DNA from: a virus
Taxonomy: Duplodnaviria > Heunggongvirae > Uroviricota > Caudoviricetes
Reading direction: 5' to 3' (one strand)
Virus record (IMG/VR): IMGVR_UViG_2609460221_000006
Location: 1 to 8,325 of that record
Length of the DNA: 8,325 nt
Shown: positions 1 through 8,325 of the stretch, piece after piece
How the letters are laid out: the number at the start of each line of letters is the position of its first letter
How positions within the stretch are numbered: position 1 is the first letter of the stretch
The notes under the pieces: model-generated
What the model was told of the DNA's origin: nothing
Database searches by the model: none
Seen by the model: only the letters and a program-made list of their open reading frames with translations
Made by a program: the position numbers and the translations under genes

Positions 1-907
1 GTGCATCATCTAACGGGATTTCATCGGTCATAATGGCAGATTGCGCTTCGCGTGATTGCTTAAGCCACCATTTAATGGTGTCCCGATCAATGACTCCGCC
101 AGCAGTTTCCAGATCGATAGTCTTACTAAATTCCGGTCCCATATCTCCGGTTTGCGGATCGAAAAATATTGCACCTATTGAGATAATCGGGGCATCTGGA
201 TTTTTTCCCATGGTTTCAAGGTCGATCATTAGATGGTCACACGTCCCGCTGGTGGATGTGCCTTTATGATGACCGTTCACCTTAACTGAGTGATCTGTCG
301 CCTCGCCAGTTTCACTATCGCTATCGTGATGCTGATTGCCGCCAGGGTTCTCCTTGTGTGGATGTTCAGTGCCTTCCATTTCCTCCGGATCATTTTCCTG
401 AACTTCAACCTGATTCTCTTCATTGAATGTTTCCTGGTATGTTGCGTCGCCCATCACCGCGCCACAATCAGGGCAGTTGCCGCCGCCGGTCTGACCGCAG
501 GCGGTGCAGATCTTTTCCGGTTCCTGTTGCACTACTGGTTCAGGTTGTTTCGTTTCTGGCTCGTTTTGTAACGCATTTGGGCTGTTTTGTTCCGCTTTCT
601 GGCCGTTCTGTTCCGTTTCTTGCTGGTTCTGGTTCACAGAATCGCGGGTTTCCATCCCCTTGACCCATTTCGGATCATTCGGGTCGCTAATCCCTGCAAC
701 AAATTCTCCGCGAGAGGCCGCAAGCAACTTATCGGCGTCAGGCTGGCTGATATTGGCTGCCTGCATAATTTTGTTTACTTCGTCAGCGGTAACTTTTACC
801 TGATTAACCGGATCTATCTGTGCCTGAGTATCCAGCGATTGCGTGTCCTGGCGATGTTCAGTTGTATTCGGCTCCATTGCTTCAGTCGTTGCCTGTTCAT
901 CTGCCAT
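1..907 (-). CDS. recE: RecE-family exonuclease VIII, downstream portion (partial, runs off the window; separated from the N-terminal ORF by a frameshift)
   Basis: Minus-strand frame open from ATG 907 to position 1, translating [30 protein letters not shown]...[30 protein letters not shown]...[16 protein letters not shown]... The [10 protein letters not shown] / [13 protein letters not shown] blocks match what I recall of the middle of E. coli RecE. The same frame is open upstream across the stop of the 936-2144 ORF. Confidence 0.6.
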
Positions 908-935
908 TGCGTCAGACGGTTGTGATTTTTCCTCA

Positions 936-2144
936 TTAATTTTTTTCTTCTTCTGTTTCGCGTTCAGCAGCCAGTTCGCGGTTAACTTCTTCCAGGATAT
1001 CTTTTTCCGGTGTATGTCGTGCAGCAGCGAGAGTTTCCTCGGTAGGGTTCTCGTGATCAGTTTCCGTCAAATAGGCGTTGATATACCCCTGAAGGCGTCC
1101 CGGGTAGTGATAAAATTCAGGGTGTGCGCTTCGGATAAGTGCAAAAATAGCGGCGCGGGAATAATCCAGGATACCCGGGATTGCGCGAAGTGCTGCGGAC
1201 CATTCTTTGAACGGACTTTCTTTCTTCCGGACGACTTCTTTTGCGCGACGATAAACGCTGCCCGGAATTTCATAAATATTAAAATCCATCGGAAGTGTGG
1301 CCGCTGCAATCTCCACATCCAGCGTATCGAAGGTGTGTACTAAATTCGGATTGCGATCGGTTTTGTTCCCTCCACCGGCATTAGCACCGGAAGCCGTGCG
1401 GGTGATGCGTGAAACACGATTTCCTTTCATCCACTCTTTTGTCAGCAGACCGCGATCGGTGTAGTCAGCGCCCAGGTATGCTTCGAAAAAAGCAGTCATC
1501 AGTCCCAGGTCTGAATTACCAGGATTAGGGAAAACTTTGTCCGTGTCACGAACCAGTTTGTGGAGATCGCGAATTTCCAGCGGTTCGAGTTGCGCTGCTT
1601 TATTTGAGATGGCCAGCGCGGTAACGGCGGGAAGTTTTTCATCCTGTGCGTTATGTAATGTGCGCAGTTCGTCCCGCGAAACGTGTGTGATCGGTTTTTC
1701 GCTGCCGTGCTGTGCCAGCCATCGAACAGGCAGAATCTGACCTGAAACCGGCAGGAGCATGTTCTCCTCAATCTCAGCCATGTCTTCGCCGTTGACGTTG
1801 GTATTGTCAGTGCTGGCTGGTTTATCCTGAACAGAGGGCGAGGGCGCGATAAGTACCATTGTGATACCATCTTCACCGCCCTTTTCGTATCGGTTGCAGA
1901 ATTCGGTATCAAACACGCCTTCCGGAGGAAGGTCATTCACAACGGGTAAATGGACGCGAACAGGTTTTTTAAAATCCTCTTTGTCAAATCCGGCATCGTC
2001 CATTGCGACAACACCGCGTGATATTGCAACCGATAATTTTTTTGCTGTGCGCCAGTAAAAACCGCCTTTAATTCCAAGACGTTTTCTGATTTTGTCATTT
2101 TTGGCTTCGTAATATAGTGCAATTTCTTCTTTATCAGTGCTCAT
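936..2144 (-). CDS. recE: RecE-family exonuclease VIII, N-terminal 402 aa (ends at TAA 936-938, probably prematurely)
   Basis: 402-aa ORF with blocks [111 protein letters not shown], recalled as the RecE N-terminal region. GAGG Shine-Dalgarno 8 nt upstream of ATG 2144. Confidence 0.8.
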
Positions 2145-2221
2145 TGATAAACCTCATTACAGATTTAAGGGTGAACAAATCCCTGCCATTGCTGGCATAT
2201 AAAAATGAAACCGGATATTAA

Positions 2222-2425
2222 TTACGGTGCTGTTTTAAGCCCCGCCGGGATTTCGTTATTGTCCATGTGAATAACTTTATCGACCGGATAACAGTTGCCG
2301 GGAATTTTCTGTTCCGCTGCGGCAGCCATGCATTCTTTCATTGAGTTGTACATGCCGGTGATTGCATCAAGCGACTCACCAGTATTGAGATGTACAGTCA
2401 GAATGAGTACGAATAATGTGTTCAT
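2222..2425 (-). CDS. Small hydrophobic protein, 67 aa, YdfD-like by position (tentative)
   Basis: ATG at 2425 overlaps the dicB stop (ATGA coupling); GGAGA Shine-Dalgarno upstream. N-terminal hydrophobic segment MNTLFVLILTVHL. Its position directly after dicB corresponds to ydfD in the Qin dicB operon; sequence identity to YdfD is not verified. Confidence 0.5.
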   Translation of the reverse strand: MNTLFVLILTVHLNTGESLDAITGMYNSMKECMAAAAEQKIPGNCYPVDKVIHMDNNEIPAGLKTAP

Positions 2426-2610
2426 CGCCACTCTCCGAAAATACCGAGTTTAAGAAGGGCAATTCTGGAGAGTATGGAATTGTCATTCAGCAGGTAGGGT
2501 TCATATTTTCTCATATTGATTGCATCCTCGGTGAAATCCCTGTTACTGAGCAGAACACCAATATTAAAGCACCCGTCAGACGTATTAACGTTTGGTAGTG
2601 ACGTTTCCAT
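2422..2610 (-). CDS. dicB: Cell-division inhibitor DicB homologue, 62 aa
   Basis: Translation METSLPNVNTSDGCFNIGVLLSNRDFTEDAINMRKYEPYLL... matches the recalled DicB signature (LPNVNTSEGCFEIGV...FTEDAINKRK) at the same 62-aa length. GAGGA Shine-Dalgarno 7 nt upstream of ATG 2610; lies just downstream of DicF as in Qin. The ORF track's longer 97-aa version (to 2715) has no support for its N-terminal extension. Confidence 0.8.
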   Translation of the reverse strand: METSLPNVNTSDGCFNIGVLLSNRDFTEDAINMRKYEPYLLNDNSILSRIALLKLGIFGEWR

Positions 2611-2779
2611 TATCGCGTCCTCAACAATGAATTTTGTGATGCGGTGCCTGGTGCCTCCAGGTGACGTTAACCAGTTAACAATTAACGCCGGATACAGAGA
2701 ATCCACCCATAACACTGTTTTTGGTTTTAACTGTTCCGCGTGCGCTCAGCCGCATTCACCACATCACAAAATTCACTTT

Positions 2780-2822
2780 AAAAAGGGCGGCAGAGCAGTC
2801 ACGGAGTAAAACTGATACCGCC
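2780..2822 (-). terminator. Intrinsic terminator hairpin forming the 3' end of DicF
   Basis: Minus strand GGCGGTATCAG...CTGCTCTGCCGCC stem-loop followed by a run of 5 U (plus-strand A 2780-2784). Probably leaky, since dicB lies downstream in the same operon. Confidence 0.6.
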
Positions 2823-2837
2823 AAAAGTCACCAGAAA
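2785..2837 (-). ncRNA. dicF: DicF small RNA (Hfq-dependent ftsZ-targeting sRNA processed from the dicB operon transcript)
   Basis: Minus-strand sequence TTTCTGGTGACTTTTGGCGGTATCAGTTTTACTCCGTGACTGCTCTGCCGCCC followed by TTTTT, matching the 53-nt DicF as I recall it apart from one possible substitution. Ends in a GGCGG...CCGCC hairpin plus U-tract. The 5' end is processed, so it is approximate. Confidence 0.85.
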
Positions 2838-3172
2838 ATTGATAACAGAGGGCGTTGCAGCGGAGTTGTCACTTAAGCGTATGGTCAACCTGACAACCCG
2901 GTGTCCTCAACGGGGGAAGGAATAACCCCGCCATACTTACCGCCGCGCCATTTCGCGGATTGCCACAACCGGAAGCGCACGGTCGACGAAAATTTAACGA
3001 CAGGCTATCTATGAACCAGCTACCTCGCCGTGCGCTTTCGCGTTATGGTCTGACTTTTCAGGGAAATATCCTTTCAGTAAACTGTCAGTGCCGGATGCTC
3101 ACCCGTGTCCGGCGCACGCACTCCACCTCACCCGTGGAGAACTCCTTAATCACCAACCCTCAGGAGGGTGAA

Positions 3173-3448
3173 ATGTCGACTGAAAATGATGAAATCATTA
3201 ACTCCCTGATACGCCAGATTAATAATTTTGATAAAGCATTGCAACATGCTGCGGCGCGTAGTGATATAACTCTTTTAGCAATTTCATTTCTTGCATCTGT
3301 TATGGATAAAAATGAAGTCGTACGACAGAGTCTTGTTGATTATATCGACTCGCTTCAACCCGGCACTTTCAATCATGAGAGCTTCAATCATGAGAAAGAG
3401 CATGTTAAGTCTGTAATTAATTCTCTTATTTTGAATCAAAAGAATTAA
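3173..3448 (+). CDS. Hypothetical protein, 91 aa, in an AT-rich island (unknown function)
   Basis: Strong Shine-Dalgarno CAGGAGGGTGAA directly before ATG 3173. The in-frame upstream part of the ORF-track call (2960-3172) is GC-rich with no RBS and is rejected. Base composition drops sharply at 3173. Predicted mildly acidic and helical, with an FNHES-FNHE tandem repeat; no motif I recognise. Confidence 0.6.
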   Translation: MSTENDEIINSLIRQINNFDKALQHAAARSDITLLAISFLASVMDKNEVVRQSLVDYIDSLQPGTFNHESFNHEKEHVKSVINSLILNQKN

Positions 3449-3746
3449 TGCTTTTTGTTGCAAAGTAATTTTCAAGGGGTTCTATTCGAATCCCTTTCTT
3501 TTTCATTAACAAGCCAAACCCCTTATCAATGATGTCCATTAGATCCAGGAAGTATTTTTCATGTAAATCCTGGTTATCAGAGAGCTGCTTCTCTTCGTAC
3601 AGCCCGATAAAGGCTCGGCGTACGTTACCGGATATATTGTCGATGGTTTCTTTTTCTACGGTACTCAGGTCAAGAGTCGCCAGTTGAGAGCGAACCACAT
3701 TCGATGCCATTTCCTGGAATGGTACTGGTAAATCTTTAAATTCCAT
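3426..3746 (-). CDS. Hypothetical protein, 106 aa, in the AT-rich island (unknown function)
   Basis: ATG 3746 is preceded by GAGGT at good spacing. An alternative ATG at 3758 overlaps the upstream gene's stop (TGATG) and gives 110 aa. Co-oriented with the dicB operon, convergent with 3173-3448 and overlapping its 3' end by 23 bp. Acidic, helical, no recognisable catalytic motif. Confidence 0.6.
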   Translation of the reverse strand: MEFKDLPVPFQEMASNVVRSQLATLDLSTVEKETIDNISGNVRRAFIGLYEEKQLSDNQDLHEKYFLDLMDIIDKGFGLLMKKKGIRIEPLENYFATKSINSFDSK

Positions 3747-3757
3747 CGTCAACCTCA

Positions 3758-3910
3758 TCAGTCAGTGTTTCTGGTTAACCAGCGACGCGCGCCAGCTTCA
3801 GTTTTAAACGTTTTGCTTCTGGTATATGTCATCGCGGTAAACGTGCCGTCCTGGTTGGGAAACACGCCGCATACCAGAGATTCGTTGTTGCCAAGCTCGA
3901 TAGTATCCAT
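3758..3910 (-). CDS. Small protein, 50 aa, YdfA-like (DUF1391-like, tentative); first gene of the leftward operon
   Basis: ATG 3910 has a GAGGT Shine-Dalgarno 5 nt upstream. The longest ORF starts at 3991 (77 aa) but with a weaker RBS. Product MDTIELGNNESLVCGVFPNQDGTFTAMTYTRSKTFKTEAGARRWL resembles, from memory, the ~51-aa YdfA that heads the Qin dicB operon. Confidence 0.5.
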   Translation of the reverse strand: MDTIELGNNESLVCGVFPNQDGTFTAMTYTRSKTFKTEAGARRWLTRNTD

Positions 3911-4091
3911 GCTGACCTCATTTCCCCTTAACGCCGGGGTAGCGGAACAAAAACCTGCTGCATAGTTATTAAAGTTGAACCCTGCCGTCATGTTCTTACG
4001 CCTCGGGCTGGCTACTTAACCCCTGACCACTGCCGGGTAACTCGAAGTATTGCCTGGCGTTCTGTGGGGCGGGGTGGGTTGATGAATGAAC

Positions 4092-4131
4092 AATACCACT
4101 ACTATTTAATTATGTAAATAGCAGTGCTATT
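4092..4131. promoter_or_regulatory. Leftward (PL-like) operator region: two copies of a 16-bp AAATAG-N4-G(C/G)TATT site in opposite orientations
   Basis: 4116-4131 is AAATAGCAGTGCTATT on the plus strand; 4092-4107 reads AAATAGTAGTGGTATT on the minus strand. Together they form a 30-bp near-palindrome (4097-4126). The same motif occurs twice in the repressor/cro intergenic region. Lies upstream of the leftward operon, with TTTACA / TATTGT-like hexamers nearby on the minus strand. Confidence 0.45.
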
Positions 4132-4142
4132 ATCGTGGCAAG

Positions 4143-4164
4143 AAAAAAAACCACCCGAAGGTGG
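4143..4164 (-). terminator. Rho-independent terminator ending the paaR2-paaA2-parE2 operon
   Basis: Minus strand CCACC-TTCG-GGTGG hairpin immediately followed by 8 U (plus-strand A 4143-4150), 17 nt downstream of the parE stop. Confidence 0.7.
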
Positions 4165-4180
4165 TTGTTGACAGGAAGGA

Positions 4181-4471
4181 TTAACAGGTTTTGTTTGGAT
4201 ACTGTCTTCGTGAGTGAACTACATTTACGATCTCGATGTTAGATGCTGTTACTCGGTAAAGTATTATGTAGTTAGGATGAGTCACTATCTCACGAAGACT
4301 TGGAACTCTTTCGCTCGGTGGGTACAGATAAGGGTGTTCAGTAAGTGACAAAACTGATGTTTCAATGCGTATTTTTAGTCTACGTGCAGCGGGAGGGTTT
4401 TCCTTAGCAATATAGGCTACGATCTGACGTAAATCATCACGTGCAGAAGGTAGCCATAAAATGGGCAGCAT
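4181..4471 (-). CDS. parE2: ParE/RelE-family type II toxin, 96 aa (ParE2-like)
   Basis: Translation MLPILWLPSARDDLRQIVAYIAKENPPAARRL...REIVTHPNYIILYRV...IEIVNVVHSRR shows the ParE/RelE pattern. Start overlaps the stop of the upstream antitoxin ORF, a typical toxin-antitoxin arrangement. Confidence 0.85.
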   Translation of the reverse strand: MLPILWLPSARDDLRQIVAYIAKENPPAARRLKIRIETSVLSLTEHPYLYPPSERVPSLREIVTHPNYIILYRVTASNIEIVNVVHSRRQYPNKTC

Positions 4472-4662
4472 TACTCACTCCTGTTCGTTGCAGCTAATTG
4501 AGCAATAAGGTTTTCCATTTCAGCCATTACTTCGTCATGTGGAATTGCAGGACGGGGATCTGAGAGGCTTGCTGCCACTTTGGTTCGCAACCATTCGTTA
4601 TAGCTGTTTTCTTGTTCGACTGTTTCAAATTCAGAAATTATCGGGGAAAGGGCTGTACTCAT
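4471..4662 (-). CDS. paaA2: Small antitoxin, 63 aa (PaaA2-like), partner of ParE2
   Basis: 63-aa acidic ORF immediately upstream of, and coupled to, the ParE gene. GAGGAGG Shine-Dalgarno 7 nt before ATG 4662. Size and context fit the PaaA2 antitoxin of the paaR2-paaA2-parE2 module described in E. coli O157:H7 prophages; the name is by synteny and recall. Confidence 0.7.
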   Translation of the reverse strand: MSTALSPIISEFETVEQENSYNEWLRTKVAASLSDPRPAIPHDEVMAEMENLIAQLAATNRSE

Positions 4663-4679
4663 GTTTTTACCTCCTCAGA

Positions 4680-5181
4680 TTAGGCGCGACGACCCTTTTG
4701 CGCAGCTAGCCATCGCGCAACGATTTCTTCAATTGATTCTTTTTTCTCCTTCATTTCCTTAAGCATTTTCTCTTTATCTTCTTTGGGGAAAGCCCTGAAC
4801 GTCTGGAGCAAATCCCGCTCCATGGGGTCTATATTAAACGGAAGTTCGTTTTCCGATTGTTCCATATCTGCAGATATAGTGACAACATTGTCCTCCCCAG
4901 ATTCTTGGGGATACATCCTTACAATTTGTAACAACTCGGCCATATCTGGTCTGATTGACTCGGGAGGAACTTGCAGCAACCCTGCGAACTTGATAACAGC
5001 CTCAAGATTTAAAGGTGTCTGACCATTTAGATAATGGCTTACAGCTCCCTGTGTCGAAAATCCCAGAATTTCTGCCGCACGCTCTTGGGTTAACCCTAGT
5101 TGAATTTTTTTTCGCCGTCCAGATTTCTTTCAGTCTCTGGGCGGCTTGCAGGTCGATCTCTGACAGGGATTTTCTTTTCAT
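4680..5181 (-). pseudogene. paaR2: Lambda cI-like HTH repressor (PaaR2-like), reading frame broken in an A8 run
   Basis: ATG 5181 with GAAGG Shine-Dalgarno gives MKRKSLSEIDLQAAQRLKEIWTAKK, then the frame is lost in the A8 run (plus-strand T 5105-5112). The -1 frame continues (KK)IQLGLTQERAAEILGFSTQGAVSHYLNGQTPLNLEAVIKFAGLLQVPPESIRPDM... to TAA 4680. The joined N-terminus closely resembles the lambda CI N-terminal domain ([27 protein letters not shown]...). The intact-frame tail is the 4680-4979 ORF in the track. Confidence 0.75.
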
Positions 5182-5288
5182 ACCTTCAATTCTAATAAGA
5201 TTATTAATCTCTTTGAAATAGTGATGCTATTTACTTTTAAAAATAACAATGCTATTAATGATCGTGATGACATCACATGAGGTGAACA
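5182..5288. promoter_or_regulatory. Divergent promoter/operator region between the cI-like and cro-like genes (PRM/PR analogue)
   Basis: Two direct copies of the 16-bp motif, AAATAGTGATGCTATT (5216-5231) and AAATAACAATGCTATT (5241-5256), 25 bp centre to centre. A 13-bp perfect palindrome GTGATGACATCAC (5264-5276) and TAATAA-GA-TTATTA (5193-5206). Candidate rightward promoter TTTACT-N17-TATTAA. GAGGTG Shine-Dalgarno before ATG 5289. Confidence 0.55.
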
Positions 5289-5564
5289 ATGAATCTTGGA
5301 GAATATTTGCATCATTCCGGTATAACTCAGAAGCATTTTGCTGAAATTGTTGGGGTAACCCAAGGGATGGTAAGCCATGTCATTACCGGACGGGCGAAAC
5401 TTACGGGGAAAAAAATTTTACGCTGGTGCGAAGCAACAGGCTGGATAGTAACTCCGCACGAGATTGATGGCAGTACTTATCCCAACCCAACCGACGGCTT
5501 ACCTGTCGAGTATCAGGCTAACACACAACCAGAGGCGGGGGTGATTCATGAAAATCAAGCATGA
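5289..5564 (+). CDS. ydaS: Cro-like HTH DNA-binding protein, 91 aa (YdaS-like)
   Basis: HTH segment ITQKHFAEIVGVTQGMVSHVITG. Divergent from the cI-like gene across an operator-rich spacer; Shine-Dalgarno GAGGTG at 5279-5284. Confidence 0.8.
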   Translation: MNLGEYLHHSGITQKHFAEIVGVTQGMVSHVITGRAKLTGKKILRWCEATGWIVTPHEIDGSTYPNPTDGLPVEYQANTQPEAGVIHENQA

Positions 5565-5584
5565 ACACATCCGCATGGCAATGA

Positions 5585-5974
5585 ATGCCTGGGCGCATCC
5601 GGACGGCGAAAAAAGTACCGGCTGCGAAAATTACCAAAGCGTATTTCGAGCTGGGAATGACGTTCCCGGAACTGTATGACGACAGCCATCCGGAAGCCCT
5701 GGCCCGTAATACCCAGAAAATTTTCCGTTGGCTGGATAAAGACACCCCTGATGCTGTTGAAAAAATGCAGGCTCTGTTACCGGCGATCGAAAAGGCGATG
5801 CCGCCTTTGCTGGTGGCCCGTATGCGCAGCCACAGTTCTGAATATTACCGTGAGATCGTCGAACGGAGGGATCGGCTGGTGAAGGATGTCGATGATTTTG
5901 TTGCGTCAGCGGTTGTTTTGTATGACCAGATGAATCGCGGCGGCCCGGCAGGGAATGCTGTGGTGATGCACTAA
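5585..5974 (+). CDS. ydaT: YdaT-like (CII-analogue) protein; longest intact frame shown, native start probably ATG 5548 with a frameshift in an A6 run
   Basis: The 129-aa ORF from ATG 5585 has no Shine-Dalgarno and begins right after an in-frame TGA. ATG 5548 has a strong GAGGCGGGGG RBS and overlaps the cro-like stop; it encodes MKIKHEHIRMAMNAWAHPDGEK and then leaves the frame at the A6 run 5609-5614. One A fewer would give a ~140-aa product, the size I recall for YdaT. The gene name is by synteny with Rac ydaS-ydaT. Confidence 0.6.
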   Translation: MPGRIRTAKKVPAAKITKAYFELGMTFPELYDDSHPEALARNTQKIFRWLDKDTPDAVEKMQALLPAIEKAMPPLLVARMRSHSSEYYREIVERRDRLVKDVDDFVASAVVLYDQMNRGGPAGNAVVMH

Positions 5975-5996
5975 AAGCACGGTGTTCGGGGGTTTT

Positions 5997-6959
5997 ATGA
6001 GCAGCAAGCTTCATGGTCTTGTCTGGGAAGGGTGCGCCTTCACCGGCATGATCTTATCCAGGGTGGCGGTTATGGCCCGTCTTGCAGACTACAGCAATGA
6101 CGAGGGCGTGTCATGGCCTGCCATTGAAACTATCCGGCGTCAGATCGGTGCAAGAAGTGAATCCACAGTGAAATCGGCTATTGCAGAACTGGCGAAAGAG
6201 GGCTGGCTGACGAAGGAAGAGCGTAAGGTCGGTGGGCGTAATGTAAGCAATATCTATCGGCTTAATGTGGAAAAACTCGAAGCAGCTGCGGCGGCGGCGC
6301 GTGAGTCATATAAACCGAAAAGAAAAATTAGCCCGGCAAAAAATGACCCGTTAACAGTTGACCCGTCAAATATTGCCCCCTCAACGGTTGACCCGTCAAA
6401 TTTTGATGGATCAACTGTTGATAAAAAACTGCCGATTAGGGGGGCGATGATTGACCCCGATCCGTCAGTATTAAAACCTGATCCGTCAGATAAAAGATCT
6501 TCTTGTCCGGACGCTTCGCAACCGGACCCGCAGACGGCTGAACAGGATTTTTTAACCCGACACCCTGACGCGGTTGTGTTCAGTGCGAAAAAACGCCAGT
6601 GGGGAAGTCAGGAAGATTTGGTGTGCGCACAGTGGATCTGGGGACGAATCGTGAGTCTTTACGAGCAGGCGGCCAGCTATGATGGCGAGATCACTAGACC
6701 GAAAGAACCCAACTGGACAGCATGGGCCAATGACGTTCGCACAATGCGGATGCTGGATGGCAGAACTCACAGACAAATTTGTGAAATGTTTGGGCGTCTC
6801 CAGCGGGATTCGTTCTGGGTAAAAAACATCATGAGTCCGGCAAAACTCCGGGAAAAATGGGATGAACTGGTTATCCGCCTGGGGCGTTCGCCTGCGCAGC
6901 GTTGCGTGAATCACATTTCTGAACCGGACACTGAAATACCGCCGGGATTCAGGGGGTGA
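5997..6959 (+). CDS. Replication initiator, lambda O analogue (YdaU-like), with origin iterons inside the gene
   Basis: 321-aa ORF from ATG 5997 (GGGGG upstream); GTG 5982 is an alternative start. N-terminal winged-helix-like region ...VSWPAIETIRRQIGARSESTVKSAIAELAKEGWL. The central coding region carries tandem DNA repeats that encode the repeated TVDPSN / DPS peptides. Sits between the cII-like gene and the DnaC-like loader. Confidence 0.7.
   Translation: MSSKLHGLVWEGCAFTGMILSRVAVMARLADYSNDEGVSWPAIETIRRQIGARSESTVKSAIAELAKEGWLTKEERKVGGRNVSNIYRLNVEKLEAAAAAARESYKPKRKISPAKNDPLTVDPSNIAPSTVDPSNFDGSTVDKKLPIRGAMIDPDPSVLKPDPSDKRSSCPDASQPDPQTAEQDFLTRHPDAVVFSAKKRQWGSQEDLVCAQWIWGRIVSLYEQAASYDGEITRPKEPNWTAWANDVRTMRMLDGRTHRQICEMFGRLQRDSFWVKNIMSPAKLREKWDELVIRLGRSPAQRCVNHISEPDTEIPPGFRG
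6356..6489. repeat. Iteron cluster: putative replication origin within the O-like gene
   Basis: AGTTGACCCGTCAAAT at 6356-6371 and GGTTGACCCGTCAAAT at 6386-6401 (each containing the inverted pair TTGAC/GTCAA), TGTTGATAAAAAA at 6417-6429, and GATCCGTCAG at 6458-6467 and 6480-6489. Iterons inside the initiator gene are the lambda ori arrangement. Confidence 0.55.
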
Positions 6960-6965
6960 CGTGTC

Positions 6966-7712
6966 ATGAAAAACATTGCGGCAGTTGGGGTTCTTGAACG
7001 TATTCGCAGACTTGCACCACAGGGGTCGGTTCCACCGTACCGGACGGTGGAGGAGTGGCGGGAATGGCAACTTGCTGAAGGACGAAAACGCAGCGAGGAG
7101 ATTAACCGCCAGAATCGCCAGTTGCGGGTGGAAAAAATCCTGAATCGTTCGGGCATCCAGCCTCTGCACAGCAAATGCTCGTTTGCAAATTATCAGGTGC
7201 AGAACGACGGGCAAAAATACGCGCTGAGCCAGGCCAAATCCATAGCTGACGAACTGATGACCGGGTGCACGAATTTTGTGTTCAGCGGTAAAACCGGCAC
7301 CGGGAAAAATCACCTTGCAGCGGCGATGGGCAACCGGCTGATGGTGAAGGGGCGCAGCGTGATTATCGTCACCGTGTCTGACGTCATGAGCGTGTTGCAT
7401 GACAGCTACGACAACGGCAAATCCGGGGAAAAATTTTTACAGGAGCTTTGCGGGGTTGATTTGCTGGTCCTGGATGAAATAGGCGTTCAGCGGGAGACGA
7501 AAAACGAGCAGGTGGTATTGCACCAGATAATTGATCGCCGGACAGCATCACTGTGCAGTGTCGGGATGTTAACAAACCTGAATCATGCCGCAATGAGTAC
7601 GCTTCTTGGTGAGAGGATTATGGACCGCATGACCATGAACGGTGGTCGATGGGTGACGTTTAACTGGGATAGCTGGCGTCCAAATGTCAGCAATATGAGG
7701 GTTGTGAAGTAA
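6966..7712 (+). CDS. ydaV: DnaC-like helicase loader / IstB-like AAA+ ATPase, 248 aa (YdaV-like)
   Basis: Walker A FSGKTGTGKNHLAAAMG and Walker B DLLVLDEIG. AGGGGG Shine-Dalgarno before ATG 6966, which follows the O-like stop by 6 nt. Confidence 0.85.
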   Translation: MKNIAAVGVLERIRRLAPQGSVPPYRTVEEWREWQLAEGRKRSEEINRQNRQLRVEKILNRSGIQPLHSKCSFANYQVQNDGQKYALSQAKSIADELMTGCTNFVFSGKTGTGKNHLAAAMGNRLMVKGRSVIIVTVSDVMSVLHDSYDNGKSGEKFLQELCGVDLLVLDEIGVQRETKNEQVVLHQIIDRRTASLCSVGMLTNLNHAAMSTLLGERIMDRMTMNGGRWVTFNWDSWRPNVSNMRVVK

Positions 7713-7733
7713 TTTTGTCCGGAGGAAATTTTA

Positions 7734-8325
7734 ATGGAAACCGTATCTGACGCACTGAAAGCACTGAAAAAAGCCTCTTCACATGTGGTGGCAGCTCGCC
7801 TTGGAATCAGTCGTGAAGAGGCTGTCAACGAGCTGTGGGAACTCAAAAGAAAAGGCGTCGTTGATAAAACTGGTCACACCTGGTTTCTGGCTGGCGAAGG
7901 TGAATCCCGGGTAACCGAAGAGCGGCCAGTAAAATCTGAAGCACAGGATATGCTGACCGGGGAGGTCGAACAAAAAGTTACCGCAGACATGATGATTGAG
8001 TTTATCGGTCAGGATGGGGCTAAAACGTGTGAGGAACTGGCGGGTAAGTTCAGTGTCAGTACTCGCAAGGTTGCTTCCACGCTGGCGGTGGTAACCGCAA
8101 CGGGGCGGCTGGCACGCGTTAATCAGAACGGTAAATTTCGTTACTGCATGCCGGGCGATAATTTACCAGCAGAGCCGAAAGCCGCGCTGGTAACGGAAAG
8201 TGATGGTAAGGCCTTTCCTCAGCCAGCAGGTGCTGCGTTACCAGTCCGGGAAGCCGCAACACAGGAAGAAATTAAAACAGAAACTGTGGCGGACATTGTG
8301 CAGCCGTTGCCATCGTTTACCGAAA
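7734..8325 (+). CDS. Hypothetical prophage protein, partial (runs off the right edge), with two winged-helix-like segments
   Basis: GGAGGA Shine-Dalgarno 7 nt before ATG 7734; frame open to the window end (197 codons), so it is absent from the ORF track. Translation METVSDALKALKKASSHVVAARLGISREEAVNELWELKRKGVVDK...CEELAGKFSVSTRKVASTLAVVTATGRLARV. Corresponds in position to the gene after ydaV in Rac. Confidence 0.6.
   Translation, partial: METVSDALKALKKASSHVVAARLGISREEAVNELWELKRKGVVDKTGHTWFLAGEGESRVTEERPVKSEAQDMLTGEVEQKVTADMMIEFIGQDGAKTCEELAGKFSVSTRKVASTLAVVTATGRLARVNQNGKFRYCMPGDNLPAEPKAALVTESDGKAFPQPAGAALPVREAATQEEIKTETVADIVQPLPSFTE

Follow-up and report, generated by a model that had tools for sequence, protein, structure and literature searches.

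Gene organization at the exonuclease locus

The window, i.e., the whole stretch of 8,325 nucleotides that was analyzed, ends inside an exonuclease gene on the minus strand. This gene is seen in two parts that lie in different reading frames, and the features around the break are as follows.

936..2144, minus strand: 5' part of the exonuclease gene, from the open reading frame (ORF) list; 402 codons and a premature TAA (938-936)
1..937, minus strand: 3' part of the exonuclease gene, in the +1 frame; residues 403-714 of an 818-amino-acid protein, running off the window edge
940..946, minus strand: A7 run (plus-strand T7), equal in length to that of intact relatives, from comparison of the window with the locus of Escherichia coli strain 7/2
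938..939, no strand assigned: the lesion, one of two identical bases being extra (plus-strand A -> AA; coding-strand T -> TT)

The minus strand at the site reads ...GAA GAA AAA AAT TAA TGA GG..., with the A7 run at 946-940 (plus-strand T 940-946) just 5' of the TAA, and window positions 935-946 read CATTAATTTTTTT. The first-pass annotation had described a TAA at 936-938 right after the A7 run, and both the minus-strand reading and the 402-amino-acid ORF agree with this description. It had also described the next frame as open across the break and RecE-like up to the window edge, which is borne out by translation, the +1 frame being open from 1066 to the window edge. The product of 936..2144 is identical to residues 1-402 of WP_001542183.1, and after the removal of one base the identity to this protein is 714/714, indicating that the two ORFs encode adjoining parts of a single protein. 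A single BLASTP alignment to RecE likewise spans the break, which lies in an acidic linker of the protein and corresponds to about residue 385 of RecE.

No start codon was found in the +1 frame between 1066 and the stop, and the first ATG of that frame, at 907, is without a Shine-Dalgarno sequence. Translational coupling at the TAATG overlap was considered and rejected, as the ATG opens the wrong frame, with a 40-amino-acid ORF at 814-936. Since there is no usable downstream start and the TAATG lies in the wrong frame, the nuclease domain would be lost if the insertion is real, apart from rare slippage on the A7 run.

Position of the lesion

A 701-nt query around the site gave full-length matches in more than 1,000 complete E. 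coli genomes, the top-ranking ones each covering 700 nt, i.e., with one gap. The best match was the exonuclease locus of E. coli strain 7/2 (NZ_CP023820), here called L001. Window positions 1-2635 aligned to strain 7/2 with 0 mismatches and a single gap, at 938/939. The window reads CCTCATTAATTTTTTTC, compared to CCTCATTATTTTTTTC in L001, with the length of the T7/A7 run unchanged. On the plus strand, CATTA-T7 has become CATTAA-T7, and on the coding strand, AAT AAT GAG has become AAT TAA TGA G. When base 938 was removed, the translation of 714 residues matched the N-terminal 714 residues of the 818-amino-acid "exonuclease" WP_001542183.1 without a mismatch. The DNA of positions 1-2635 and the 714 residues are therefore identical to those of strain 7/2 once one base is removed, and the window differs from strain 7/2 in having the extra base at 938/939, which leads to a stop after codon 402.

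These results are not consistent with a change in the length of the A7 run, as had been proposed in the first-pass annotation. The relatives keep A7, and the duplicated base directly adjoins the run. The proposed repair, one A fewer, does restore the frame, but it gives the substitution N402I, which is contradicted by the relatives. The reading that A7 should be A6 was rejected on these grounds, as it results in N402I and the relatives carry A7.

Domain composition of the exonuclease

Two domains of the gene lie in the window, one on each side of the break.

1578..1982, minus strand: RecE-type N-terminal domain (PF06630, Exonuc_VIII), residues 55-189
11..235, minus strand: start of the DEDD domain (PF16473, Rv2179c-like/DexA-like), with the Exo I motif MIDLETMG inside

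Judged by its domain composition, the gene is not a true recE; it is predicted to encode a RecE-like N-terminal region of about 600 to 630 residues fused to a DEDD 3'-5' exonuclease domain. The N-terminal part is clearly related to RecE, as PF06630 scored 99.7 bits on the window ORF (cutoff of 25). A BLASTP comparison of the intact relative with K-12 RecE gave one alignment, with a reported span of 51-681 versus 43-650 and 52% identity, although it is plain that the homology stops near residue 620 of the intact relative and near residue 600 of RecE, leaving about 570 residues at 52% identity. With the NCBIfam RecE equivalog model NF007259, the score was 908.7 bits (cutoff of 1269) and the match was confined to positions 1-602 of the 877-position profile, whereas K-12 RecE (b1350) scores 1830 on the same model. 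A CxxC-(9)-CxxC stretch at about window positions 463-511 (minus strand) is conserved with K-12 RecE in an otherwise low-complexity linker and is possibly a zinc ribbon in the RecE N-terminal region.

The C-terminal part is different. K-12 RecE has PF12684, a PD-(D/E)XK nuclease domain, at residues 615-850, and the intact relative has PF16473 instead. For PF16473, the score was 94.8 bits with the part inside the window and 227.3 bits with the full-length relative, both above the Pfam gathering cutoff of 27. In a PDB search, the RecE nuclease domain was not matched, and the only sequence relatives of the DEDD domain were 8KEL and 8KEN (T4 DexA), the match to 8KEL covering residues 638-771 with an E value of 1.6e-6 and 30 bits. 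Candidate Exo II (NGANFD) and Exo III (HNALDDARY) motifs were read in the sequence of the relative beyond the window edge. The gene thus resembles K-12 RecE of the Rac prophage in its N-terminal approximately 600 residues, in PF06630, and in an equivalent early-left operon position. It differs in that the C-terminal domain of RecE is a PD-(D/E)XK 5'-3' nuclease (PF12684), while the relatives of the window gene have a DEDD 3'-5' domain (PF16473) and no recT. In RecE, the PD-(D/E)XK nuclease domain has been placed at residues 564-866, and the N-terminal domain is without a known function (PMC11611040). The likeness to T4 DexA and its bacterial homologues lies in the C-terminal domain, which matches 8KEL/8KEN, and, putatively, in the DEDD motifs, of which II and III are candidates. 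However, the match to T4 DexA is distant (30 bits), and here the domain is fused to approximately 630 RecE-like residues. A bacterial DexA homologue, EcD of the "HREX" defence, was reported in 2025 to degrade 5hmC DNA and to protect against T4 (PMC12153337). The literature was searched for Rv2179c-like domains in prophages, without a hit.

The gene neighborhood was compared in L001, where the gene occupies positions 2088-4544, and in the matching prophage locus of E. coli WP4-W18-ESBL-09 (L042). In both, the gene lies between DUF1482/dicB genes and xis-int, and the window shows the DUF1482/dicB side and ends inside the gene. No recT was found beside the gene in either locus, with excisionase and integrase directly downstream of it, whereas K-12 has recT. 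The label recE given in the first-pass annotation therefore holds for the RecE-like N-terminal region but not for the gene as a whole, given the score below the equivalog cutoff, the replacement of PF12684 by PF16473, and the lack of recT in relatives. Window positions 600-1300 were matched in 4090/5426 complete E. coli genomes, a count that includes true recE and other variants. In the phage vB_EcoM-606R7 (ON470580.1; L046, 1187-3630), a more distant allele with approximately 90% identity to the window is annotated as two "exodeoxyribonuclease VIII" CDS.

Distribution of the insertion allele

With a 72-nt query centered on the site, 177 complete E. coli genomes were found to have the local sequence but not the insertion allele; 174 of the 177 matched with a 1-nt gap, and none matched at 100%. 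An exact pattern accepting either allele found the local sequence in 22 IMG/VR contigs and 17 JGI/ENA metagenome contigs, many of the latter being SPAdes NODE contigs and hence Illumina based. All of these pattern matches had the 32-nt wild-type length, so that the insertion allele was found in 0/22 and 0/17, respectively. With a looser pattern, other length variants at the site were not found, and the pattern scan of GTDB species-representative genomes was without a match. A second carrier was also not found when the whole window was compared by megablast with complete E. coli genomes and with phage records or, for the 938/939 insertion, in exact-protein look-ups with the 402-amino-acid ORF and with fragments made by other insertions. 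As far as these 216 matching sequences indicate, the insertion at 938/939 is private to the window (0/216). The first-pass annotation had suggested that relatives with two ORFs and the same stop would argue against a broken gene; no relative has this arrangement.

The exact 402-amino-acid product is recorded on only one sequence, a 1,242-nt Logan contig (L002; SRR35867611) that is present in 3 samples, corresponds to window positions 939-2180, and ends at 939 with no stop codon. The inserted base would be the very next one after this end, a position that fits a branch between two alleles and a real insertion but that is explained equally well by a second gene copy differing at position 969. 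The exact-protein look-up can return only contigs ending at that codon. Because the look-up selects such ends and the second copy explains the end equally well, we rejected the end of L002 as evidence for a real branch and regard it as uninformative, usable neither for nor against the insertion. Unitigs built with k=31 stop 30 nt from any variant, and this is the distance that separates the other contig end (2180) from the mosaic boundary (2150/2151). The contig ends probably reflect de Bruijn graph branching between multiple prophage exonuclease copies.

The distribution of the allele also bears on recoding, in which some full-length exonuclease would result if ribosomes shifted by +1 or transcription slipped on the A7 run. 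A/T runs are known slippage sites in E. coli, and the A7 run is located immediately 5' of the stop. The frame would be regained, at the cost of the single change N402I, in an mRNA one A shorter or if Lys-tRNA slipped by +1 on AAA-AAA. The site is similar to programmed frameshift sites (prfB +1, dnaX -1, and the A-runs of IS elements) in having a slippery A-run before a stop and a continuation in another frame. Recoding sites are conserved, however, and this configuration is conserved in no relative. The split is absent from the 177, 22, and 17 relatives, all of which have one uninterrupted ORF with the same A7, and the frameshift is one base away from the identical wild-type sequence, in which the gene is a single ORF. 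As every relative has one ORF with the same A7 run, programmed recoding is essentially excluded, and we consider it extremely improbable that the site serves to produce full-length enzyme. At best, slippage here would amount to incidental leakiness rather than a programmed event. With a real insertion and slippage on the A7 run, the gene would give mostly the 402-amino-acid fragment and a trickle of full-length DexA-like exonuclease, i.e., an accidental attenuation switch, for which we see hardly any chance. Were it true, the prophage nuclease concerned is one that may act in phage defence.

Additional insertions in the window

Three further single-base differences were found when the rest of the window was compared to its relatives.

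4143..4150, plus strand: A8 run with one extra A compared to A7 in L042; intergenic
5103..5104, plus strand: extra A (A -> AA; GA-T8 -> GAA-T8) before a T8 run, from comparison with L042
5609..5614, plus strand: A6 run with one extra A (A5 in relatives), from comparison with L042

The window is a mosaic of two prophages. Positions 1-2635 are identical, apart from the extra base at 938/939, to the potC-adjacent prophage of strain 7/2, positions 2411-8325 correspond to the ompW-adjacent prophage of WP4-W18-ESBL-09, and positions 2411-2635 are common to both partners. The combination was not found in complete genomes, where the best whole-window coverage was 84%. Positions 2411-8325 are identical to L042 except for the three 1-nt insertions, all of which add one A on the plus strand. 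At 4143, the A8 allele was found in 1/42 complete genomes. The event at 5103 is of the same kind as that at 938/939; it splits a cI-like HTH repressor gene, which is intact in L042 (166 amino acids), into ORFs 4680-4979 and 5002-5181, and it was found in 0/68 complete genomes. In the immunity region, a RelE/ParE-RelB toxin-antitoxin pair lies directly beside the prophage repressor gene (window 4181-4662, minus strand; annotated in L042). The insertion at 5609 splits a YdaT-family gene, also intact in L042, into ORFs 5548-5679 and 5585-5974, and the A6 allele was found in 0/2027 complete genomes. The same change from A5 to A6 in YdaT is present in two draft assemblies (L044, 10001-10390, GCA_000529555.1; L045, 1289-1678, Logan SRR16060697) on a slightly different background, where the product is 129 amino acids from an internal ATG. 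On that background, A6 was found in 0/2442 complete genomes. The recurrence of YdaT A6 is either a recurrent error or a recurrent hot-spot mutation.

Over its whole 8.3 kb, the window therefore differs from its nearest relatives by four insertions, without a single substitution. Homopolymers of 5 or more bases make up 4.8% of the window, and every insertion falls within or immediately next to one, which has a probability of about 5e-6 by chance. Three of the four are at three of the five runs of at least 7 bases in the window. In two cases, one base next to a T7 or T8 run is doubled, and the length of the run is unchanged.

Origin of the frameshift

Four insertions, no substitutions, and a position at or beside a homopolymer in every case are the signature of sequencing or assembly error. 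The divergence of E. coli strains consists mostly of substitutions. In mutation-accumulation spectra of E. coli, indels amount to approximately one tenth of base substitutions in the wild type and approximately one quarter in mismatch-repair mutants. With those ratios, the probability that four of four events are indels is roughly 7e-5 to 3e-3. An origin in a mismatch-repair mutator was rejected, as it predicts neither insertions beside runs nor the lack of transitions. Long-read assembly errors have been described as predominantly homopolymer-associated indels that fragment genes, including cases in which the single base after a run of another base is called twice (PMC12007338). The window resembles such long-read or flow-based assembly errors (Kastor, PMC12007338) in its indel-only profile, in the involvement of A/T homopolymers, in the doubling of a base beside a run, and in having several genes split within a few kilobases, the likeness being one of pattern alone. 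From this pattern alone we infer that the insertions would have arisen in the sequencing process rather than by mutation.

The frameshift is thus very probably an error of sequencing or assembly rather than a biological inactivation. A single spurious base would have been called beside a 7-base homopolymer in an indel-prone assembly, and the underlying gene would be an ordinary intact 818-amino-acid prophage exonuclease of a kind common in the lambdoid prophages of E. coli. The first-pass annotation had left the choice between a homopolymer sequencing error and real inactivation; error is the better supported of the two, given the private allele and the four indels with 0 substitutions, although the proposed mechanism, a change in homopolymer length, does not hold. 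To speak of inactivation of the recombination exonuclease is doubly doubtful.

The alternative is that a real and very recent private 1-bp insertion (coding-strand T to TT after A7) pseudogenized the exonuclease in one strain, as part of ordinary prophage decay. The stop and the change of frame are present in the sequence, prophage accessory genes are under weak selection, and the downstream frame has no usable start, so that the nuclease domain would be inactivated. In phage vB_EcoM-606R7, moreover, the annotated version of the gene consists of two CDS, with the split at another place. Genuine mutational hot spots likewise include homopolymers, and not all four insertions need be errors, as the A6 run is found in two other assemblies and the A8 run in one complete genome. 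However, the allele at 938/939 occurs nowhere else in the 216 matching sequences, and it is accompanied by three private or near-private +A insertions with no substitutions in 8.3 kb. The same rate genome-wide would amount to thousands of frameshifts per genome, and one frameshift per 2 kb genome-wide is not viable. The event is also located beside the run and not inside it, an unusual place for slippage, and the doubling of a base beside a run is not expected from replication slippage. We therefore consider a real insertion unlikely. If it is real, it leaves a 402-amino-acid N-terminal fragment and removes the DEDD nuclease domain, which would be an unremarkable private loss of an accessory nuclease.

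Implications for the prophage genes

If the frameshift is an artefact, as we think very probable, annotation of a recE pseudogene at this locus would be mistaken in two respects. A prophage repressor gene and a YdaT gene would likewise be reported falsely as broken within these 8.3 kb, and there are probably many more false frameshifts in the source assembly. The finding itself is an ordinary one and is chiefly a quality-control warning on the source assembly.

What the first reader, a model, noticed from the sequence alone, without database searches (positions are those of the whole stretch)
936..5614. Three independent frameshifts, all at homopolymer A-runs and all consistent with one extra base
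recE (A7), the cI-like gene (A8) and the ydaT-like gene (A6) are each broken at an A-run on the coding strand, and each is repaired by deleting one A. Other genes with in-frame A6 runs (O-like, DnaC-like) are intact. This pattern is what homopolymer-length errors from long-read or flow-based sequencing produce. The alternative is pervasive slipped-strand decay of a cryptic prophage. The choice affects every functional call in this locus.
Basis: inference. Interest (0 to 1): 0.6.

Follow-up and report, generated by a model that had tools for sequence, protein, structure and literature searches.

The report
Probable sequencing indels in prophage genes
Three prophage genes in this window look broken, but the window differs from intact copies in other E. 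coli genomes only by four single extra A's beside A/T runs, so the breaks are most likely assembly errors, not biology.

Summary
The three frameshifts are real features of the sequence as given, at 938, 5103 and 5609. With these four + strand A's removed, the remaining 8321 bases are identical, with zero substitutions, to two known prophage segments joined in a shared 225-bp dicB stretch. In those prophages all three genes are intact. None of the gene-breaking variants occurs in any complete E. coli genome carrying the same stretch: 0/177 for recE, 0/70 for the repressor, 0/2033 for ydaT. None occurs in IMG/VR in the same lineage either. At recE and the repressor gene the A7/A8 run has its normal length. 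The extra base is the single neighbouring base doubled, which slippage does not produce but which is a documented nanopore-assembly error type. The best explanation is consensus or base-calling insertion error (about 0.8). Real recent mutation (about 0.15) is not excluded. The ydaT A5→A6 change also occurs in another prophage lineage, and the intergenic A8 occurs in two other assemblies. The source assembly and its reads could not be found, so the decisive test remains undone. Treat the three genes as intact when making functional calls.

The parts
1..2144 (-). recE-like exonuclease gene. It runs off the window's left end and is interrupted after codon 402.
   Evidence: Apart from one extra base it is identical to the intact 818-aa exonuclease WP_001542183.1 of potC-integrated prophages. 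Pfam finds an Exonuc_VIII N-terminal region and an Rv2179c-like 3'-5' exonuclease domain at residues 637-808, downstream of the break. It is 56% identical to K-12 RecE over residues 50-588 only.
938..946 (.). Insertion 1: AA followed by T7. Relatives have a single A followed by T7.
   Evidence: 0 of 177 complete genomes and 0 of 16 IMG/VR loci carry the AA form.
2222..2610 (-). DUF1482 gene (2222-2425) and dicB (2422-2610). Positions 2411-2635 form the 225-bp stretch that is identical in both parental prophage types.
   Evidence: Annotation of relatives and exact-match boundaries.
4143..4166 (-). On the minus strand this is the T-tail of a CCACC-TTCG-GGTGG terminator hairpin downstream of the ParE-type toxin gene.
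   Evidence: A8 is also seen in 1 of 42 complete genomes (TUM13773) and 1 of 19 IMG/VR loci (L089). The hairpin was read directly from the sequence.
4181..4662 (-). Intact ParE-family toxin (4181-4471) and PaaA2-type antitoxin (4471-4662).
   Evidence: Pfam PF05016 and PF21217. Identical to relatives.
4680..5181 (-). cI-like HTH_3 repressor gene, 166 aa when repaired, frameshifted at codon 26 at the start of its HTH.
   Evidence: The repaired product equals WP_000824162.1. Pfam HTH_3 covers residues 26-74. No sequence similarity to K-12 RacR.
5103..5112 (.). Insertion 3: AA followed by T8. Relatives have a single A followed by T8.
   Evidence: 0 of 70 complete genomes and 0 of 22 IMG/VR loci. 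The exact 29-mer is absent from viral, genome and metagenome contig collections.
5289..5564 (+). Intact cro-position HTH gene, transcribed divergently from the repressor gene.
   Evidence: Pfam HTH_3. Identical to WP_001048458.1. Not similar to K-12 YdaS.
5548..5974 (+). ydaT-family gene (a CII-equivalent), 141 aa when repaired, frameshifted at codon 22.
   Evidence: The repaired product equals WP_000693845.1. Pfam YdaT_toxin covers residues 48-100. 31% identical to K-12 YdaT.
5609..5614 (+). Insertion 4: A6 where relatives have A5.
   Evidence: 0 of 2033 complete genomes. In IMG/VR, 119 loci have A5 and the only frameshifting A6 is ISC41. The same +1 occurs in a different ydaT allele and prophage in ISC41 and in Logan SRR16060697.
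5997..7712 (+). Intact O-like (5997-6959) and DnaC-like (6966-7712) replication genes, with unchanged in-frame A6 runs.
   Evidence: Identical to relatives. Run list.

Best explanation
The three frameshifts, and a fourth intergenic insertion, are most likely base-calling or consensus errors of the source assembly, not mutations. The underlying DNA is an ordinary mosaic lambdoid (Rac-type) prophage early region. Its exonuclease, repressor and ydaT genes are intact, as they are in its relatives. The errors are single extra bases placed in an A/T homopolymer (4143, 5609) or at its boundary, where a lone base next to a long run is called twice (938, 5103). Shown here: what differs, how exclusively the differences are indels, their tie to runs, and their absence from other assemblies. 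Inferred: that the cause is technical. The platform is unknown.
For: (1) Removing four A's gives 8321 bases identical to L004 (left part) joined to L001 (right part), i.e. 4 indels and 0 substitutions. Re-inserting an A at the four slots regenerates the window exactly.
(2) All four are insertions of one base, all are an A on the + strand, and all lie in or next to A/T runs (P about 9e-6 for runs >=5, about 9e-7 for runs >=7). Both places in the window where a single A precedes a T run of 7 or more are hit.
(3) At 938 and 5103 the run length is wild-type and the flanking single base is doubled. Slipped-strand mispairing changes the run itself. [quoted passage not shown]
(4) Census of variants: recE 0/177, repressor 0/70, ydaT 0/2033 complete genomes. 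In IMG/VR: 0/16, 0/22, and only the error-prone ISC41 draft for ydaT. The truncated products are absent from a collection of about 15 billion proteins, except the ydaT C-terminal fragment.
(5) There is no other sign of decay. Every other ORF is identical to that of intact relatives.
(6) A draft that is clearly error-prone (ISC41: seven homopolymer indels in 10.6 kb, including one that breaks the host gene mtfA) makes the same A5->A6 call.
(7) Biology: a repressor null at codon 26, next to an intact divergent cro/ydaT/replication operon, should not be stably maintained. In K-12 Rac, loss of the repressor is lethal unless ydaS-ydaT are deleted (PMC5700373). This holds by architectural analogy only.
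Against: No reads, quality values or source accession were available, so the artefact is inferred rather than observed. The ydaT A5->A6 change is shared by ISC41 and a Logan contig that is otherwise identical to a complete genome and lacks ISC41's other indel. It is therefore probably a genuine allele in that other lineage, which shows that the site can mutate and that loss of ydaT is tolerated. The intergenic A8 also occurs in one complete genome and one metagenome contig, so it may be a natural polymorphism. The K-12 lethality analogy is weak because the repressor and cro-position proteins here are unrelated in sequence to RacR and YdaS.
Confidence: 0.8

Rival explanations
1. The insertions are real, very recent mutations. 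The prophage has just begun to decay, or was selected to lose its exonuclease, repressor and CII-like YdaT, possibly in a mutator background.
For: A5->A6 in ydaT occurs in another lineage, in a contig with no other difference from a complete genome. It is shared with ISC41 without ISC41's other indel, so it is probably genuine there. The intergenic A7/A8 run varies among other assemblies. RefSeq complete genomes do carry occasional homopolymer frameshifts in this module, e.g. C5->C4 in the O-like gene of CP049196, annotated as a pseudogene. In K-12, loss of the repressor is tolerated only when ydaS-ydaT are removed, so a combined repressor and ydaT lesion has some logic.
Against: Four indels with no substitution are improbable for spontaneous mutation: about 1e-4 if indels make up 10% of events, about 4e-3 at 25%. 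The indel fractions are my own approximate recollection of E. coli mutation-accumulation studies. Two of the four events are not run-length changes, so slippage and mismatch-repair deficiency do not explain them. None of the three gene-breaking variants is seen in any relative of the same lineage. The cro-position gene, which corresponds to the lethal YdaS of K-12, and the operator region remain intact, so inactivating ydaT alone should not rescue loss of the repressor.
Confidence: 0.15
2. The shifted frames are functional. Expression is restored by transcriptional slippage on the A7/A8 runs or by ribosomal frameshifting, giving phase-variable or low-level expression of the repressor and exonuclease.
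For: The A8 run in the repressor gene and the A7 run in the exonuclease gene are conserved in every relative examined. Losing one A from the run in the transcript would restore the frame with a single N->I change. That RNA polymerase slips on long A runs is general knowledge and was not tested here.
Against: A programmed shift should be conserved, yet the shifted arrangement is found in 0/70 and 0/177 complete genomes and 0/22 and 0/16 IMG/VR loci. All relatives encode the proteins in a single frame. No stimulatory element was sought or seen. ydaT's A6 is too short for efficient slippage (my inference).
Confidence: 0.03
3. The window is an assembly chimera of two co-resident prophages, joined through the shared dicB segment, and the indels are a by-product of collapsing two similar copies.
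For: The left part (1-2635) matches a potC-integrated prophage and the right part (2411-8325) matches a second prophage. Both lie about 180 kb apart in direct orientation in AP022069 and CP049196. No complete genome or sampled context has the window's exact arrangement.
Against: Lambdoid left arms of this type are joined to many different immunity regions in nature, so the mosaic may be genuine. The two parents differ completely around the repressor and ydaT sites: L004 has a different repressor, cro and 183-aa YdaT. Collapsing the copies therefore cannot create those insertions, and the recE-site insertion lies in sequence where the two parents are strongly divergent.
Confidence: 0.1

Closest known systems
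Homopolymer-associated indel errors in long-read or flow-based bacterial assemblies (gene-fragmenting errors; PMC12007338, PMC9262707, PMC4719071)
   Same: Single-base indels tied to A/T runs that fragment genes which are intact in close relatives, with few or no substitutions. This includes the specific 'run + single base + erroneous second copy of that base' insertion context reported for MinION assemblies.
   Different: All four events here are insertions, whereas nanopore errors in long runs are more often deletions. The platform, the reads and the genome-wide error rate of the source are unknown.
E. coli ISC41 draft assembly (GCA_000529555.1, contig CBWR010000012.1)
   Same: It carries the same A5->A6 frameshift in ydaT, among seven homopolymer indels in 10.6 kb that also break the host gene mtfA and an integrase.
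   Different: It is a different prophage (LexA-type repressor, P22-Cro-type gene) with a different ydaT allele. Its A6 is shared with an otherwise clean Logan contig, so it may be genuine there.
Intact relatives of the same prophage modules: AP022069, CP163115 and CP049196 (right part); CP023820 and >100 others (exonuclease part)
   Same: 100% nucleotide identity outside the four inserted bases.
   Different: All three genes are intact and annotated as an 818-aa exonuclease, a 166-aa HTH protein and a 141-aa YdaT-family protein. The two parts lie in separate prophages in those genomes.
K-12 Rac prophage RacR / YdaS / YdaT module and RecE
   Same: Same gene order and divergent repressor/cro architecture. 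YdaT is homologous (31% identity). The exonuclease N-terminal region is homologous (56% identity).
   Different: The repressor and cro-position proteins have no detectable sequence similarity to RacR or YdaS. The exonuclease has an Rv2179c-like C-terminal domain instead of RecE's nuclease domain, and no recT follows it. A ParE/PaaA2 pair is present.

Membership tests
Sequencing / consensus indel artefact | Differences from near-identical independent assemblies are single-base indels in or beside homopolymers | tested here: met
   Four 1-base insertions, all in or next to A/T runs >=5.
Sequencing / consensus indel artefact | Indels greatly outnumber substitutions relative to the closest references | tested here: met
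   4 indels and 0 substitutions over 8321 bases.
Sequencing / consensus indel artefact | The variants are not reproduced in independent assemblies of the same sequence | tested here: inconclusive
   Met for recE (0/177, 0/16) and the repressor gene (0/70, 0/22). ydaT A6 is absent from 2033 complete genomes but present in another lineage in two assemblies. The intergenic A8 is present in 2 of 61 others.
Sequencing / consensus indel artefact | Reads disagree with the consensus, or frameshifts are in excess genome-wide, including in essential genes | not testable with these tools
   The source assembly was not found in any collection.
Slipped-strand mutation / pseudogene decay of a cryptic prophage | The length of the repeat run itself changes | tested here: not met
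   True at 4143 and 5609 only. At 938 and 5103 the run length is wild-type and the flanking single base is doubled.
Slipped-strand mutation / pseudogene decay of a cryptic prophage | Accompanied by other decay (substitutions, deletions, IS elements) or shared by descent with relatives | tested here: not met
   No substitutions, and all other ORFs are identical to those of intact relatives. No relative of the same lineage shares any of the three lesions.
Programmed frameshift / transcriptional slippage gene | The two-frame arrangement is conserved among homologues | tested here: not met
   Every relative encodes each protein in one frame.
RacR-YdaS-YdaT module of Rac | Repressor homologous to RacR and cro-position protein homologous to YdaS | tested here: not met
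   BLASTP finds no significant alignment.
RacR-YdaS-YdaT module of Rac | YdaT-family protein downstream of a cro-position gene that is divergent from a repressor gene | tested here: met
   Pfam YdaT_toxin at 2.8e-10, 31% identity to K-12 YdaT, and the same gene order.
RecE (exonuclease VIII) | C-terminal RecE 5'-3' nuclease domain, paired with recT | tested here: not met
   The alignment to K-12 RecE ends at residue 588. The C-terminus is Rv2179c-like (PF16473). No recT is found in relatives.

The most novel reading that the evidence does not exclude
The lesions are real and linked. The same +1 at the short A5 run of ydaT has arisen independently in at least two prophage lineages, as a route to silencing the CII-like or toxic YdaT. 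In this strain it accompanies, and perhaps permits, loss of the prophage repressor and the exonuclease. This would be a snapshot of the first steps of prophage domestication, before any substitution has accumulated.
Probability: 0.07. Interest if true: 0.4.

Novelty: not a real feature. Interest (0 to 1): 0.1.

Why it matters
It matters mainly for annotation. If the insertions are artefacts, the exonuclease, the immunity repressor and the YdaT regulator of this prophage should be called intact. The locus should not be described as a decaying cryptic prophage or as a repressor-less one. An error density of about one indel per 2 kb would also mean that every frameshift in the source assembly needs polishing before interpretation. 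If instead the insertions were real, the co-occurrence of repressor and ydaT lesions would be a modestly interesting case of prophage domestication.

Tried and rejected
(1) Finding the source assembly. Exact look-ups of the truncated products, an exact 29-mer across the repressor-gene variant in viral, genome and metagenome contigs, the ydaT A6 pattern in viral and metagenome contigs, and the genomic contexts of the junction-side DUF1482 protein all failed to find it.

(2) The Logan contig that encodes the exact 402-aa recE fragment looked like independent support. However, it ends at window 939, before the extra base and the stop codon. An exact-product look-up can only return a cut gene that ends at that codon, so the match is a selection effect.

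(3) E. coli ISC41 looked like the source because it holds the exact 129-aa ydaT fragment. It is a different prophage. The only IMG/VR A6 hit is the same ISC41 contig.

(4) L108 in IMG/VR looked like another A6. It is an in-frame G->A substitution.

(5) Using the mosaic junction as evidence of misassembly was rejected, because this left arm is naturally joined to many different immunity regions.

(6) The K-12 'racR is essential' argument against a real repressor knockout was kept only as an analogy, because the proteins are not homologous.

It was replaced by window-derived one-sided patterns.

(8) A literature search for how ISC41 was sequenced found nothing.

(9) My first calculation of the association with runs used two slot coordinates that were off by one. 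It was corrected.


Full report
WHAT THE WINDOW IS. The window is the early region of a Rac-type lambdoid prophage of E. coli.
- On the minus strand: a recE-like exonuclease gene (1-2144, running off the left end), a DUF1482 gene, dicB, small ORFs, a ParE/PaaA2 toxin-antitoxin pair (4181-4662) and a cI-like HTH repressor gene (4680-5181).
- On the plus strand: a cro-position HTH gene (5289-5564), ydaT (5548-5974), O-like (5997-6959) and DnaC-like (6966-7712) replication genes, and a DUF1627 gene.
These names come from the RefSeq annotation of near-identical relatives and from Pfam.

CHECKING THE OBSERVATION.
- The exonuclease ORF stops after codon 402, at 936-938, just after the coding-strand A7.
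- The repressor ORF shifts after codon 26, at the coding-strand A8.
- ydaT shifts after codon 22, at A6.
- Deleting one base at each site restores a full-length frame.

BASE-BY-BASE COMPARISON. Comparison with relatives changes the description.
- From 2411 to the end, the window is identical to a prophage present in three independent complete genomes (AP022069, CP163115, CP049196), except for three extra bases at 4143, 5103 and 5609.
- From 1 to 2635, it is identical to the exonuclease arm of a potC-integrated prophage found in more than 100 complete genomes, except for one extra base at 938.
- Removing the four bases gives 8321 bases that equal the join of the two references, with no substitution. 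Re-inserting an A at the four slots regenerates the window exactly.
- In the references all three genes are intact: 818, 166 and 141 aa.

First, at the exonuclease and repressor sites the run is not lengthened. Relatives also have A7 and A8. The extra base is the lone neighbouring base doubled: + strand A1T7->A2T7 and A1T8->A2T8.

IS IT MORE THAN CHANCE? All four insertions lie in or beside runs of 5 or more (P about 9e-6). Three lie at the window's five runs of 7 or more (P about 9e-7). Both places where a single A precedes a T-run of 7 or more are hit. All four inserted bases are an A on the + strand.

CENSUS IN OTHER ASSEMBLIES. I queried 81-nt stretches centred on each site against 5,426 complete RefSeq E. 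coli genomes.
- The window's version occurs in 0 of 177 genomes carrying the exonuclease stretch, 0 of 70 carrying the repressor stretch and 0 of 2033 carrying the ydaT stretch. It occurs in 1 of 42 (TUM13773) for the intergenic run.
- In IMG/VR, 16/16 exonuclease loci and 22/22 repressor loci are wild-type. For ydaT, 119 loci are A5. The only frameshifting A6 is the ISC41 contig. One apparent A6 (L108) is an in-frame G->A substitution. The intergenic run is A7 in 18 loci and A8 in 1.
- The repressor-gene variant 29-mer is absent from the viral, genome and metagenome contig collections. The ydaT A6 pattern is absent from the metagenome contigs.
- The truncated products are absent from a collection of about 15 billion proteins, except the 129-aa ydaT C-terminal ORF.
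- A Logan contig that encodes the exact 402-aa exonuclease fragment ends one base before the inserted base, so it gives no support.

THE ydaT PRECEDENT. The 129-aa product led to E. coli ISC41 (GCA_000529555.1) and a Logan assembly of SRR16060697. Both have a different immunity region (LexA-type repressor, P22-Cro-type gene) and a slightly different ydaT allele, yet both have A6.
- That allele with A6 is also absent from complete genomes: 0 of 2446.
- ISC41 is visibly error-prone. It has seven homopolymer indels in 10.6 kb against its nearest complete relative, and these break mtfA and an integrase.
- The Logan contig differs from a complete genome only by this A6. It shares A6 with ISC41 but not ISC41's neighbouring indel.
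- So A6 is probably a genuine allele in that lineage. This shows the site can mutate and that loss of ydaT is tolerated. It keeps a real origin for the window's ydaT change, and likewise for the intergenic A8, from being excluded.

BEST EXPLANATION: assembly or consensus insertion errors, confidence about 0.8. The grounds are as follows.
- There are four insertions and no substitutions against references that are otherwise identical.
- The insertions are strictly tied to A/T runs.
- Two of the events are a flanking single base doubled beside a run of normal length. Replication slippage, which changes the run itself, does not produce this. [quoted passage not shown] Homopolymer-linked indels are the dominant residual error of long-read and flow-based platforms.
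- The gene-breaking variants are absent from every independent assembly of the same lineage.
- No other decay is present.
- It is biologically implausible that a repressor null at codon 26 would be stably carried next to an intact divergent lytic operon.
On the last point, in K-12 Rac, racR can be deleted only when ydaS-ydaT are removed, and ydaS alone is lethal (PMC5700373). Here the cro-position gene and the operator region are intact. This argument is only an analogy, because the repressor and cro-position proteins show no similarity to RacR or YdaS, whereas YdaT is 31% identical.

RIVALS.
- Real recent mutation, about 0.15. It is supported by the ydaT and intergenic precedents. It is opposed by the 4:0 indel-to-substitution ratio (about 1e-4 to 4e-3 under plausible indel fractions, where the fractions are my approximate recollection), by the two non-slippage events, and by the lack of any relative sharing the lesions.
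- Programmed frameshifting or transcriptional slippage, about 0.03. It fails the conservation test.
- Assembly chimera. In AP022069 and CP049196 the two parental prophages lie about 180 kb apart in direct orientation and share a 225-bp dicB segment. However, this left arm is naturally joined to many immunity regions. In addition, collapsing the copies cannot create the insertions in the repressor and ydaT genes, which the other parent lacks. The mosaic is therefore left as noticed, not as evidence.

COMPARISON WITH WHAT IS KNOWN. As a phenomenon, this is the familiar gene-fragmenting homopolymer error of imperfectly polished assemblies. As a locus, it is an ordinary mosaic Rac-type early region.
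- The 'recE' label is only partly right. The protein aligns to K-12 RecE at 56% identity up to residue 588, then carries an Rv2179c-like 3'-5' exonuclease domain, and it has no recT partner.
- The 'cI-like' and 'ydaT-like' labels are acceptable.

WHAT COULD NOT BE DONE. The source assembly, its platform and its reads were not found.

VERDICT. It is not a real biological feature, and its interest is low. Treat the three genes as intact when making functional calls.

Noticed in passing
It lies in the T-tail of a CCACC-TTCG-GGTGG terminator hairpin downstream of the ParE-type toxin gene. A8 also occurs in TUM13773 (CP128912) and in one IMG/VR metagenome contig (L089), so this run varies among assemblies.
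   Followed up: yes
window 1-2635 versus 2411-8325: The window is a mosaic. The left arm is identical to a potC-integrated prophage, and the rest is identical to a second prophage lying about 180 kb away in the same orientation in AP022069 and CP049196. The two overlap in an identical 225-bp dicB segment. No complete genome or sampled context has this exact join, and potC-type relatives carry an extra Rha module plus a partial dicB copy at that point.
   Followed up: partly
window 1-2144 (-); L004 6687-9143: The gene called recE is a hybrid. Its N-terminal ~590 residues are 56% identical to K-12 RecE, but its C-terminal nuclease domain is Rv2179c-like (DEDD-type 3'-5' exonuclease) rather than RecE's. 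In relatives, no recT lies between it and the excisionase gene.
   Followed up: partly
L007 10025, L008 1313 (ydaT of another prophage lineage): The same A5->A6 frameshift in ydaT is present in E. coli ISC41 and in a Logan assembly of SRR16060697, in a different immunity context. The Logan contig has no other difference from complete genome TUM14697, so this is probably a genuine, rare ydaT-null allele. It is absent from 2446 complete genomes.
   Followed up: partly
L007 (GCA_000529555.1, CBWR010000012.1) 1694-10025: The ISC41 draft carries seven homopolymer-length indels in 10.6 kb relative to its nearest complete relative (including T5->T9 and T7->T8). They fragment an integrase and the conserved host gene mtfA. 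It is a clearly error-prone public assembly.
   Followed up: yes
L003 (CP049196), position corresponding to window 6376: This RefSeq complete genome has its own homopolymer frameshift (C5->C4) in the O-like replication gene, annotated as a frameshifted pseudogene.
   Followed up: no
window 4181-4662 (-): An intact ParE-family toxin / PaaA2-type antitoxin pair is inserted between the repressor gene and the DUF1391 region of the immunity module. K-12 Rac has nothing at that position.
   Followed up: no
window 5105-5112 and 940-946: The in-frame A8 run (codons 23-26 of the repressor gene) and the A7 run in the exonuclease gene are conserved in every relative examined (92 and 193 sequences). Runs this long are potential transcriptional-slippage sites, but this was not investigated.
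   Followed up: no

Follow-up and report, generated by a model that had tools for sequence, protein, structure and literature searches.

An intact dicF–dicB–ydfD cassette in the early-left operon of a lambdoid prophage

In the Qin prophage of Escherichia coli K-12, the genes ydfA-ydfB-ydfC-dicF-dicB-ydfD-ydfE are under the repressor DicA, which represses dicBp; RNase III and RNase E process DicF, and the switch is bistable (PMC10448788). Pairing of DicF with ftsZ uses the 3' region of the RNA, of which a 72-nt form with an RNase III 3' end has been published (PMC5069750). The dicBF genes have also been reported in CP-933O, CP-933M, and CP-933P (Balasubramanian et al. 2016, PMC5069750). In the paaR2-paaA2-parE2 system of the O157:H7 prophage CP-933P, which has a PRM/PR/PL933P switch, PL lies downstream of parE2, and PaaR2 and YdaS repress PL933P via OL operators (Jurenas et al. 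2021, PMC8630535); leaderless paaR2 and cI mRNAs have been described as well (PMC8630535). The dicF/dicB/ydfD cassette is already known, its characterised genes being present in most E. coli genomes and often multicopy, and in lying between an immunity region and a block of exonuclease, xis, and int it follows the standard lambdoid early-left layout, known already from Qin and the CP-933 prophages. Here, we discuss an 8,325-nt stretch of a Caudoviricetes record (IMGVR_UViG_2609460221_000006, positions 1 to 8,325), all of which is referred to as the window. With a probability of about 0.9, it carries a lambdoid prophage's early-left (PL) operon in the usual form, in which dicF–dicB–ydfD is intact and the frameshifts are most likely sequence errors.

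The initial annotation proposed a DicF sRNA, DicB, and a YdfD-like gene, and all three were found on the minus strand, well above chance, by Rfam, Pfam, and comparison with K-12. The interval proposed for them, 2422-2837, contains dicF and dicB, whereas the YdfD-like gene (2222-2425) lies just outside it. The DicF covariance model and DicB homology had been named beforehand as deciding, and both gave positive results. The dicF gene (2785..2836) matched the full Rfam model RF00039 (model positions 1-52 of 52; 75.8 bits vs a gathering score of 48, E 8.3e-16), which was the only gathering-level Rfam match in the whole window. The K-12 DicF annotation has one extra 5' U, which places nt 1 of the 53-nt form at 2837; in this form, 1 of the 53 bases differed from K-12 DicF (G12U), at a position that is also variable among other loci. 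The gene lies in sense orientation after the ydf genes and before dicB, as it does in Qin. The dicB gene (2422..2610) encodes a 62-aa cell-division inhibitor of PHROG 1251, which matched PF05358 at positions 1-60 of 62 (111.7 bits against a cut-off of 27, E 1.3e-32). This protein was 100% identical to WP_000450218.1, annotated as 'cell division inhibition protein DicB', and 64% identical to K-12 DicB, with divergence in the last ~20 residues; MinC-dependent activity of this allele is assumed by analogy. The YdfD-like protein (67 aa) matched PF07358 (DUF1482; 69.6 bits against 25, E 2e-19) and was 67% identical to K-12 YdfD ('lysis protein') and 100% identical to WP_001093951.1. Its ATG start follows the annotation of relatives, with a GTG further upstream at 2431 that is open too, and overlaps the dicB TGA (ATGA) in the same way as in K-12; the gene appears to be translationally coupled to dicB. 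At the nucleotide level, window positions 2150-3158 aligned with K-12 Qin at 86.5%, in an alignment that begins directly behind ydfC and ends directly behind ydfD.

The exonuclease gene (1..2144, minus strand) exits the left end of the window. It reads as a 402-aa ORF (936-2144) owing to a +1 A at 938, without which the frame is open for 714 codons up to the window edge. This A was the sole difference from the DNA of the intact gene encoding the 818-aa WP_001542183.1 in a potC-side prophage (L005). The N-terminal part partially matched PF06630 (Exonuc_VIII; residues 55-189, profile positions 46-203, 99.7 bits). The intact ortholog has a C-terminal PF16473 domain (Rv2179c-like DEDDh 3'-5' exonuclease, residues 637-808), the start of which is reached by the corrected translation of the window gene, and for such genes RefSeq uses the names 'exonuclease' or '3'-5' exonuclease'. 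Consequently, the RecE-family neighbour previously proposed holds for the N-terminal non-catalytic region (PF06630) but not for the C-terminal nuclease domain: a RecE-type 5'-3' nuclease domain was not found in the C-terminal part of the intact ortholog, which ends in PF16473 instead.

DicF comprises a 5' single-stranded region, a 3' stem-loop (2822-2786), and a U5 tail (2784-2780), and the modelled stem-loop and tail would constitute an intrinsic terminator. The predicted fold was the same as that of K-12 DicF (−15.9 kcal/mol). The predicted duplex with the K-12 ftsZ RBS region (−29..+25) had an energy of −37.1 kcal/mol, vs −38.5 kcal/mol for K-12 DicF, and the residues predicted to pair with ftsZ were identical in the two RNAs. 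The spacer between dicF and dicB (2611..2784, minus strand) was also structured, with an MFE fold of z-score −4.6 that none of 200 shuffles matched in stability. This fold contains an uninterrupted 21-bp stem, formed by 2777-2757 with 2646-2626 around a variable apical region, and both arms were nearly invariant among the five loci compared. The modelled stem is likely an RNase III processing site; the published end of 72-nt DicF would map to ~2766, within the 5' arm. Immediately 3' of the stem lies the dicB RBS, GAGGA. Pairing of the DicF 5' end with dicB codons 3-5, which the MFE structure contained, was set aside, as the K-12 sequence gives no support for it. At one O157:H7 locus that has dicB (L004), Rfam returned no gathering-level DicF match, and the 5' part of the aligned dicF had diverged.

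Promoter scanning and palindrome searches located a PL-like leftward promoter with operator-like palindromes at 4090..4131 (minus strand), consisting of −35 TTTACA (4118-4113), a 17-nt spacer, and a TG-extended −10 TATTGT (4095-4090), overlapped by palindromes at 4092-4106 and 4117-4131. The 15-bp palindrome AATAGCA-N-TGCTATT occurred four times in the window, where 0.30 occurrences were expected, and none of 200 shuffles reached this number. It was confined to this promoter and the repressor/cro intergenic region, with a spacing of 25 bp at both. Loci with a different repressor lacked it, and the ompW prophage L003, which has the same repressor, had it. When immunity types were compared, homology broke exactly at the promoter/operator segment, and a conserved leader began just downstream. 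Because operator-like palindromes common to repressor/cro and PL co-vary with immunity type across loci, the earlier claim that the window's repressor controls dicF-dicB is supported at the sequence level, with the palindromes at both sites as putative operators. A terminator scan flagged 4126-4097, but 4092-4131 was rejected as a terminator: the same 15-mers and spacing recur at repressor/cro, the tail is not T-rich, and the −35/−10 pair overlaps the palindromes. The repressor-paaA-parE operon ends at a predicted intrinsic terminator (4149..4166, minus strand; 7-bp stem, 4 GC pairs, T8 tail) directly upstream of the PL-like promoter. The promoter-proximal genes of the leftward operon (3426..3910, minus strand) were a ydfA-like DUF1391 gene (3758-3910; PF07151 E 9e-28), 88% identical to K-12 YdfA, and a 110-aa ORF (3426-3758; PHROG 6937) standing where Qin has ydfB/ydfC; a plus-strand ORF at 3173-3448 had no match in Pfam or PHROGs.

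The immunity region had been described as a PaaR2-type module, and its toxin–antitoxin part was borne out. Behind the regulator gene, on the minus strand (4181..4662), a paaA2-like antitoxin gene (4471-4662; PF21217 PaaA2 E 1e-21; PDB 3zbe PaaA2 E 2e-22) shares an operon with a parE2-like toxin gene (4181-4471; PF05016 ParE E 6.6e-18; PDB 5cw7 ParE E 5e-36), and the two products were 84% and 88% identical to those of O157:H7, respectively. As for the repressor, the description fits the C-terminus but not the DNA-binding domain. A +1 A at 5103 interrupts the repressor gene (4680..5181, minus strand); with the frame corrected, the gene product has 166 aa and is identical to WP_000824162.1. Residues 2-90 matched the N-terminal domain of lambda cI in PDB (E ~1e-9), and homology to PaaR2 did not extend across the whole protein including the DNA-binding domain, with only the C-terminal ~80 aa aligning with O157 PaaR (47% identity). 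We infer a domain-swapped variant that combines a lambda cI-like N-terminal DNA-binding domain with a PaaR2-like C-terminus and would work like PaaR2/cI. Since this DNA-binding domain differs from that of the characterised PaaR2, footprints from CP-933P are not directly transferable, and the hybrid repressor with its own operator sequence may be regarded as a minor new immunity variant. The divergent repressor/cro control region (5189..5256) contained a PRM-like promoter (5217-5189, minus strand), the −10 of which stops 8 nt short of the repressor ATG, implying a leaderless repressor mRNA. The operator-like palindromes of the control region (5217-5231 and 5242-5256) are spaced 25 bp apart, like the PL pair, and the Cro-like protein is encoded at 5289-5564.

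For this locus, repression, processing, and the division block are carried over by analogy from what has been published for Qin and CP-933P. In a lysogen, the repressor bound to the two 15-bp palindromes over the −35 and −10 would keep PL off. Upon derepression, a single transcript would run from the ydfA-like gene through the 110-aa ORF and a long leader to dicF, dicB, ydfD, and the exonuclease gene. Termination at the DicF hairpin could then release DicF, or else an RNase III cut in the downstream 21-bp stem combined with an RNase E cut at the 5' end, and freed DicF would pair with the ftsZ ribosome-binding site and block FtsZ synthesis. Read-through transcripts would yield DicB, which would act through MinC to inhibit division, as well as the YdfD lysis protein coupled to it in translation. 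The exonuclease gene is followed by xis and int in close relatives; in the case of the window, this part is beyond the left end.

We investigated the distribution of the cassette among 5,426 complete E. coli genomes. Positions 2150-3000 were matched in 4,741 of them, at a median of 2 places per genome and up to 10. The copies examined carry several different immunity types. In every relative examined, namely the O157:H7 PaaR/PaaA/ParE prophage, the ompW- and potC-side prophages, and phage Tritos, the order was ydfA…dicF-dicB-ydfD-exonuclease-xis-int. What the analysis establishes directly is which parts are present, in what order, and that they are intact and conserved, along with the putative operators common to both control regions, the predicted RNA structures, and how widespread the arrangement is.

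How the parts came together allows more than one explanation. The initial annotation saw a mosaic of Qin and Rac modules, in which an early-left operon of the Rac/CP-933P type would have received dicF-dicB from Qin, forming an unusual chimera of cryptic prophages. In favour of this view, block 2150-3158 has sharp homology edges on both sides when compared with Qin, the immunity module (PaaA/ParE and the repressor) is unlike DicA/DicC of Qin, and kilR occupies the dicB slot in phage Rac-SA53; however, kilR of Rac-SA53 is still preceded by the dicF-dicB spacer, suggesting that the two genes occupy one ancestral slot. The N-terminal region of the exonuclease carries the RecE-associated PF06630, which is missing in the Qin ydfE-type exonuclease, but Qin itself has an exonuclease gene (the ydfE remnant) right after ydfD, and the DUF1482 gene and dicB directly followed the PF06630-type exonuclease in both such loci read (L005 and L012). 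Moreover, window 1-2200, comprising this exonuclease and 56 bases of the spacer before ydfD, was at least 80% covered in 1,251 genomes. An O157:H7 prophage of the PaaR/PaaA/ParE type carries DicF-dicB-DUF1482-exonuclease in identical order, and published reports place dicBF in CP-933P (PMC5069750) and dicB/kil downstream of paaR2/cI (PMC8630535). With Qin, the O157:H7 PaaR-type, ompW, and potC-side prophages, and Tritos all sharing the order, a transplantation is very improbable and the 'Qin versus Rac mosaic' reading is to be dropped. The existing mosaicism is ordinary lambdoid module exchange around the conserved 1-kb block 2150-3158, and the cassette is a normal intact copy of a well-known prophage division-inhibition unit, not an unusual mosaic. 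A different kind of join, inside dicB, is possible though unlikely: the left side (the ydfD allele and the exonuclease gene) and the right side (dicF and the immunity region) would come from different co-resident prophages, brought together by assembly or by recent recombination. Window 1-2635 was identical to L005 except for the +A at 938, and L012, which is the same potC-side prophage, matched 1-2200 at 100%, whereas 2411-8325 was identical to L003 except for the coding indels and an intergenic A7/A8 difference at 4143. Both parental prophages occur in strain WP4-W18-ESBL-09 and have the identical 225-bp segment 2411-2635 in common. In the 5,426 complete genomes, neither the whole window nor 2150-3000 had an exact colinear match, the best matches covering 84% or consisting of two pieces interrupted by a Rha cassette; because this exact combination of left and right parts is not colinear there, the exonuclease part and the window's immunity region may not be physically linked in nature. 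Against an assembly chimera, lambdoid prophages often exchange homologously and a genuine recombinant would look alike, and the set of complete genomes is not exhaustive. In either case, the functional reading is unchanged, as the segment colinear with L003 includes dicF and dicB together with the PL region and the repressor.

The frameshifts are +1 A insertions at 938, 5103, and 5609, each of which breaks an ORF (exonuclease, repressor, and YdaT-like, respectively). All three affect the same strand and fall within or next to a homopolymer, and no compared relative has them; over 8.3 kb, the window differed from its intact relatives by these three coding indels and zero substitutions. Since the single-A insertions sit in sequence otherwise identical to intact relatives, sequence errors are the most likely explanation. 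The A7/A8 difference at 4143 was considered as a fourth error and rejected, because the A8 state of the window, which differs from L003, is also found in L008. Alternatively, the frameshifts may be real, and the window would then belong to a decaying prophage with a broken repressor, YdaT-like regulator, and exonuclease, in which dicF/dicB/ydfD are silenced otherwise, by a repressor supplied in trans from a homo-immune prophage or by an inactive PL. The three insertions do stand in the sequence as given, frameshifts are common in cryptic prophages (e.g., a 'frameshifted' DUF1482 pseudogene at an O157:H7 locus), and, as E. coli genomes have this region in a median of 2 copies and at most 10, a second repressor copy is conceivable. 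Nevertheless, three extra A on the same strand without substitutions in 8.3 kb, and in none of the compared genomes, argue against decay. The 402-aa exonuclease product has a sole match in public assemblies, in a 1,242-bp contig that stops at that point and is uninformative on the frameshift. In K-12, loss of DicA is lethal or filament-inducing owing to dicB, and a repressor null beside intact PL, dicF, dicB, and ydfD should therefore be counter-selected. We thus consider real frameshifts quite improbable. The stronger version, in which the prophage has lost its own repressor and kept an intact toxic cassette so that the host survives only by the trans-acting repressor of a second homo-immune prophage, is more doubtful still; if it were true, the division-inhibition cassette of one prophage would be a hostage enforcing retention of another. 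A real repressor frameshift would require a trans-acting repressor in the silencing model, and this frameshift should be given no biological reading until it is confirmed in reads.

Taking the window as the usual early-left operon, Qin resembles it in the order and orientation of the ydfA-like gene, dicF, dicB, ydfD, and the exonuclease gene, with DicF differing at 1 of 53 bases and having the same terminator and downstream stem. Qin ydfE is the N-terminal remnant of an exonuclease of ~825 aa; its translation starts like that of the intact 825-aa exonuclease of locus L001 and is interrupted by IS2E, followed by intQ, whereas the window exonuclease has no IS2 cut and a PF06630-type N-terminus. 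Unlike Qin, which has DicA/DicC, the window has the cI-NTD/PaaR2-CTD repressor and the PaaA/ParE pair, the 110-aa PHROG-6937 ORF and an antisense AT-rich ORF stand in place of ydfB and ydfC, and DicB and YdfD are 64% and 67% identical. In Rac (recE-racC-ydaE-kilR), a division inhibitor likewise lies upstream of an exonuclease gene with a PF06630 region, but it is kilR instead of dicB, and the window exonuclease terminates in the DEDDh 3'-5' domain PF16473. The kilR leader of Rac-SA53 is ~90% identical to the dicF-dicB spacer; this match spans window 2626-2790 only, ending within the dicF 3' end, and DicF is absent from the annotation of that record there. Phage Tritos has the order int-xis-exonuclease VIII-ydfD-dicB-DicF-ydfC-ydfB-ydfA-cI-cro, with DicF annotated, and PPompW prophage records match the dicB-dicF part of the window at 94%; the nearest relative of the right part of the window is inserted beside ompW. 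Both differ from the window in their immunity repressors, with a cassette identity of ~91-94%, and Tritos has no PaaA/ParE. The CP-933P-type prophages (PMC8630535) differ in the repeats reported for their operators, which are of the GTTTAGTAA type as opposed to AATAGCA-N-TGCTATT, and in the repressor, with which the window protein, lambda-cI-like in its N-terminal DNA-binding domain, has only the C-terminal ~80 aa (47%) in common; between the window and O157, DicB identity is only 44%. Their overall design is nonetheless that of the window: a repressor-antitoxin-toxin operon is followed by a terminator and then by a leftward promoter whose operators match the repressor/cro ones, the repressor start appears leaderless, and ydfA…DicF-dicB-DUF1482-exonuclease are found downstream.

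The dicF-dicB-ydfD cassette is real, intact and entirely conventional, occupies the usual lambdoid early-left place, and is already known. When the whole window was searched against Rfam, the sole gathering-threshold match was RF00039 (DicF), which covers the full model at 2785–2836 (−) with 75.8 bits (gathering score 48, E = 8.3e-16), where the initial annotation had proposed DicF within 2780–2840. This RNA is one base apart from K-12 DicF (G12U, a position that is variable in other loci too) and adopts the same fold. The 62-aa dicB (Pfam DicB PF05358, E = 1.3e-32) starts at ATG 2610 inside a 97-aa ORF at 2422–2715 (−), and the YdfD-like gene (2222–2425, −; Pfam DUF1482, the YdfD family, E = 2e-19) overlaps it in an ATGA, its ATG on the dicB TGA, with an identical overlap in K-12. 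Identity to K-12 was 64% for DicB and 67% for YdfD, and each protein was 100% identical to RefSeq proteins of other E. coli (annotated as DicB and DUF1482). All three elements are therefore confirmed by Rfam RF00039, Pfam PF05358 and DUF1482, and the K-12 comparison; the span first assigned to them, 2422–2837, contains dicF and dicB, but the YdfD-like gene lies just to its left.

The leftward operon has a single strong internal terminator, formed by the 3′ hairpin of DicF and the U5 tail that follows it. The 174-nt spacer ahead of dicB has a fold z-score of −4.6 and holds an uninterrupted 21-bp stem (2777–2757 paired with 2646–2626), both arms of which are nearly invariant among five loci while the apical part is variable; the 3′ end of the published 72-nt RNase III form of DicF (PMC5069750) would map inside its 5′ arm. 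The ftsZ-pairing 3′ region of DicF is identical to that of K-12, and its pairing with the region of the ftsZ RBS was predicted at −37.1 kcal/mol, versus −38.5 for K-12 DicF.

To the left of the cassette, the exonuclease gene reads as a 402-aa ORF at 936–2144 (−) with an Exonuc_VIII region (Pfam PF06630). Its stop at 936 is due solely to one additional A, at 938; without this base, the frame is open for 714 codons, to the window edge. Apart from this A, window 1–2635 is identical to a potC-side prophage (L005) with an intact 818-aa exonuclease (6687–9143), whose C-terminus is the DEDDh 3′–5′ exonuclease domain PF16473, not the RecE nuclease domain, so that the label "RecE-family" is apt for the non-catalytic N-terminal region (PF06630) only. 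A RecE-type N-terminal Pfam region, PF06630, is joined here to a C-terminal PF16473. The exonuclease type of window 1–2200 was covered at at least 80% in 1,251 genomes of the complete E. coli set. The Qin ydfE-type allele likewise ends in PF16473 but differs at its N-terminus.

The initial annotation described this arrangement as a mosaic of Qin and Rac modules, a reading that we abandon, because the cassette already lies directly upstream of an exonuclease gene in Qin and other prophages. The order in K-12 Qin is dicA, ydfA, ydfB, ydfC, dicF, dicB, ydfD, ydfE, IS2E, intQ, and the N-terminal sequence of ydfE is the same as the start of the intact 825-aa exonuclease of a further relative, L001 (translations compared by eye); Qin thus likewise has an exonuclease gene right after dicF-dicB-ydfD. 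This order, with xis and int next in line, recurs in the ompW prophage nearest to the window (L003), in potC-side prophages, in phage Tritos (DicF annotated), and in an O157:H7 prophage with the PaaR/PaaA/ParE module (DicF, 76.9 bits). Window 2150–3000 was matched in 4,741 of 5,426 complete E. coli genomes, and the median number of matching places in a genome was two. Previous reports place dicBF in CP-933O, CP-933M and CP-933P (Balasubramanian et al. 2016, PMC5069750) and draw dicB/kil downstream of paaR2/cI (Jurenas et al. 2021, PMC8630535). Nucleotide comparison with K-12 Qin aligned block 2150–3158 at 86.5% identity, with non-homologous modules at either flank; this mosaicism is ordinary lambdoid module exchange.

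In the close relatives L001 (4471–5325 and 5086–5274) and L005 (9620–10474 and 10235–10423), dicF and dicB are separated by an inserted Rha-family regulator gene; the insert carries matches to C4 antisense RNA (RF01695) and isrK (RF01394), a 5′ fragment of dicB is left in duplicate, and the window and L003 are without the insert. The locus of O157:H7 strain Z563 (L004, 5537–5800) keeps dicB, the conserved spacer and the terminator tail; the 5′ part of its DicF has diverged, and no gathering-level Rfam match for DicF was found in this locus. In the annotation of this locus, the DUF1482 gene carries a frameshift.

To the right, a long leader (2837–3158, −) is followed by an AT-rich 91-aa ORF (3173–3448, +), which lies between dicF and the ydfA-like gene in the orientation opposite to that of the leftward operon and has its own terminator (3474–3496, +). 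Pfam and PHROG searches of this ORF gave no match, and it is "hypothetical" in the annotation of relatives; it is possibly a moron. A 110-aa ORF (−; PHROG 6937), the ydfA-like gene (−; DUF1391), a promoter/operator segment and a terminator come next, and beyond these lie parE2-like and paaA2-like genes (−; Pfam; PDB 5cw7 and 3zbe, respectively), the repressor gene (4680–5181, −) and, past it on the plus strand, cro-like, YdaT-like, O-like and DnaC-like genes.

Both the repressor gene and the YdaT-like gene are interrupted by a single additional A, at 5103 and 5609, respectively. Window 2411–8325 differs from L003 by three single-base insertions and zero substitutions. One of these, at 4143 (A8 versus A7, intergenic), is natural variation, since it also occurs in L008, another relative. 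The extra A's at 5103, 5609 and 938 (the last relative to L005) occur in no relative compared, and all are on the plus strand, at or beside a homopolymer, and break an ORF. Three indels with zero substitutions suggest sequencing error, and the repressor frameshift is probably an artefact like the other two. K-12 does not tolerate the loss of DicA, because of dicB; a true repressor null beside intact PL (the leftward early promoter), dicF, dicB and ydfD would therefore be counter-selected. The A insertions aside, window 1–2635 corresponds to the potC-type prophage and 2411–8325 to the ompW type, which have in common an identical 225-bp segment (2411–2635) in dicB, placing the crossover within this gene. 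These parents co-reside in strain WP4-W18-ESBL-09, and no colinear exact match to the window was found among the 5,426 complete genomes; it follows that the window is a genuine recombinant or a chimera created during assembly. Neither possibility alters how dicF, dicB, PL and the repressor are interpreted, as all of them are on the L003-colinear part.

With the extra A removed, the repressor has 166 aa and is identical to WP_000824162.1. Residues 2–90 match the lambda cI N-terminal domain (PDB, E ~1e-9), only the last ~80 residues resemble O157 PaaR (47%), and a LexA/S24-type cleavage domain is absent. By sequence, the protein is a domain hybrid of a lambda cI-like DNA-binding domain and a PaaR2-like C-terminus. 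"PaaR2-type" immunity thus remains appropriate for the operon architecture and the C-terminus, but not for the DNA-binding domain, whose lambda cI-like character fits an operator sequence differing from that of PaaR2.

A predicted sigma-70-like PL (−) is located 30 bp beyond the intrinsic terminator of the repressor-paaA-parE operon (4166–4149, −), with −35 TTTACA (4118–4113), a 17-nt spacer and a TG-extended −10 TATTGT (4095–4090). Two 15-bp palindromes, AATAGCA-N-TGCTATT, overlap PL (4092–4106 and 4117–4131), and two occupy the repressor/cro intergenic region (5217–5231 and 5242–5256), with a centre-to-centre spacing of 25 bp in both places. Four matches compare with 0.30 expected in the window, a count that was not attained in any of 200 shuffles. 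The motif also occurs in L003, whose repressor is the same, and was not found in control regions of compared loci with other repressors. In the PL-region alignment, homology between immunity types starts just downstream of the promoter/operator segment. Since the motif tracks repressor type and homology starts beyond this segment, we read the palindromes as the predicted operators of the window's immunity type; their presence at both PL and the repressor/cro region supports, at the sequence level, the proposed control of the cassette by the window's own repressor. PL and the presumed PR have the same layout, with a 40-nt inverted repeat that is 70% complementary. A −10 like that of PRM, the repressor promoter, ends 8 nt ahead of the repressor ATG, a position implying that the mRNA would be leaderless, as reported for cI and paaR2 mRNAs (PMC8630535).

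By analogy with published Qin work, the repressor would shut PL, DicF would be processed from the transcript and repress FtsZ, DicB would act with MinC, and YdfD would account for lysis. Phage Rac-SA53, which is of the Rac type, has kilR in place of dicB; the leader preceding kilR shares ~90% identity with the structured dicF-dicB spacer, which suggests one leader common to interchangeable division-inhibitor genes. The counterpart of window 2626–2790 in this phage is 3501–3658, ~90% conserved upstream of kilR, and its record annotates neither dicB nor DicF. The control architecture of the window parallels PL933P/OL, experimentally repressed by PaaR2 and YdaS (PMC8630535), and dicBp, repressed by DicA (PMC10448788).

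Follow-up and report, generated by a model that had tools for sequence, protein, structure and literature searches.

A conserved pseudoknotted RNA domain in the untranslated leader of the DicF precursor

The dicF locus and its early operon

The DNA analyzed here, called the window, is a stretch of 8,325 nucleotides (positions 1 to 8,325 of IMG/VR virus record IMGVR_UViG_2609460221_000006). The distribution of functional elements around the region 2838-3172 is as follows:

5289-5564, plus strand: Cro-like gene
4680-5181, minus strand: HTH repressor gene, frameshifted
4181-4662, minus strand: relB/relE-type toxin-antitoxin pair, between the repressor gene and the early-left promoter
4149-4166, minus strand: terminator 3' of the relBE-type pair
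4090-4118, minus strand: promoter-like site
3758-3991, minus strand: DUF1391 gene
3426-3758, minus strand: gene for a 110-aa protein
3173-3448, plus strand: cargo gene for a 91-aa protein
2785-2836, minus strand: DicF small RNA (seed and intrinsic terminator), full-length match to Rfam RF00039 (75.8 bits, E = 8e-16)
2425-2610, minus strand: dicB
near dicB, minus strand: DUF1482 gene

These elements make up a Qin- or Rac-like lambdoid early region. From their order, the region 2838-3172 is therefore placed within the leftward early operon and directly upstream of DicF, as a preliminary description made from the letters of the DNA had proposed and as the Rfam DicF match also indicates. DicF, the 3' module of the unit, lies just outside the region, and an AT-rich stretch extends beyond it (GC 0.33-0.39 at 3200-3599).

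The window at 2838-3158 shows 97.5% identity over 321 nt with the ydfC-dicF spacer of K-12 MG1655, and the 335-base region is matched in 4326 of the 5426 complete E. coli genomes. The upstream neighbour is the plus-strand cargo gene in the window and ydfC in K-12. The block is thus the untranslated ydfC-dicF region of K-12, with its published RNase III and RNase E processing. In K-12, northern blots and primer extension showed that two DicF species arise from the operon transcript, an internal promoter being absent; the 190-nt species depends on RNase III and the 53-nt species on RNase E (Ragunathan et al. 2023, bioRxiv 10.1101/2023.04.14.536235, which cites Faubladier et al. 1990). These published cuts support the idea, raised in the preliminary description, that the region is a DicF precursor or processing region, which was already known. 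The K-12 Qin precursor of 190 nt has the same sequence, at the same place 5' of DicF and in the same operon. In the transcript of the leftward early operon, the stretch 2838-3172 forms the untranslated, modular 5' part of the DicF precursor.

Several peculiarities of the locus lie outside this region. The HTH repressor is split after ...WTAKKN, the gene being intact (166 aa) in strain WP4-W18-ESBL-09; the split marks a pseudogene or else a homopolymer run misread in sequencing. The gap between DicF and dicB is filled by a stretch (2578-2787, minus strand) that matches Rfam STnc100 below threshold (38.4 bits for a gathering score of 47). Similar sub-threshold matches also precede dicB in K-12 and kil in pPE4, and in phage P1 they occur farther along the ban operon. 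Downstream of the DUF1482 gene, a 402-aa minus-strand gene (801-2150) is not homologous to its counterpart in the otherwise near-identical strain L002, which carries a 2.5-kb exonuclease gene at that place; the comparison of the two sequences indicates a mosaic junction near 2150. Finally, Aeromonas phage AP1 (254 kb; MT713136.1, 249906-249967) contains DicF and about 10 nt upstream of it at 98.4% identity, without the leader.

A conserved folded domain on the transcript strand

The preliminary description had singled out three inverted repeats in the region, all of which are present at the positions that it gave:

3090-3095 with 3108-3113: GCCGGA/TCCGGC
3121-3126 with 3134-3139: CTCCAC/GTGGAG
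3156-3161 with 3164-3169: ACCCTC/GAGGGT

The corresponding hairpins exist but are weakly supported: inverted repeats of six bases are expected by chance, and compensatory changes were absent from the variants inspected by reading. The same description considered the region to be rich in hairpins. Folding of both strands gave a different picture for each: the transcript strand taken alone does not exceed chance (z = -1.30, 11 of 100 shuffles folding equally well), and a better fold than expected was obtained for the plus strand (z = -3.59). Comparative alignment, by contrast with these single-sequence folds, did reveal covarying stems, located at 2854-3048 and distinct from the three hairpins named at the outset. 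They include a conserved domain with the following elements:

2854-2969, minus strand: conserved folded RNA domain of about 115 nt, five helices and a pseudoknot (covariation, RNAalifold)
2962-2969 with 2854-2861, minus strand: helix P1
2943-2958, minus strand: helix P2, a hairpin
2939-2942 with 2899-2902, minus strand: helix P2.1
2931-2936 with 2879-2884, minus strand: pseudoknot GUAUGG/CCAUAC, the second arm being in the P4 loop
2911-2930, minus strand: helix P3, a hairpin
2891-2898 with 2864-2871, minus strand: helix P4

This fold was first seen by eye, on comparing phage P1 with the window, as compensatory changes in three helices. Homologues were gathered from GTDB genomes and IMG/VR using patterns in the most conserved loop, together with BLAST matches. 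In a MAFFT alignment of 80 sequences that was not fitted to the fold (A2), 95.0% of the cells are paired, compared to 35-56% when the partners are slid by 1-3 columns, and both sides have changed in 14 of the 33 pairs. With 84 sequences fitted to a covariance model (R1) and helix P2.1 added (A3), the corresponding values are 96.4% and 33-57%, with compensatory changes in 17 of 36 pairs. For both alignments none of 500 shuffles did as well, a control that overstates significance because the sequences are closely related. RNAalifold independently recovers P3, P4 and P2.1. Folding of the single sequence for minimum free energy (MFE) recovers P4 and the long hairpin described below (2963-3048) only, without the covarying fold.

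Individual helices illustrate the compensation. In P4, GGGUUGUCA/UGACAACCC is replaced by GAGCUACCA/UGGUAGCUC, GGAUCACCA/UGGUGAUCC or GGGUAACCA/UGGUUACCC. In P3, the stems CGGGG, CUGGG, CCAGGUG, CGAGG, CUGGUG and GCGGGG each have their own complement. The pseudoknot changes from GUAUGG/CCAUAC to GCAUGG/CCAUGC in phage P1 and, separately, in a K-12-type copy, and U:G intermediates occur. Loop and junction bases of the domain are near-invariant; for the P4 loop this is partly by construction, since the homologues were mostly fetched through P4-loop patterns, and the distant members found by BLAST also keep this loop. A further pairing, which would join the pyrimidine-rich loop of P3 to the purine-rich junction on its 3' side, was set aside: it fits several classes (L047, L192 and L037) and fails in phage P1 and L109.

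Known RNA and coding functions were also considered. Rfam 15 gave no match at E <= 1 for 2838-3172, and a search of all Rfam families with the window and nine related loci returned only DicF and the sub-threshold STnc100, both outside the region. Neither a tRNA nor a tmRNA-like gene was found. A protein-coding gene or pseudogene on the minus strand was discarded. The earlier statement that no ORF there exceeds about 20 codons is roughly right, the longest having 31 (with a GTG start), 29, 23 and 21 codons; the sole ATG ORF, of 21 codons, is frameshifted in K-12-type copies by a CCCC/CCCCC indel located in P3. A small ORF inside the domain (AUG-GCG-CGG-CGG-UAA) is not conserved in phage P1.

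The plus strand requires separate consideration, as the region could serve the 91-aa cargo gene as its promoter and 5' leader; the preliminary description had advanced a leader structure gating translation of that gene. The one element that concerns this gene is the last fifteen or so nucleotides (3156-3169):

3156-3172, plus strand: hairpin at the ribosome-binding site (RBS) (ACCCUCAGGAGGGU, inverted repeat I12) and spacer before the ATG at 3173

This RBS hairpin is common to several cargo genes and is not part of the dicF-sense unit. The same RBS, or its variant CCUCAAUGGAGG, stands before several unrelated ORFs in other prophages; the hairpin also occurs in a compensated form, and the RBS is absent from K-12. 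More generally, the stretch 3140-3175 (plus strand, ...ACCAACCCTCAGGAGGGTGAA-ATG, with a variant CCTCAATGGAGGATAAAATG) heads at least five different ORFs across prophages, that of the window included, and looks like a hot spot for cargo genes antisense to the early operon. For nearly the whole region the gating idea fails, since 2838-3158 is kept in K-12 and other copies that lack a plus-strand gene, and since the G:U pairs of the covarying helices exist on the minus-strand RNA only. At two positions of helix P1 the commonest pairs are UG (43 of 83 sequences) and GU (52 of 83), which would become A:C mismatches on the plus strand; this dominance of G:U shows that the fold belongs to the dicF-sense RNA. 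Among the promoter-like sites listed by a scan of 2300-4300, none on the plus strand falls within 2838-3172. Despite the favourable z value of the plus strand, a leader role on that strand is therefore very improbable for the region as a whole.

The annotation also bears on this point. A plus-strand frame that escaped the preliminary description is open from 2960 to 3448, and PGAP calls a CDS of 145 aa from the equivalent of ATG 3011 (3011-3448 in the window; 3174-3611 in L002, where the block is identical). From the sequence we judge this call to be over-extended and the real product to have 91 aa: ATG 3173 is preceded by a strong Shine-Dalgarno sequence (AGGAGG), at least four other, unrelated ORFs are headed by the same RBS, and K-12 keeps the block, with ydfC adjoining, without a plus-strand gene. 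The extension itself has no RBS.

Taken on the transcript strand, the results clearly indicate that the leader contains a conserved folded domain.

Processing of the precursor and a competing helix

The elements that flank the domain on the transcript are the following:

3121-3139 and 3088-3117, minus strand: leader hairpins, as named in the preliminary description
3050-3088, minus strand: leader hairpin CUGAC...GUCAG
2963-3048, minus strand: long irregular hairpin, probable RNase III substrate (inverted repeat I1, 13 nt, 92% complementary)
2837-2853, minus strand: unpaired AU-rich linker, GCCCUCUGUUAUCAAU, followed by U2837, the first base of the 53-nt DicF

The three hairpins at 3050-3139 are conserved in the K-12-type class of upstream sequences and replaced in the other classes. 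The hairpin at 2963-3048 is present in MFE folds and is supported by an alignment of its two strands (A4): 93.8% of its pairs are kept over 45 variants, compared to 27-40% when slid, and four pairs show double changes, the apical part being free to vary.

Counting 190 nt back from the terminator places the predicted 5' end left by RNase III at about 2969-2974, that is, at the foot of this hairpin and at the start of helix P1. RNase III would thus cut directly 5' of the domain of about 115 nt, so that the domain plus DicF matches the published 190-nt DicF to within about 5 nt. Comparison with the start of the Rfam DicF model suggests that the RNase E cut that makes the 5' end of the 53-nt DicF falls at the 3' edge of the linker. 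In the present copy the hairpin and the matching distance are observed, and the RNase III and RNase E sites are inferred from K-12. The order along the RNA would then be the RNase III hairpin (2963-3048), the pseudoknotted domain, the AU-rich linker, and DicF with its terminator.

The hairpin and the domain share a strand. The 3' strand of the hairpin ends with GUUGUGG, which is also the 5' arm of helix P1. This heptamer has two partners: the upstream CA(U/C)AAC at the base of the RNase III hairpin, and the downstream ...CAAC strand of helix P1. The two helices are mutually exclusive, and the predicted RNase III cut falls between them. RNAfold places the 5' arm of helix P1 in an upstream helix in 20 of 24 upstream classes. 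In L177 both the upstream and the downstream partners change together with the GUUGUGG arm, as does the downstream partner in L195, and in the cdtI class an unrelated long hairpin again captures the 5' arm of helix P1.

These observations suggest a possible sequence of events. In the nascent transcript, GUUGUGG would be held in the base of the RNase III hairpin. Removal of the upstream strand by RNase III would then free it to close helix P1 with the downstream CAAC-rich strand. The outcome would be a compact, 5'-monophosphorylated RNA in which the linker, where RNase E would cut, is the only open segment. The published 53-nt DicF is the product that RNase E releases from the 190-nt RNA.

A comparable arrangement is the leader of the lambda N gene, an RNase III-sensitive structure in the early-left operon whose cleavage remodels the downstream RNA and controls translation of N. 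In the dicF leader, unlike that of N, the remodelled part is a non-coding domain without a following ORF.

A rearrangement at the same place was observed in four deletion variants of alignment A2 (L028, L014, L065 and L247), in which ACGCGAAAG, from the 5' strand of the RNase III hairpin, is fused to CCGCGAAAUGG, from P2. The fusion removes the 3' strand of the RNase III hairpin and the 5' arm of helix P1. The likeness of the two sequences is sufficient for them to have recombined.

Distribution, exchangeable 3' modules and possible functions

To delimit the domain among phages, the term "no canonical DicF" is used here for records in which BLAST gives no match to the dicF part of the query and Rfam gives no DicF hit. 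The window at about 2846-2969 has matches of 77-89% in such phages: cdtI, Stx2c phages, Salmonella phage F1055, a record named "Actinobacillus phage", and P1, P7, RCS47 and SJ46. Matches are also present in 511 plasmid records, mostly partial and of the length seen in phage P1. BLAST from a divergent member returned the same set (about 61 phage records). Scans with the short patterns ACCAGGTTGACCAT and RCAGGTTGACCATNCGC for distant members gave about 200 loci, only 2 of which are real. The domain occupies one place per phage record (65 places in 65 records), and every inspected copy lies on the early-left operon, or on the Pban transcript in phage P1.

In phage P1, the homologous core is the "dicF-like region" (NC_005856, 68791-68892; 76.8% identity), with compensatory changes in P3, P4 and the pseudoknot and a terminator downstream. 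It differs from the window in having a different 3' module and neither the RNase III hairpin nor helix P1. This copy lies about 45 nt after the C1-controlled Pban promoter and before a strong terminator, tRNA genes and ban. In cdtI, a promoter-like site beside cI is found about 280 nt upstream of the domain, and an sRNA-like terminator downstream of it. No protein gene is common to the phage P1 and lambdoid contexts.

What follows the domain is variable. A hairpin with a U-run, resembling an intrinsic terminator, is found within 90 nt after it in 158 of 169 distinct copies, and the seed and terminator that follow belong to at least seven module classes unrelated in sequence, one of which is a sub-threshold DicF (30.3 bits). 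The divergent copies L177 and L195 have no adjacent sRNA or terminator. The domain is more conserved than the attached sRNA modules, DicF included. It would be the constant 5' part of a family of early phage RNAs with an exchangeable 3' sRNA, and may set the maturation and lifetime of the sRNA attached to it.

We tentatively favour, a little short of an even chance, the view that the domain serves as a constant 5' module, defining the 190-nt RNA released by RNase III and controlling RNase E maturation and stability of the exchangeable sRNA. The evidence that leads to it is the identity with the K-12 spacer, the published RNase III and RNase E cuts, the position of the 190-nt end, the covariation, the competing helix and the terminator modules. 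Release of sRNAs by RNase E from the 3' regions of mRNAs or from the interior of operons has been reviewed (PMC9438474), and DicF resembles these in that a functional 3' part, seed and terminator, is freed from a longer transcript. It is unlike them in that the discarded 5' part is more conserved, pseudoknotted and joined to many sRNA modules. Three observations argue against this maturation function: a five-helix pseudoknot with near-invariant loops exceeds what RNase E processing usually needs, the phage P1 copy, on the primary transcript of Pban, keeps the core without the RNase III hairpin or helix P1, and L177 and L195 carry the domain without an sRNA or terminator next to it.

The position of the domain in front of terminators suggests the main alternative function, which we regard as rather unlikely: a cis-acting processive antiterminator RNA that binds the transcribing host RNA polymerase, as put does in HK022. 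It would let polymerase pass the sRNA terminator, and Rho on the long untranslated leader, so that the early genes (dicB/kil, recombination genes, xis/int; ban in P1) are expressed without an N protein. HK022 put RNA, of about 70 nt, consists of two stem-loops with a conserved 5' duplex AGACG/CGUCU, and it binds the zinc-binding domain of the polymerase beta' subunit and suppresses termination and pausing (PMC9378689). Like putL and putR, the domain is a cis-encoded folded RNA in an N-less lambdoid early operon, upstream of terminators and with no evident phage protein partner; by analogy, its context is compatible with put-like suppression of termination. The copies lie downstream of repressor-controlled early promoters (Pban with its C1 operator, the cdtI promoter beside cI), and terminators would have to be passed: the one that follows 158 of the 169 copies, in phage P1 a strong one (GCCCAUCUUCGGGUGGGC and six U) that separates the domain from the tRNA genes and ban within one operon, and another strong one 350 nt downstream in L177. 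The viable phage mEp460_ev081 has dicB, an exonuclease gene, xis and int beyond the DicF terminator. Judged by the genes, no lambda-type nut/N system was seen: the first pL genes are DUF1391 and one of unknown PHROG, N is unannotated in mEp460_ev081, and Pfam and PHROG gave no N-like match for the promoter-proximal proteins. As no conserved neighbour protein gene is common to the phage P1 and lambdoid contexts, the partners of such an RNA would be host factors.

The comparison with put also sets limits. Homology was rejected: putL was located in HK022, and the domain differs from it in architecture (about 115 nt, five helices and a pseudoknot, compared to about 70 nt and two stem-loops) and has no sequence similarity to it. 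Model R1 has no match in the HK022 early region (L008); the silence of Rfam is uninformative here, as it has no put model. The domain is present in a single copy per phage, in the left operon only, whereas HK022 has both putL and putR, and its distance from the promoter varies from about 45 to about 950 nt. Efficient read-through would lower the amount of sRNA made by termination, and leaky terminators alone could account for downstream expression. The absence of N, moreover, is a matter of annotation and of profile searches of few proteins. It seems to us doubtful that N-less lambdoid phages and P1 possess, in this domain, a second class of processive antiterminator RNA encoded by phages and unrelated in structure to put.

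The conservation of the domain beyond that of its sRNA modules, its near-invariant loop and junction bases and the L177 and L195 copies without an adjacent sRNA would also fit an autonomous early phage non-coding RNA that acts in trans on a host protein, as decoy or ligand, with the sRNA merely co-transcribed. The RNase III and RNase E cuts would leave a discrete fragment of about 130 nt, and the 5' domain could persist after RNase E cleavage, perhaps as the extra sRNA suggested in the preliminary description. Such a fragment is unmentioned in the accessible part of bioRxiv 10.1101/2023.04.14.536235, no partner is identifiable and Rfam holds no relative, and we consider this function improbable.

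A riboswitch-like aptamer that senses a ligand or signal, and so controls whether transcription stops at the DicF terminator or whether RNase E gains access, deserves hardly any credence. The succession of a conserved pseudoknotted domain and an intrinsic terminator is the classical riboswitch layout, and helix P1 has an alternative partner. When the module classes were compared by eye, however, no antiterminator pairing of the domain with the variable terminators proved to be conserved. The spacer, in which the sRNA seed lies, differs among copies, and the operons are early phage operons rather than metabolic genes. One candidate pairing, of the 3' arm of helix P1 (CCGCU/CCGCC) with GGCGG of the terminator, was dropped because it works in some module classes only, failing in cdtI, Salmonella and phage P1.

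The locus is already known as the DicF precursor, and the anatomy of the domain appears to be undescribed. The 2023 processing paper (bioRxiv 10.1101/2023.04.14.536235) mentions neither secondary structure nor antitermination or read-through, DicF goes unmentioned in a 2026 survey of prophage sRNAs, and searches of the openly accessible literature yielded no description of the domain, the pseudoknot, their spread in P1 and lambdoid phages, the varied sRNA modules or the competing helix. DicF, found in most E. coli, is one of the first bacterial sRNAs to become known, and the 5' part of its 190-nt form is treated as a spacer in the accessible literature. The domain provides instead a defined, mutable object, in which sRNA maturation, read-through of terminators in N-less operons and binding of host factors can be tested. 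It would justify a new RNA family model and the correction of CDS calls placed over the leader; its interest would be higher if the antitermination function proved true.

Some records call for comment. Three GTDB metagenome-assembled genomes attributed to Bacillota, Veillonella parvula and Collinsella (L016, L017 and L020) contain the exact 23-nt P4-loop pattern on short contigs, and are probably mis-binned Escherichia DNA. The "Actinobacillus phage" record (PP818812.1) carries genes for DicA, YdaT, Kil and exonuclease VIII, as E. coli lambdoid prophages typically do. In this same record (L006, about 2360-2520, minus strand) the sRNA/terminator module that follows the domain is tandemly duplicated.

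Follow-up and report, generated by a model that had tools for sequence, protein, structure and literature searches.

A convergent two-gene cassette of variable sequence beside the DicF leader in the dicBF operon of Escherichia coli prophages

What is the AT-rich island that lies in the early operon of the viral sequence IMGVR_UViG_2609460221_000006, and what could its two small genes be for? The stretch of DNA analysed here (positions 1-8325, 8,325 nucleotides in all, referred to below as the window) comes from an E. coli prophage of the lambdoid/Qin-like kind and covers its early region. A first-pass annotation of this sequence had singled out positions 3173-3746 as separately acquired DNA carrying two convergent genes that overlap at their 3′ ends, and had proposed them as a candidate novel accessory system. 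The explanation favoured here, to which we would give about an even chance of being right, is that the island forms the variable core of an accessory cassette with two genes, in which a hypervariable antisense accessory gene (a "moron") on the plus strand is combined with a polymorphic early gene on the minus strand. To our knowledge, an allelic two-gene cassette next to DicF has not been described so far.

The operon surrounding the island is the prophage dicBF operon, composed of ydfA, a gene for a 106-aa protein, a leader, the DicF sRNA, dicB, and ydfD, all on the minus strand. Its first gene, ydfA (DUF1391; 3758-3910), was recognised by Pfam (PF07151, E = 9e-28) and corresponds to PGAP WP_021538048.1. 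It is followed after 12 nt, counted from the ydfA stop to the next ATG, by the 106-aa gene of the island (3426-3746; PHROG 6937, PGAP WP_001435739.1), hereafter the minus gene. An untranslated leader, delimited by sequence comparison, then extends from the minus gene to DicF (2837-3425, with a conserved part at 2837-3172). DicF itself (2785-2836) matched Rfam RF00039 with 75.8 bits against a gathering score of 48, and on its 3′ side lie dicB, encoding the cell-division inhibitor (2422-2610; Pfam PF05358, E = 4e-32; PGAP), and ydfD (DUF1482; 2222-2431; Pfam, E = 2e-19). This is the equivalent of the pL, or early-left, operon of a Qin-like/lambdoid prophage in E. coli. The earlier label of "early-left operon" was therefore correct, and the matches to DicF, dicB, ydfA, and ydfD now give the operon its name; the idea that the island sits in an accessory-gene slot of such operons was supported as well.

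The DicF sRNA targets ftsZ and metabolism, while DicB blocks the entry of phages via ManYZ. The ydfB and ydfC genes are absent from the window, and the cassette occupies their place between ydfA and the leader. Both are present in the related loci L002 and L117, and in three prophages (L117, L003, and L004) the convergent pair is placed after ydfC, so that the upstream neighbour of the cassette in the direction of transcription is ydfA here and ydfC in those prophages, with the DicF leader following in each case. The conserved leader shows 90%–98% identity among all cassette types and the cassette-less ydfABC operons. Repression of the DicA type, processing of DicF from a polycistronic RNA, and phage resistance mediated by DicB have been documented (PMC10448788, PMC5069750, PMC6832061), and none of these three papers on dicBF mentions the cassette.

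Several features of the window outside the island deserve a record of their own. The HTH repressor gene beside cro (4680-5181, minus strand; ORF scan and PGAP) is split into two ORFs of 59 aa and 99 aa. The split results from one additional nucleotide near position 5103, in a homopolymeric A/T run, when the intact 166-aa WP_000824162.1 of strain W46 is taken as the reference. This frameshift is either a sequencing error or a true inactivation; if genuine, the dicBF-type operon would be derepressed. Between the repressor gene and the operon promoter lies a RelE/ParE toxin-antitoxin pair (4181-4662, minus strand; PGAP) made up of a 96-aa toxin and a small antitoxin-like gene of 63 aa, followed by a strong terminator-like hairpin on the minus strand at 4149-4166. 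Further on, a promoter-like sequence TTTACA-17-TATTGT (with TG; 4090-4126, minus strand) overlaps a palindrome with a 12-bp stem, CACTGCTATTTA...TAAATAGTAGTG; from its sequence, this element looks like a promoter of the dicBp type with its operator rather than the terminator that the scan had called. At the other end of the window, the middle part of a RecE-like exonuclease gene (801-2150) is unlike its closest relatives, strain W46 aligning at 1-800 and 2151-8325 only, and just a 402-aa ORF is open (936-2144) as compared to 823 aa in the relatives, indicating a mosaic or disrupted gene.

The first question about the island itself concerns its borders. At 35.2% GC, positions 3173-3590 are the most GC-poor 418-nt stretch of the entire 8.3 kb (rank 2 among 791 sliding windows); the leader (2840-3172) reaches 55% and the segment 3591-3746 reaches 45.5%. 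The contrast in base composition that is typical of morons is thus present, with 35% GC against 55% and 46%–50% in the flanks. The sharp drop at 3173 noted before, from 55% to 35%, was reproduced; the recovery was located at about 3590 and not at 3760. Homology to the other cassette types breaks off within nearly the same limits, at about 3172-3188 on the left and at 3474-3634 on the right, where mosaic junctions were found at several points (3474, 3566, 3587, and 3634). The flanks are common to many phages and prophages and the island is not: the shared sequence comprises 2900-3172 on the left and, on the right, begins at about 3590, or at 3760 in relatives without the cassette. Loss of homology together with GC content thus defines a variable core (3173-3590, coding on both strands) made up of the plus-strand coding sequence together with the C-terminal half of the minus gene. 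The notion of separately acquired DNA holds for this core only, as 3591-3746 belongs to the conserved flank. Nor was it a one-off insertion; the slot exists in at least five alleles, and the one carried by the window is designated type 1.

The convergent arrangement described in the first-pass annotation was fully borne out. An ORF scan recovered the 91-aa plus-strand frame (3173-3448; PGAP WP_000102678.1), an orphan of type 1 that we call the plus gene, with its strong ribosome binding site, the Shine-Dalgarno sequence AGGAGG at 3162-3167, which is separated from the ATG by 5 nt and lies at the border of the conserved DicF leader. The 106-aa minus-strand frame at 3426-3746 was found as well; an in-frame ATG further upstream, at 3758, would extend its product to 110 aa, and the homologues and PGAP start at MEFKDLP. 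The 3′ ends of the two genes overlap by 23 bp (3426-3448) inside an AT-rich inverted repeat (3416-3449); in the minus-strand RNA this repeat would fold into a stem of 13 bp that is not followed by a U-run. Both products are small, acidic (pI 5.41 for the plus and 4.97 for the minus protein), and predicted to be all-helical, as had been stated. In the AF2 models, the plus protein forms four helices (pLDDT 69), whereas the minus protein is predicted to fold into a three-helix bundle (helices 8-22, 32-53, and 59-83; pLDDT about 69) with a disordered tail (residues 94-106, pLDDT below 50).

An orphan frame in AT-rich DNA might not be a gene at all, and the island could consist of the end of the minus gene and, for the rest, of spacer without coding function. 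In favour of such a reading, the plus protein is restricted to Escherichia and is found in 15 clusters among 5.8e9 proteins, the modest pLDDT of 69 of its model has been mentioned, and no promoter match precedes it. The substitution pattern argues strongly in the opposite direction. Relative to an allele of 84% identity (43–44 nt differences), the plus frame shows a dN/dS of 0.28–0.32, the lowest among the six frames, and when the same transitions and transversions were scattered in a substitution simulation, as few amino-acid changes arose in 0.03% of the trials (P = 0.0003). By base-composition arithmetic, a frame of 91 codons would stay open by chance in random sequence of 35% GC with P of about 0.001. 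More than 40 type 1 loci preserve the plus frame, and the indels seen there are in frame. A 15-bp in-frame tandem repeat (3368-3397, encoding FNHES/FNHEK) is present in one to three copies depending on the strain, giving proteins of 86, 91, or 96 aa (86 aa in L088 and 96 aa in L030). With the strong Shine-Dalgarno sequence added to this evidence, we consider the non-coding reading very improbable; as judged from its pattern of substitution, the plus ORF is a protein-coding gene under purifying selection. A nearly full-length copy was found in 198 of 5426 complete E. coli genomes when alleles of about 86% identity were included.

The minus gene, likewise genuine and subject to purifying selection, is of a different kind. 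Its product matched phrog_6937 over residues 1-106 (E = 6e-67) and phrog_1363 over residues 1-66 only (E = 2e-26), and its family comprises 231 protein clusters. According to the alignment, the part at 3591-3746 encodes the conserved N-terminal portion of about 53 residues (MEFKDLP...GLYEEK), which is common to all cassette types and is then followed by unrelated C-terminal parts. The N-terminal domain recurs in 933W-like Stx phages at 46% identity, and a 147-aa homologue assigned to PHROG 1363 occurs in phage PA2 without a convergent partner. In sum, the minus gene is an unremarkable member of the early operon that belongs to the PHROG 6937/1363 family; the helical domain at the N terminus of its product is conserved, and the C-terminal part is polymorphic. 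A role as an N-like antiterminator was considered and ruled out, by inspection only, since the protein is acidic.

Comparison of the slot beside the DicF leader among prophages revealed at least five sequence types, each with a convergent small ORF that overlaps the 3′ end of the minus gene. In type 1, that of the window, the plus ORF of 91 aa meets a minus ORF of 106 or 109 aa with an overlap of 23 or 32 bp. The corresponding values are 73 aa, 124 aa, and 11 bp in type 2; 92 aa, 133 aa, and 41 bp in type 3; 77 aa, 135 aa, and 23 bp in type 4, which occurs in the ompW prophages of EHEC and also in Evi, an isolated phage; and 100 aa, 122 aa, and 77 bp in type 5. Types 1-4 have one common Shine-Dalgarno sequence and ATG at the leader edge, placed before unrelated coding sequences. 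The variability of the slot centres on the plus gene, which is hypervariable: between subtypes 1a and 1b, identity amounts to 98%–100% in the leader and 93%–98% in the minus gene, as compared to 77%–87% in the plus gene. Not all plus proteins can be regarded as unrelated cargo, as this view was ruled out by a weak full-length similarity between those of types 1 and 3 (phrog_18692, E = 0.022; hhalign P = 0.0011 with 31% identity over 78 columns); because of this similarity, some alleles may be very diverged homologues. Abrupt mosaic junctions and the existence of several alleles are frequent among lambdoid phages and alone are no proof of an arms race.

The two genes come and go together. In 178 sampled prophage contigs with enough flanking sequence, either both were present or both were absent. 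Among the leader-bearing IMG/VR contigs, 73 have neither gene, with ydfC adjoining the leader, about 70 have both, and none has one intact gene only. About half of the sampled prophage copies thus possess the extra two-gene cassette directly upstream of DicF. This check of the distribution across prophages also showed that the ORFs are conserved in related prophages. The junction between cassette-bearing and cassette-less operons lies about 20 nt past the ydfC stop. An imperfect direct repeat of 19 bp, with the copies AAcTCcTTAAtTaCCAacc and AAaTCtTTAAaTtCCAtta, was found at both ends of the cassette (L117, 46-64 and 639-657) and as a single copy where the cassette is absent (L002, 2740-2758); it may be the footprint of an insertion/deletion event or a product of chance.

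Strict linkage of this sort raises the possibility that the genes form a cognate two-protein system, of the toxin-antidote or effector-immunity kind, in which the variable C-terminal part of the minus protein would neutralise its own plus protein. A known case of such opposition is found in phage P22, where SieB is countered by Esc. Besides joint gain and loss, the cognate reading draws on the observation that, in types 3-5, a different plus protein comes with a different C-terminal half of the minus protein, and on the 3′ overlap, by which the expression of the two genes would be coupled. However, types 1 and 2 have the same minus gene up to about codon 91 (92% nt identity, to position 3474), yet their plus proteins are unrelated, and the difference between their minus proteins is confined to the tail that AF2 predicts to be disordered. 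Either gene is also found without a functional partner. The plus gene is frameshifted to a 27-aa stub beside an intact 133-aa minus gene in six type 3 loci (L007-L009, L068, L102, and L105), and because of these frameshifts it appears to be dispensable in some lineages; conversely, the minus gene is disrupted or shortened and the plus gene intact in L021 and L041. Adjacency alone can explain the linkage, because there is no conserved sequence between the genes in which recombination could occur. With the solitary family member of PA2 and the lack of matches to toxin-antitoxin or defence families also against it, we regard a cognate pair as unlikely. The "system" of the first-pass annotation accordingly survives in part: the pair is a unit of gain and loss, but the same folded minus region accompanies unrelated plus proteins in types 1 and 2 and the minus family also occurs alone.

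At the other extreme, the two could be unrelated early genes, or genes for anti-defence or host takeover, that happen to lie side by side in a mosaic region, their overlap and co-occurrence being accidents of packing. Small orphans are abundant in lambdoid early-left operons, the minus family lacks a partner in Stx phages, and the right-hand junctions are scattered rather than uniform, all of which would suit this explanation. Nevertheless, five unrelated or barely related sequences keep one layout and one translation start, and the pair is strictly either present or absent as a whole. The plus gene is, moreover, antisense to the operon and therefore no ordinary early gene transcribed from pL. 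On balance, mere neighbourhood has a low probability in our view.

Searches for function yielded no relative of known function for either gene, whether by profile, sequence, or fold, in agreement with the earlier statement that the products match nothing recognisable. When both proteins and the plus and minus proteins of types 2-5 were compared with Pfam, NCBIfam, PADLOC, and PHROG, the only matches were PHROGs devoid of functional annotation. A phmmer search with the plus protein among 1.84e9 representatives returned its own cluster and one dubious match to a repeat protein. A profile of the minus N-terminal domain run against 5.8e9 proteins retrieved nothing but short E. coli proteins that lack annotation, and no fusion to an informative domain was among them. 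In PADLOC-DB 2.0, the plus protein reached a non-significant match to BrxA (E = 0.014, 12.7 bits), and the minus protein gave nothing; the defence or anti-defence role raised in the first-pass annotation is hypothetical. Sequence searches of the PDB found no match for either protein, and Foldseek comparisons of the AF2 models (with the PDB for both proteins and with BFVD for the plus protein) gave nothing below E = 0.5. PGAP labels both genes as hypothetical proteins in RefSeq genomes, and in the literature neither the accessions nor the PHROG are mentioned, and no paper deals with these genes. The pair does not resemble a type II toxin-antitoxin module, as the genes are convergent and lack matches to toxin or antitoxin families; the window does contain a genuine module of this class, the RelE/ParE pair described above. 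Membership of the SieB family can be set aside as well, with no Pfam, PHROG, or NCBIfam match and a length of 91 aa against about 190 aa.

The sequences that might govern expression of the plus gene bear on both its proposed function and a further alternative. A hairpin resembling an intrinsic terminator and followed by a T-run lies on the plus strand at 3474-3506, inside the minus gene, with a predicted dG of about -11.6 kcal/mol; it begins 26 nt past the stop of the plus gene. The hairpin is kept in type 2 and absent from types 3-5, so that an intrinsic terminator as a general feature of the cassette was ruled out. Any promoter of the plus gene must sit on the plus strand of the leader (2837-3172). 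Between DicF and the plus ATG, no plus-strand promoter with at least 9 of 12 consensus matches was detected, the best score there being 8 of 12. The best candidate nearby, TTTTCA-17-TAAACT (3055-3083), is not diagnostic, because it is equally conserved in cassette-less operons. The nearest sequence with 9 of 12 matches, TTAACA-16-GAGAAT (2675-2702, plus strand), lies about 470 nt upstream, beyond DicF, in a position antisense to dicB and DicF; if active, it would direct the synthesis of a DicF antisense RNA that continues in the direction of the plus gene.

Such considerations lead to the possibility that the locus acts mainly through RNA. The plus transcript would then serve as an antisense brake on dicBF, reducing read-through to DicF and DicB, or as an allele-specific exclusion RNA directed at related phages that enter the cell, and the ORF would be secondary. 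The transcript would be fully complementary to the operon mRNA from the minus gene to the DicF leader, the hairpin predicted at the overlap is stable, and a brake would suit an operon whose products, DicF and DicB, are toxic and under tight control (PMC10448788). Prophage antisense RNA that excludes phages of its own type has a precedent in STnc6030 of phage BTP1 (PMC7067206). Against an RNA role stand the signs of selection at the protein level, namely the low dN/dS, the in-frame indels, the strong conserved Shine-Dalgarno sequence, and a third-position bias that also appears among type 2 alleles (11 of 15 nt differences at third codon positions). Operons of the K-12 type work without the cassette, and the promoter scan of the leader gave only the low scores reported above. 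A function that resides chiefly in the RNA therefore seems improbable to us; the antisense placement of the plus gene could all the same modulate the production of DicF and DicB.

We thus return to the cassette with an antisense accessory gene. The plus gene is an opposite-strand orphan that would start at the ribosome binding site on the edge of the DicF leader and run into the 3′ end of the minus gene. Its low GC content, the predicted terminator-like hairpin after its stop in types 1 and 2, and its antisense orientation to lytic genes are moron-like traits, and the last of them is characteristic of prophage accessory loci (PMC7067206). Given these traits and the layout reminiscent of lambda sieB, we therefore read it as an antisense accessory gene. 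By analogy with sieB, its expression would probably take place in the resting prophage, as long as the operon stays repressed, and firing of the operon would silence it by head-on transcription and antisense pairing. Its product would most likely serve in phage-phage conflict, through the exclusion of incoming phages, or provide some other benefit to the lysogen; by the same analogy, a role in phage-phage conflict is plausible.

A more specific and bolder version, which we consider quite unlikely, would make the slot an allele-specific locus of exclusion and escape. The plus protein of a resting prophage would block incoming lambdoid phages, and those with a matching cassette would escape, either because the variable C-terminal part or the tail of their early minus protein neutralises the matching plus allele or because their head-on transcript does so. 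If this were true, the five or more alleles would represent incompatibility types, on which it would depend whether a given prophage can superinfect a given lysogen, and such an incompatibility locus would adjoin the DicF/DicB phage-resistance module. Even in its general form, an accessory gene expressed in lysogens would be a candidate for a new exclusion or lysogenic-conversion factor, and type 1 of the cassette alone is found in about 4% of complete E. coli genomes, including EHEC-associated prophages. The allelic series, with its fixed translation start and interchangeable coding sequences, constitutes a natural experiment on specificity. If no phenotype is attached to it, the cassette is one more lambdoid orphan pair.

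Among known systems, the closest in layout is the superinfection-exclusion gene sieB of phage lambda (and likewise sieB/esc of P22). SieB is a membrane protein that is expressed from the prophage and aborts other phages. In lambda, sieB (34482-35036) is encoded on the plus strand within the pL operon, in antisense orientation, and its end directly adjoins the stop of N, a minus-strand gene at 35037-35438; like the plus gene, it is a lone gene opposite the early-left operon, near the immunity region, and converges on an early gene. The resemblance ends at the proteins, as no similarity in sequence or fold was detected and SieB has 184–192 aa, whereas the plus proteins have 73–100 aa, are hydrophilic (GRAVY -0.05 to -0.31, with -0.31 for that of the window), and contain no membrane segments. 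Unlike the sieB locus, the slot of the cassette is hypervariable and its genes truly overlap. The dicBF operon of Qin (ydfA-ydfB-ydfC-dicF-dicB-ydfD) shares the backbone of ydfA, DicF leader, DicF, dicB, and ydfD; in K-12 it contains ydfB and ydfC and no cassette, whereas the window has the convergent pair before the leader and neither ydfB nor ydfC. With the antisense RNA STnc6030 of the Salmonella phage BTP1, the cassette would have in common a transcript antisense to phage lytic genes and the possibility of sequence-specific action against related phages (PMC7067206). STnc6030 is encoded in the late region and has no ORF longer than 60 aa, while the antisense unit of the cassette encodes a protein under selection. 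Morons, finally, which are prophage accessory genes with an expression of their own, resemble the cassette in a base composition that deviates, an orientation against the surrounding lytic genes, and presence/absence polymorphism, and a predicted hairpin of the terminator type follows the plus gene in types 1 and 2; the cassette differs in including a second gene, which belongs to the host operon and is overlapped by the plus gene. Taken as a whole, the cassette fits the known mosaicism of lambdoid phages and their antisense accessory genes.

Follow-up and report, generated by a model that had tools for sequence, protein, structure and literature searches.

The window, the whole stretch of 8,325 nucleotides analysed here, corresponds to the immunity region of a lambdoid prophage of E. 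coli. The genes and regulatory sites identified in it are summarized in Table 1. The PaaA2-family antitoxin and ParE-family toxin genes are located directly downstream of the regulator gene, which encodes an immunity repressor. Leftward beyond ydfA lie an ORF without known identity, DicF, dicB, a DUF1482 gene and an exonuclease gene of the ExoVIII family. To the right of the repressor gene are the Cro/YdaS-like gene, ydaT, and the O-like and DnaC-like replication genes. Past the leftward promoter (PL), the window showed no N-type antiterminator gene. The same region is present in NZ_AP022069, where an apparently complete 48-kb prophage adjoining ompW is 99.9% identical to the window over positions 3700-5600.

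Table 1 Genes and predicted regulatory sites in the immunity region (window coordinates).
Feature	Position	Strand	Description
dicB cell-division inhibitor gene	2422-2610	-	Pfam PF05358, 111.7 bits
DicF sRNA gene	2785-2836	-	Rfam RF00039, 75.8 bits
ydfA-like DUF1391 gene	3758-3910	-	Pfam PF07151 and annotation of L001; first gene after PL
Candidate PL	4090-4118	-	-35 TTTACA (4118-4113), 17-nt spacer, TG-extended -10 TATTGT (4095-4090), start near A4083
OL1 dyad	4092-4106		AATACCACTACTATT; over PL spacer and -10; centre at about -16 from predicted start; promoter-proximal
OL2 dyad	4117-4131		AATAGCAGTGCTATT; perfect consensus; abuts/overlaps PL -35; centre at about -41
Intrinsic terminator of the repressor-paaA-parE operon	4141-4166	-	Stem-loop 4166-4149, then T-run; kept in relatives
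ParE-family toxin gene	4181-4471	-	Pfam PF05016, 65.5 bits
PaaA2-family antitoxin gene	4471-4662	-	Pfam PF21217, 77.1 bits
Immunity repressor gene	4680-5181	-	HTH; 166 aa if intact; broken here by an extra A at 5103
PRM-like promoter	5189-5217	-	TTCAAA-17-TAGAAT (promoter scan); hexamers invariant in relatives
Candidate weak OR3	5194-5208		AATAAGATTATTAAT; 5 mismatches; over repressor-promoter spacer, 23 bp from OR2 centre
OR2-equivalent dyad	5217-5231		AATAGTGATGCTATT; about -41 from PR start, about -43 from PRM-like start
Candidate PR	5230-5258	+	TTTACT-17-TGnTATTAA; 8/12, read by eye, below scan threshold
OR1-equivalent dyad	5242-5256		AATAACAATGCTATT; over -10 of rightward promoter
Cro/YdaS-like HTH gene	5289-5564	+	91 aa

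Between positions 2411 and 8325, the sole differences between the window and NZ_AP022069 were three insertions of one A each within A-runs (4143, 5103 and 5609). The insertion at 5103 frameshifts the repressor gene and that at 5609 frameshifts ydaT. Because the intact repressor (WP_000824162.1 in NZ_AP022069) was found on at least 1000 contigs, the insertions are most likely homopolymer assembly errors. If the insertion at 5103 were real, this copy would make no repressor, and its binding sites would be empty unless another copy supplied the protein. The exonuclease ORF also stops in an A-run (about 940-946), with an in-frame continuation if one A is removed.

The initial annotation described a leftward operator composed of paired 16-bp sites and noted the same 16-mer twice beside the repressor gene. 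These 16-mers were all recovered: AAATAGCAGTGCTATT at 4116-4131 on the plus strand, AAATAGTAGTGGTATT at 4092-4107 on the minus strand, and two more beside the repressor gene, AAATAGTGATGCTATT at 5216-5231 and AAATAACAATGCTATT at 5241-5256 (one mismatch). When up to one mismatch was allowed, the pattern AAATAGNNNTGSTATT gave five matches at four places in the window, compared with 0.02 expected, and none of 200 shuffles reached five. Each site is itself a 7-1-7 dyad with the consensus AATAGCA-N-TGCTATT, and thus the orientation of any single site is ambiguous. This consensus, with up to three mismatches, matched the window four times (0.30 expected). The window contains four 15-bp dyads of the form AATAG-N5-CTATT, two at the left operator (OL1 and OL2) and two at the right (OR1 and OR2). 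In a near-identical complete prophage of 50 kb (L053), AATAG-N5-CTATT with up to one mismatch occurred at the four dyad places and once in the exonuclease gene, the latter match being at chance level.

The left pair was also said to form a 30-bp palindrome. The palindrome exists (4097-4126; 12 pairs with a 6-nt loop) but is a by-product, since a palindromic consensus in two adjacent copies automatically gives rise to a larger palindrome; the functional unit is the dyad of 15-17 bp. OL1 and OL2 are spaced 25 bp centre to centre. No third OL site was found 23-25 bp on either side of the pair, where the terminator and the GC-rich backbone are located.

As initially proposed, the OL sites lie just downstream of the terminator of the repressor-toxin-antitoxin operon and upstream of the leftward ydfA, DicF, dicB and ExoVIII-family exonuclease genes. 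The candidate PL detected here by the promoter scan matches the consensus at 9 of 12 positions and carries the additional TG; 9/12 matches were no commoner in the region than in shuffles, and no other leftward promoter-like site lies between the terminator and DicF. From PL to ydfA runs a leader of 173 nt (3911-4083, minus strand) that is conserved in heteroimmune prophages, as is the GC-rich CCCACCCCGCCCC within it. Folding of this leader in search of a structured element gave a result no better than shuffles (z = +1.0).

The layouts of PL and PR are alike, with dyad centres at about -16 and -41 in both. The hexamers of the candidate PR are nearly invariant in relatives. The predicted start of the PRM-like promoter falls on the repressor ATG at 5181, and thus the repressor mRNA would be leaderless. 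The cI mRNA of lambda is leaderless, and lambda CI activates PRM from OR2 at about -42/-43, the same geometry as that of the OR2-equivalent dyad here. A leaderless mRNA has been shown experimentally for paaR2. At the place of the candidate weak OR3, a better copy, ATTAGCAATCTTATT, is present in the class of relatives whose repressor is 78% identical to that of the window. At the ydaS/ydaT junction, GTGATTCATGAAAATCAA (5541-5558) differs at one position from the YdaT box as published (TTGATT-N6-AATCAA) and is a possible PRE-like site by analogy with CP-933P. Matches to this box numbered two, compared with 0.76 expected, which is not statistically significant alone.

We compared the intact repressor, taken from L001 (5980-6480), with proteins of known structure and with PaaR2 of CP-933P. 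Residues 2-90 are homologous to the N-terminal domain of lambda CI (1LMB, 3BDN and 7JVT; E ~1e-9), and the repressor has a basic N-terminal arm, as this domain of CI does. The PDB alignment to full-length CI ends at about residue 115. Residues 123-166 align with the C-terminus of PaaR2 at 55% identity (E 3e-16); only these last 44 amino acids align, and no similarity was detectable between the N-terminal DNA-binding domains of the two proteins. The earlier designation of the repressor as PaaR2-like is thus correct for the C-terminal 44 amino acids and incorrect for the DNA-binding domain, which is a homologue of the CI N-terminal domain. As judged from these alignments, the repressor is a chimera of a CI-type N-terminal domain and a PaaR2-type C-terminus, and this explains operators unlike the GTTTAGTAA repeats of CP-933P. 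The operators of lambda are 17-bp-class dyads spaced about 24 bp apart, and a CI-type N-terminal domain fits dyads of this kind.

No S24/LexA-type autocleavage domain was found in the repressor, for which Pfam gives HTH_3/HTH_31 only. Thus, induction of the prophage is presumably RecA-independent. The HTH of the Cro-like protein is 35% identical to that of the repressor, and the recognition-helix motif TQGxVSH is common to both. The two proteins probably read the same dyads, as their counterparts do in lambda and CP-933P.

A scan of one genome per bacterial species found no relatives of the repressor, and the conservation evidence was therefore drawn from IMG/VR contigs. We collected 44 related contigs, whose repressors are 78-100% identical to that of the window. 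The conservation that the initial annotation had proposed to check was observed throughout: all four dyads were present at the same relative positions in 44 of 44 contigs. Within 4-6.5 kb at these 44 loci, no further dyads with up to three mismatches were found except the weak third OR site of the 78% class.

Variation at each column was counted over the unique sequences, 27 for OL and 21 for OR. Of 40 columns in the arms (AATAG/CTATT), 4 were variable, compared with 13 of 20 for the five central columns, and 50-76% of positions were variable in the intergenic flanks outside the sites and promoters. The PL -35 was invariant and the -10 nearly so, and the OL2 arms were invariant in all 27 unique sequences. 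Overlapping -10 and -35 hexamers could account for part of the arm conservation. The promoter-distal arms that lie outside the hexamers (OL2 4127-4131 and OR2 5217-5221) are equally conserved, indicating that the footprint reflects more than the promoter. Across classes, the repressor and the Cro-like protein each keep an invariant HTH region, and protein divergence is located in the N-terminal tail, the linker and the C-terminus.

In the 78% class (L027-L034 and L044), the T/A-run in the PL spacer (equivalent to 4107-4112) varies in length, which gives distances of 24-28 bp from OL1 to OL2 and 16-20 nt between the -35 and the -10. This variation could be sequencing noise or real variation in promoter strength.

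The immunity type appears to be confined to certain E. coli and close relatives. It is a common type, with most of the immunity region present in about 1.3% of complete E. coli genomes. Among deposited phage genomes, no named phage with this immunity region was found, with two short, weak matches only. The repressor appeared under generic names only in the literature and databases searched, and nothing was found on an AATAG-N5-CTATT operator in the literature on other PaaR types (paaR1).

Thousands of E. coli prophages have a common ydfA-side and ydaT-side backbone and differ in their immunity cassettes. We compared the window with five heteroimmune types (L002 and L049-L052). In each, the backbone homology stops at GGGGCGGGGTGGGT (4066-4079 in the window), past which each type has its own dyads, recurring between its own repressor and cro genes, for example ACAATAAAAAACTGT in L002, GTAAC-N-GTTAC in L049, and GTTTAGT/ACTAAAC in L052. 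Across these six immunity types on one backbone, the operator changes with the repressor, and relatives with the same HTH keep the same arms. A 6 x 6 matrix of the best ungapped 14-mer matches between OL and OR was not cleanly diagonal (own-type 12-14, cross-type up to 13), and we therefore based the case for co-variation on the dyads themselves, by inspection.

L052 represents the type of CP-933P, a cryptic prophage of E. coli O157:H7: its regulator begins with MQKKE, as sequenced for PaaR2, and the published PL933P primers exactly match its segment between parE2 and the backbone anchor. Positions 4083-4180 of the window are the positional counterpart of the cloned PL933P fragment, which drives gfp expression and on which PaaR2 and YdaS each exert about 100-fold repression (Jurenas et al. 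2021, PMC8630535). In both prophages, OL/PL is located on the common backbone directly after the parE terminator and before the ydfA leader, and the gene order is repressor-paaA-parE, OL/PL and the dicB region. Both also have an operator motif common to OL and OR and a repressor promoter predicted to be leaderless. In contrast, their operators are unrelated, with GTTTAGTAA-type repeats published for CP-933P (PMC8630535) and AATAG-N5-CTATT here. Three sites, OL1-3, were reported for PL933P, whereas two OL dyads are recognisable in the window.

A similar arrangement is found in Qin of E. coli K-12, in which DicA represses dicBp 22-fold via PL-like operators, according to the account of Bejar et al. 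1988 given in PMC10448788. Qin likewise has a CI-like repressor gene followed by a PL-like promoter that drives ydfA...dicF-dicB, its dicBp operators resemble those between the repressor and cro genes, and its repressor is without a RecA-cleavable domain. It differs in having no paaA-parE between the repressor gene and PL, and in belonging to another repressor family with another operator sequence. Both Qin and lambda are described with three OL sites, in contrast to the two recognisable here. Lambda shares with the window the homologous CI N-terminal domain and dyad operators about 24-25 bp apart over the -10 and -35. Accessory genes lie between the repressor gene and OL in both, rexAB in lambda and paaA-parE here. 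The differences from lambda are the operator sequence and the LexA/S24-type C-terminal domain of CI, which is absent here.

We evaluated whether the repeats might be promoter sequence of a duplicated PL/PR, conserved as RNA-polymerase elements and not as operators. In favour of this reading, the dyads and the -35 and -10 hexamers share positions, and an extended -10 (TGnTATT) can be read within the half-site TGCTATT. In addition, OL of L050 scored 13/14 against OR of the window, apparently because of a common AT-rich stretch around the -35 (TTTAC), by inspection. However, a promoter does not need the dyad symmetry that each site shows, and the distal arms of OL2 and OR2 outside the hexamers are invariant whereas the adjacent centres and flanks vary. 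Heteroimmune prophages, moreover, keep a promoter at this place and swap the dyads together with the repressor. A purely promoter-based origin of the repeats is improbable on these grounds. Another explanation is that the main ligand of the dyads is the Cro/YdaS-like protein or a PaaA-ParE complex instead of the CI-like repressor. The TQGxVSH motif of the Cro-like HTH is in common with the repressor, YdaS of CP-933P represses PL933P as strongly as PaaR2 (PMC8630535), and type II toxin-antitoxin complexes commonly autoregulate. Binding by Cro nevertheless leaves room for the repressor, as both proteins bind in lambda and CP-933P. The PaaA2 protein matched the short PaaA2 Pfam domain only and had no DNA-binding domain match, and the same OL/OR architecture is present in heteroimmune relatives that carry no toxin-antitoxin genes (L049-L051). 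We consider it unlikely, to much the same degree, that one of these proteins is the main ligand in place of the repressor.

The palindrome of 30-46 bp might alternatively act through hairpin formation: as a cruciform, or in RNA as a back-up terminator or another element that handles read-through from the repressor-toxin-antitoxin operon. It was flagged as terminator-like by the scan, RNA of the minus strand has a predicted folding energy of -20.8 kcal/mol, and most related classes were predicted to form a long hairpin at this place. The stem, however, is AT-rich with three G-C pairs and is followed by GTATTGTTCA, not a T-run, and a strong canonical terminator is already located about 20 nt upstream. 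The 78% class has lost the central stem without compensatory change (about -10 kcal/mol), so that pairing is limited to sequences in which both dyads fit the consensus. The motif is also present in the OR pair, which is in direct arrangement with the same orientation and forms no comparable element. We rejected the hairpin or terminator reading because of the AT-rich stem, the missing T-run, the nearby terminator and the uncompensated loss, and consider a role of this kind very improbable.

Thus, positions 4090-4131 very probably comprise the OL/PL of a lambdoid E. coli prophage, controlled by the repressor and driving the DicF/DicB operon. Judged by its layout, it is an ordinary lambdoid OL/PL of standard design, in an immunity type for which we found no published description. 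In the proposed mechanism, OL1 would occupy the -10 and spacer, and OL2 the -35, of a leftward sigma-70 promoter that would drive ydfA, DicF, dicB and probably the exonuclease gene. Dimers of the immunity repressor would bind both OL dyads and block RNA polymerase. The repressor would also bind the OR pair, shutting off the rightward cro/ydaS-ydaT-replication genes. From OR2, at about -43 from its own leaderless promoter, it would have the position from which lambda CI activates PRM. With its near-identical recognition-helix motif, the Cro-like protein probably binds the same dyads. The analysis establishes the motif with its statistics and dyad symmetry, the overlap with the candidate promoter, the pattern of conservation, the co-variation with immunity type and the match in position to a promoter whose repression was measured; repressor binding, repression, cooperativity and any loop between OL and OR (1.1 kb) are inferred.

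A more tentative suggestion, which we regard as possible though rather unlikely, concerns the octamerising PaaR2-type C-terminal segment of the chimeric repressor. Four dimers, placed on the two OL and two OR dyads, might loop the 1.1 kb between OL and OR around paaA-parE and thereby form a RecA-independent bistable switch. If true, such a loop would couple the toxin-antitoxin system to expression of the DicF/DicB division inhibitors.

The analysis defines the operator precisely as AATAG-N5-CTATT at four sites and gives a map of the predicted promoters for an immunity type that is uncharacterised in the sources searched. It shows the toxic dicBF operon connected to whatever immunity cassette the common backbone carries, and records domain shuffling between repressors of the lambda-CI and PaaR2 types. 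The current understanding of lambdoid regulation is unchanged.

By analogy with Qin, transcription from PL would extend to dicB and the exonuclease gene. The 3' stem-loop of DicF, followed by TTTTT (2780-2836, minus strand), looks like a leaky terminator. Transcription from PL may partly terminate before dicB, as described for Qin. Inside the leftward operon, a convergent rightward ORF of up to 145 aa (3011-3448, plus strand) was without a Pfam match. This ORF, annotated as hypothetical in NZ_AP022069, comes with a promoter-like site of its own and a hairpin resembling a terminator (3474-3496, plus strand).

Follow-up and report, generated by a model that had tools for sequence, protein, structure and literature searches.

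The closest described system is the three-component module paaR2-paaA2-parE2 (RAE2), which, together with the ydaS and ydaT genes, forms the immunity region of the cryptic prophage CP-933P/Sp12 of E. coli O157:H7 (Jurenas et al., 2021, PMC8630535). The 2021 paper described both the module and its link to immunity, with references to earlier work on the three-component system; the structures 5CW7, 3ZBE, and 7NKV belong to this system. In CP-933P, the toxin-antitoxin (TA) pair replaces rexA and rexB (PMC8630535; PMC9986795). Leaderless translation has been shown in the case of paaR2 and is known in that of lambda cI, and a homologue of the module is carried by CP-933M (PMC8630535). The antitoxin PaaA2 is degraded by ClpAP and ClpXP, while the toxin ParE2 induces the SOS response and its toxicity is neutralised by the cognate antitoxin (PMC8630535). 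The phenotypes reported for the module are plasmid stabilisation and post-segregational killing upon loss of the locus, and stabilisation of the prophage or of its immunity region by addiction has been proposed; in CP-933P, ParE2 is activated in neither of the transcriptional states of the switch (PMC8630535).

The stretch of DNA analyzed here (the window) is 8,325 nucleotides long, and the features of interest are listed in Table 1. The homologies, gene order, operators, and frameshifts described below were all observed in the sequence itself. In our interpretation, an E. coli prophage of the lambdoid type (Rac/CP-933P-like) has its immunity region here, with an allele of the PaaR-type repressor-PaaA-ParE module in which the break in the repressor gene is probably an error; the probability of this reading is put at about 0.8.

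Table 1. Features of the immunity region in window coordinates
Feature	Position	Strand	Remarks
OL, two predicted operators	4092-4106, 4117-4131 (region 4090..4131)		Same 25-bp spacing as in OR; just past the parE terminator
PL-like promoter match	4118..4090	-	TTTACA-17-TATTGT; overlaps OL
Intrinsic terminator of the operon	4139..4166	-	Hairpin AACCACC-TTCG-GGTGGTT followed by T8
parE-family toxin gene	4181..4471	-	96 aa, intact; matches to Pfam ParE_toxin and 5cw7_B
paaA-type antitoxin gene	4471..4662	-	63 aa, intact; matches to Pfam PaaA2 and 3zbe
Repressor gene (CI analogue, PaaR/DicA-type C-terminus)	4680..5181	-	502 nt, frameshifted in the window; restored product 166 aa
Extra base, repressor frameshift	5102..5103		Plus strand AA where the relatives have A; after codon 26
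PRM-like promoter match	5189..5217	-	TTCAAA-17-TAGAAT
OR, two 15-bp pseudo-palindromic predicted operators	5217-5231; 5242-5256		AATAGTGATGCTATT; AATAACAATGCTATT; 25 bp apart
ydaS-type Cro analogue	5289..5564	+	91 aa, divergent from the repressor gene; HTH_3 9.4e-6
Probable YdaT operator (OM-like)	5541..5558	+	GTGATTCATGAAAATCAA; ydaS/ydaT junction
ydaT (CII analogue)	5548..5974	+	Frameshifted in the window; restored product 141 aa

The PaaA-ParE pair

The original prediction of a ParE-family toxin of 96 aa, which was to stand or fall with the finding of ParE/RelE homology in a profile search, is borne out. Homology of this kind was found: the protein matches the Pfam family ParE_toxin (PF05016) with an E-value of 6.6e-18 and a score of 65.5 bits (cut-off 23), residues 4-91 covering positions 1-89 of the 89 in the profile, and residues 1-92 match ParE2 in the PDB entry 5cw7_B (E 5.2e-36). 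The predicted 63-aa antitoxin is likewise present and matches Pfam PaaA2 (PF21217; 1e-21, 77.1 bits, cut-off 27), the NCBIfam model NF050103 (92.8 bits, cut-off 50), and PaaA2 in the PDB entry 3zbe (E 2.1e-22), the PaaA2 chain of 5cw7 being also matched. The overlap that had been noticed between the two genes amounts to one base, the stop codon TAA of paaA and the start codon ATG of parE being joined as TAATG on the minus strand, and paaA is preceded by a strong GGAGG Shine-Dalgarno sequence. The search for a DNA-binding domain in the 63-aa PaaA was negative: PaaA2 is the sole Pfam match, and none to HTH, RHH, or AbrB reached E<=0.01.

The reference PaaR2-PaaA2-ParE2 locus used for comparison is that of an O157:H7 genome (L037), where the repressor starts with MQKKE as in PMC8630535 and ParE2 agrees with the PDB chain across the whole aligned stretch. 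The global identity of the window proteins is 62% to ParE2 and 62% to PaaA2, and it rises to 84% for both ParE and PaaA when they are compared with a second O157:H7 copy (L003, repressor of 133 aa), which we infer to be that of CP-933M. Since the dN/dS ratios obtained in comparisons with other alleles are between 0.03 and 0.16 (parE 0.03-0.16, paaA 0.06-0.16), both genes appear to be under purifying selection and to be maintained. The exact ParE and the exact PaaA proteins each occur on at least 1000 contigs. On the strength of these matches, the TA pair is real and intact and belongs to the ParE and PaaA families.

The repressor gene and its product

The cI-like repressor gene attributed by the original prediction to the same operon as the TA pair is in the expected position, its stop codon (4680-4682) being separated from the ATG of paaA by 17 nt, but in the window its reading frame is broken after codon 26. 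The length between 5181 and 4680 is not a multiple of 3, and the region holds a 59-aa ORF (5181..5002) and, in another frame, a 99-aa ORF with a TTG start (4979..4680). Since this TTG is the first canonical start codon past the shift in the correct frame and is located beyond the HTH, no DNA-binding product would be possible without recoding. Co-transcription of a repressor with the TA pair would apply only to the restored allele, as carried by the relatives. In those with the same DNA (L001, L002, and L008), the gene measures 501 nt and encodes the 166-aa HTH protein WP_000824162.1, and the near-identical DNA of the complete E. coli genomes O104:H4 2009EL-2071, TUM13773, and WP4-W18-ESBL-09 carries this gene.

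The restored repressor matches HTH_3 (9.9e-10), and its residues 2-90 match the N-terminal domain of lambda CI (1lmb, E 1.5e-9; 7jvt, E about 1e-9). At the other end of the protein, the C-terminal 44 residues show 55% identity to the C-terminus of PaaR2 (E 3e-16), and the DicA model of NCBIfam is matched in its C-terminal part by residues 107-162 (1.5e-7). No similarity was detectable between the N-terminal domain and that of PaaR2 (PDB 7nkv/8c3k). Full orthology with PaaR2 was rejected, since the alignment is limited to these 44 residues; as judged from the alignments, the repressor is a domain-swapped relative of PaaR2 and not an orthologue over its whole length. The comparison with the published PaaR2, PaaA2, and ParE2 sequences, which had been suggested as a check on the original prediction, is thus favourable for both TA proteins and only partly so for the repressor.

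No match to the Peptidase_S24 domain was found in the restored repressor. The protein was therefore not taken to be an SOS-cleavable CI of the LexA-type autocleaving kind, and RecA-mediated induction is not expected. The structure predicted for the restored repressor with single-sequence AlphaFold (mean pLDDT 47.6) was not good enough for a fold search, yielding only a rough helix pattern.

Operators, promoters, and terminator

The strong terminator announced at the end of the operon was found 14 nt past the parE stop codon, in the form of a 7-bp GC-rich hairpin (4166..4149) followed by T8. The T-run is polymorphic: the plus strand reads A8 in the window and in two other loci (L002 and L023) and A7 in 20 other loci. 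A terminator-like sequence at 4855..4839 in the repressor gene, consisting of a 5-bp stem within the coding sequence, was treated as a chance occurrence.

The -10 hexamer of the PRM-like promoter ends 7 nt before the ATG of the repressor gene, a spacing which implies that the repressor mRNA may be leaderless. In the 107 bp separating this ATG (5181) from that of ydaS (5289), and again beyond the parE terminator, pairs of predicted operators were identified. Their pattern, AATAGYRNTGCTATT, gives eight strand-matches at four sites where 0.14 are expected, and none of 200 shuffled sequences reached eight. The operator copies fall in the repeat families D1, D2, I1, I5, and I6, and promoter-like matches overlap both clusters. 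The OL/PL-like region is analogous to PL933P/OL of CP-933P (PMC8630535).

The probable YdaT operator differs by one mismatch from the published TTGATT-N6-AATCAA. Although the match is not significant by pattern (it was equalled in 34 of 200 shuffles), we accepted it because the footprinted CP-933P site, TTGATTCATGAAAATCAA, holds the homologous position. Positions 5541-5558 are also the exact boundary at which the similarity to CP-933P starts.

Of the two genes divergent from the repressor, ydaS encodes a protein matching the transcriptional repressor family phrog_35 (3.6e-20) and showing only 21% identity to YdaS of CP-933P, which is consistent with a different immunity specificity. The frameshift in ydaT is due to a run of A6 at 5604-5609 where the relatives have A5. 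The restored YdaT is 99% identical to that of CP-933P and matches Pfam YdaT_toxin (2.2e-10) and the CII-like activator family phrog_163 (2.9e-36). A 129-aa ydaT fragment is also present in E. coli ISC41 and in one SRA assembly, both of which carry another repressor, of the S24 type, and no TA pair; the A6 allele of ydaT thus recurs outside the window.

Comparison with known systems

The original prediction equated the layout with that of paaR2-paaA2-parE2. The gene order, the orientation, the divergent ydaS and ydaT genes, and the presence of operators at both OR and OL agree with this statement, whereas the repressor resembles PaaR2 in its last 44 residues only. The region also shares with CP-933P an antitoxin without any DNA-binding domain, a ParE-family toxin with the start/stop overlap, a repressor in the cI position lacking the S24 peptidase, and, along with the nearly identical YdaT, a conserved YdaT operator (TTGATTCATGAAAATCAA there, GTGATTCATGAAAATCAA here). 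The differences are as follows: the window repressor has 166 aa as against 123 aa in PaaR2, and its HTH is lambda-CI-like and not of the 7NKV type; the operators are of the form AATAGYRNTGCTATT, whereas those of CP-933P are 18-bp palindromes with the half-site consensus GTTTAGTAA; the identity of ParE and PaaA, like that of YdaS, is limited to the values given above; and the repressor and ydaT genes of the window are frameshifted. Since the OR sequence and the operators are unrelated to those of CP-933P, the immunity specificity is likely to be different here, and the restriction of the PaaR2 homology to the C-terminus, together with the lambda-CI-like HTH and the operators proper to this region, points to a heteroimmune variant.

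The second O157:H7 copy carries the closest TA alleles from a characterised strain and has the same architecture. The C-terminal domain of its repressor is common to the two proteins (47% identity over 87 aa), whereas the two loci diverge in the N-terminal domain of the repressor and in the Cro analogue (global identity 33 and 38%, respectively).

As in the lambda cI-rexA-rexB operon, a repressor gene and two accessory genes are located between OR/PRM and OL/PL in what would be a lysogeny operon. The claim that the TA pair occupies the place of rexAB holds good, the pair lying between the repressor gene and OL/PL, as stated for CP-933P in PMC9986795. The N-terminal domain of the repressor is homologous to that of CI, and a leaderless start is likely in view of the published homologue. 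Unlike lambda, the region carries a ParE-type TA pair as its cargo instead of RexAB, its repressor has no S24 domain, and two operators were detected on each side instead of three. The resemblance to DicA of the Qin prophage consists of the C-terminal part of the protein and the cI-like position (PMC8630535); the score is 31 bits where the family cut-off is 101, the N-terminal domain is of another kind, and no paaA-parE genes are present downstream in Qin.

The frameshift in the repressor gene

The sole difference between the repressor gene of the window and that of its relatives is one added base (GTTGAATTTTTTTT in the window, GTTGATTTTTTTT in the relatives). The insertion at 5102/5103 directly follows an A8 run in the mRNA and cuts the 166-aa protein to 59 aa. 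When the window was compared with its closest relatives, positions 2410-8325 showed no substitutions and three single-base insertions (4143, 5103, and 5609) with respect to L008, and positions 1-2450 showed no substitutions and one insertion (938) with respect to L011. All four insertions add one A on the plus strand, and three of them disrupt a reading frame which the relatives have in intact form (exonuclease gene, repressor gene, and ydaT). Four indels unaccompanied by any substitution are typical of consensus errors rather than of divergence.

The searches for the allele elsewhere gave a consistent picture. Among 29 loci, the extra base was found in the window alone and the intact allele in the other 28. 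The 5103 allele is absent from 5,426 complete E. coli genomes, in which the best match differs by that base alone, and the exact 35-mer of the frameshift allele is absent from the IMG/VR, GTDB-representative, and JGI metagenome contigs. In a collection of about 15 billion proteins, none was identical to the 59-aa, 99-aa, or 43-aa product of the gene fragments. The intact 34-mer, for its part, occurs in 25 IMG/VR contigs, and the intact 166-aa repressor protein on at least 1000 contigs. The extra base in the repressor gene is probably a sequence error, as far as can be judged from these comparisons, and a genuine private mutation is the less favoured of the two, being unlikely. The insertions in ydaT and in the exonuclease gene are also most likely to be sequence errors rather than biology. 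The homopolymer length may, however, vary in nature at two of the four sites, since the A8 run at 4143 recurs in L002 and L023, and the A6 run in ydaT in L009 and L010, which are independent assemblies.

If the frameshifts are real, the window might come from a cryptic prophage undergoing decay, with pseudogenes in place of the repressor, ydaT, and exonuclease genes, while the addictive PaaA-ParE pair persists intact, its transcription being driven by the PRM-like promoter, now unregulated, or by an internal promoter. The TA genes are indeed intact with three frameshifted neighbours, decay is common in cryptic prophages, the module has been described as addictive, the A6 allele of ydaT is found in two unrelated assemblies (L009 and L010), and a promoter-like match is present within the repressor gene (4885..4856). 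The indels without substitutions with respect to the closest relatives nevertheless look like errors and not like the outcome of evolution, and the repressor allele is unique among all the sequences searched. In addition, the loss of the sole repressor would be expected to de-repress the intact O-like and DnaC-like replication genes and the dicB/kil-type genes on the PL side, which would be harmful. Decay is improbable.

Proposed working and role

Our interpretation of the region as an immunity region with an intact repressor suggests the following scheme, in which co-transcription, the leaderless start, operator binding, toxicity, and addiction are inferred from the published homologue. In its intact form, the operon would be transcribed from the PRM-like promoter into a leaderless mRNA encoding three proteins and ending at the strong terminator. 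The 166-aa repressor, in which a linker seems to join a lambda-CI-like HTH to a helical C-terminal domain of the PaaR/DicA type, would bind to the four 15-bp AATAGYRNTGCTATT operators bracketing the operon, two in OR and two in OL, and would shut off both the divergent ydaS-ydaT operon and the PL-like promoter, as PaaR2 does. YdaS would repress the promoter of the repressor gene, resulting in a bistable switch, and YdaT would act at the ydaS/ydaT junction as the activator of a PRE-like promoter, which would also feed the repressor-TA operon. Since PaaA presumably cannot bind DNA, the transcription of the TA genes would be slaved to the prophage switch, with no autoregulation by the antitoxin. 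A short-lived antitoxin would be paired with a stable toxin that damages DNA, as in the case of PaaA2-ParE2, and the loss of the immunity region would lead to the killing or arrest of the cell, which amounts to addiction and hence to the stabilisation of this prophage region. The idea that the loss of the repressor might be coupled to growth arrest, which was also put forward in the original prediction, is not favoured, since no ParE2 activation occurs in either state of the CP-933P switch (PMC8630535). The repressor has only 44 residues in common with PaaR2, and the regulation may differ from that of the published system.

The main role of the TA pair might alternatively be the exclusion of other phages by abortive infection from the lysogenic operon, in the manner of rexAB, with stabilisation as a secondary effect; this is compatible with the interpretation given above. 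Prophage TA systems with a known function in defence are numerous, the TA genes hold exactly the place of rexAB, between the repressor gene and OL/PL, and the pair would be expressed together with the lysogeny repressor. Against this, there were no matches to the 5,027 PADLOC defence models, the literature searched revealed no defence phenotype, and the homologue shows plasmid stabilisation and post-segregational killing, with ParE2 activation in neither state of the switch. A main role in exclusion is unlikely.

That the extra base is real but bypassed is very improbable. Bacterial RNA polymerase is well known to slip on long runs of A or T, the insertion stands next to the A8 run, and RNA polymerase slipping on this run (GCG AAA AAA AAU UCA) would drop one A in some transcripts, the -1 frame after A8 reading AKKIQLGLTQERAAEILG on to the normal stop codon, so that a full-length N26I repressor would be restored and its level, hence the switch, would be stochastic; yet a run of A8 is barely long enough for slippage to be efficient, a recoding site in use would be conserved while this allele is unique, and the intact allele, which needs no recoding, has the A8 run too. 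In this highly unlikely case, immunity and PaaA-ParE transcription would be stochastic or phase-variable in the strain from which the window comes.

Distribution and significance

Six annotated loci of E. coli, whose repressors measure 123, 132-133, or 166 aa, all have the repressor-paaA-parE genes diverging from ydaS-ydaT, and PaaA and ParE are directly downstream of the 166-aa repressor in all 23 of the IMG/VR contigs reaching past the repressor. DNA matches to the TA genes (blastn) were obtained in 842 of the 5,426 complete E. coli genomes, and a match covering at least 80% of the 1.2-kb region in about 70 of them. A ParE of the window type was identified in only one of 50,697 phage records, that of Escherichia phage Evi, where it is unannotated and adjoins a gene for a regulator of the 123-aa class. 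The class of 166-aa, lambda-CI-like repressors is common and appears to be uncharacterised.

The module, its embedding in a lambdoid CI/Cro/CII-like switch, the parallel with rexAB, and the proposal of addiction have all been published already, and the significance of the present results is mostly a matter of annotation. The allele in the window, with its lambda-CI-like DNA-binding domain, its own operators, and 62% identity in ParE and PaaA, is a common and apparently uncharacterised member of the family, and the only unusual feature of the window, the break in the repressor gene, probably results from a sequence error. Apparent pseudogenes such as those of the window (the repressor gene, ydaT, and the exonuclease gene) may be artefacts and call for verification prior to any interpretation. 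One and the same TA cassette is associated with at least three classes of repressors, which have a common C-terminal domain and differ in their DNA-binding domains, operators, and Cro analogues. Since the C-terminal domain is common and the DNA-binding domains vary, the TA pair seems to be linked to the C-terminal half of the repressor and not to one immunity specificity.

Mosaic structure and homopolymer variation

Judged from the alignments, the window is a mosaic with junctions at about 2410 and about 5541. Over nucleotides 1-2450, the window is identical to certain prophages, for example that of strain 7/2 (comparison locus L011), the immunity region of which differs from that of the window. 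L008, another comparison locus, matches the window over 2410-8325. The similarity to the O157:H7 prophage CP-933P starts where ydaS meets ydaT (about 5541), exactly at the operator of YdaT. The coverage of the window does not exceed 86% in any complete RefSeq E. coli genome.

In the RecE-like exonuclease gene, the window carries an extra A at 936-938 (CATTAATTTTTTT, versus CATTATTTTTTT in L011), which gives rise to a stop codon and reduces the gene from roughly 818 aa to a 402-aa ORF (936..2144); apart from this extra A, many complete genomes are identical to the window over 1-2450. In ydaT, a run of six A residues at 5604-5609, versus five in relatives, causes a frameshift splitting the 141-aa CII analogue into ORFs of 43 and 129 aa. 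Since the A6 allele is also carried by E. coli ISC41 (L009) and one SRA assembly (L010), where it adjoins a different, S24-type repressor, the length of this homopolymer may vary naturally. The T-tail of the terminator (4136-4143) is polymorphic in length among the loci compared: read on the plus strand, it is A8 in the window, L002, and L023, and A7 in 20 other loci.

Gene content beyond the toxin gene

DicF, dicB, and the DUF1482 gene form the division-inhibition cluster usually present on the PL side of Qin/Rac-like prophages. Neither the 110-aa nor the 162-aa ORF had any Pfam match. Hypothetical proteins are annotated at the positions of both ORFs in relatives.

Features of the PL side and the phage homologue of the toxin gene
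Feature	Position	Strand	Remarks
DUF1391 gene (ORF)	3758-3991	-	
110-aa ORF	3426-3758	-	between DUF1391 gene and DicF
162-aa ORF	2960-3448	+	between DUF1391 gene and DicF
DicF antisense sRNA	2785-2836	-	Rfam RF00039, full length, 75.8 bits (gathering score 48)
dicB	about 2422-2610	-	DicF upstream
DUF1482 gene	2222-2431	-	DicF upstream
ParE homologue, Escherichia phage Evi	L038 2501-2776 (LR597642.1 24917-25192)		unannotated; 65% identity

Toxin homologue and repressor classes

Escherichia phage Evi was the only one of 50,697 phage records found to carry a ParE toxin of the window type. In this phage, the toxin gene is preceded by two others, a regulator gene with an annotation and a hypothetical gene of 63 aa.

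The repressors encoded upstream of paaA-parE fall into classes of 123, 132/133, and 166 aa, which share with each other, and with DicA, a C-terminal helical domain (residues about 107-166 of the restored repressor, window 4680-4860), whereas their N-terminal DNA-binding domains are unlike. It thus seems that recombination between immunity types has its boundary inside the repressor gene.

Follow-up and report, generated by a model that had tools for sequence, protein, structure and literature searches.

Immunity repressors of Rac- and CP-933P-like prophages

The closest described relative of the locus considered here is found in prophage CP-933P of Escherichia coli O157:H7, where the repressor PaaR2 heads an operon with paaA2 and parE2 and faces a divergent pair of genes, ydaS and ydaT (Jurenas et al. 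2021, PMC8630535). In this system, it has been reported that PaaR2 oligomerises (as an octamer) and binds DNA (PMC8630535). Tests with reporter plasmids in K-12 further showed that the Cro-like protein YdaS represses the PL promoter ~100-fold, that about 90% of wild-type cells are YdaS-on already, and that ParE2 activity is detected in neither state; paaR2 stop mutants were studied as growing cultures (PMC8630535).

Other examples are RacR of the Rac prophage and DicA of the Qin prophage in E. coli K-12, which have a like role, lie opposite genes of the ydaS/ydaT type and control an operon of the DicF/dicB type, and whose proteins and operators differ from those described below. Two reports describe loss of RacR as lethal through expression of YdaS and YdaT (PMC5700377, PMC5700373). 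A further point of reference is lambda cI, which shares with the present locus the position and orientation of the repressor gene within the immunity region and the paired operators on both sides of it. While cI is followed by rexAB in lambda, the repressor gene described here is followed by a toxin-antitoxin pair.

The DNA analysed is a stretch of 8,325 nucleotides, positions 1 to 8,325 of the IMG/VR virus record IMGVR_UViG_2609460221_000006, which is referred to below as the window. In a first-pass annotation made from the letters of the window, a cI-like repressor gene had been described as interrupted by a frameshift, and the origin of that frameshift is the main subject of the following sections.

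Organization of the window and its regulatory sites

The window represents the early and immunity region of an E. coli lambdoid prophage that resembles Rac and CP-933P (Table 1). On the minus strand, the repressor gene (5181-4680) is followed by intact genes of the paaA2 and parE2 types, which is the gene order of paaR2-paaA2-parE2 modules, and further along the same strand lie DicF, dicB and an exonuclease gene. As in CP-933P, genes of the ydaS and ydaT types diverge from the repressor gene, and operator-like sites are repeated in the OR-like and PL-like regions. The module of which the repressor gene is part is therefore of a type already known.

The window is also a mosaic, with a join at about 2411-2420: positions 1-2420 match the prophage that strain 7/2 carries at its potC/integrase site (L003), and positions 2411-8325 match a different prophage, that of strain WP4-W18-ESBL-09 (L001). 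Coverage of the window by any one complete RefSeq E. coli genome is at most 86%, and no phage record covers it.

Table 1. Features of the window, with positions, strand and the observation on which each entry rests.
Feature	Position	Strand	Basis or remark
Exonuclease gene (YdfE/exonuclease VIII-like), frameshifted	1..2144	-	Extra A at 938-939 before T7 (940-946)
DUF1482 gene	between dicB and exonuclease gene	-	Gene order
dicB, cell-division inhibitor gene	2422..2610	-	DNA identical to the gene annotated dicB in L001
DicF small RNA	2785..2836	-	Rfam RF00039, 75.8 bits, E 8e-16
DUF1391 gene	between PL-like promoter and DicF	-	Gene order
PL/OL-like region	4090..4131	-	Promoter TTTACA-17-TATTGT (4118..4090) overlaps AATACCACTACTATT (4092-4106), AATAGCAGTGCTATT (4117-4131)
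Intrinsic terminator after parE2	4143..4166	-	Stem AACCACC-TTCG-GGTGGTT; T-tail 4143-4150 is T8, against T7 in relatives
parE2-type toxin gene, 96 aa, intact	4181..4471	-	Pfam ParE_toxin; 88% identical to O157:H7 ParE2
paaA2-type antitoxin gene, 63 aa, intact	4471..4662	-	Pfam PaaA2; 84% identical to O157:H7 PaaA2
Repressor codons 27-166 and stop	4680..5102	-	HTH helices 2-3, helices 4-5, disordered linker, two-helix PaaR2-like C-terminal tail
59-aa ORF from the frameshift	5002..5181	-	First 26 codons are the true repressor N-terminus (N-terminal arm, helix 1), 33 out of frame
Extra-base site	5103..5104	-	Between codon 26 (AAT, 5106-5104) and codon 27 (CAA, 5102-5100); L001 comparison, A1, A3
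A8 run, codons 24-26 (AAA AAA AAt)	5105..5112	-	Length equals that of intact alleles
PRM-like promoter TTCAAA-17-TAGAAT	5189..5217	-	Consensus scan; -10 end 7 nt before the ATG at 5181
OR-like region, two 15-bp palindromic operator-like sites	5217..5256	.	AATAGTGATGCTATT (5217-5231), AATAACAATGCTATT (5242-5256)
ydaS-like HTH gene (Cro analogue), 91 aa, intact	5289..5564	+	HTH_3
ydaT-like gene (CII analogue), frameshifted	5548..5974	+	A6 at 5609-5614, against A5 in relatives; YdaT_toxin domain
Replication initiator gene	5982-6959	+	ORF/domain comparison
DnaC/IstB-like ATPase gene	6966-7712	+	ORF/domain comparison

The operator-like sites share the pattern AATANNNNTRCTATT, of which there are four in the window, confined to 4092-4131 and 5217-5256 and spaced 25 bp apart within each pair; since the pattern was derived from these same four sites, the count is descriptive. 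The corresponding repeats of CP-933P are of the GTTTAGTAA type (PMC8630535), and the difference between the two patterns suggests a distinct immunity specificity, that is, a heteroimmune variant of the module. As judged from its match to the consensus, the putative PRM-like promoter is spaced from the start codon in a way that fits a leaderless repressor mRNA, as has been reported for both cI and PaaR2 (PMC8630535).

By analogy with PaaR2 and cI, the intact repressor would bind the paired 15-bp palindromes of the OR-like and OL-like regions. Two promoters would be expected to be repressed by it, the rightward one of ydaS-ydaT and the leftward one that lies ahead of DicF and dicB, and its gene would share a transcript with paaA2 and parE2.

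A lambda cI-like repressor with a PaaR2-like tail

The interrupted gene is the cI-analogous repressor of this Rac/CP-933P-like lambdoid prophage. The first-pass assignment to a cI-type repressor in a lambdoid immunity region agrees with its location, as the gene precedes paaA2-parE2 and shares its strand with the leftward DicF/dicB operon. In phmmer searches, the N-terminal 90 residues match the N-terminal domain of lambda cI (PDB 1lmb, 7jvt; E about 1e-9), with ...KKNELGLSQ... of cI aligned with ...KKNQLGLTQ... of the repressor. The predicted fold agrees with this, as the AlphaFold model of the intact protein (mean pLDDT 77; 84-94 in the N-terminal domain) has helices at residues 8-24, 32-39, 45-51, 59-69 and 78-89, the five-helix HTH arrangement of lambda cI, followed by a disordered linker (90-118) and then two C-terminal helices. 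When this model was compared with the PDB by Foldseek, the best matches were N-terminal domains of lambda cI, with TM scores of 0.85-0.93 (target-normalised), rmsd of 1.1-1.5 Å and 35-39% identity.

While lambda cI carries a C-terminal LexA/S24 domain for autocleavage and oligomerisation, the repressor of the window ends in a two-helix tail of ~50 residues. Pfam matches on the intact protein are limited to HTH_3 (residues 26-74) and HTH_31, and no S24 peptidase domain, which would be responsible for LexA-type self-cleavage, was found in the repressor either by Pfam or in the model, where the linker and the two helices stand in this place. Because the S24 domain is missing, RecA-mediated induction of the window's prophage would not be expected; PaaR2 likewise has no S24 peptidase domain, and absence of RecA-mediated induction has been reported for it (PMC8630535).

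For the comparison with PaaR2, a 133-aa reference from NZ_CP064167.1 was used, with the true CP-933P locus taken from H91/L005; another O157:H7 hit (H19/L004) was rejected as the CP-933P locus, as it belongs to another prophage, one without the toxin-antitoxin pair. In BLASTP, residues 91-166 of the repressor align with PaaR2 47-133 at 47% identity (E 8e-23), and the DNA-binding domains are left unaligned. The two proteins differ in length (166 against 133 aa) and in their N-terminal DNA-binding domains, which do not align, and share homologous C-terminal regions of ~87 residues. The gene had earlier been treated as an allele of paaR2, which is not adequate, as the likeness to O157:H7 PaaR2 (47% identity) is confined to the last ~87 residues and the DNA-binding domain is lambda cI-like.

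The protein is thus a cI-like DNA-binding domain (residues 1-89, five helices) joined by a linker to a short PaaR2-like helical tail, and looks like a heteroimmune relative of PaaR2 instead of an allele of it. The locus, in its intact form, likewise looks like a heteroimmune relative of the paaR2-paaA2-parE2 module, with its own set of operators and with a repressor that combines a cI-like domain and a PaaR2 tail.

A doubled base after the A8 run interrupts the repressor gene

In the window, codons 1-26 of the 166-aa repressor (5181-5104) and codons 27-166 (5102-4680) are out of frame with each other. Reading from the ATG at 5181 gives an ORF of 59 aa, which starts MKRKSLSEIDLQAAQRLKEIWTAKKN and continues with 33 out-of-frame residues, and the remainder of the repressor (QLGLTQERAAEILGFSTQGAVSHYLNG...RRA) is encoded in the other frame, with its stop at 4680-4682. 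Both parts are 100% identical in DNA to the intact 166-aa gene of NZ_AP022069.1 (L001; WP_000824162.1), which points to a disrupted gene and not to a chance pattern of ORFs. The PaaR2 ORF is whole, whereas the reading frame of the window's repressor is interrupted by the +1 insertion at 5103/5104, which we judge to be a probable artefact for the reasons given below.

Pairwise comparison with L001 and multiple alignments (A1, A3) locate the extra base exactly: where the intact allele has GCG-A8-T-CAA, the window has GCG-A8-TT-CAA. The inserted base is a T that follows the A8 run, seen on the plus strand as a change from 'A' to 'AA' at 5103-5104, before the T8 at 5105-5112 that corresponds to A8 on the minus strand of the repressor gene. 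In the first-pass annotation, a +1 frameshift had been placed at these positions and in these frames, which can be read directly from the sequence, and had been explained as a run one A too long, an A7 miscalled as A8. This part of the account fails, as A8 is the wild-type length and it is the neighbouring T that has been doubled; A7 as the wild-type length is ruled out by the L001 comparison together with alignments A1 and A3. The number of N-terminal codons shared with the intact protein (...AKKNQLGL..., compared with ...KKKNELGL... in lambda cI) is likewise 26 and not 25.

The break, which had been described as lying inside the HTH-coding region, falls between predicted helix 1 (8-24) and predicted helix 2 (32-39), where the Pfam HTH_3 match (26-74) has its N-terminal boundary. 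If the frameshift were real, the product would be without both HTH helices.

Distribution of the allele in public collections

A search of 5426 complete RefSeq E. coli genomes gave 70 with the gene segment, none of them with the repressor allele of the window, and in 59 of the 60 genomes listed among these 70 carriers the gene has its in-frame length, the exception being a different insertion. No gene with the 59-aa product is recorded among 153 billion gene positions, nor is the 99-aa product on record in the gene collection. The exact 40-mer across the insertion site is absent from GTDB species representatives, from JGI metagenomes and from IMG/VR, in which the positive control, the 39-mer of the intact form, occurs in 25 contigs. 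The intact repressor protein (P0001) is encoded on at least 1000 public contigs. Comparison with the paaR2 alleles of related genomes, which had been proposed earlier as a check, places A8-TT in none of those searched and the intact A8-T frame in the nearest relatives. A second carrier appeared to be Z1323CEC0012 (H66/L002; also L011), on the basis of a 141-base match, and was rejected, as it has the normal A8-T together with a different T insertion upstream, GAGATTCGACC.

Other interruptions of the gene do occur. The 87-aa C-terminal fragment of the repressor is called as a gene of its own on 16 contigs, and the 10 places shown of these 16 comprise four with A7 (L009, L012, L016, L018), five with A9 (L010, L013, L014, L015, L017) and one with a normal A8; the A8-TT allele is in none of these frameshifted contigs. 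All four A7 contigs also share a deletion of one base in the A7 run of ydaS (A7 to A6), and one of them, L009 (CP164123.1, which lies outside the RefSeq complete-genome set), has only three differences from L001 in 10.3 kb, the two deletions and one mismatch. The A7 and A9 contigs could reflect systematic basecalling errors or real mutations at a hot spot, which for A7 would mean a doubly mutated lineage. Under either reading, the homopolymers concerned are trouble spots.

These length variants bear on the suggestion that the frameshift is real and partly bypassed, through RNA polymerase slippage at A8, in which part of the transcripts would lose one A, or through a +1 shift of the ribosome at AAA-AAA-AAT, either of which would supply a low and noisy level of full-length repressor reading ...AKKIQLGL...; in a broader version, the tract would be a mutational on/off switch of immunity. 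Removal of one A restores the full 166-aa ORF, and the N26I replacement that results would probably be tolerated, since residue 26 is variable among homologues of the repressor (N, T, P, S, A and K). Long A/T runs are established sites of slippage in E. coli, and tract lengths of A7, A8 and A9 are found among public contigs; A8, however, is at or under the length usually required for efficient slippage. Programmed recoding sites are conserved, whereas the frameshifted form was found in no relative: the 25 IMG/VR contigs with the intact 39-mer stand against 0 with the window allele, and the in-frame length prevails in the RefSeq genomes listed above. The run itself is not conserved, as alleles of ~94% identity read A7C (Lys-Lys-Thr) at the tract in the multiple alignment, and the other three insertions in the window, described below, are without any such rationale. 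We therefore regard bypass of a real frameshift as the least credible of the explanations weighed here. Because the run is not conserved in the alleles of ~94% identity, a contingency (phase-variable) tract was not adopted either. A related scheme, in which a real insertion at a recurrent hot spot (A7, A9, A8-TT) acts as a heritable switch to the YdaS-on state, with slippage on A8 giving a trickle of repressor, is very improbable.

Four single-base insertions and the origin of the frameshift

When the window is compared with its nearest relatives in each of the two parts of the mosaic, the insertion in the repressor gene proves to be one of four. Positions 2411-8325 differ from NZ_AP022069.1 (L001) by 0 substitutions and three 1-base insertions (4143, 5103 and 5609), and positions 1-2420 differ from NZ_CP023820.1 by 0 substitutions and one 1-base insertion (938), the same result being obtained with all twelve top-listed records. 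In each of the four, the plus strand has gained an A at or beside an A/T run. At 938, an A directly before T7 (940-946) is doubled, so that the exonuclease gene is split into an ORF of 402 aa (936-2144) and a remainder in the other frame. At 4143, A7 on the plus strand has become A8 in the non-coding tail of the parE2 terminator, and at 5609, A5 has become A6, which splits ydaT into ORFs of 43 and 129 aa in place of a protein of 141 aa. Three of the four insertions thus disrupt genes (exonuclease, repressor and ydaT) whose reading frames are uninterrupted in relatives. Three of the five A/T runs of at least 7 bases in the window are affected (P about 1e-6 if events are placed uniformly).

The insertions at 938 and 5103 are alike in that the flanking base has been doubled and the length of the run is unaltered, a product that polymerase slippage does not leave. 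The same product, in which the single base after a run is followed by an erroneous second copy of itself, has been described in MinION assemblies of the Kastor study (PMC12007338). The errors of that study, an example of the homopolymer-associated indels of long-read or flow-based bacterial assemblies, resemble those of the window in being single-base indels that are tied to A/T runs and disrupt genes found whole in relatives, and differ in that the MinION data contain mostly deletions, whereas all four events in the window are insertions (PMC12007338).

We infer that the frameshift in the repressor gene is probably an error of the source assembly, the insertion of one base by doubling of the T after A8, and we hold this with considerable confidence. 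Several single-base indels lie at or beside homopolymers in sequence that is otherwise identical to relatives, and the allele is absent from the independent assemblies searched, as would be expected of assembly errors. A sequencing error had also been preferred in the first-pass annotation, and this preference now has much better support in the four single-A insertions accompanied by zero substitutions. It is on these insertions, and not on the expected phenotype, that the call rests.

The phenotypic argument had been that loss of the repressor would derepress dicF/dicB and harm division, so that an error was the more economical explanation. The RacR precedent, as described in the reports cited above (PMC5700377, PMC5700373), is what gives this argument its basis. 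The argument is nevertheless weak, as the evidence from CP-933P runs contrary to it (PMC8630535): given the results obtained there, a true null need not derepress DicF/dicB.

The same evidence gives some room to the view that the insertion is a true mutation and that the repressor of a decaying, cryptic prophage is now a pseudogene. On this view, immunity would be locked in the state governed by the Cro-like YdaS, which would hold the PRM-like and PL-like promoters, and hence DicF/dicB, repressed, and low-level transcription of paaA2-parE2 would persist. In CP-933P, stop codons in paaR2 removed only a minority RAE2-on subpopulation, and YdaS provided the repression of PL noted above; real loss would thus be tolerated, a paaR2-null being compatible with growing cultures in that model (PMC8630535).

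Prophage genes commonly decay, and the breaks in the ydaT-like and exonuclease genes of the window would fit general decay; frameshifted versions of the repressor gene occur on 16 other contigs. The pattern of changes is what speaks against this view, since base substitutions normally outnumber indels, and four indels with no substitutions in 8.3 kb is unlike mutation; extrapolated, a density of four insertions per window would amount to thousands of frameshifts per genome. Moreover, in two of the four cases the base adjoining a run is doubled and the run is not lengthened, one insertion lies in a non-coding terminator tail, with no sign of selection on the pattern, and searches of public collections did not find the repressor allele. 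A true pseudogene is accordingly considered unlikely, although it is a better candidate than bypass or switching at the tract. If it were the correct reading, the strain would be a natural paaR2-null, usable to test whether YdaS alone silences DicF/dicB.

With an assembly error as the preferred explanation, pseudogene inferences drawn from the source assembly (a lost repressor, a lost CII analogue, a broken exonuclease) call for read-level confirmation. A point against an artefact is that the ydaT A6 site and the repressor tract, both frameshifted elsewhere too, could be hot spots of true mutation as well as of error.

As for the remaining insertions, A8 at the terminator tail occurs in one of the 30 loci that match at this site (IMG/VR contig L030), and the other 29 have A7. 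The ydaT allele with the exact flanks of the window was found in 0 of 12 matching loci. A frameshift to A6 in ydaT is also present in GCA_000529555.1 (L007) and in Logan SRR16060697 (L008), two unrelated assemblies whose prophages carry a different repressor, of the S24 type. A Logan contig of 1242 bases (L006, from SRR35867611) was rejected as a carrier of the exonuclease allele, as its sequence runs out immediately ahead of the insertion site and contains no stop codon. Its truncated product equals the 402-aa ORF of the window, which may reflect a branch of the assembly graph at the homopolymer or a coincidence.

Follow-up and report, generated by a model that had tools for sequence, protein, structure and literature searches.

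Gene content and organization of the immunity region

The window, by which we mean the entire stretch of 8,325 nucleotides analyzed here (IMG/VR record IMGVR_UViG_2609460221_000006, positions 1 to 8,325), contains the immunity region of an E. coli lambdoid (Rac/CP-933P-like) prophage. The order of its elements is PL/OL, a parE-like gene, a paaA-like gene, a CI-like repressor gene, OR, a cro/ydaS-like gene, ydaT, and replication genes, the last comprising an O-like gene and a DnaC-like gene rightward of ydaT. Between positions 4150 and 6000, the window is 99.9% identical to prophages in the chromosomes of O104:H4 2009EL-2071 and further strains, and its OR was found in 72 of the 5,426 complete E. 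coli genomes, among them strains of the O104:H4 outbreak lineage. The features of the central part are as follows:

4149-4166, minus strand: intrinsic terminator that ends the repressor-paaA-parE operon; conserved in relatives
4181-4471, minus strand: ParE-family toxin gene (PF05016, E 7e-18; ParE2 structure 5cw7, E 5e-36)
4471-4662, minus strand: PaaA2-family antitoxin gene (PF21217, E 1e-21)
4680-5181, minus strand: CI-like/PaaR-type repressor gene (166 aa in intact alleles such as WP_000824162.1; HTH_3)
5289-5564, plus strand: cro/ydaS-like HTH gene (91 aa, WP_001048458.1; HTH_3; ribosome-binding site GAGGTG at 5279-5284)
5541-5558, no strand: YdaT OM-type inverted repeat GTGATTCATGAAAATCAA (one mismatch to TTGATT-N6-AATCAA)
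5548-5974, plus strand: ydaT, the CII analogue (139/140 residues identical to PDB 8bt1, the crystallised YdaT of CP-933P)

The genes for the repressor, the PaaA antitoxin, and the ParE toxin (the latter about 65% identical to ParE2) are contiguous and followed by the terminator, thus forming a three-gene operon. The repressor and cro genes are divergent, with their ATG codons at 5181 (minus strand) and 5289 (plus strand), respectively, and 107 bp between them. The N-terminal domain of the repressor matches lambda CI structures (E 1e-9) and does not align with the DNA-binding domain of PaaR2, the corresponding repressor of prophage CP-933P, with which the C-terminal segment of about 44 aa shares 54.5% identity. 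A Pfam search of the repressor returned HTH_3 and HTH_31 only; no S24 autopeptidase domain was found, the C terminus being of the PaaR type, so that there is no obvious route to RecA-mediated induction. The DNA-binding domain of the repressor and Cro are paralogs (35% identity, E 1e-7) with the recognition helix TQGxVSH in common, which fits both proteins reading the same half-sites. The inverted repeat GTGATTCATGAAAATCAA overlaps both the end of cro and the beginning of ydaT and is homologous to the CP-933P site TTGATTCATGAAAATCAA. YdaT binds TTGATT-N6-AATCAA at the ydaS/ydaT junction, as footprinted in CP-933P only (Prolic-Kalinsek et al. 2023, PMC9986795).

Compared with locus L001 and all close relatives, the window carries single-base (+1) insertions in A/T homopolymers at 4143, 5103-5112, and 5609-5614. 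The insertion near 5103-5112 splits the repressor gene into open reading frames 5002-5181 and 4680-4979, and that in the A run near 5609-5614 splits ydaT into 5548-5679 and 5585-5974. These insertions are probably (long-read) sequencing errors; if real, they would make pseudogenes of the repressor gene and ydaT and would leave this copy of the prophage without a functional repressor. At the left end, positions 1-2198 reach only 90% identity with the RecE-like exonuclease gene of L001, with several indels, and the longest open reading frame there encodes 402 aa (936-2144, minus strand), whereas the L001 annotation gives 812 aa. The window has a mosaic and possibly disrupted left arm.

The proposed right operator and its promoters

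A reading of the sequence alone had proposed a lambdoid rightward operator upstream of the cro-like gene, consisting of two direct 16-bp sites 25 bp apart that flank the promoter hexamers, and of a separate 13-bp palindrome. The two sites, AAATAGTGATGCTATT (5216-5231) and AAATAACAATGCTATT (5241-5256), are present base for base; the spacing of 25 bp, from start to start, is correct, and 13 of the 16 positions are identical. Both sites are therefore real, but their description as direct repeats has to be amended, since each of them is itself an inverted repeat of the form AATAG-N5-CTATT, which makes them dyad-symmetric sites rather than oriented repeats. Similarly, the sites overlap the hexamers of the rightward promoter instead of flanking them. 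The resulting annotation of the intergenic region is the following:

5189-5217, minus strand: PRM-like promoter (-35 TTCAAA at 5217-5212, 17-bp spacer, -10 TAGAAT at 5194-5189; from the promoter scan)
5194-5208: candidate weak OR3-equivalent AATAAGATTATTAAT, in the PRM spacer, 23 bp from OR2
5217-5231, no strand: OR2-equivalent operator AATAGTGATGCTATT (weight matrix 21.2 bits)
5230-5258, plus strand: PR-like promoter (-35 TTTACT at 5230-5235, 17-bp spacer, TG at 5250-5251, -10 TATTAA at 5253-5258)
5242-5256, no strand: OR1-equivalent operator AATAACAATGCTATT (weight matrix 21.6 bits)

The motif stands out clearly from the background of the window. With at most one mismatch, AATAGNNNNNCTATT has 5 matches in the window where 0.20 are expected, and none of 200 dinucleotide shuffles reached 5. 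Four of these matches form two pairs with a spacing of 25 bp, 4092/4117 and 5217/5242, situated at two regulatory regions. In a weight matrix that was built from these four sites themselves, they score between 19.7 and 23.7 bits, the next best position of the window reaches 11.6 bits, and the highest value in 200 shuffles was 19.1 bits. The fifth match, AATATTGCACCTATT (165-179, one mismatch), was set aside as a chance occurrence, with a score of 7.9 bits that lies under the median shuffled maximum of 10.3 bits; it is located in the region homologous to the annotated exonuclease gene of L001.

The sites and the promoters are closely interlocked. The right half-site of OR1 is the source of the TGn-TATT in the extended -10 element of PR, while OR2 overlaps the -35 hexamer of PR by 2 nt and has 1 nt (5217) in common with that of PRM. 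PR is absent from the output of the consensus promoter scan, because position 6 of its -10 hexamer is not T, and was assigned by reading the sequence together with its conservation; transcription is predicted to start near 5265. The repressor ATG (5181) begins 7-8 nt past the -10 element of PRM, with no usable Shine-Dalgarno spacing. Given this short distance, the repressor mRNA made from PRM is probably leaderless. Leaderless transcripts have been shown experimentally for paaR2 of CP-933P and also for lambda cI (PMC8630535).

In the weight-matrix scan, the third candidate site at 5194-5208 obtained 6.5 bits, which is not significant within the window, so that the switch may have just two strong right operators. 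The syntenic sequences of relatives are nearer to the consensus (AATAAGATTGCTAAT in L002 and AATAGTATTGCTAAT in L130), and the weak site inside PRM may play the role of OR3. The PRM spacer (5193-5210) also contains two overlapping perfect palindromes, TAATAAGATTATTA (5193-5206) and AGATTATTAATCT (5198-5210), which coincide with this candidate and are preserved in neither the L002 nor the L130 group.

A second pair of putative operators at a leftward promoter

The other pair of motif matches is placed just beyond the terminator of the repressor-paaA-parE operon, at a promoter that reads leftward:

2785-2836, minus strand: DicF small RNA (Rfam RF00039, 75.8 bits), downstream of the PL-like promoter
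3758-3991, minus strand: DUF1391 (ydfA-like) gene, in the leftward operon under PL
4090-4118, minus strand: PL-like promoter (TTTACA, 17-bp spacer, TG-n-TATTGT; start expected near 4083)
4092-4106, no strand: OL1-equivalent operator AATACCACTACTATT (19.7 bits), overlapping the extended -10 element of PL
4117-4131, no strand: OL2-equivalent operator AATAGCAGTGCTATT (23.7 bits), overlapping the -35 element of PL

At PR and PL alike, the distal site covers the -35 element and the proximal site supplies the extended -10 element, and alignment of the 40-nt blocks of OR/PR and OL/PL gives the common pattern AATAG..TGCTATTTAC....AAATA...TG.TATT. The position of DicF fits a division-inhibition operon of the type ydfA-like...dicF(-dicB) under the control of OL.

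Conservation of the putative operator sites

The conservation of the region was assessed on 54 loci of the window's Cro type, which reduce to 22 distinct OR sequences. Across these variants, the half-sites of the two operators and the promoter hexamers are 96-100% conserved and the centers of the sites drift. The left and right half-sites of OR1 are conserved at 100% and 96%, respectively, and those of OR2 at 100% and 98%, with the central 5 nt of OR2 averaging only 60%; the corresponding values for PR are 98.5% (-35) and 97.7% (-10), and both PRM hexamers are conserved at 100%. The OL sites are conserved with the same pattern in 25 OL variants.

A different reading of these data would be that AATAG-N5-CTATT has been retained only as a set of promoter elements in AT-rich DNA (UP-like, -35, and extended -10 elements) and does not represent operators. 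The sites do overlap the -35 and -10 elements of PR and PL, and their conservation could partly reflect promoter function. However, the left half-sites AATAG (5217-5221) and AATAA (5242-5246) lie outside the PR hexamers and are nevertheless 100% conserved, whereas the 5 nt between the half-sites drift. Furthermore, binding by dimeric HTH proteins predicts the features seen here, namely, dyad-symmetric sites with a constant 25-bp spacing at each of two promoters, and the same half-sites accompany homologous DNA-binding domains in otherwise unrelated phages. We therefore consider a purely promoter-based origin of the motif highly improbable. The divergent CI-like and cro genes, the overlap with PR, the duplicate at PL, and the invariant half-sites all support the rightward operator of lambdoid type that had been proposed.

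The association of these half-sites with a particular DNA-binding domain extends beyond the close relatives. L130 and L132, in which Cro is only 66% identical, retain the three sites at unchanged positions (AATAGTATTGCTAAT, AATAGCTTCGTTATT, and AATAACTATGTTATT); the architecture of their repressor is different, and the toxin is absent. The CI protein of the Stx2 phage F039 has a DNA-binding domain that is 52% identical to that of the window's repressor, with the recognition helix TQGAVS, and F039 carries AATAGCTAGACTATT over the -35 element of PR; Rac-SA53 carries GATAGTCTGACTATT at the equivalent place. A DNA search of the phage collection with window positions 4980-5560 gave no match, so that protein-level searches were needed. 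A scan for repressor relatives with one genome per species produced 249 pattern matches, none of which was confirmed, and was thus uninformative beyond prophages of the E. coli type.

The L130 and L132 repressors themselves (1671-2423 and 1671-2402 of the respective loci, both on the minus strand) have 243-250 aa and are encoded without paaA-parE. Besides the same CI-like DNA-binding domain as in the window, they contain another complete HTH domain, which belongs to a different PaaR-associated immunity type, as well as the C-terminal domain of PaaR, and look like two DNA-binding domains fused in one protein.

The palindrome at the predicted PR start

The third element that had been proposed is indeed found in the sequence:

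5264-5276, no strand: perfect palindrome GTGATGACATCAC (two 6-bp arms and a single central base), covering about +1 to +12 of the predicted PR transcript

The role that had been suggested for it, namely, a site for a second regulator such as the Cro-like or the YdaT-like protein, is not supported, as the palindrome is unconserved, is absent at PL, and does not exceed chance. In dinucleotide shuffles of the 107-bp intergenic region, a perfect 6+1+6 palindrome arises in 6.2% of cases and a perfect palindrome with a spacer of 0-4 in 22.7%, and 19 such palindromes occur within the window.

Three points can be cited for a true operator at this place, bound by a Cro/YdaS-like protein, YdaT, or a host factor: the palindrome forms a perfect 6+1+6 dyad around positions +1 to +12 of PR, its right arm ACATCAC is fairly conserved (88.7% in the 22 OR variants), and its half-site GTGAT resembles the left half (GTGATT) of the window's YdaT-type site. 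However, the palindrome is perfect in only 5 of the 22 variants (21 of the 54 loci), and its left arm is conserved at 63.5%, none of its columns being invariant; compensating changes are absent. That ACATCAC-ATGAGG is partly conserved can probably be ascribed to its role as the initial transcribed region and ribosome-binding site. Loci with a 100% identical Cro carry GTAATGACATCAC, the natural G5266A variant, in place of the palindrome, and its state does not follow the YdaT type across loci. PL has no counterpart, and the palindrome is missing from the CP-933P-type loci despite a YdaT that is 99% identical. YdaT was rejected as the binder, since its footprinted site has a 6-bp rather than a 1-bp spacer and is located at the ydaS/ydaT junction (PMC9986795), corresponding to 5541-5558 in the window, and since CP-933P does without the palindrome. 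A CRP-like site was discarded by inspection, as GTGA and TCAC are separated by 5 nt and not by the 6 nt of TGTGA-N6-TCACA. Taken together with a chance expectation of 6-23%, these observations make an operator for a second regulator unlikely.

A further reading that we consider improbable is that the palindrome represents a recent, lineage-specific extra operator confined to the O104:H4-type subgroup, for example a fourth site, specific for Cro or for a host factor, that fine-tunes the expression of cro-ydaT; were this the case, the switch would differ mechanistically from those of CP-933P and lambda. An action as RNA, in which a 5'-terminal hairpin stabilizes the cro mRNA or modulates access to the ribosome-binding site, is hardly credible: the minimum-energy fold does have a 5-bp stem and a 3-nt loop at the 5' end before GAGGTG, but at -5.1 kcal/mol it is weaker than the average shuffled control (-6.8 kcal/mol; z = +0.86), with equally good or better folds in 159 of 200 shuffles, the pairing is lost in relatives with no compensatory changes, and the predicted PR start falls inside the stem. 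Overall, the palindrome is most likely a fortuitous, lineage-specific accident and not a regulator site.

A model for the switch

The segment 5216-5256 is very probably the core OR of a lambda-like lysis/lysogeny switch in an E. coli prophage. In the model that we propose, OR1 and OR2 would be bound by dimers of the leftward-encoded repressor, with its lambda-CI-like HTH and PaaR-type C-terminal domain, and, by analogy, the same operators would also be bound by the Cro/YdaS-like protein. As OR1 lies over the extended -10 element of PR and OR2 over its -35 element, their occupancy would shut off transcription of cro, ydaT, and the replication genes. OR2, which abuts the -35 element of PRM, would be in a position to repress PR and perhaps to stimulate PRM, the promoter of the putative leaderless repressor-paaA-parE mRNA, an arrangement that would allow autoregulation. 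OL1 and OL2 would act through the identical two-site arrangement over the PL-like promoter of the ydfA-like...DicF operon. We infer the identity of the binding protein, the order of binding, the transcription starts, and any looping between OL and OR, whose sites are separated by 1,125 bp, whereas the preferences of repressor and Cro for individual sites are guesses. For CP-933P, the exact binding sequences could not be assigned by the authors despite their footprints (PMC8630535).

Comparison with lambda, F039, Rac-SA53, and 434

The window resembles lambda in its divergent repressor and cro genes, in dyad operators that follow one another at intervals of about 23-25 bp, overlapping PR and abutting PRM, in a matching OL set, in a repressor N-terminal domain homologous to CI, and in a probably leaderless repressor mRNA. 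It differs from lambda in that its operators are of 15 bp (AATAG-N5-CTATT) and not of the 17-bp TATCACCGCCAGTGGTA type, the S24 domain is lacking, the repressor gene is transcribed together with toxin and antitoxin genes, a third right operator is either weak or missing in this copy, and OL has two sites rather than three.

Also comparable are the CI/Cro modules of the Stx2-converting phages F039 / Lyz12581Vzw and of phage Rac-SA53 (dicA/dicC annotation), with 52-55% identity in the repressor DNA-binding domain and 50-53% in Cro. The TQGAVS helix is retained, and F039 and Rac-SA53 have the same half-sites over the PR -35 element; in contrast, the promoter-proximal site of these phages is more degenerate, the F039 CI has an S24 peptidase C-terminal domain, and F039 lacks paaA-parE. 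We found no published operator analysis for these phages.

The operator of phage 434 has 14 bp and a variable central region. By analogy only, the window's sites resemble operators of the 434/P22 type in being short dyads whose outer half-sites, but not the center (N5 here), are conserved; the sequence and the proteins differ.

Comparison with CP-933P

The closest described architecture is that of the CP-933P (Sp12) switch of E. coli O157:H7 (paaR2-paaA2-parE2 / ydaS-ydaT, with OR, OL, PRM933P, PR933P, and PL933P), in which PaaR2, YdaS, and YdaT are the analogues of CI, Cro, and CII (PMC8630535). Footprints of PaaR2 and of YdaS were obtained both between paaR2 and ydaS and in a PL region (Jurenas et al. 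2021, PMC8630535), and the YdaT site was footprinted by Prolic-Kalinsek et al. 2023 (PMC9986795). The CP-933P-type loci used for comparison, L007 and others, encode ParE2, and their PaaR2 starts with MQKKE as published.

The window shares with CP-933P the gene order, including a paaA-family antitoxin and a parE toxin downstream of the repressor, a 99% identical ydaT with an OM-type site at the cro/ydaT junction, and a short intergenic region (107 bp in the window, 97 bp in CP-933P) with divergent promoters and a probably leaderless repressor. Both also have another set of operators just past parE, at a promoter that reads leftward, and their repressors are homologous in the C-terminal segment of about 44 residues (54.5%). 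In contrast, the N-terminal DNA-binding domain of the window's repressor is lambda-CI-like and unrelated to that of PaaR2, and tblastn detected no similarity between the window's Cro and the YdaS of CP-933P. The operators diverge as well, being AATAG-N5-CTATT in the window and of the GTTTAGTAA / ACTAAAC type in CP-933P (ACTAAAC/TTTAGT at OR and OL of L007), and two strong right operators in the window stand against four inverted repeats, with three 'operators' described, in CP-933P. Since the repressor N-terminal domain, Cro, and the operators all differ, the window would have a different immunity specificity and would be a heteroimmune member of the same family. Judging from the alignments, its repressor is a domain-shuffled relative of PaaR2.

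To the right, the mosaic boundary with CP-933P coincides with the YdaT OM site (5541-5558). On the left, positions 4040-4085 (ACTCGAAGTATTGCC..GTTCTGTGGGGCGGGGTGGGTTG), directly left of OL, are nearly identical in heteroimmune CP-933P-type loci (L007); this identity marks the left boundary of the exchangeable immunity cassette.

The window thus represents an uncharacterised immunity specificity in a switch architecture already described for CP-933P. No operator study of the window's immunity type was recognized by title or abstract in the literature search, and the model of two OR and two OL sites provides a sequence-level description for a type that was not found described there. Prophages of this kind have the paaA-parE cassette and ydaT in common but exchange the repressor DNA-binding domain, cro, and the operators as a unit. 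This is helpful for annotating prophage immunity and for predicting cross-immunity; the accepted view of such switches is unchanged.

Among the ParE2-type loci, L055 and L066 possess tandem PaaR-type repressor genes upstream of paaA-parE, encoding a protein of 132 or 153 aa together with a PaaR2-like protein of 123 aa, which suggests nested or duplicated immunity modules.

Follow-up and report, generated by a model that had tools for sequence, protein, structure and literature searches.

YdaT of the cryptic prophage CP-933P in E. coli O157:H7 is the closest described counterpart of the gene considered here (Jurenas et al. 2021, mBio, PMC8630535; Prolic-Kalinsek et al. 2023, Acta Cryst D, PMC9986795). 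Rather than being a toxin, the protein is functionally equivalent to lambda CII; it assembles into a tetramer, and its N-terminal domain is a POU-type HTH. Its binding target is the inverted repeat TTGATTN6AATCAA (the operator OM) where ydaS and ydaT meet, and the protein switches on a PRE-like promoter of the paaR2-paaA2-parE2 operon (PMC8630535, PMC9986795). Like the gene for CII, ydaT is situated immediately 3' of cro in the immunity region, and like CII its product has been reported to act as a tetramer that activates a leftward PRE-type promoter for repressor expression (PMC8630535). Nevertheless, YdaT lacks sequence similarity to CII and has the fold of a POU-type HTH protein (PMC9986795). 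YdaT of the Rac prophage of E. coli K-12 (Pfam PF06254, "YdaT_toxin") belongs to the same family and is encoded in the same ydaS-ydaT order, but is about 31% identical to the CP-933P type (PMC8630535). The "toxin" label of the Rac protein and of PF06254 is disputed (PMC8630535). Earlier papers thus already describe ydaT together with its structure and role. Tetramer formation, DNA binding and PRE activation were described for a protein that differs by one residue from the one discussed below, to which they are carried over here by similarity.

The window (the whole stretch of DNA that was analysed, 8,325 nucleotides long) contains a ydaT gene of the CP-933P type. In the sequence as it stands, this gene is interrupted by a single additional A. 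The protein obtained when the A is removed has 139 of 140 aligned residues in common with CP-933P YdaT. As in CP-933P, the gene overlaps the 3' end of ydaS, precedes an O-like gene and faces a repressor-PaaA2-ParE operon, and an OM-like operator is found at the ydaS/ydaT junction. The two loci differ in that the ORF is broken here by a change from A5 to A6, that the operator of the window has one mismatch, and that the repressor is of another immunity type (166 residues beginning with MKRKS, versus MQKKE in PaaR2). The features of the locus and the single-base insertions found in the window are listed in Table 1.

Table 1. Features of the ydaT locus and positions of the single-base insertions, in window coordinates
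Feature	Position	Strand	Remarks
Exonuclease gene	1-2144	-	About 818 aa when not truncated
Insertion of one A	938/939	gene on -	AAT AAT becomes AAT TAA on the coding strand; exonuclease cut at residue 402
Insertion, A8 versus A7	4143-4150	-	T-tail of the terminator-like hairpin after the parE-like gene
Minus-strand terminator-like hairpin AACCACCTTCGGGTGGTT, then T-run	4143-4166	-	After the parE-like gene
PaaA2-type antitoxin (PF21217) and ParE toxin (PF05016) genes	4181-4662	-	Directly downstream of the repressor gene
Divergent HTH repressor gene	4680-5181	-	ORF map and Pfam
Insertion of one A on the + strand	5103/5104	gene on -	166-aa HTH repressor split after codon 26, upstream of its HTH
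ydaS/cro-like HTH gene	5289-5564	+	Pfam HTH_3; 3' end shares 17 nt with the ydaT start
Shine-Dalgarno-like GGGGGTGA for ATG 5548	5537-5544	+	Read from the sequence
OM-like inverted repeat GTGATTCATGAAAATCAA, putative YdaT operator	5541-5558	+	Covers the ydaT start codon
ydaT gene (CII-equivalent regulator), disrupted	5548-5974	+	Restored by removing one A of 5609-5614
5' fragment ORF, 43 codons	5548-5679	+	22 native YdaT residues (including helix alpha1), 21 out-of-frame residues, stop at 5677-5679
3' ORF, 129 codons	5585-5974	+	Native YdaT from Val23 (5615); first 10 codons out of frame
A6 run, single-base insertion site	5609-5614	+	A6 versus A5, ydaT split; A5 in all intact relatives (pairwise and multiple alignments)
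O-like (HTH_36) and DnaC/IstB-like replication genes	3' of ydaS-ydaT		Pfam

Instead of the single uninterrupted ORF of about 141 codons expected of a ydaT, the locus has two overlapping ORFs of 43 and 129 codons. The sequence-only reading had interpreted these as the start and the main part of one gene, and the details on which it relied are borne out. The ATG at 5548, for which a strong ribosome-binding site had been claimed, is preceded by a Shine-Dalgarno-like sequence and lies within the end of the cro-like gene; the 17-nt overlap is also annotated in the relatives. The frame opened by this ATG is as short as had been stated. The main ORF is in the +1 frame and begins right after a TGA (5582-5584), and its first ATG, at 5585, has no Shine-Dalgarno-like sequence upstream on inspection of the sequence. 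The A6 run is present inside the region that is open in both frames. Upon removal of one A, the two frames join into a CDS of 426 nt that encodes 141 residues, in agreement with the predicted protein of about 140 residues, and the translation is the predicted one (MKIKHEHIRMAMNAWAHPDGEKVPAAKITKAYFELGMTFPELYDD...). The site of the indel had been proposed with the reservation that any single base in the overlap would do. It proved to be exact: over 481 nt, nothing but the change from A5 to A6 distinguishes the window from the relatives.

A true short YdaT isoform, initiated at ATG 5585, was considered and rejected. This ATG lacks a Shine-Dalgarno sequence, the first 10 codons that follow it are out of frame, and the product would lose helix alpha1 of the rigid POU domain. 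Moreover, the other carriers of the exact 129-residue product, two assemblies, both have A6. The ORFs at 5548-5679 and 5585-5974 should be annotated as one ydaT gene with a frameshift or a sequence error, and the 129-residue ORF should not be annotated as a new short form of YdaT.

Judged by its sequence, the disrupted gene is a ydaT. Homologues of positions 5500-5980 were found by megablast in 3,055 of 5,426 complete E. coli genomes, where they are annotated as "toxin YdaT family protein". The best of these matches have an identity of 99.8% and are 480 nt long, versus 481 nt for the query. The repaired CDS, with one A deleted, is identical at 426 of 426 nt to a CDS of E. coli O104:H4 2009EL-2071 (WP_000693845.1, 141 aa; positions 6049-6474 of locus L001), and when this genome is aligned with the 481 nt of the query, A5 versus A6 is the single difference. 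The repaired protein matches Pfam PF06254 with 40.9 bits (cutoff 21, E=2.8e-10), a family that the precomputed hits also assign to the 129-residue ORF. Among known structures, it matches that of CP-933P YdaT (PDB 8BT1) over residues 2-141 with E=2.7e-92, and 3C4R with E=1.8e-80. A search of NCBIfam with the repaired protein gave no match. The description of the gene as ydaT-like, made earlier from the letters alone, is thus upheld by a Pfam score above the cutoff and by the near identity to 8BT1.

The N-terminus of the joined translation is conserved. When it is aligned with YdaT homologues, the MKIKHEH start is found in all eight intact relatives, four of which are phages, and none of the eight begins at the equivalent of MPGRIRT, the start that would have spoken against the join. 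In the crystal structure, the model begins at Lys2 and helix alpha1 is formed by Glu6-His17 (PMC9986795). This helix and the conservation of MKIKHEH show that the 22 residues encoded 5' of the shift belong to the folded DNA-binding domain. Substitutions among the intact homologues are biased towards the third codon position, the frame being the same 5' and 3' of the A-run, and these homologues appear to be translated in one continuous frame across it. In phage 606R7, for instance, the three codon positions have 14/12/43 substitutions in all, and 0/0/3 within the first 66 nt.

The surroundings of the gene are those of a ydaT. It overlaps the cro-like ydaS, precedes the replication genes and is divergent from the repressor gene, and this arrangement is laid out identically in annotated relatives. 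The repressor, antitoxin and toxin genes have the same tripartite order as paaR2-paaA2-parE2 of CP-933P, with the other repressor allele (MKRKS..., 166 aa). The OM-like repeat GTGATTCATGAAAATCAA differs at one position from TTGATTN6AATCAA, the operator defined in PMC9986795, having GTGATT in place of TTGATT; an O157 relative has a perfect copy of OM in the same place. When two mismatches were allowed, at least two OM-like hits were also obtained in 34 of 200 shuffled sequences. The support for the operator therefore comes from its position and not from the number of hits.

The locus is the ydaT of an E. coli lambdoid prophage whose immunity region is of the CP-933P type. By analogy with the published system, its intact product, a POU/HTH tetrameric DNA-binding protein, would bind OM at the ydaS/ydaT junction in the manner of CII and would turn on a leftward PRE-type promoter that drives the repressor operon. 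On the opposite strand, a promoter-like sequence (TTCAAA-17-TAGAAT, 5189-5217, minus strand) stops 8 nt short of the repressor start codon (ATG at 5181). Its position suggests that the repressor mRNA may be leaderless or nearly leaderless, as has been reported for paaR2 and for lambda cI.

The A6 state of the run is rare. Neither of the two A6 alleles has a 100% match in the 5,426 complete E. coli genomes, and the best matches there are one base shorter. Among the loci that were fetched, 127 of 130 have A5 and three have A6, the A6 loci being from two or three other assemblies. In IMG/VR, A6 occurs on one contig and A5 on at least 120. The same imbalance is found for the proteins, the intact YdaT being encoded on at least 1,000 contigs and the 129-residue product on one or two. 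The exact 40-mer that contains the A6 of the window has no match in the genome, metagenome or viral contig collections. Neither the 43-residue product of the frameshifted ydaT nor the 59-residue product of the frameshifted repressor gene is on record in the protein collections searched. H13 (Z1322HEC0009), which had been suggested as an A6 carrier by the 481-nt length of its match, has A5 and an intact gene, and phage 204576 also has A5 in the alignment.

Besides the window, A6 is carried by E. coli ISC41, which is also represented by a contig in IMG/VR, and by one Logan contig (SRR16060697). Both have another allelic background, with GTG versus GTA at the codon next to the run and with a P22-Cro-type neighbour. 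As the same change from A5 to A6 is found on a different background, the event has recurred. Across about 4 kb, the ISC41 draft (GCA_000529555.1) has three homopolymer +1 insertions and a single substitution relative to EC958. The insertions (positions 4612, 5856 and 6025 of locus L004) change T4 to T5, A3 to A4 in cro and A5 to A6 in ydaT, and the truncation of the cro and ydaT calls of ISC41 is probably an artefact. The IMG/VR contig, UViG_2617271071_000004 (L014), is the ISC41 sequence over the stretch read, both extra A's included. Over 4,265 nt, the Logan assembly of SRR16060697 departs from EC958 only by its A6.

The overlap of two open frames at a run of lysine codons raises the question of whether the A6 run is functional, with a ribosomal +1 slip, transcriptional slippage or a phase-variable on/off switch tuning the CII-like regulator. 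A P-site slip of tRNA-Lys from AAA (5611-5613) to AAA (5612-5614) would give exactly the native ...DGEK-VPAAK..., and the 111 nt around the run (5590-5700) fold more stably than shuffled sequences (z=-3.3). The same length change is, in addition, present in at least two backgrounds. However, the eight aligned intact homologues, four of them from phages, have A5 and a single ORF, as do the great majority of the fetched loci at the level of the run (127 of 130) and all best matches among the complete genomes. The A-site codon is AGU, which does not belong to the stop codons or the rare Arg codons, and inspection of the sequence shows no Shine-Dalgarno-like element 3 nt upstream of the slip site. 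Efficient transcriptional slippage and typical contingency loci need about 8-9 A's, and the run has only six. The Rfam scan of the window returned no recoding element, DicF being the only hit.

The structure predicted for 5590-5700 places the A-run in a loop. Its use as a stimulatory RNA structure was rejected, because the O157 allele disrupts the UCCGGA/UCCGGA helix with no compensating change and covariation gives the structure no support. A phase-variable locus would have a polymorphic tract with both states common, but A5 is nearly fixed here, and a two-frame architecture is not conserved, every intact homologue having A5 and one ORF. A functional A6 would also leave the other three insertions of an A in the window unexplained. 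We consider such a function scarcely credible. A programmed +1 frameshift and transcriptional slippage were both rejected, as neither conservation nor stimulators could be found. The earlier label of a "probable +1 frameshift" is therefore correct as regards the one-base insertion and does not hold for programmed ribosomal frameshifting, since the A6 state is not conserved. Like the prfB +1 and dnaX -1 sites and the A6G/A7 sites of IS elements, the run is a slippery lysine A-run where two frames overlap. Unlike them, it is not conserved, lacks stimulators and has homologues with an uninterrupted ORF, and the ydaT A6 site is not a member of the programmed frameshift or slippage class.

The insertion in ydaT is one of four in the window. 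Compared with a prophage of E. coli 7/2, positions 1-2635 have one insertion (938/939) and no substitutions, and positions 2411-8325 have three insertions and no substitutions relative to a prophage of WP4-W18-ESBL-09. Relative to these nearest relatives, all four insertions in the 8.3 kb are of an A on the plus strand. The repressor, which is the 166-residue HTH protein WP_000824162.1 in the relatives, is encoded here by an ORF of 59 residues (5002-5181) and one of 99 residues (4680-4979), and the HTH (residues 25-73) is lost by this split. The only match to the 402-residue exonuclease fragment is a Logan contig that ends at that very point, and this match is therefore uninformative. As three of the four insertions disrupt genes, including the repressor of the prophage, selection has not filtered them.

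The three further stray insertions of an A, together with the absence of any other changes in the window, make a sequence error the most likely explanation. We therefore put a probability of roughly 75% on the extra A in ydaT being an error of consensus, sequencing or assembly, a judgement that is drawn from the pattern of differences. The gene would then be cut by an extra A, in a run of five in every intact relative, that is absent in the organism itself. The ISC41 draft, which has the same A6, lends support to an error, as it shows the same kind of homopolymer insertions. Two observations fit less well. In the Logan assembly of SRR16060697 the A6 stands alone, and if this assembly is from Illumina data, the run does mutate in real strains. 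The insertions at 938/939 and 5103/5104 are duplications of a single A beside a long T run, with no long run being lengthened, and are less typical of classic homopolymer miscalls.

The extra A may, on the other hand, be a genuine mutation, in which replication slippage from A5 to A6 has made ydaT a pseudogene of a decaying or cryptic prophage. This is possible, though unlikely. Frameshifts are common in cryptic prophages, the relatives have annotated frameshifted pseudogenes nearby, and the change recurs on another background in ISC41 and the Logan assembly. The CII-type functions are dispensable for the maintenance of lysogeny, so that their loss would be neutral. In E. coli, the natural ratio of indels to substitutions is about 1:10, and in mismatch-repair mutators, too, substitutions outnumber indels. 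With four indels but not one substitution, the 8.3 kb are far from such ratios, and a genuine mutation would also have to be reconciled with the occurrence of all four on one strand as an added A and with the absence of the A6 allele from every complete E. coli genome.

Selection could be invoked if the repressor were truly broken, as the loss of ydaT would remove a product of the derepressed rightward operon and could be favoured. Loss of the Rac repressor is harmful through the expression of ydaS/ydaT (discussed in PMC8630535 and references therein). However, CP-933P YdaT was reported to be non-toxic (PMC8630535), which weakens the argument that loss of ydaT was selected. A frameshifted repressor upstream of the addictive PaaA2/ParE module would, moreover, be expected to make the prophage unstable, as may be deduced from PMC8630535. 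In a more elaborate form, the A5 run at codons 21-22 would be a real recurrent hotspot at which the CII-like regulator is switched off, residual protein being made by a +1 slip of tRNA-Lys, and the window would represent the off-state allele, perhaps co-selected with the loss of the repressor. We regard this as very improbable.

With a sequence error as the preferred reading, the finding is an ordinary one: a known, structurally characterised prophage regulator gene with a trivial one-base lesion, which essentially none of the relatives share. The window should be flagged as containing several single-base insertion errors. Since the insertions also break the repressor and exonuclease genes, other apparent frameshifts reported from the same source are suspect.

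The window is a mosaic. Apart from the insertion, its left part is identical to the prophage that adjoins potD in E. coli 7/2. On the right, the window corresponds, apart from the insertions, to a different prophage, that of WP4-W18-ESBL-09, a strain which has sequence of the left type elsewhere in its chromosome. At most 86% of the window is covered in one place in any complete E. coli genome. The mosaic may have arisen by true recombination or through chimeric joining over the 225 nt that are shared. The window also contains the gene of the sRNA DicF (RF00039 in Rfam, 75.8 bits; 2785-2836, minus strand), situated beside dicB and DUF1482 genes, a set that is typical of the left arms of Qin/Rac-like prophages.

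Follow-up and report, generated by a model that had tools for sequence, protein, structure and literature searches.

A pair of near-identical repeats in the middle of a lambda O-like initiator gene raises the question of whether a phage replication origin is embedded in the gene that encodes its initiator. For lambdoid phages, it is textbook knowledge that the origin lies within the initiator gene. To address this question, we analysed a stretch of 8,325 nucleotides, hereafter referred to as the window, which comprises positions 1 to 8,325 of the IMG/VR virus record IMGVR_UViG_2609460221_000006. The repeats belong to a set of DNA-constrained sites in fixed phase, which is linked exclusively to the N-terminal DNA-binding domain of the initiator and lies at the position equivalent to ori-lambda. 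Judged from the sequence, they probably are the iterons of a prophage replication origin, located in the middle of the initiator gene, where the linker is encoded, as gene O contains ori-lambda. The finding is sound but expected, and it leaves the general view of lambdoid replication unchanged.

The initiator gene and its prophage setting

The window belongs to a lambdoid prophage of E. coli that resembles Rac. Positions 5900–7100 matched many E. coli chromosomes at 100% identity, and at least 80% of this segment was present in 1,513 out of 5,426 complete E. coli genomes. In RefSeq, the matching loci show, in this order, an exonuclease gene, DUF1482, DicB, several small genes and a leftward HTH repressor-like gene. 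These are followed by a rightward HTH gene (Cro/YdaS-like), a YdaT-family gene, the initiator gene, a gene for an “ATP-binding protein” (6966–7712) and a gene for a DUF1627 protein. The genes closest to the repeats are:

5289–5564, plus strand: Cro-like HTH regulator (YdaS-like), first gene of the rightward early operon (Pfam HTH_3; RefSeq “helix-turn-helix transcriptional regulator”)
5585–5974, plus strand: YdaT-family gene at the cII position, directly 5' of the initiator gene (Pfam YdaT_toxin, E 2e-10; RefSeq annotation)
5997–6959, plus strand: O-like replication initiator gene of 320 aa, which harbours the repeats (open reading frame and translation; phrog_391; RefSeq WP_032283173.1)
6966–7712, plus strand: DnaC/IstB-type AAA+ helicase-loader gene (Pfam IstB_IS21, PF01695, E 7e-19; PHROG phrog_50 “DnaC-like helicase loader”, E 8e-82)

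RefSeq places the start of the YdaT-family gene further upstream, at about 5549, and labels the initiator a “helix-turn-helix domain-containing protein”.

The PHROG family phrog_391 (“replication initiation O-like”) matched both the N-terminal part (E 4e-34) and the C-terminal part (E 7e-69) of the initiator, within which three segments can be distinguished:

5997–6290, plus strand: N-terminal winged-helix DNA-binding domain, aa 1 to about 98, the presumed reader of the iterons (Pfam HTH_36)
6540–6893, plus strand: C-terminal domain homologous to the lambda O C-terminal domain, with a presumed role in helicase or loader recruitment (BLASTP, tblastn)
6894–6956, plus strand: C-terminal tail AQRCVNHISEPDTEIPPGFRG, similar to the last 21 residues of E. 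coli DnaT (phmmer against PDB 2ru8, 6aep and 9zbt, E 1.5e-4)

The HTH_36 match covered aa 25–71 with 27.9 bits at a cutoff of 25, and a match to DnaD_N was weak. A close homologue of the N-domain also matched the GntR, MarR, PaaX and winged-HTH models. In an alignment with four phage homologues, N-domain identity was 63–65%. Lambda O itself matches Phage_rep_O (PF04492, E 6e-36); this family was not found in the initiator of the window, for which Pfam gave HTH_36 only. Comparison of the N-domain alignment with the lambda O N-domain by hhalign detected no similarity (probability 0.1%, obtained with a shallow profile). The C-terminal half is homologous to lambda O, since BLASTP aligned initiator aa 153–300 with lambda O 145–277 (35% identity over 148 aa, E 5e-26), and a tblastn search of a phage collection matched the same segment to lambda, phi80, H-19B, BP-4795 and others. 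O-like proteins that combine an HTH_36 domain with a DnaT C-terminal motif have already been described (PMC5509034).

A 15-bp array of palindromic sites in the window

The preliminary description had reported two near-identical repeats carrying TTGAC/GTCAA, 30 bp apart, and two copies of a second motif. We found GTTGACCCGTCAAAT at 6357–6371 and 6387–6401, with a core (TTGACCCGTCAA) whose arms are TTGAC and GTCAA, and the second motif, GATCCGTCAG, at 6459–6468 and 6480–6489, 21 bp apart. Each element was present as described; the description was incomplete in that the pair represents the best copies of an array with a period of 15 bp. When mismatches were allowed, copies of the core recurred every 15 bp at 6328, 6343, 6358, 6373, 6388 and 6403, and Tandem Repeats Finder (TRF) reported 6332–6421 with either a period of 15 (5 copies) or a period of 30 (3 copies). 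The palindrome TTGA-N4-TCAA has three exact copies in the 8.3-kb window versus 0.27 expected, and 3/3 lie inside the array. For GAYCCGTCA, four occurrences were observed versus 0.12 expected, and a count of four was reached in 0/200 shuffles. The sites, for which no strand is assigned, are:

6343–6429: tandem array of 15-bp units with the palindromic core TTGA-N4-TCAA (mismatch scan, TRF, core count)
6343: array unit 1, ATGACCCGTTAA, degenerate
6358: array unit 2, TTGACCCGTCAA
6373: array unit 3, TTGCCCCCTCAA, one mismatch
6388: array unit 4, TTGACCCGTCAA
6403: array unit 5, TTGATGGATCAA
6418: array unit 6, TTGATAAAAAAC, half-site only
6457–6468: downstream site 1, CCGATCCGTCAG, core CGA-N4-TCA, contains GATC (repeat search; homologue codons)
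6478–6489: downstream site 2, CTGATCCGTCAG, core TGA-N4-TCA, contains GATC (repeat search; homologues)

Both copies of the second motif fit the array core, as CGA-N4-TCA or TGA-N4-TCA. The window holds three perfect TTGA-N4-TCAA sites, one with a single mismatch, one degenerate site, one half-site and the two downstream sites. The array is read in frame as the pentapeptides NDPLT VDPSN IAPST VDPSN FDGST VDKKL. Positions 6343–6489 encode aa 116–164 of 320, between HTH_36 and the region of homology to the lambda O C-domain (from aa 153/182). The repeats do lie in the middle of the initiator gene, as had been proposed, and encode the linker between its domains.

The array is phased and linked to the N-domain among homologues

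Following the alignment of the N-domain with the four phage homologues, one genome per bacterial species was scanned, which yielded 80 loci across Enterobacterales with an N-domain identity of 53–77%. Scan loci and phage loci together, minus truncated genes, gave a sample of 79 distinct genes. An in-frame array of 15-bp units directly follows the N-domain in 79/79 homologues, encoding SD[APTG]SK-type peptides in most homologues and IDPSN/VEGST-type peptides in the subgroup of the window, and a conserved block with two or three further sites lies 3' of the array. The density of exact TGA-N4-TCA cores is 18.8 per kb for the central region versus 0.37 per kb for the remainder of the gene. Their reading frame never differs, and 150/232 neighbouring pairs have a spacing of 15 bp. 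Measured from the first GATCC site, 255/257 exact cores fall at 10 mod 15, with gaps to that site of 55, 70, 85 or 100 bp. The number of exact cores per homologue varies from 1 to 6 without loss of the 15-bp phase. In 62/79 homologues there is a second GATCCNTYA site, mostly 24 bp from the first. The conservation and the phasing of the repeats in homologous initiator genes, on which the preliminary description had proposed that its reading be checked, were both borne out.

The genes and domains around the array differ. The C-domain downstream of it is of the lambda-O type in 22 homologues and of the Phg_2220_C type in 57, and the upstream genes also differ between homologues; the array stays with the N-domain. 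A DnaC-like gene is found downstream in only 2/79 homologues, so that the loader next door, to which the preliminary description had drawn attention, is present in the window but is peculiar to its lineage. Phage mEp460, which has an unrelated N-domain, shares nearly identical DNA with the window from about 6505 on, just past the last site. Other types of N-domain carry central repeats of their own: lambda, which served as a positive control, has 4 at 20–24 bp, mEp460 has 5 at 23–24 bp, the Edno5 initiator has ATCCCAAAATTGGGAT in 3–5 copies at 24 bp, and YdaU of the K-12 Rac prophage has 4 AGATGTTCAA-type repeats and one more in inverted orientation. N-domain and repeats act together as a single, exchangeable module of specificity.

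Constraint on the DNA rather than on the peptide

In the N-domain, the commonest codon averaged only 53% over 45 columns with a conserved amino acid; the synonymous sites of this domain are therefore essentially randomised in the sample. In the array units, Ser is encoded by TCA in 254/261 cases and Lys by AAA in 201/201. TCA accounts for 54% of the Ser codons in the central region versus 15% elsewhere. The third base of codon 1 of the unit is T in 95% of the units, despite an amino acid that can be S, F, P, T, A or Y, while the codon at the unit centre is free (GCA, CCG, GCG, GGG, ACA and others). The downstream block is equally fixed, with GAT in 79/79, CCG in 74/79, GTA in 73/75, TTT in 69/69 and GAA in 62/62, as well as TCA in 69/69, the remaining ten homologues having TTA. 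The codon contrast between the array and the N-domain of the same genes is very large despite two features of the sample: the first and last unit of each array were picked by their exact core, so that conservation at core positions is somewhat overestimated, and the homologues are related by descent, so that the codon counts are not independent events.

The encoded peptide of the unit varies (DPS, DAS, DTS, DGS, EGS, EGL, DPP). In the subgroup of the window, TTGAC is always followed by CCN (19/19) and TTGAG always by GGN (10/10). Both TTGACCCCTCAA and its exact reverse complement, TTGAGGGGTCAA, are used in arrays, encoding DPS and EGS, respectively. This codon pattern is what would be expected of a duplex binding site whose arms are conserved and whose centre is free; constraint on the peptide would predict none of it. 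Since the peptide varies, the wobble bases are fixed, both orientations are used, and C-domain and adjacent genes are freely exchanged, it is the DNA that is under constraint, in linkage with the DNA-binding domain. Such a DNA-level constraint linked to the N-domain is, as far as sequence patterns can indicate, the signature of iterons. The binding unit itself could be either TGA-N4-TCA or the equally conserved junction TCAAAATCTGA.

Comparison with known origins

In the lambda GenBank record, the four ori iterons are located at 39034–39118, and homology to the C-domain starts at 39118, the end of iteron 4. The repeats of the window therefore occupy the same position in the gene as ori-lambda, and 6453–6510 aligns with the codons overlying the AT-rich region of lambda. 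Both systems have their repeats within the initiator gene, in the linker that joins a DNA-binding N-domain to a homologous C-domain, and in both the repeats end where the homology begins; each repeat has internal dyad symmetry. The order of the cro-like gene, the gene at the cII position, the initiator gene and the loader gene is also that of lambda, as is the coupling of N-domain and repeats into one exchangeable specificity module. In contrast to lambda, the N-domain is HTH_36 rather than Phage_rep_O, the units abut at 15 bp rather than forming 18-bp iterons at a spacing of 20–24 bp, the core is TTGA-N4-TCAA rather than ATCCCTCAAAACGAGGGA, no strongly AT-rich block is evident, and the loader is of the DnaC/IstB type rather than of the lambda P family. 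The parallel with lambda ori drawn in the preliminary description thus holds for the position and the C-domain homology, but not for the N-domain family, and no strongly AT-rich unwinding block is evident. Abutting sites spaced by 15 bp are unusual for iterons, which are typically 19–24 bp apart.

E. coli oriC, with its 13-mers, and P1 oriR are iteron origins with Dam-methylatable GATC repeats. The window resembles them in having a conserved pair of GATC repeats in the least stable part of the element. It differs from them in its unrelated repeat sequences and in having no excess of DnaA boxes, of which 14 were found in the window versus 16 expected.

The Rac prophage has been reported to have an active origin, oriJ (PMC3945230). 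The K-12 Rac prophage (ydaS-ydaT-ydaU-ydaV) and the window share a layout of YdaS-like gene, YdaT-like gene, initiator and DnaC-like, YdaV-type loader, and ydaU, like the initiator gene of the window, carries central repeats; we infer that oriJ lies inside ydaU. Unlike the initiator of the window, YdaU has a DUF1376 N-domain and different repeats, so the origin specificity of the window would differ from that of K-12 Rac. No description of this iteron family was found in the literature searched, which left out older work on oriJ and on lambdoid phages, and no mention of an origin of replication or of repeats was found in a paper on replication regions in Stx phages of the non-lambdoid type.

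DNA stability and GATC sites

The repeat region is only about 55–60% A+T. A nearest-neighbour stability profile of the initiator gene revealed no strongly AT-rich 40-bp block like that of lambda. The A-rich tract of the preliminary description consists of real A-runs (6421–6427, and within 6311–6342), but these are short and do not amount to a lambda-type AT-rich block. The least stable stretches of the initiator gene (6302–6331, 6399–6428 and 6459–6508; about 60–70% A+T) all lie within 6300–6510, where they are found next to the sites or among them; their instability is only moderate and not extreme window-wide. One of them is the best candidate for the site of opening:

6459–6508, no strand assigned: candidate unwinding segment (least stable 50 bp of the initiator gene; GATC at 6459, 6480 and 6496; position of the lambda AT-rich region)

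Among all 50-bp segments of the window, this one falls only within the least stable 8%; since it is only about 60% A+T, the assignment is weak.

In the window alone, GATC is only weakly clustered, with 4 sites in 90 bp and a window-wide count at chance, so that the clustering is meaningful only together with the homologues. Among the 79 homologues, the density of GATC at the downstream GATC repeats is 19.7 per kb versus 3.3 per kb in the remainder of the gene. A gene for a Dam-type methyltransferase lies within 2.5 kb downstream in 55/79 relatives. As a conjecture, the conserved GATC sites of the downstream pair hint at a role of Dam or SeqA.

A model of initiation and its alternatives

The mechanism of O, P and ori-lambda is established and forms the basis of the analogy by which we infer binding of the sites by the initiator, the place of DNA opening, helicase recruitment and origin firing. 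Rightward early transcription through the cro-like, ydaT-like, initiator and dnaC-like genes would supply the initiator and cross the origin. Dimers of the initiator, through its winged-helix N-domain, would then occupy the palindromic TTGA-N4-TCAA cores. In this way, a nucleoprotein complex may be assembled on four to six abutting sites spaced by 15 bp (6343–6429) and on the two GATC-containing sites (6457–6489). Strain from this complex would open a nearby stretch of low stability, for which 6459–6508 is the best candidate. Finally, the lambda O-like C-domain and the DnaT-like tail would bring in the host DnaB together with the DnaC-type loader encoded next door.

The sites could instead bind the initiator or another protein for a different purpose, such as autoregulation, a block to transcription into the dnaC-like gene or copy control by “handcuffing”, with the true origin elsewhere. 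The sequence evidence reveals sites of a protein-binding type and does not tell what the binding achieves; moreover, no strong AT-rich unwinding element adjoins them, and more AT-rich DNA is found at 5190–5260. However, that AT-rich DNA lies between the divergent repressor-like and cro-like genes and contains both of the promoter-like sites returned by the promoter scan. Within and around the array, the same scan returned neither a sigma-70-like promoter nor a terminator, though TTGAC resembles a -35 hexamer. The sites are at the position equivalent to ori-lambda, every type of initiator examined has its own array at that position (in lambda, this array is annotated as the origin), and the array stays with the N-domain of the initiator while the upstream regulators differ among homologues. 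We consider a function in binding apart from an origin to be quite unlikely. It is very unlikely that the central linker was merely homogenised by module exchange among mosaic lambdoid phages, as at a recombination junction. The C-domain has been exchanged just 3' of the repeats, in both of its types, and the near-identity with mEp460 begins there too, as expected of a junction; that junction, however, falls after the repeats and not within them. Recent common ancestry would conserve all positions alike, whereas TGA and TCA are near-invariant here and the 4-bp centre is free, the units occur in both orientations, and the 15-bp phase is kept while the number of cores ranges from one to six.

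Selection on the protein alone, acting on a low-complexity pentapeptide linker (DPSN/DASKS-type) generated by slippage, would account for an in-frame array of five-residue repeats in a Pro/Ser/Asp-rich inter-domain linker and for copy numbers that differ between species. The codon analysis contradicts a peptide-only linker: there is little conservation of the peptide but near-fixation of synonymous and wobble bases, synonymous sites in the N-domain of the same genes are scrambled, and TCA makes up a far larger share of the Ser codons in the central region than elsewhere. We therefore hold this explanation to be highly improbable. Action of the element as a folded single strand (mRNA structure, DNA hairpin or cruciform) rather than as duplex binding sites appears barely plausible. 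Single-strand folding of 6320–6510 was stronger than in shuffled controls (z = -5.3), as was that of the equivalent region of phage PhiR49_1 (z = -4.6), but the positive control, ori-lambda, folded even more strongly (z = -7.1). Such folding is thus expected of any array of palindromic sites, and we rejected it as a discriminator. In addition, the copy number and the unit centres vary, which leaves no conserved scheme of long-range pairing.

A further reading, in which the element is an origin of a distinct architecture and not a copy of lambda, combines an initiator filament on sites in 15-bp register with methylation-gated firing; we regard it as unlikely. If it were true, abutting sites spaced at 15 bp, or about 1.4 helical turns, would allow polymerisation of the initiator into a continuous filament that winds round the DNA. 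The Dam-methylatable GATCCGTCAG pair would bracket the opening segment, and adenine methylation or SeqA would gate firing, with a Dam-type methyltransferase often encoded just downstream.

Under the preferred reading, that of iterons in a lambda-like position, a probable origin and specificity determinant has been located for the replication module of many E. coli genomes, with related modules across Enterobacterales. The element is also a clean case of dual coding that can be checked: the preservation of DNA-binding sites has shaped a protein linker. Its signature, TGA-N4-TCA every 15 bp followed by the GATCCGTCAG pair, can be used to annotate such prophage origins.

Variation of the array within E. 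coli

A scan of IMG/VR returned only copies with an identical N-domain and was used solely for the allele at 6376 and for the length of the array within E. coli. Array length was stable among the 80 near-identical E. coli copies. In 67/80 of these, position 6376 is A, which makes the unit at 6373 a perfect core (TTGACCCCTCAA). The window carries the minority C at this position; thus, the core at 6373 is weakened in the window.

The DnaT-like tail of the initiator

The O-like initiator of the window ends in a short segment that resembles part of a host protein:

6894-6956, plus strand: DnaT-like tail of the initiator, its last 21 residues (AQRCVNHISEPDTEIPPGFRG), matching those at the C-terminal end of E. 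coli DnaT

The match to the extreme C-terminus of DnaT was close (E 1.5e-4), and the same gene order was found in both cases: the tail is directly followed by dnaC in the case of DnaT and by a dnaC-like gene in the case of the initiator. The ending ..IP(P/A/E)GFRG was shared by about half of the 79 distinct homologues that have the initiator's N-terminal domain. It was also found on initiators with unrelated domains, namely YdaU of E. coli K-12 and the initiators of phages mEp460, PhiR49_1, and Phi06_2987. O-like proteins with a DnaT_C motif have been noted previously (PMC5509034). The mode by which DnaT recruits DnaB/DnaC is still given as unknown (PMC13377028).

Central repeats in ydaU and variation of the array

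The N-terminal domain of K-12 YdaU, the initiator of the Rac prophage, is DUF1376, unlike that of the window initiator. The ydaU gene has central repeats of its own:

L002 (the K-12 ydaU locus) 5472-5578: central repeats of the AAGCAGATGTTCAA type, four copies, with spacings of 33, 33, and 12 bp

A perfect 11-nt inverted copy, ATGTTCAAACA/TGTTTGAACAT, is also present in ydaU. The Rac origin, oriJ, has been reported to be active (PMC3945230), and these central repeats are a plausible position for it.

Within the window's own array of candidate origin iterons, position 6376 is a C, while 67 out of 80 near-identical copies have an A. The C replaces Asp with Ala in the initiator, and it converts the perfect core TTGACCCCTCAA to TTGCCCCCTCAA. 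The origin copy in the window may be slightly weakened by this substitution.

In two E. coli genomes (loci L083 and L086), an ORF of 455 aa starts with residues 1-79 of the initiator family and continues in frame into unrelated sequence; the repeat array is absent. We take the fusion to resemble the ymfN-type fusion of the defective e14 prophage; if it is of that type, it would be an origin-less remnant.

GATC sites and adenine methyltransferase genes

Four GATC sites were located in the element:

6409, 6459, 6480, and 6496: GATC sites

Among the 79 homologues, GATC sites were concentrated in a 105-nt block on the downstream side of the element, with a density of 19.7 per kb there and 3.3 per kb elsewhere in the gene. 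An N6-adenine methyltransferase gene was found at most 2.5 kb downstream of the initiator in 55 out of 79 homologue loci; the GATC and methyltransferase observation also covers loci L003, L004, L006, and L007. No such gene lies within the bounds of the window, and in a related prophage a DNA methyltransferase gene is located about 6.5 kb downstream.

Other open reading frames and the exonuclease region

Three further features were recorded:

6552-7400, minus strand: 282-aa ORF with an ATG start, overlapping the initiator's 3' portion and a large part of the dnaC-like gene in antisense orientation
936-2144, minus strand: 402-aa ORF, the longest left-hand minus-strand ORF of the window
545-628: 21-bp tandem repeat, four copies with 71% matches, consensus TTGTTCCGCTTTCTGGCTCGTT, in the region matching an exonuclease gene

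The 282-aa antisense ORF has no RefSeq annotation in matching genomes and probably arose by chance. On the left of the window (1-2750, compared with locus L170), where related prophages carry an exonuclease gene of 2.4 kb, the longest minus-strand ORF is the one of 402 aa, and the best whole-window matches covered only 84% of the window, split into two pieces. Because of these differences, the recE-like gene of the window copy may be rearranged or disrupted.
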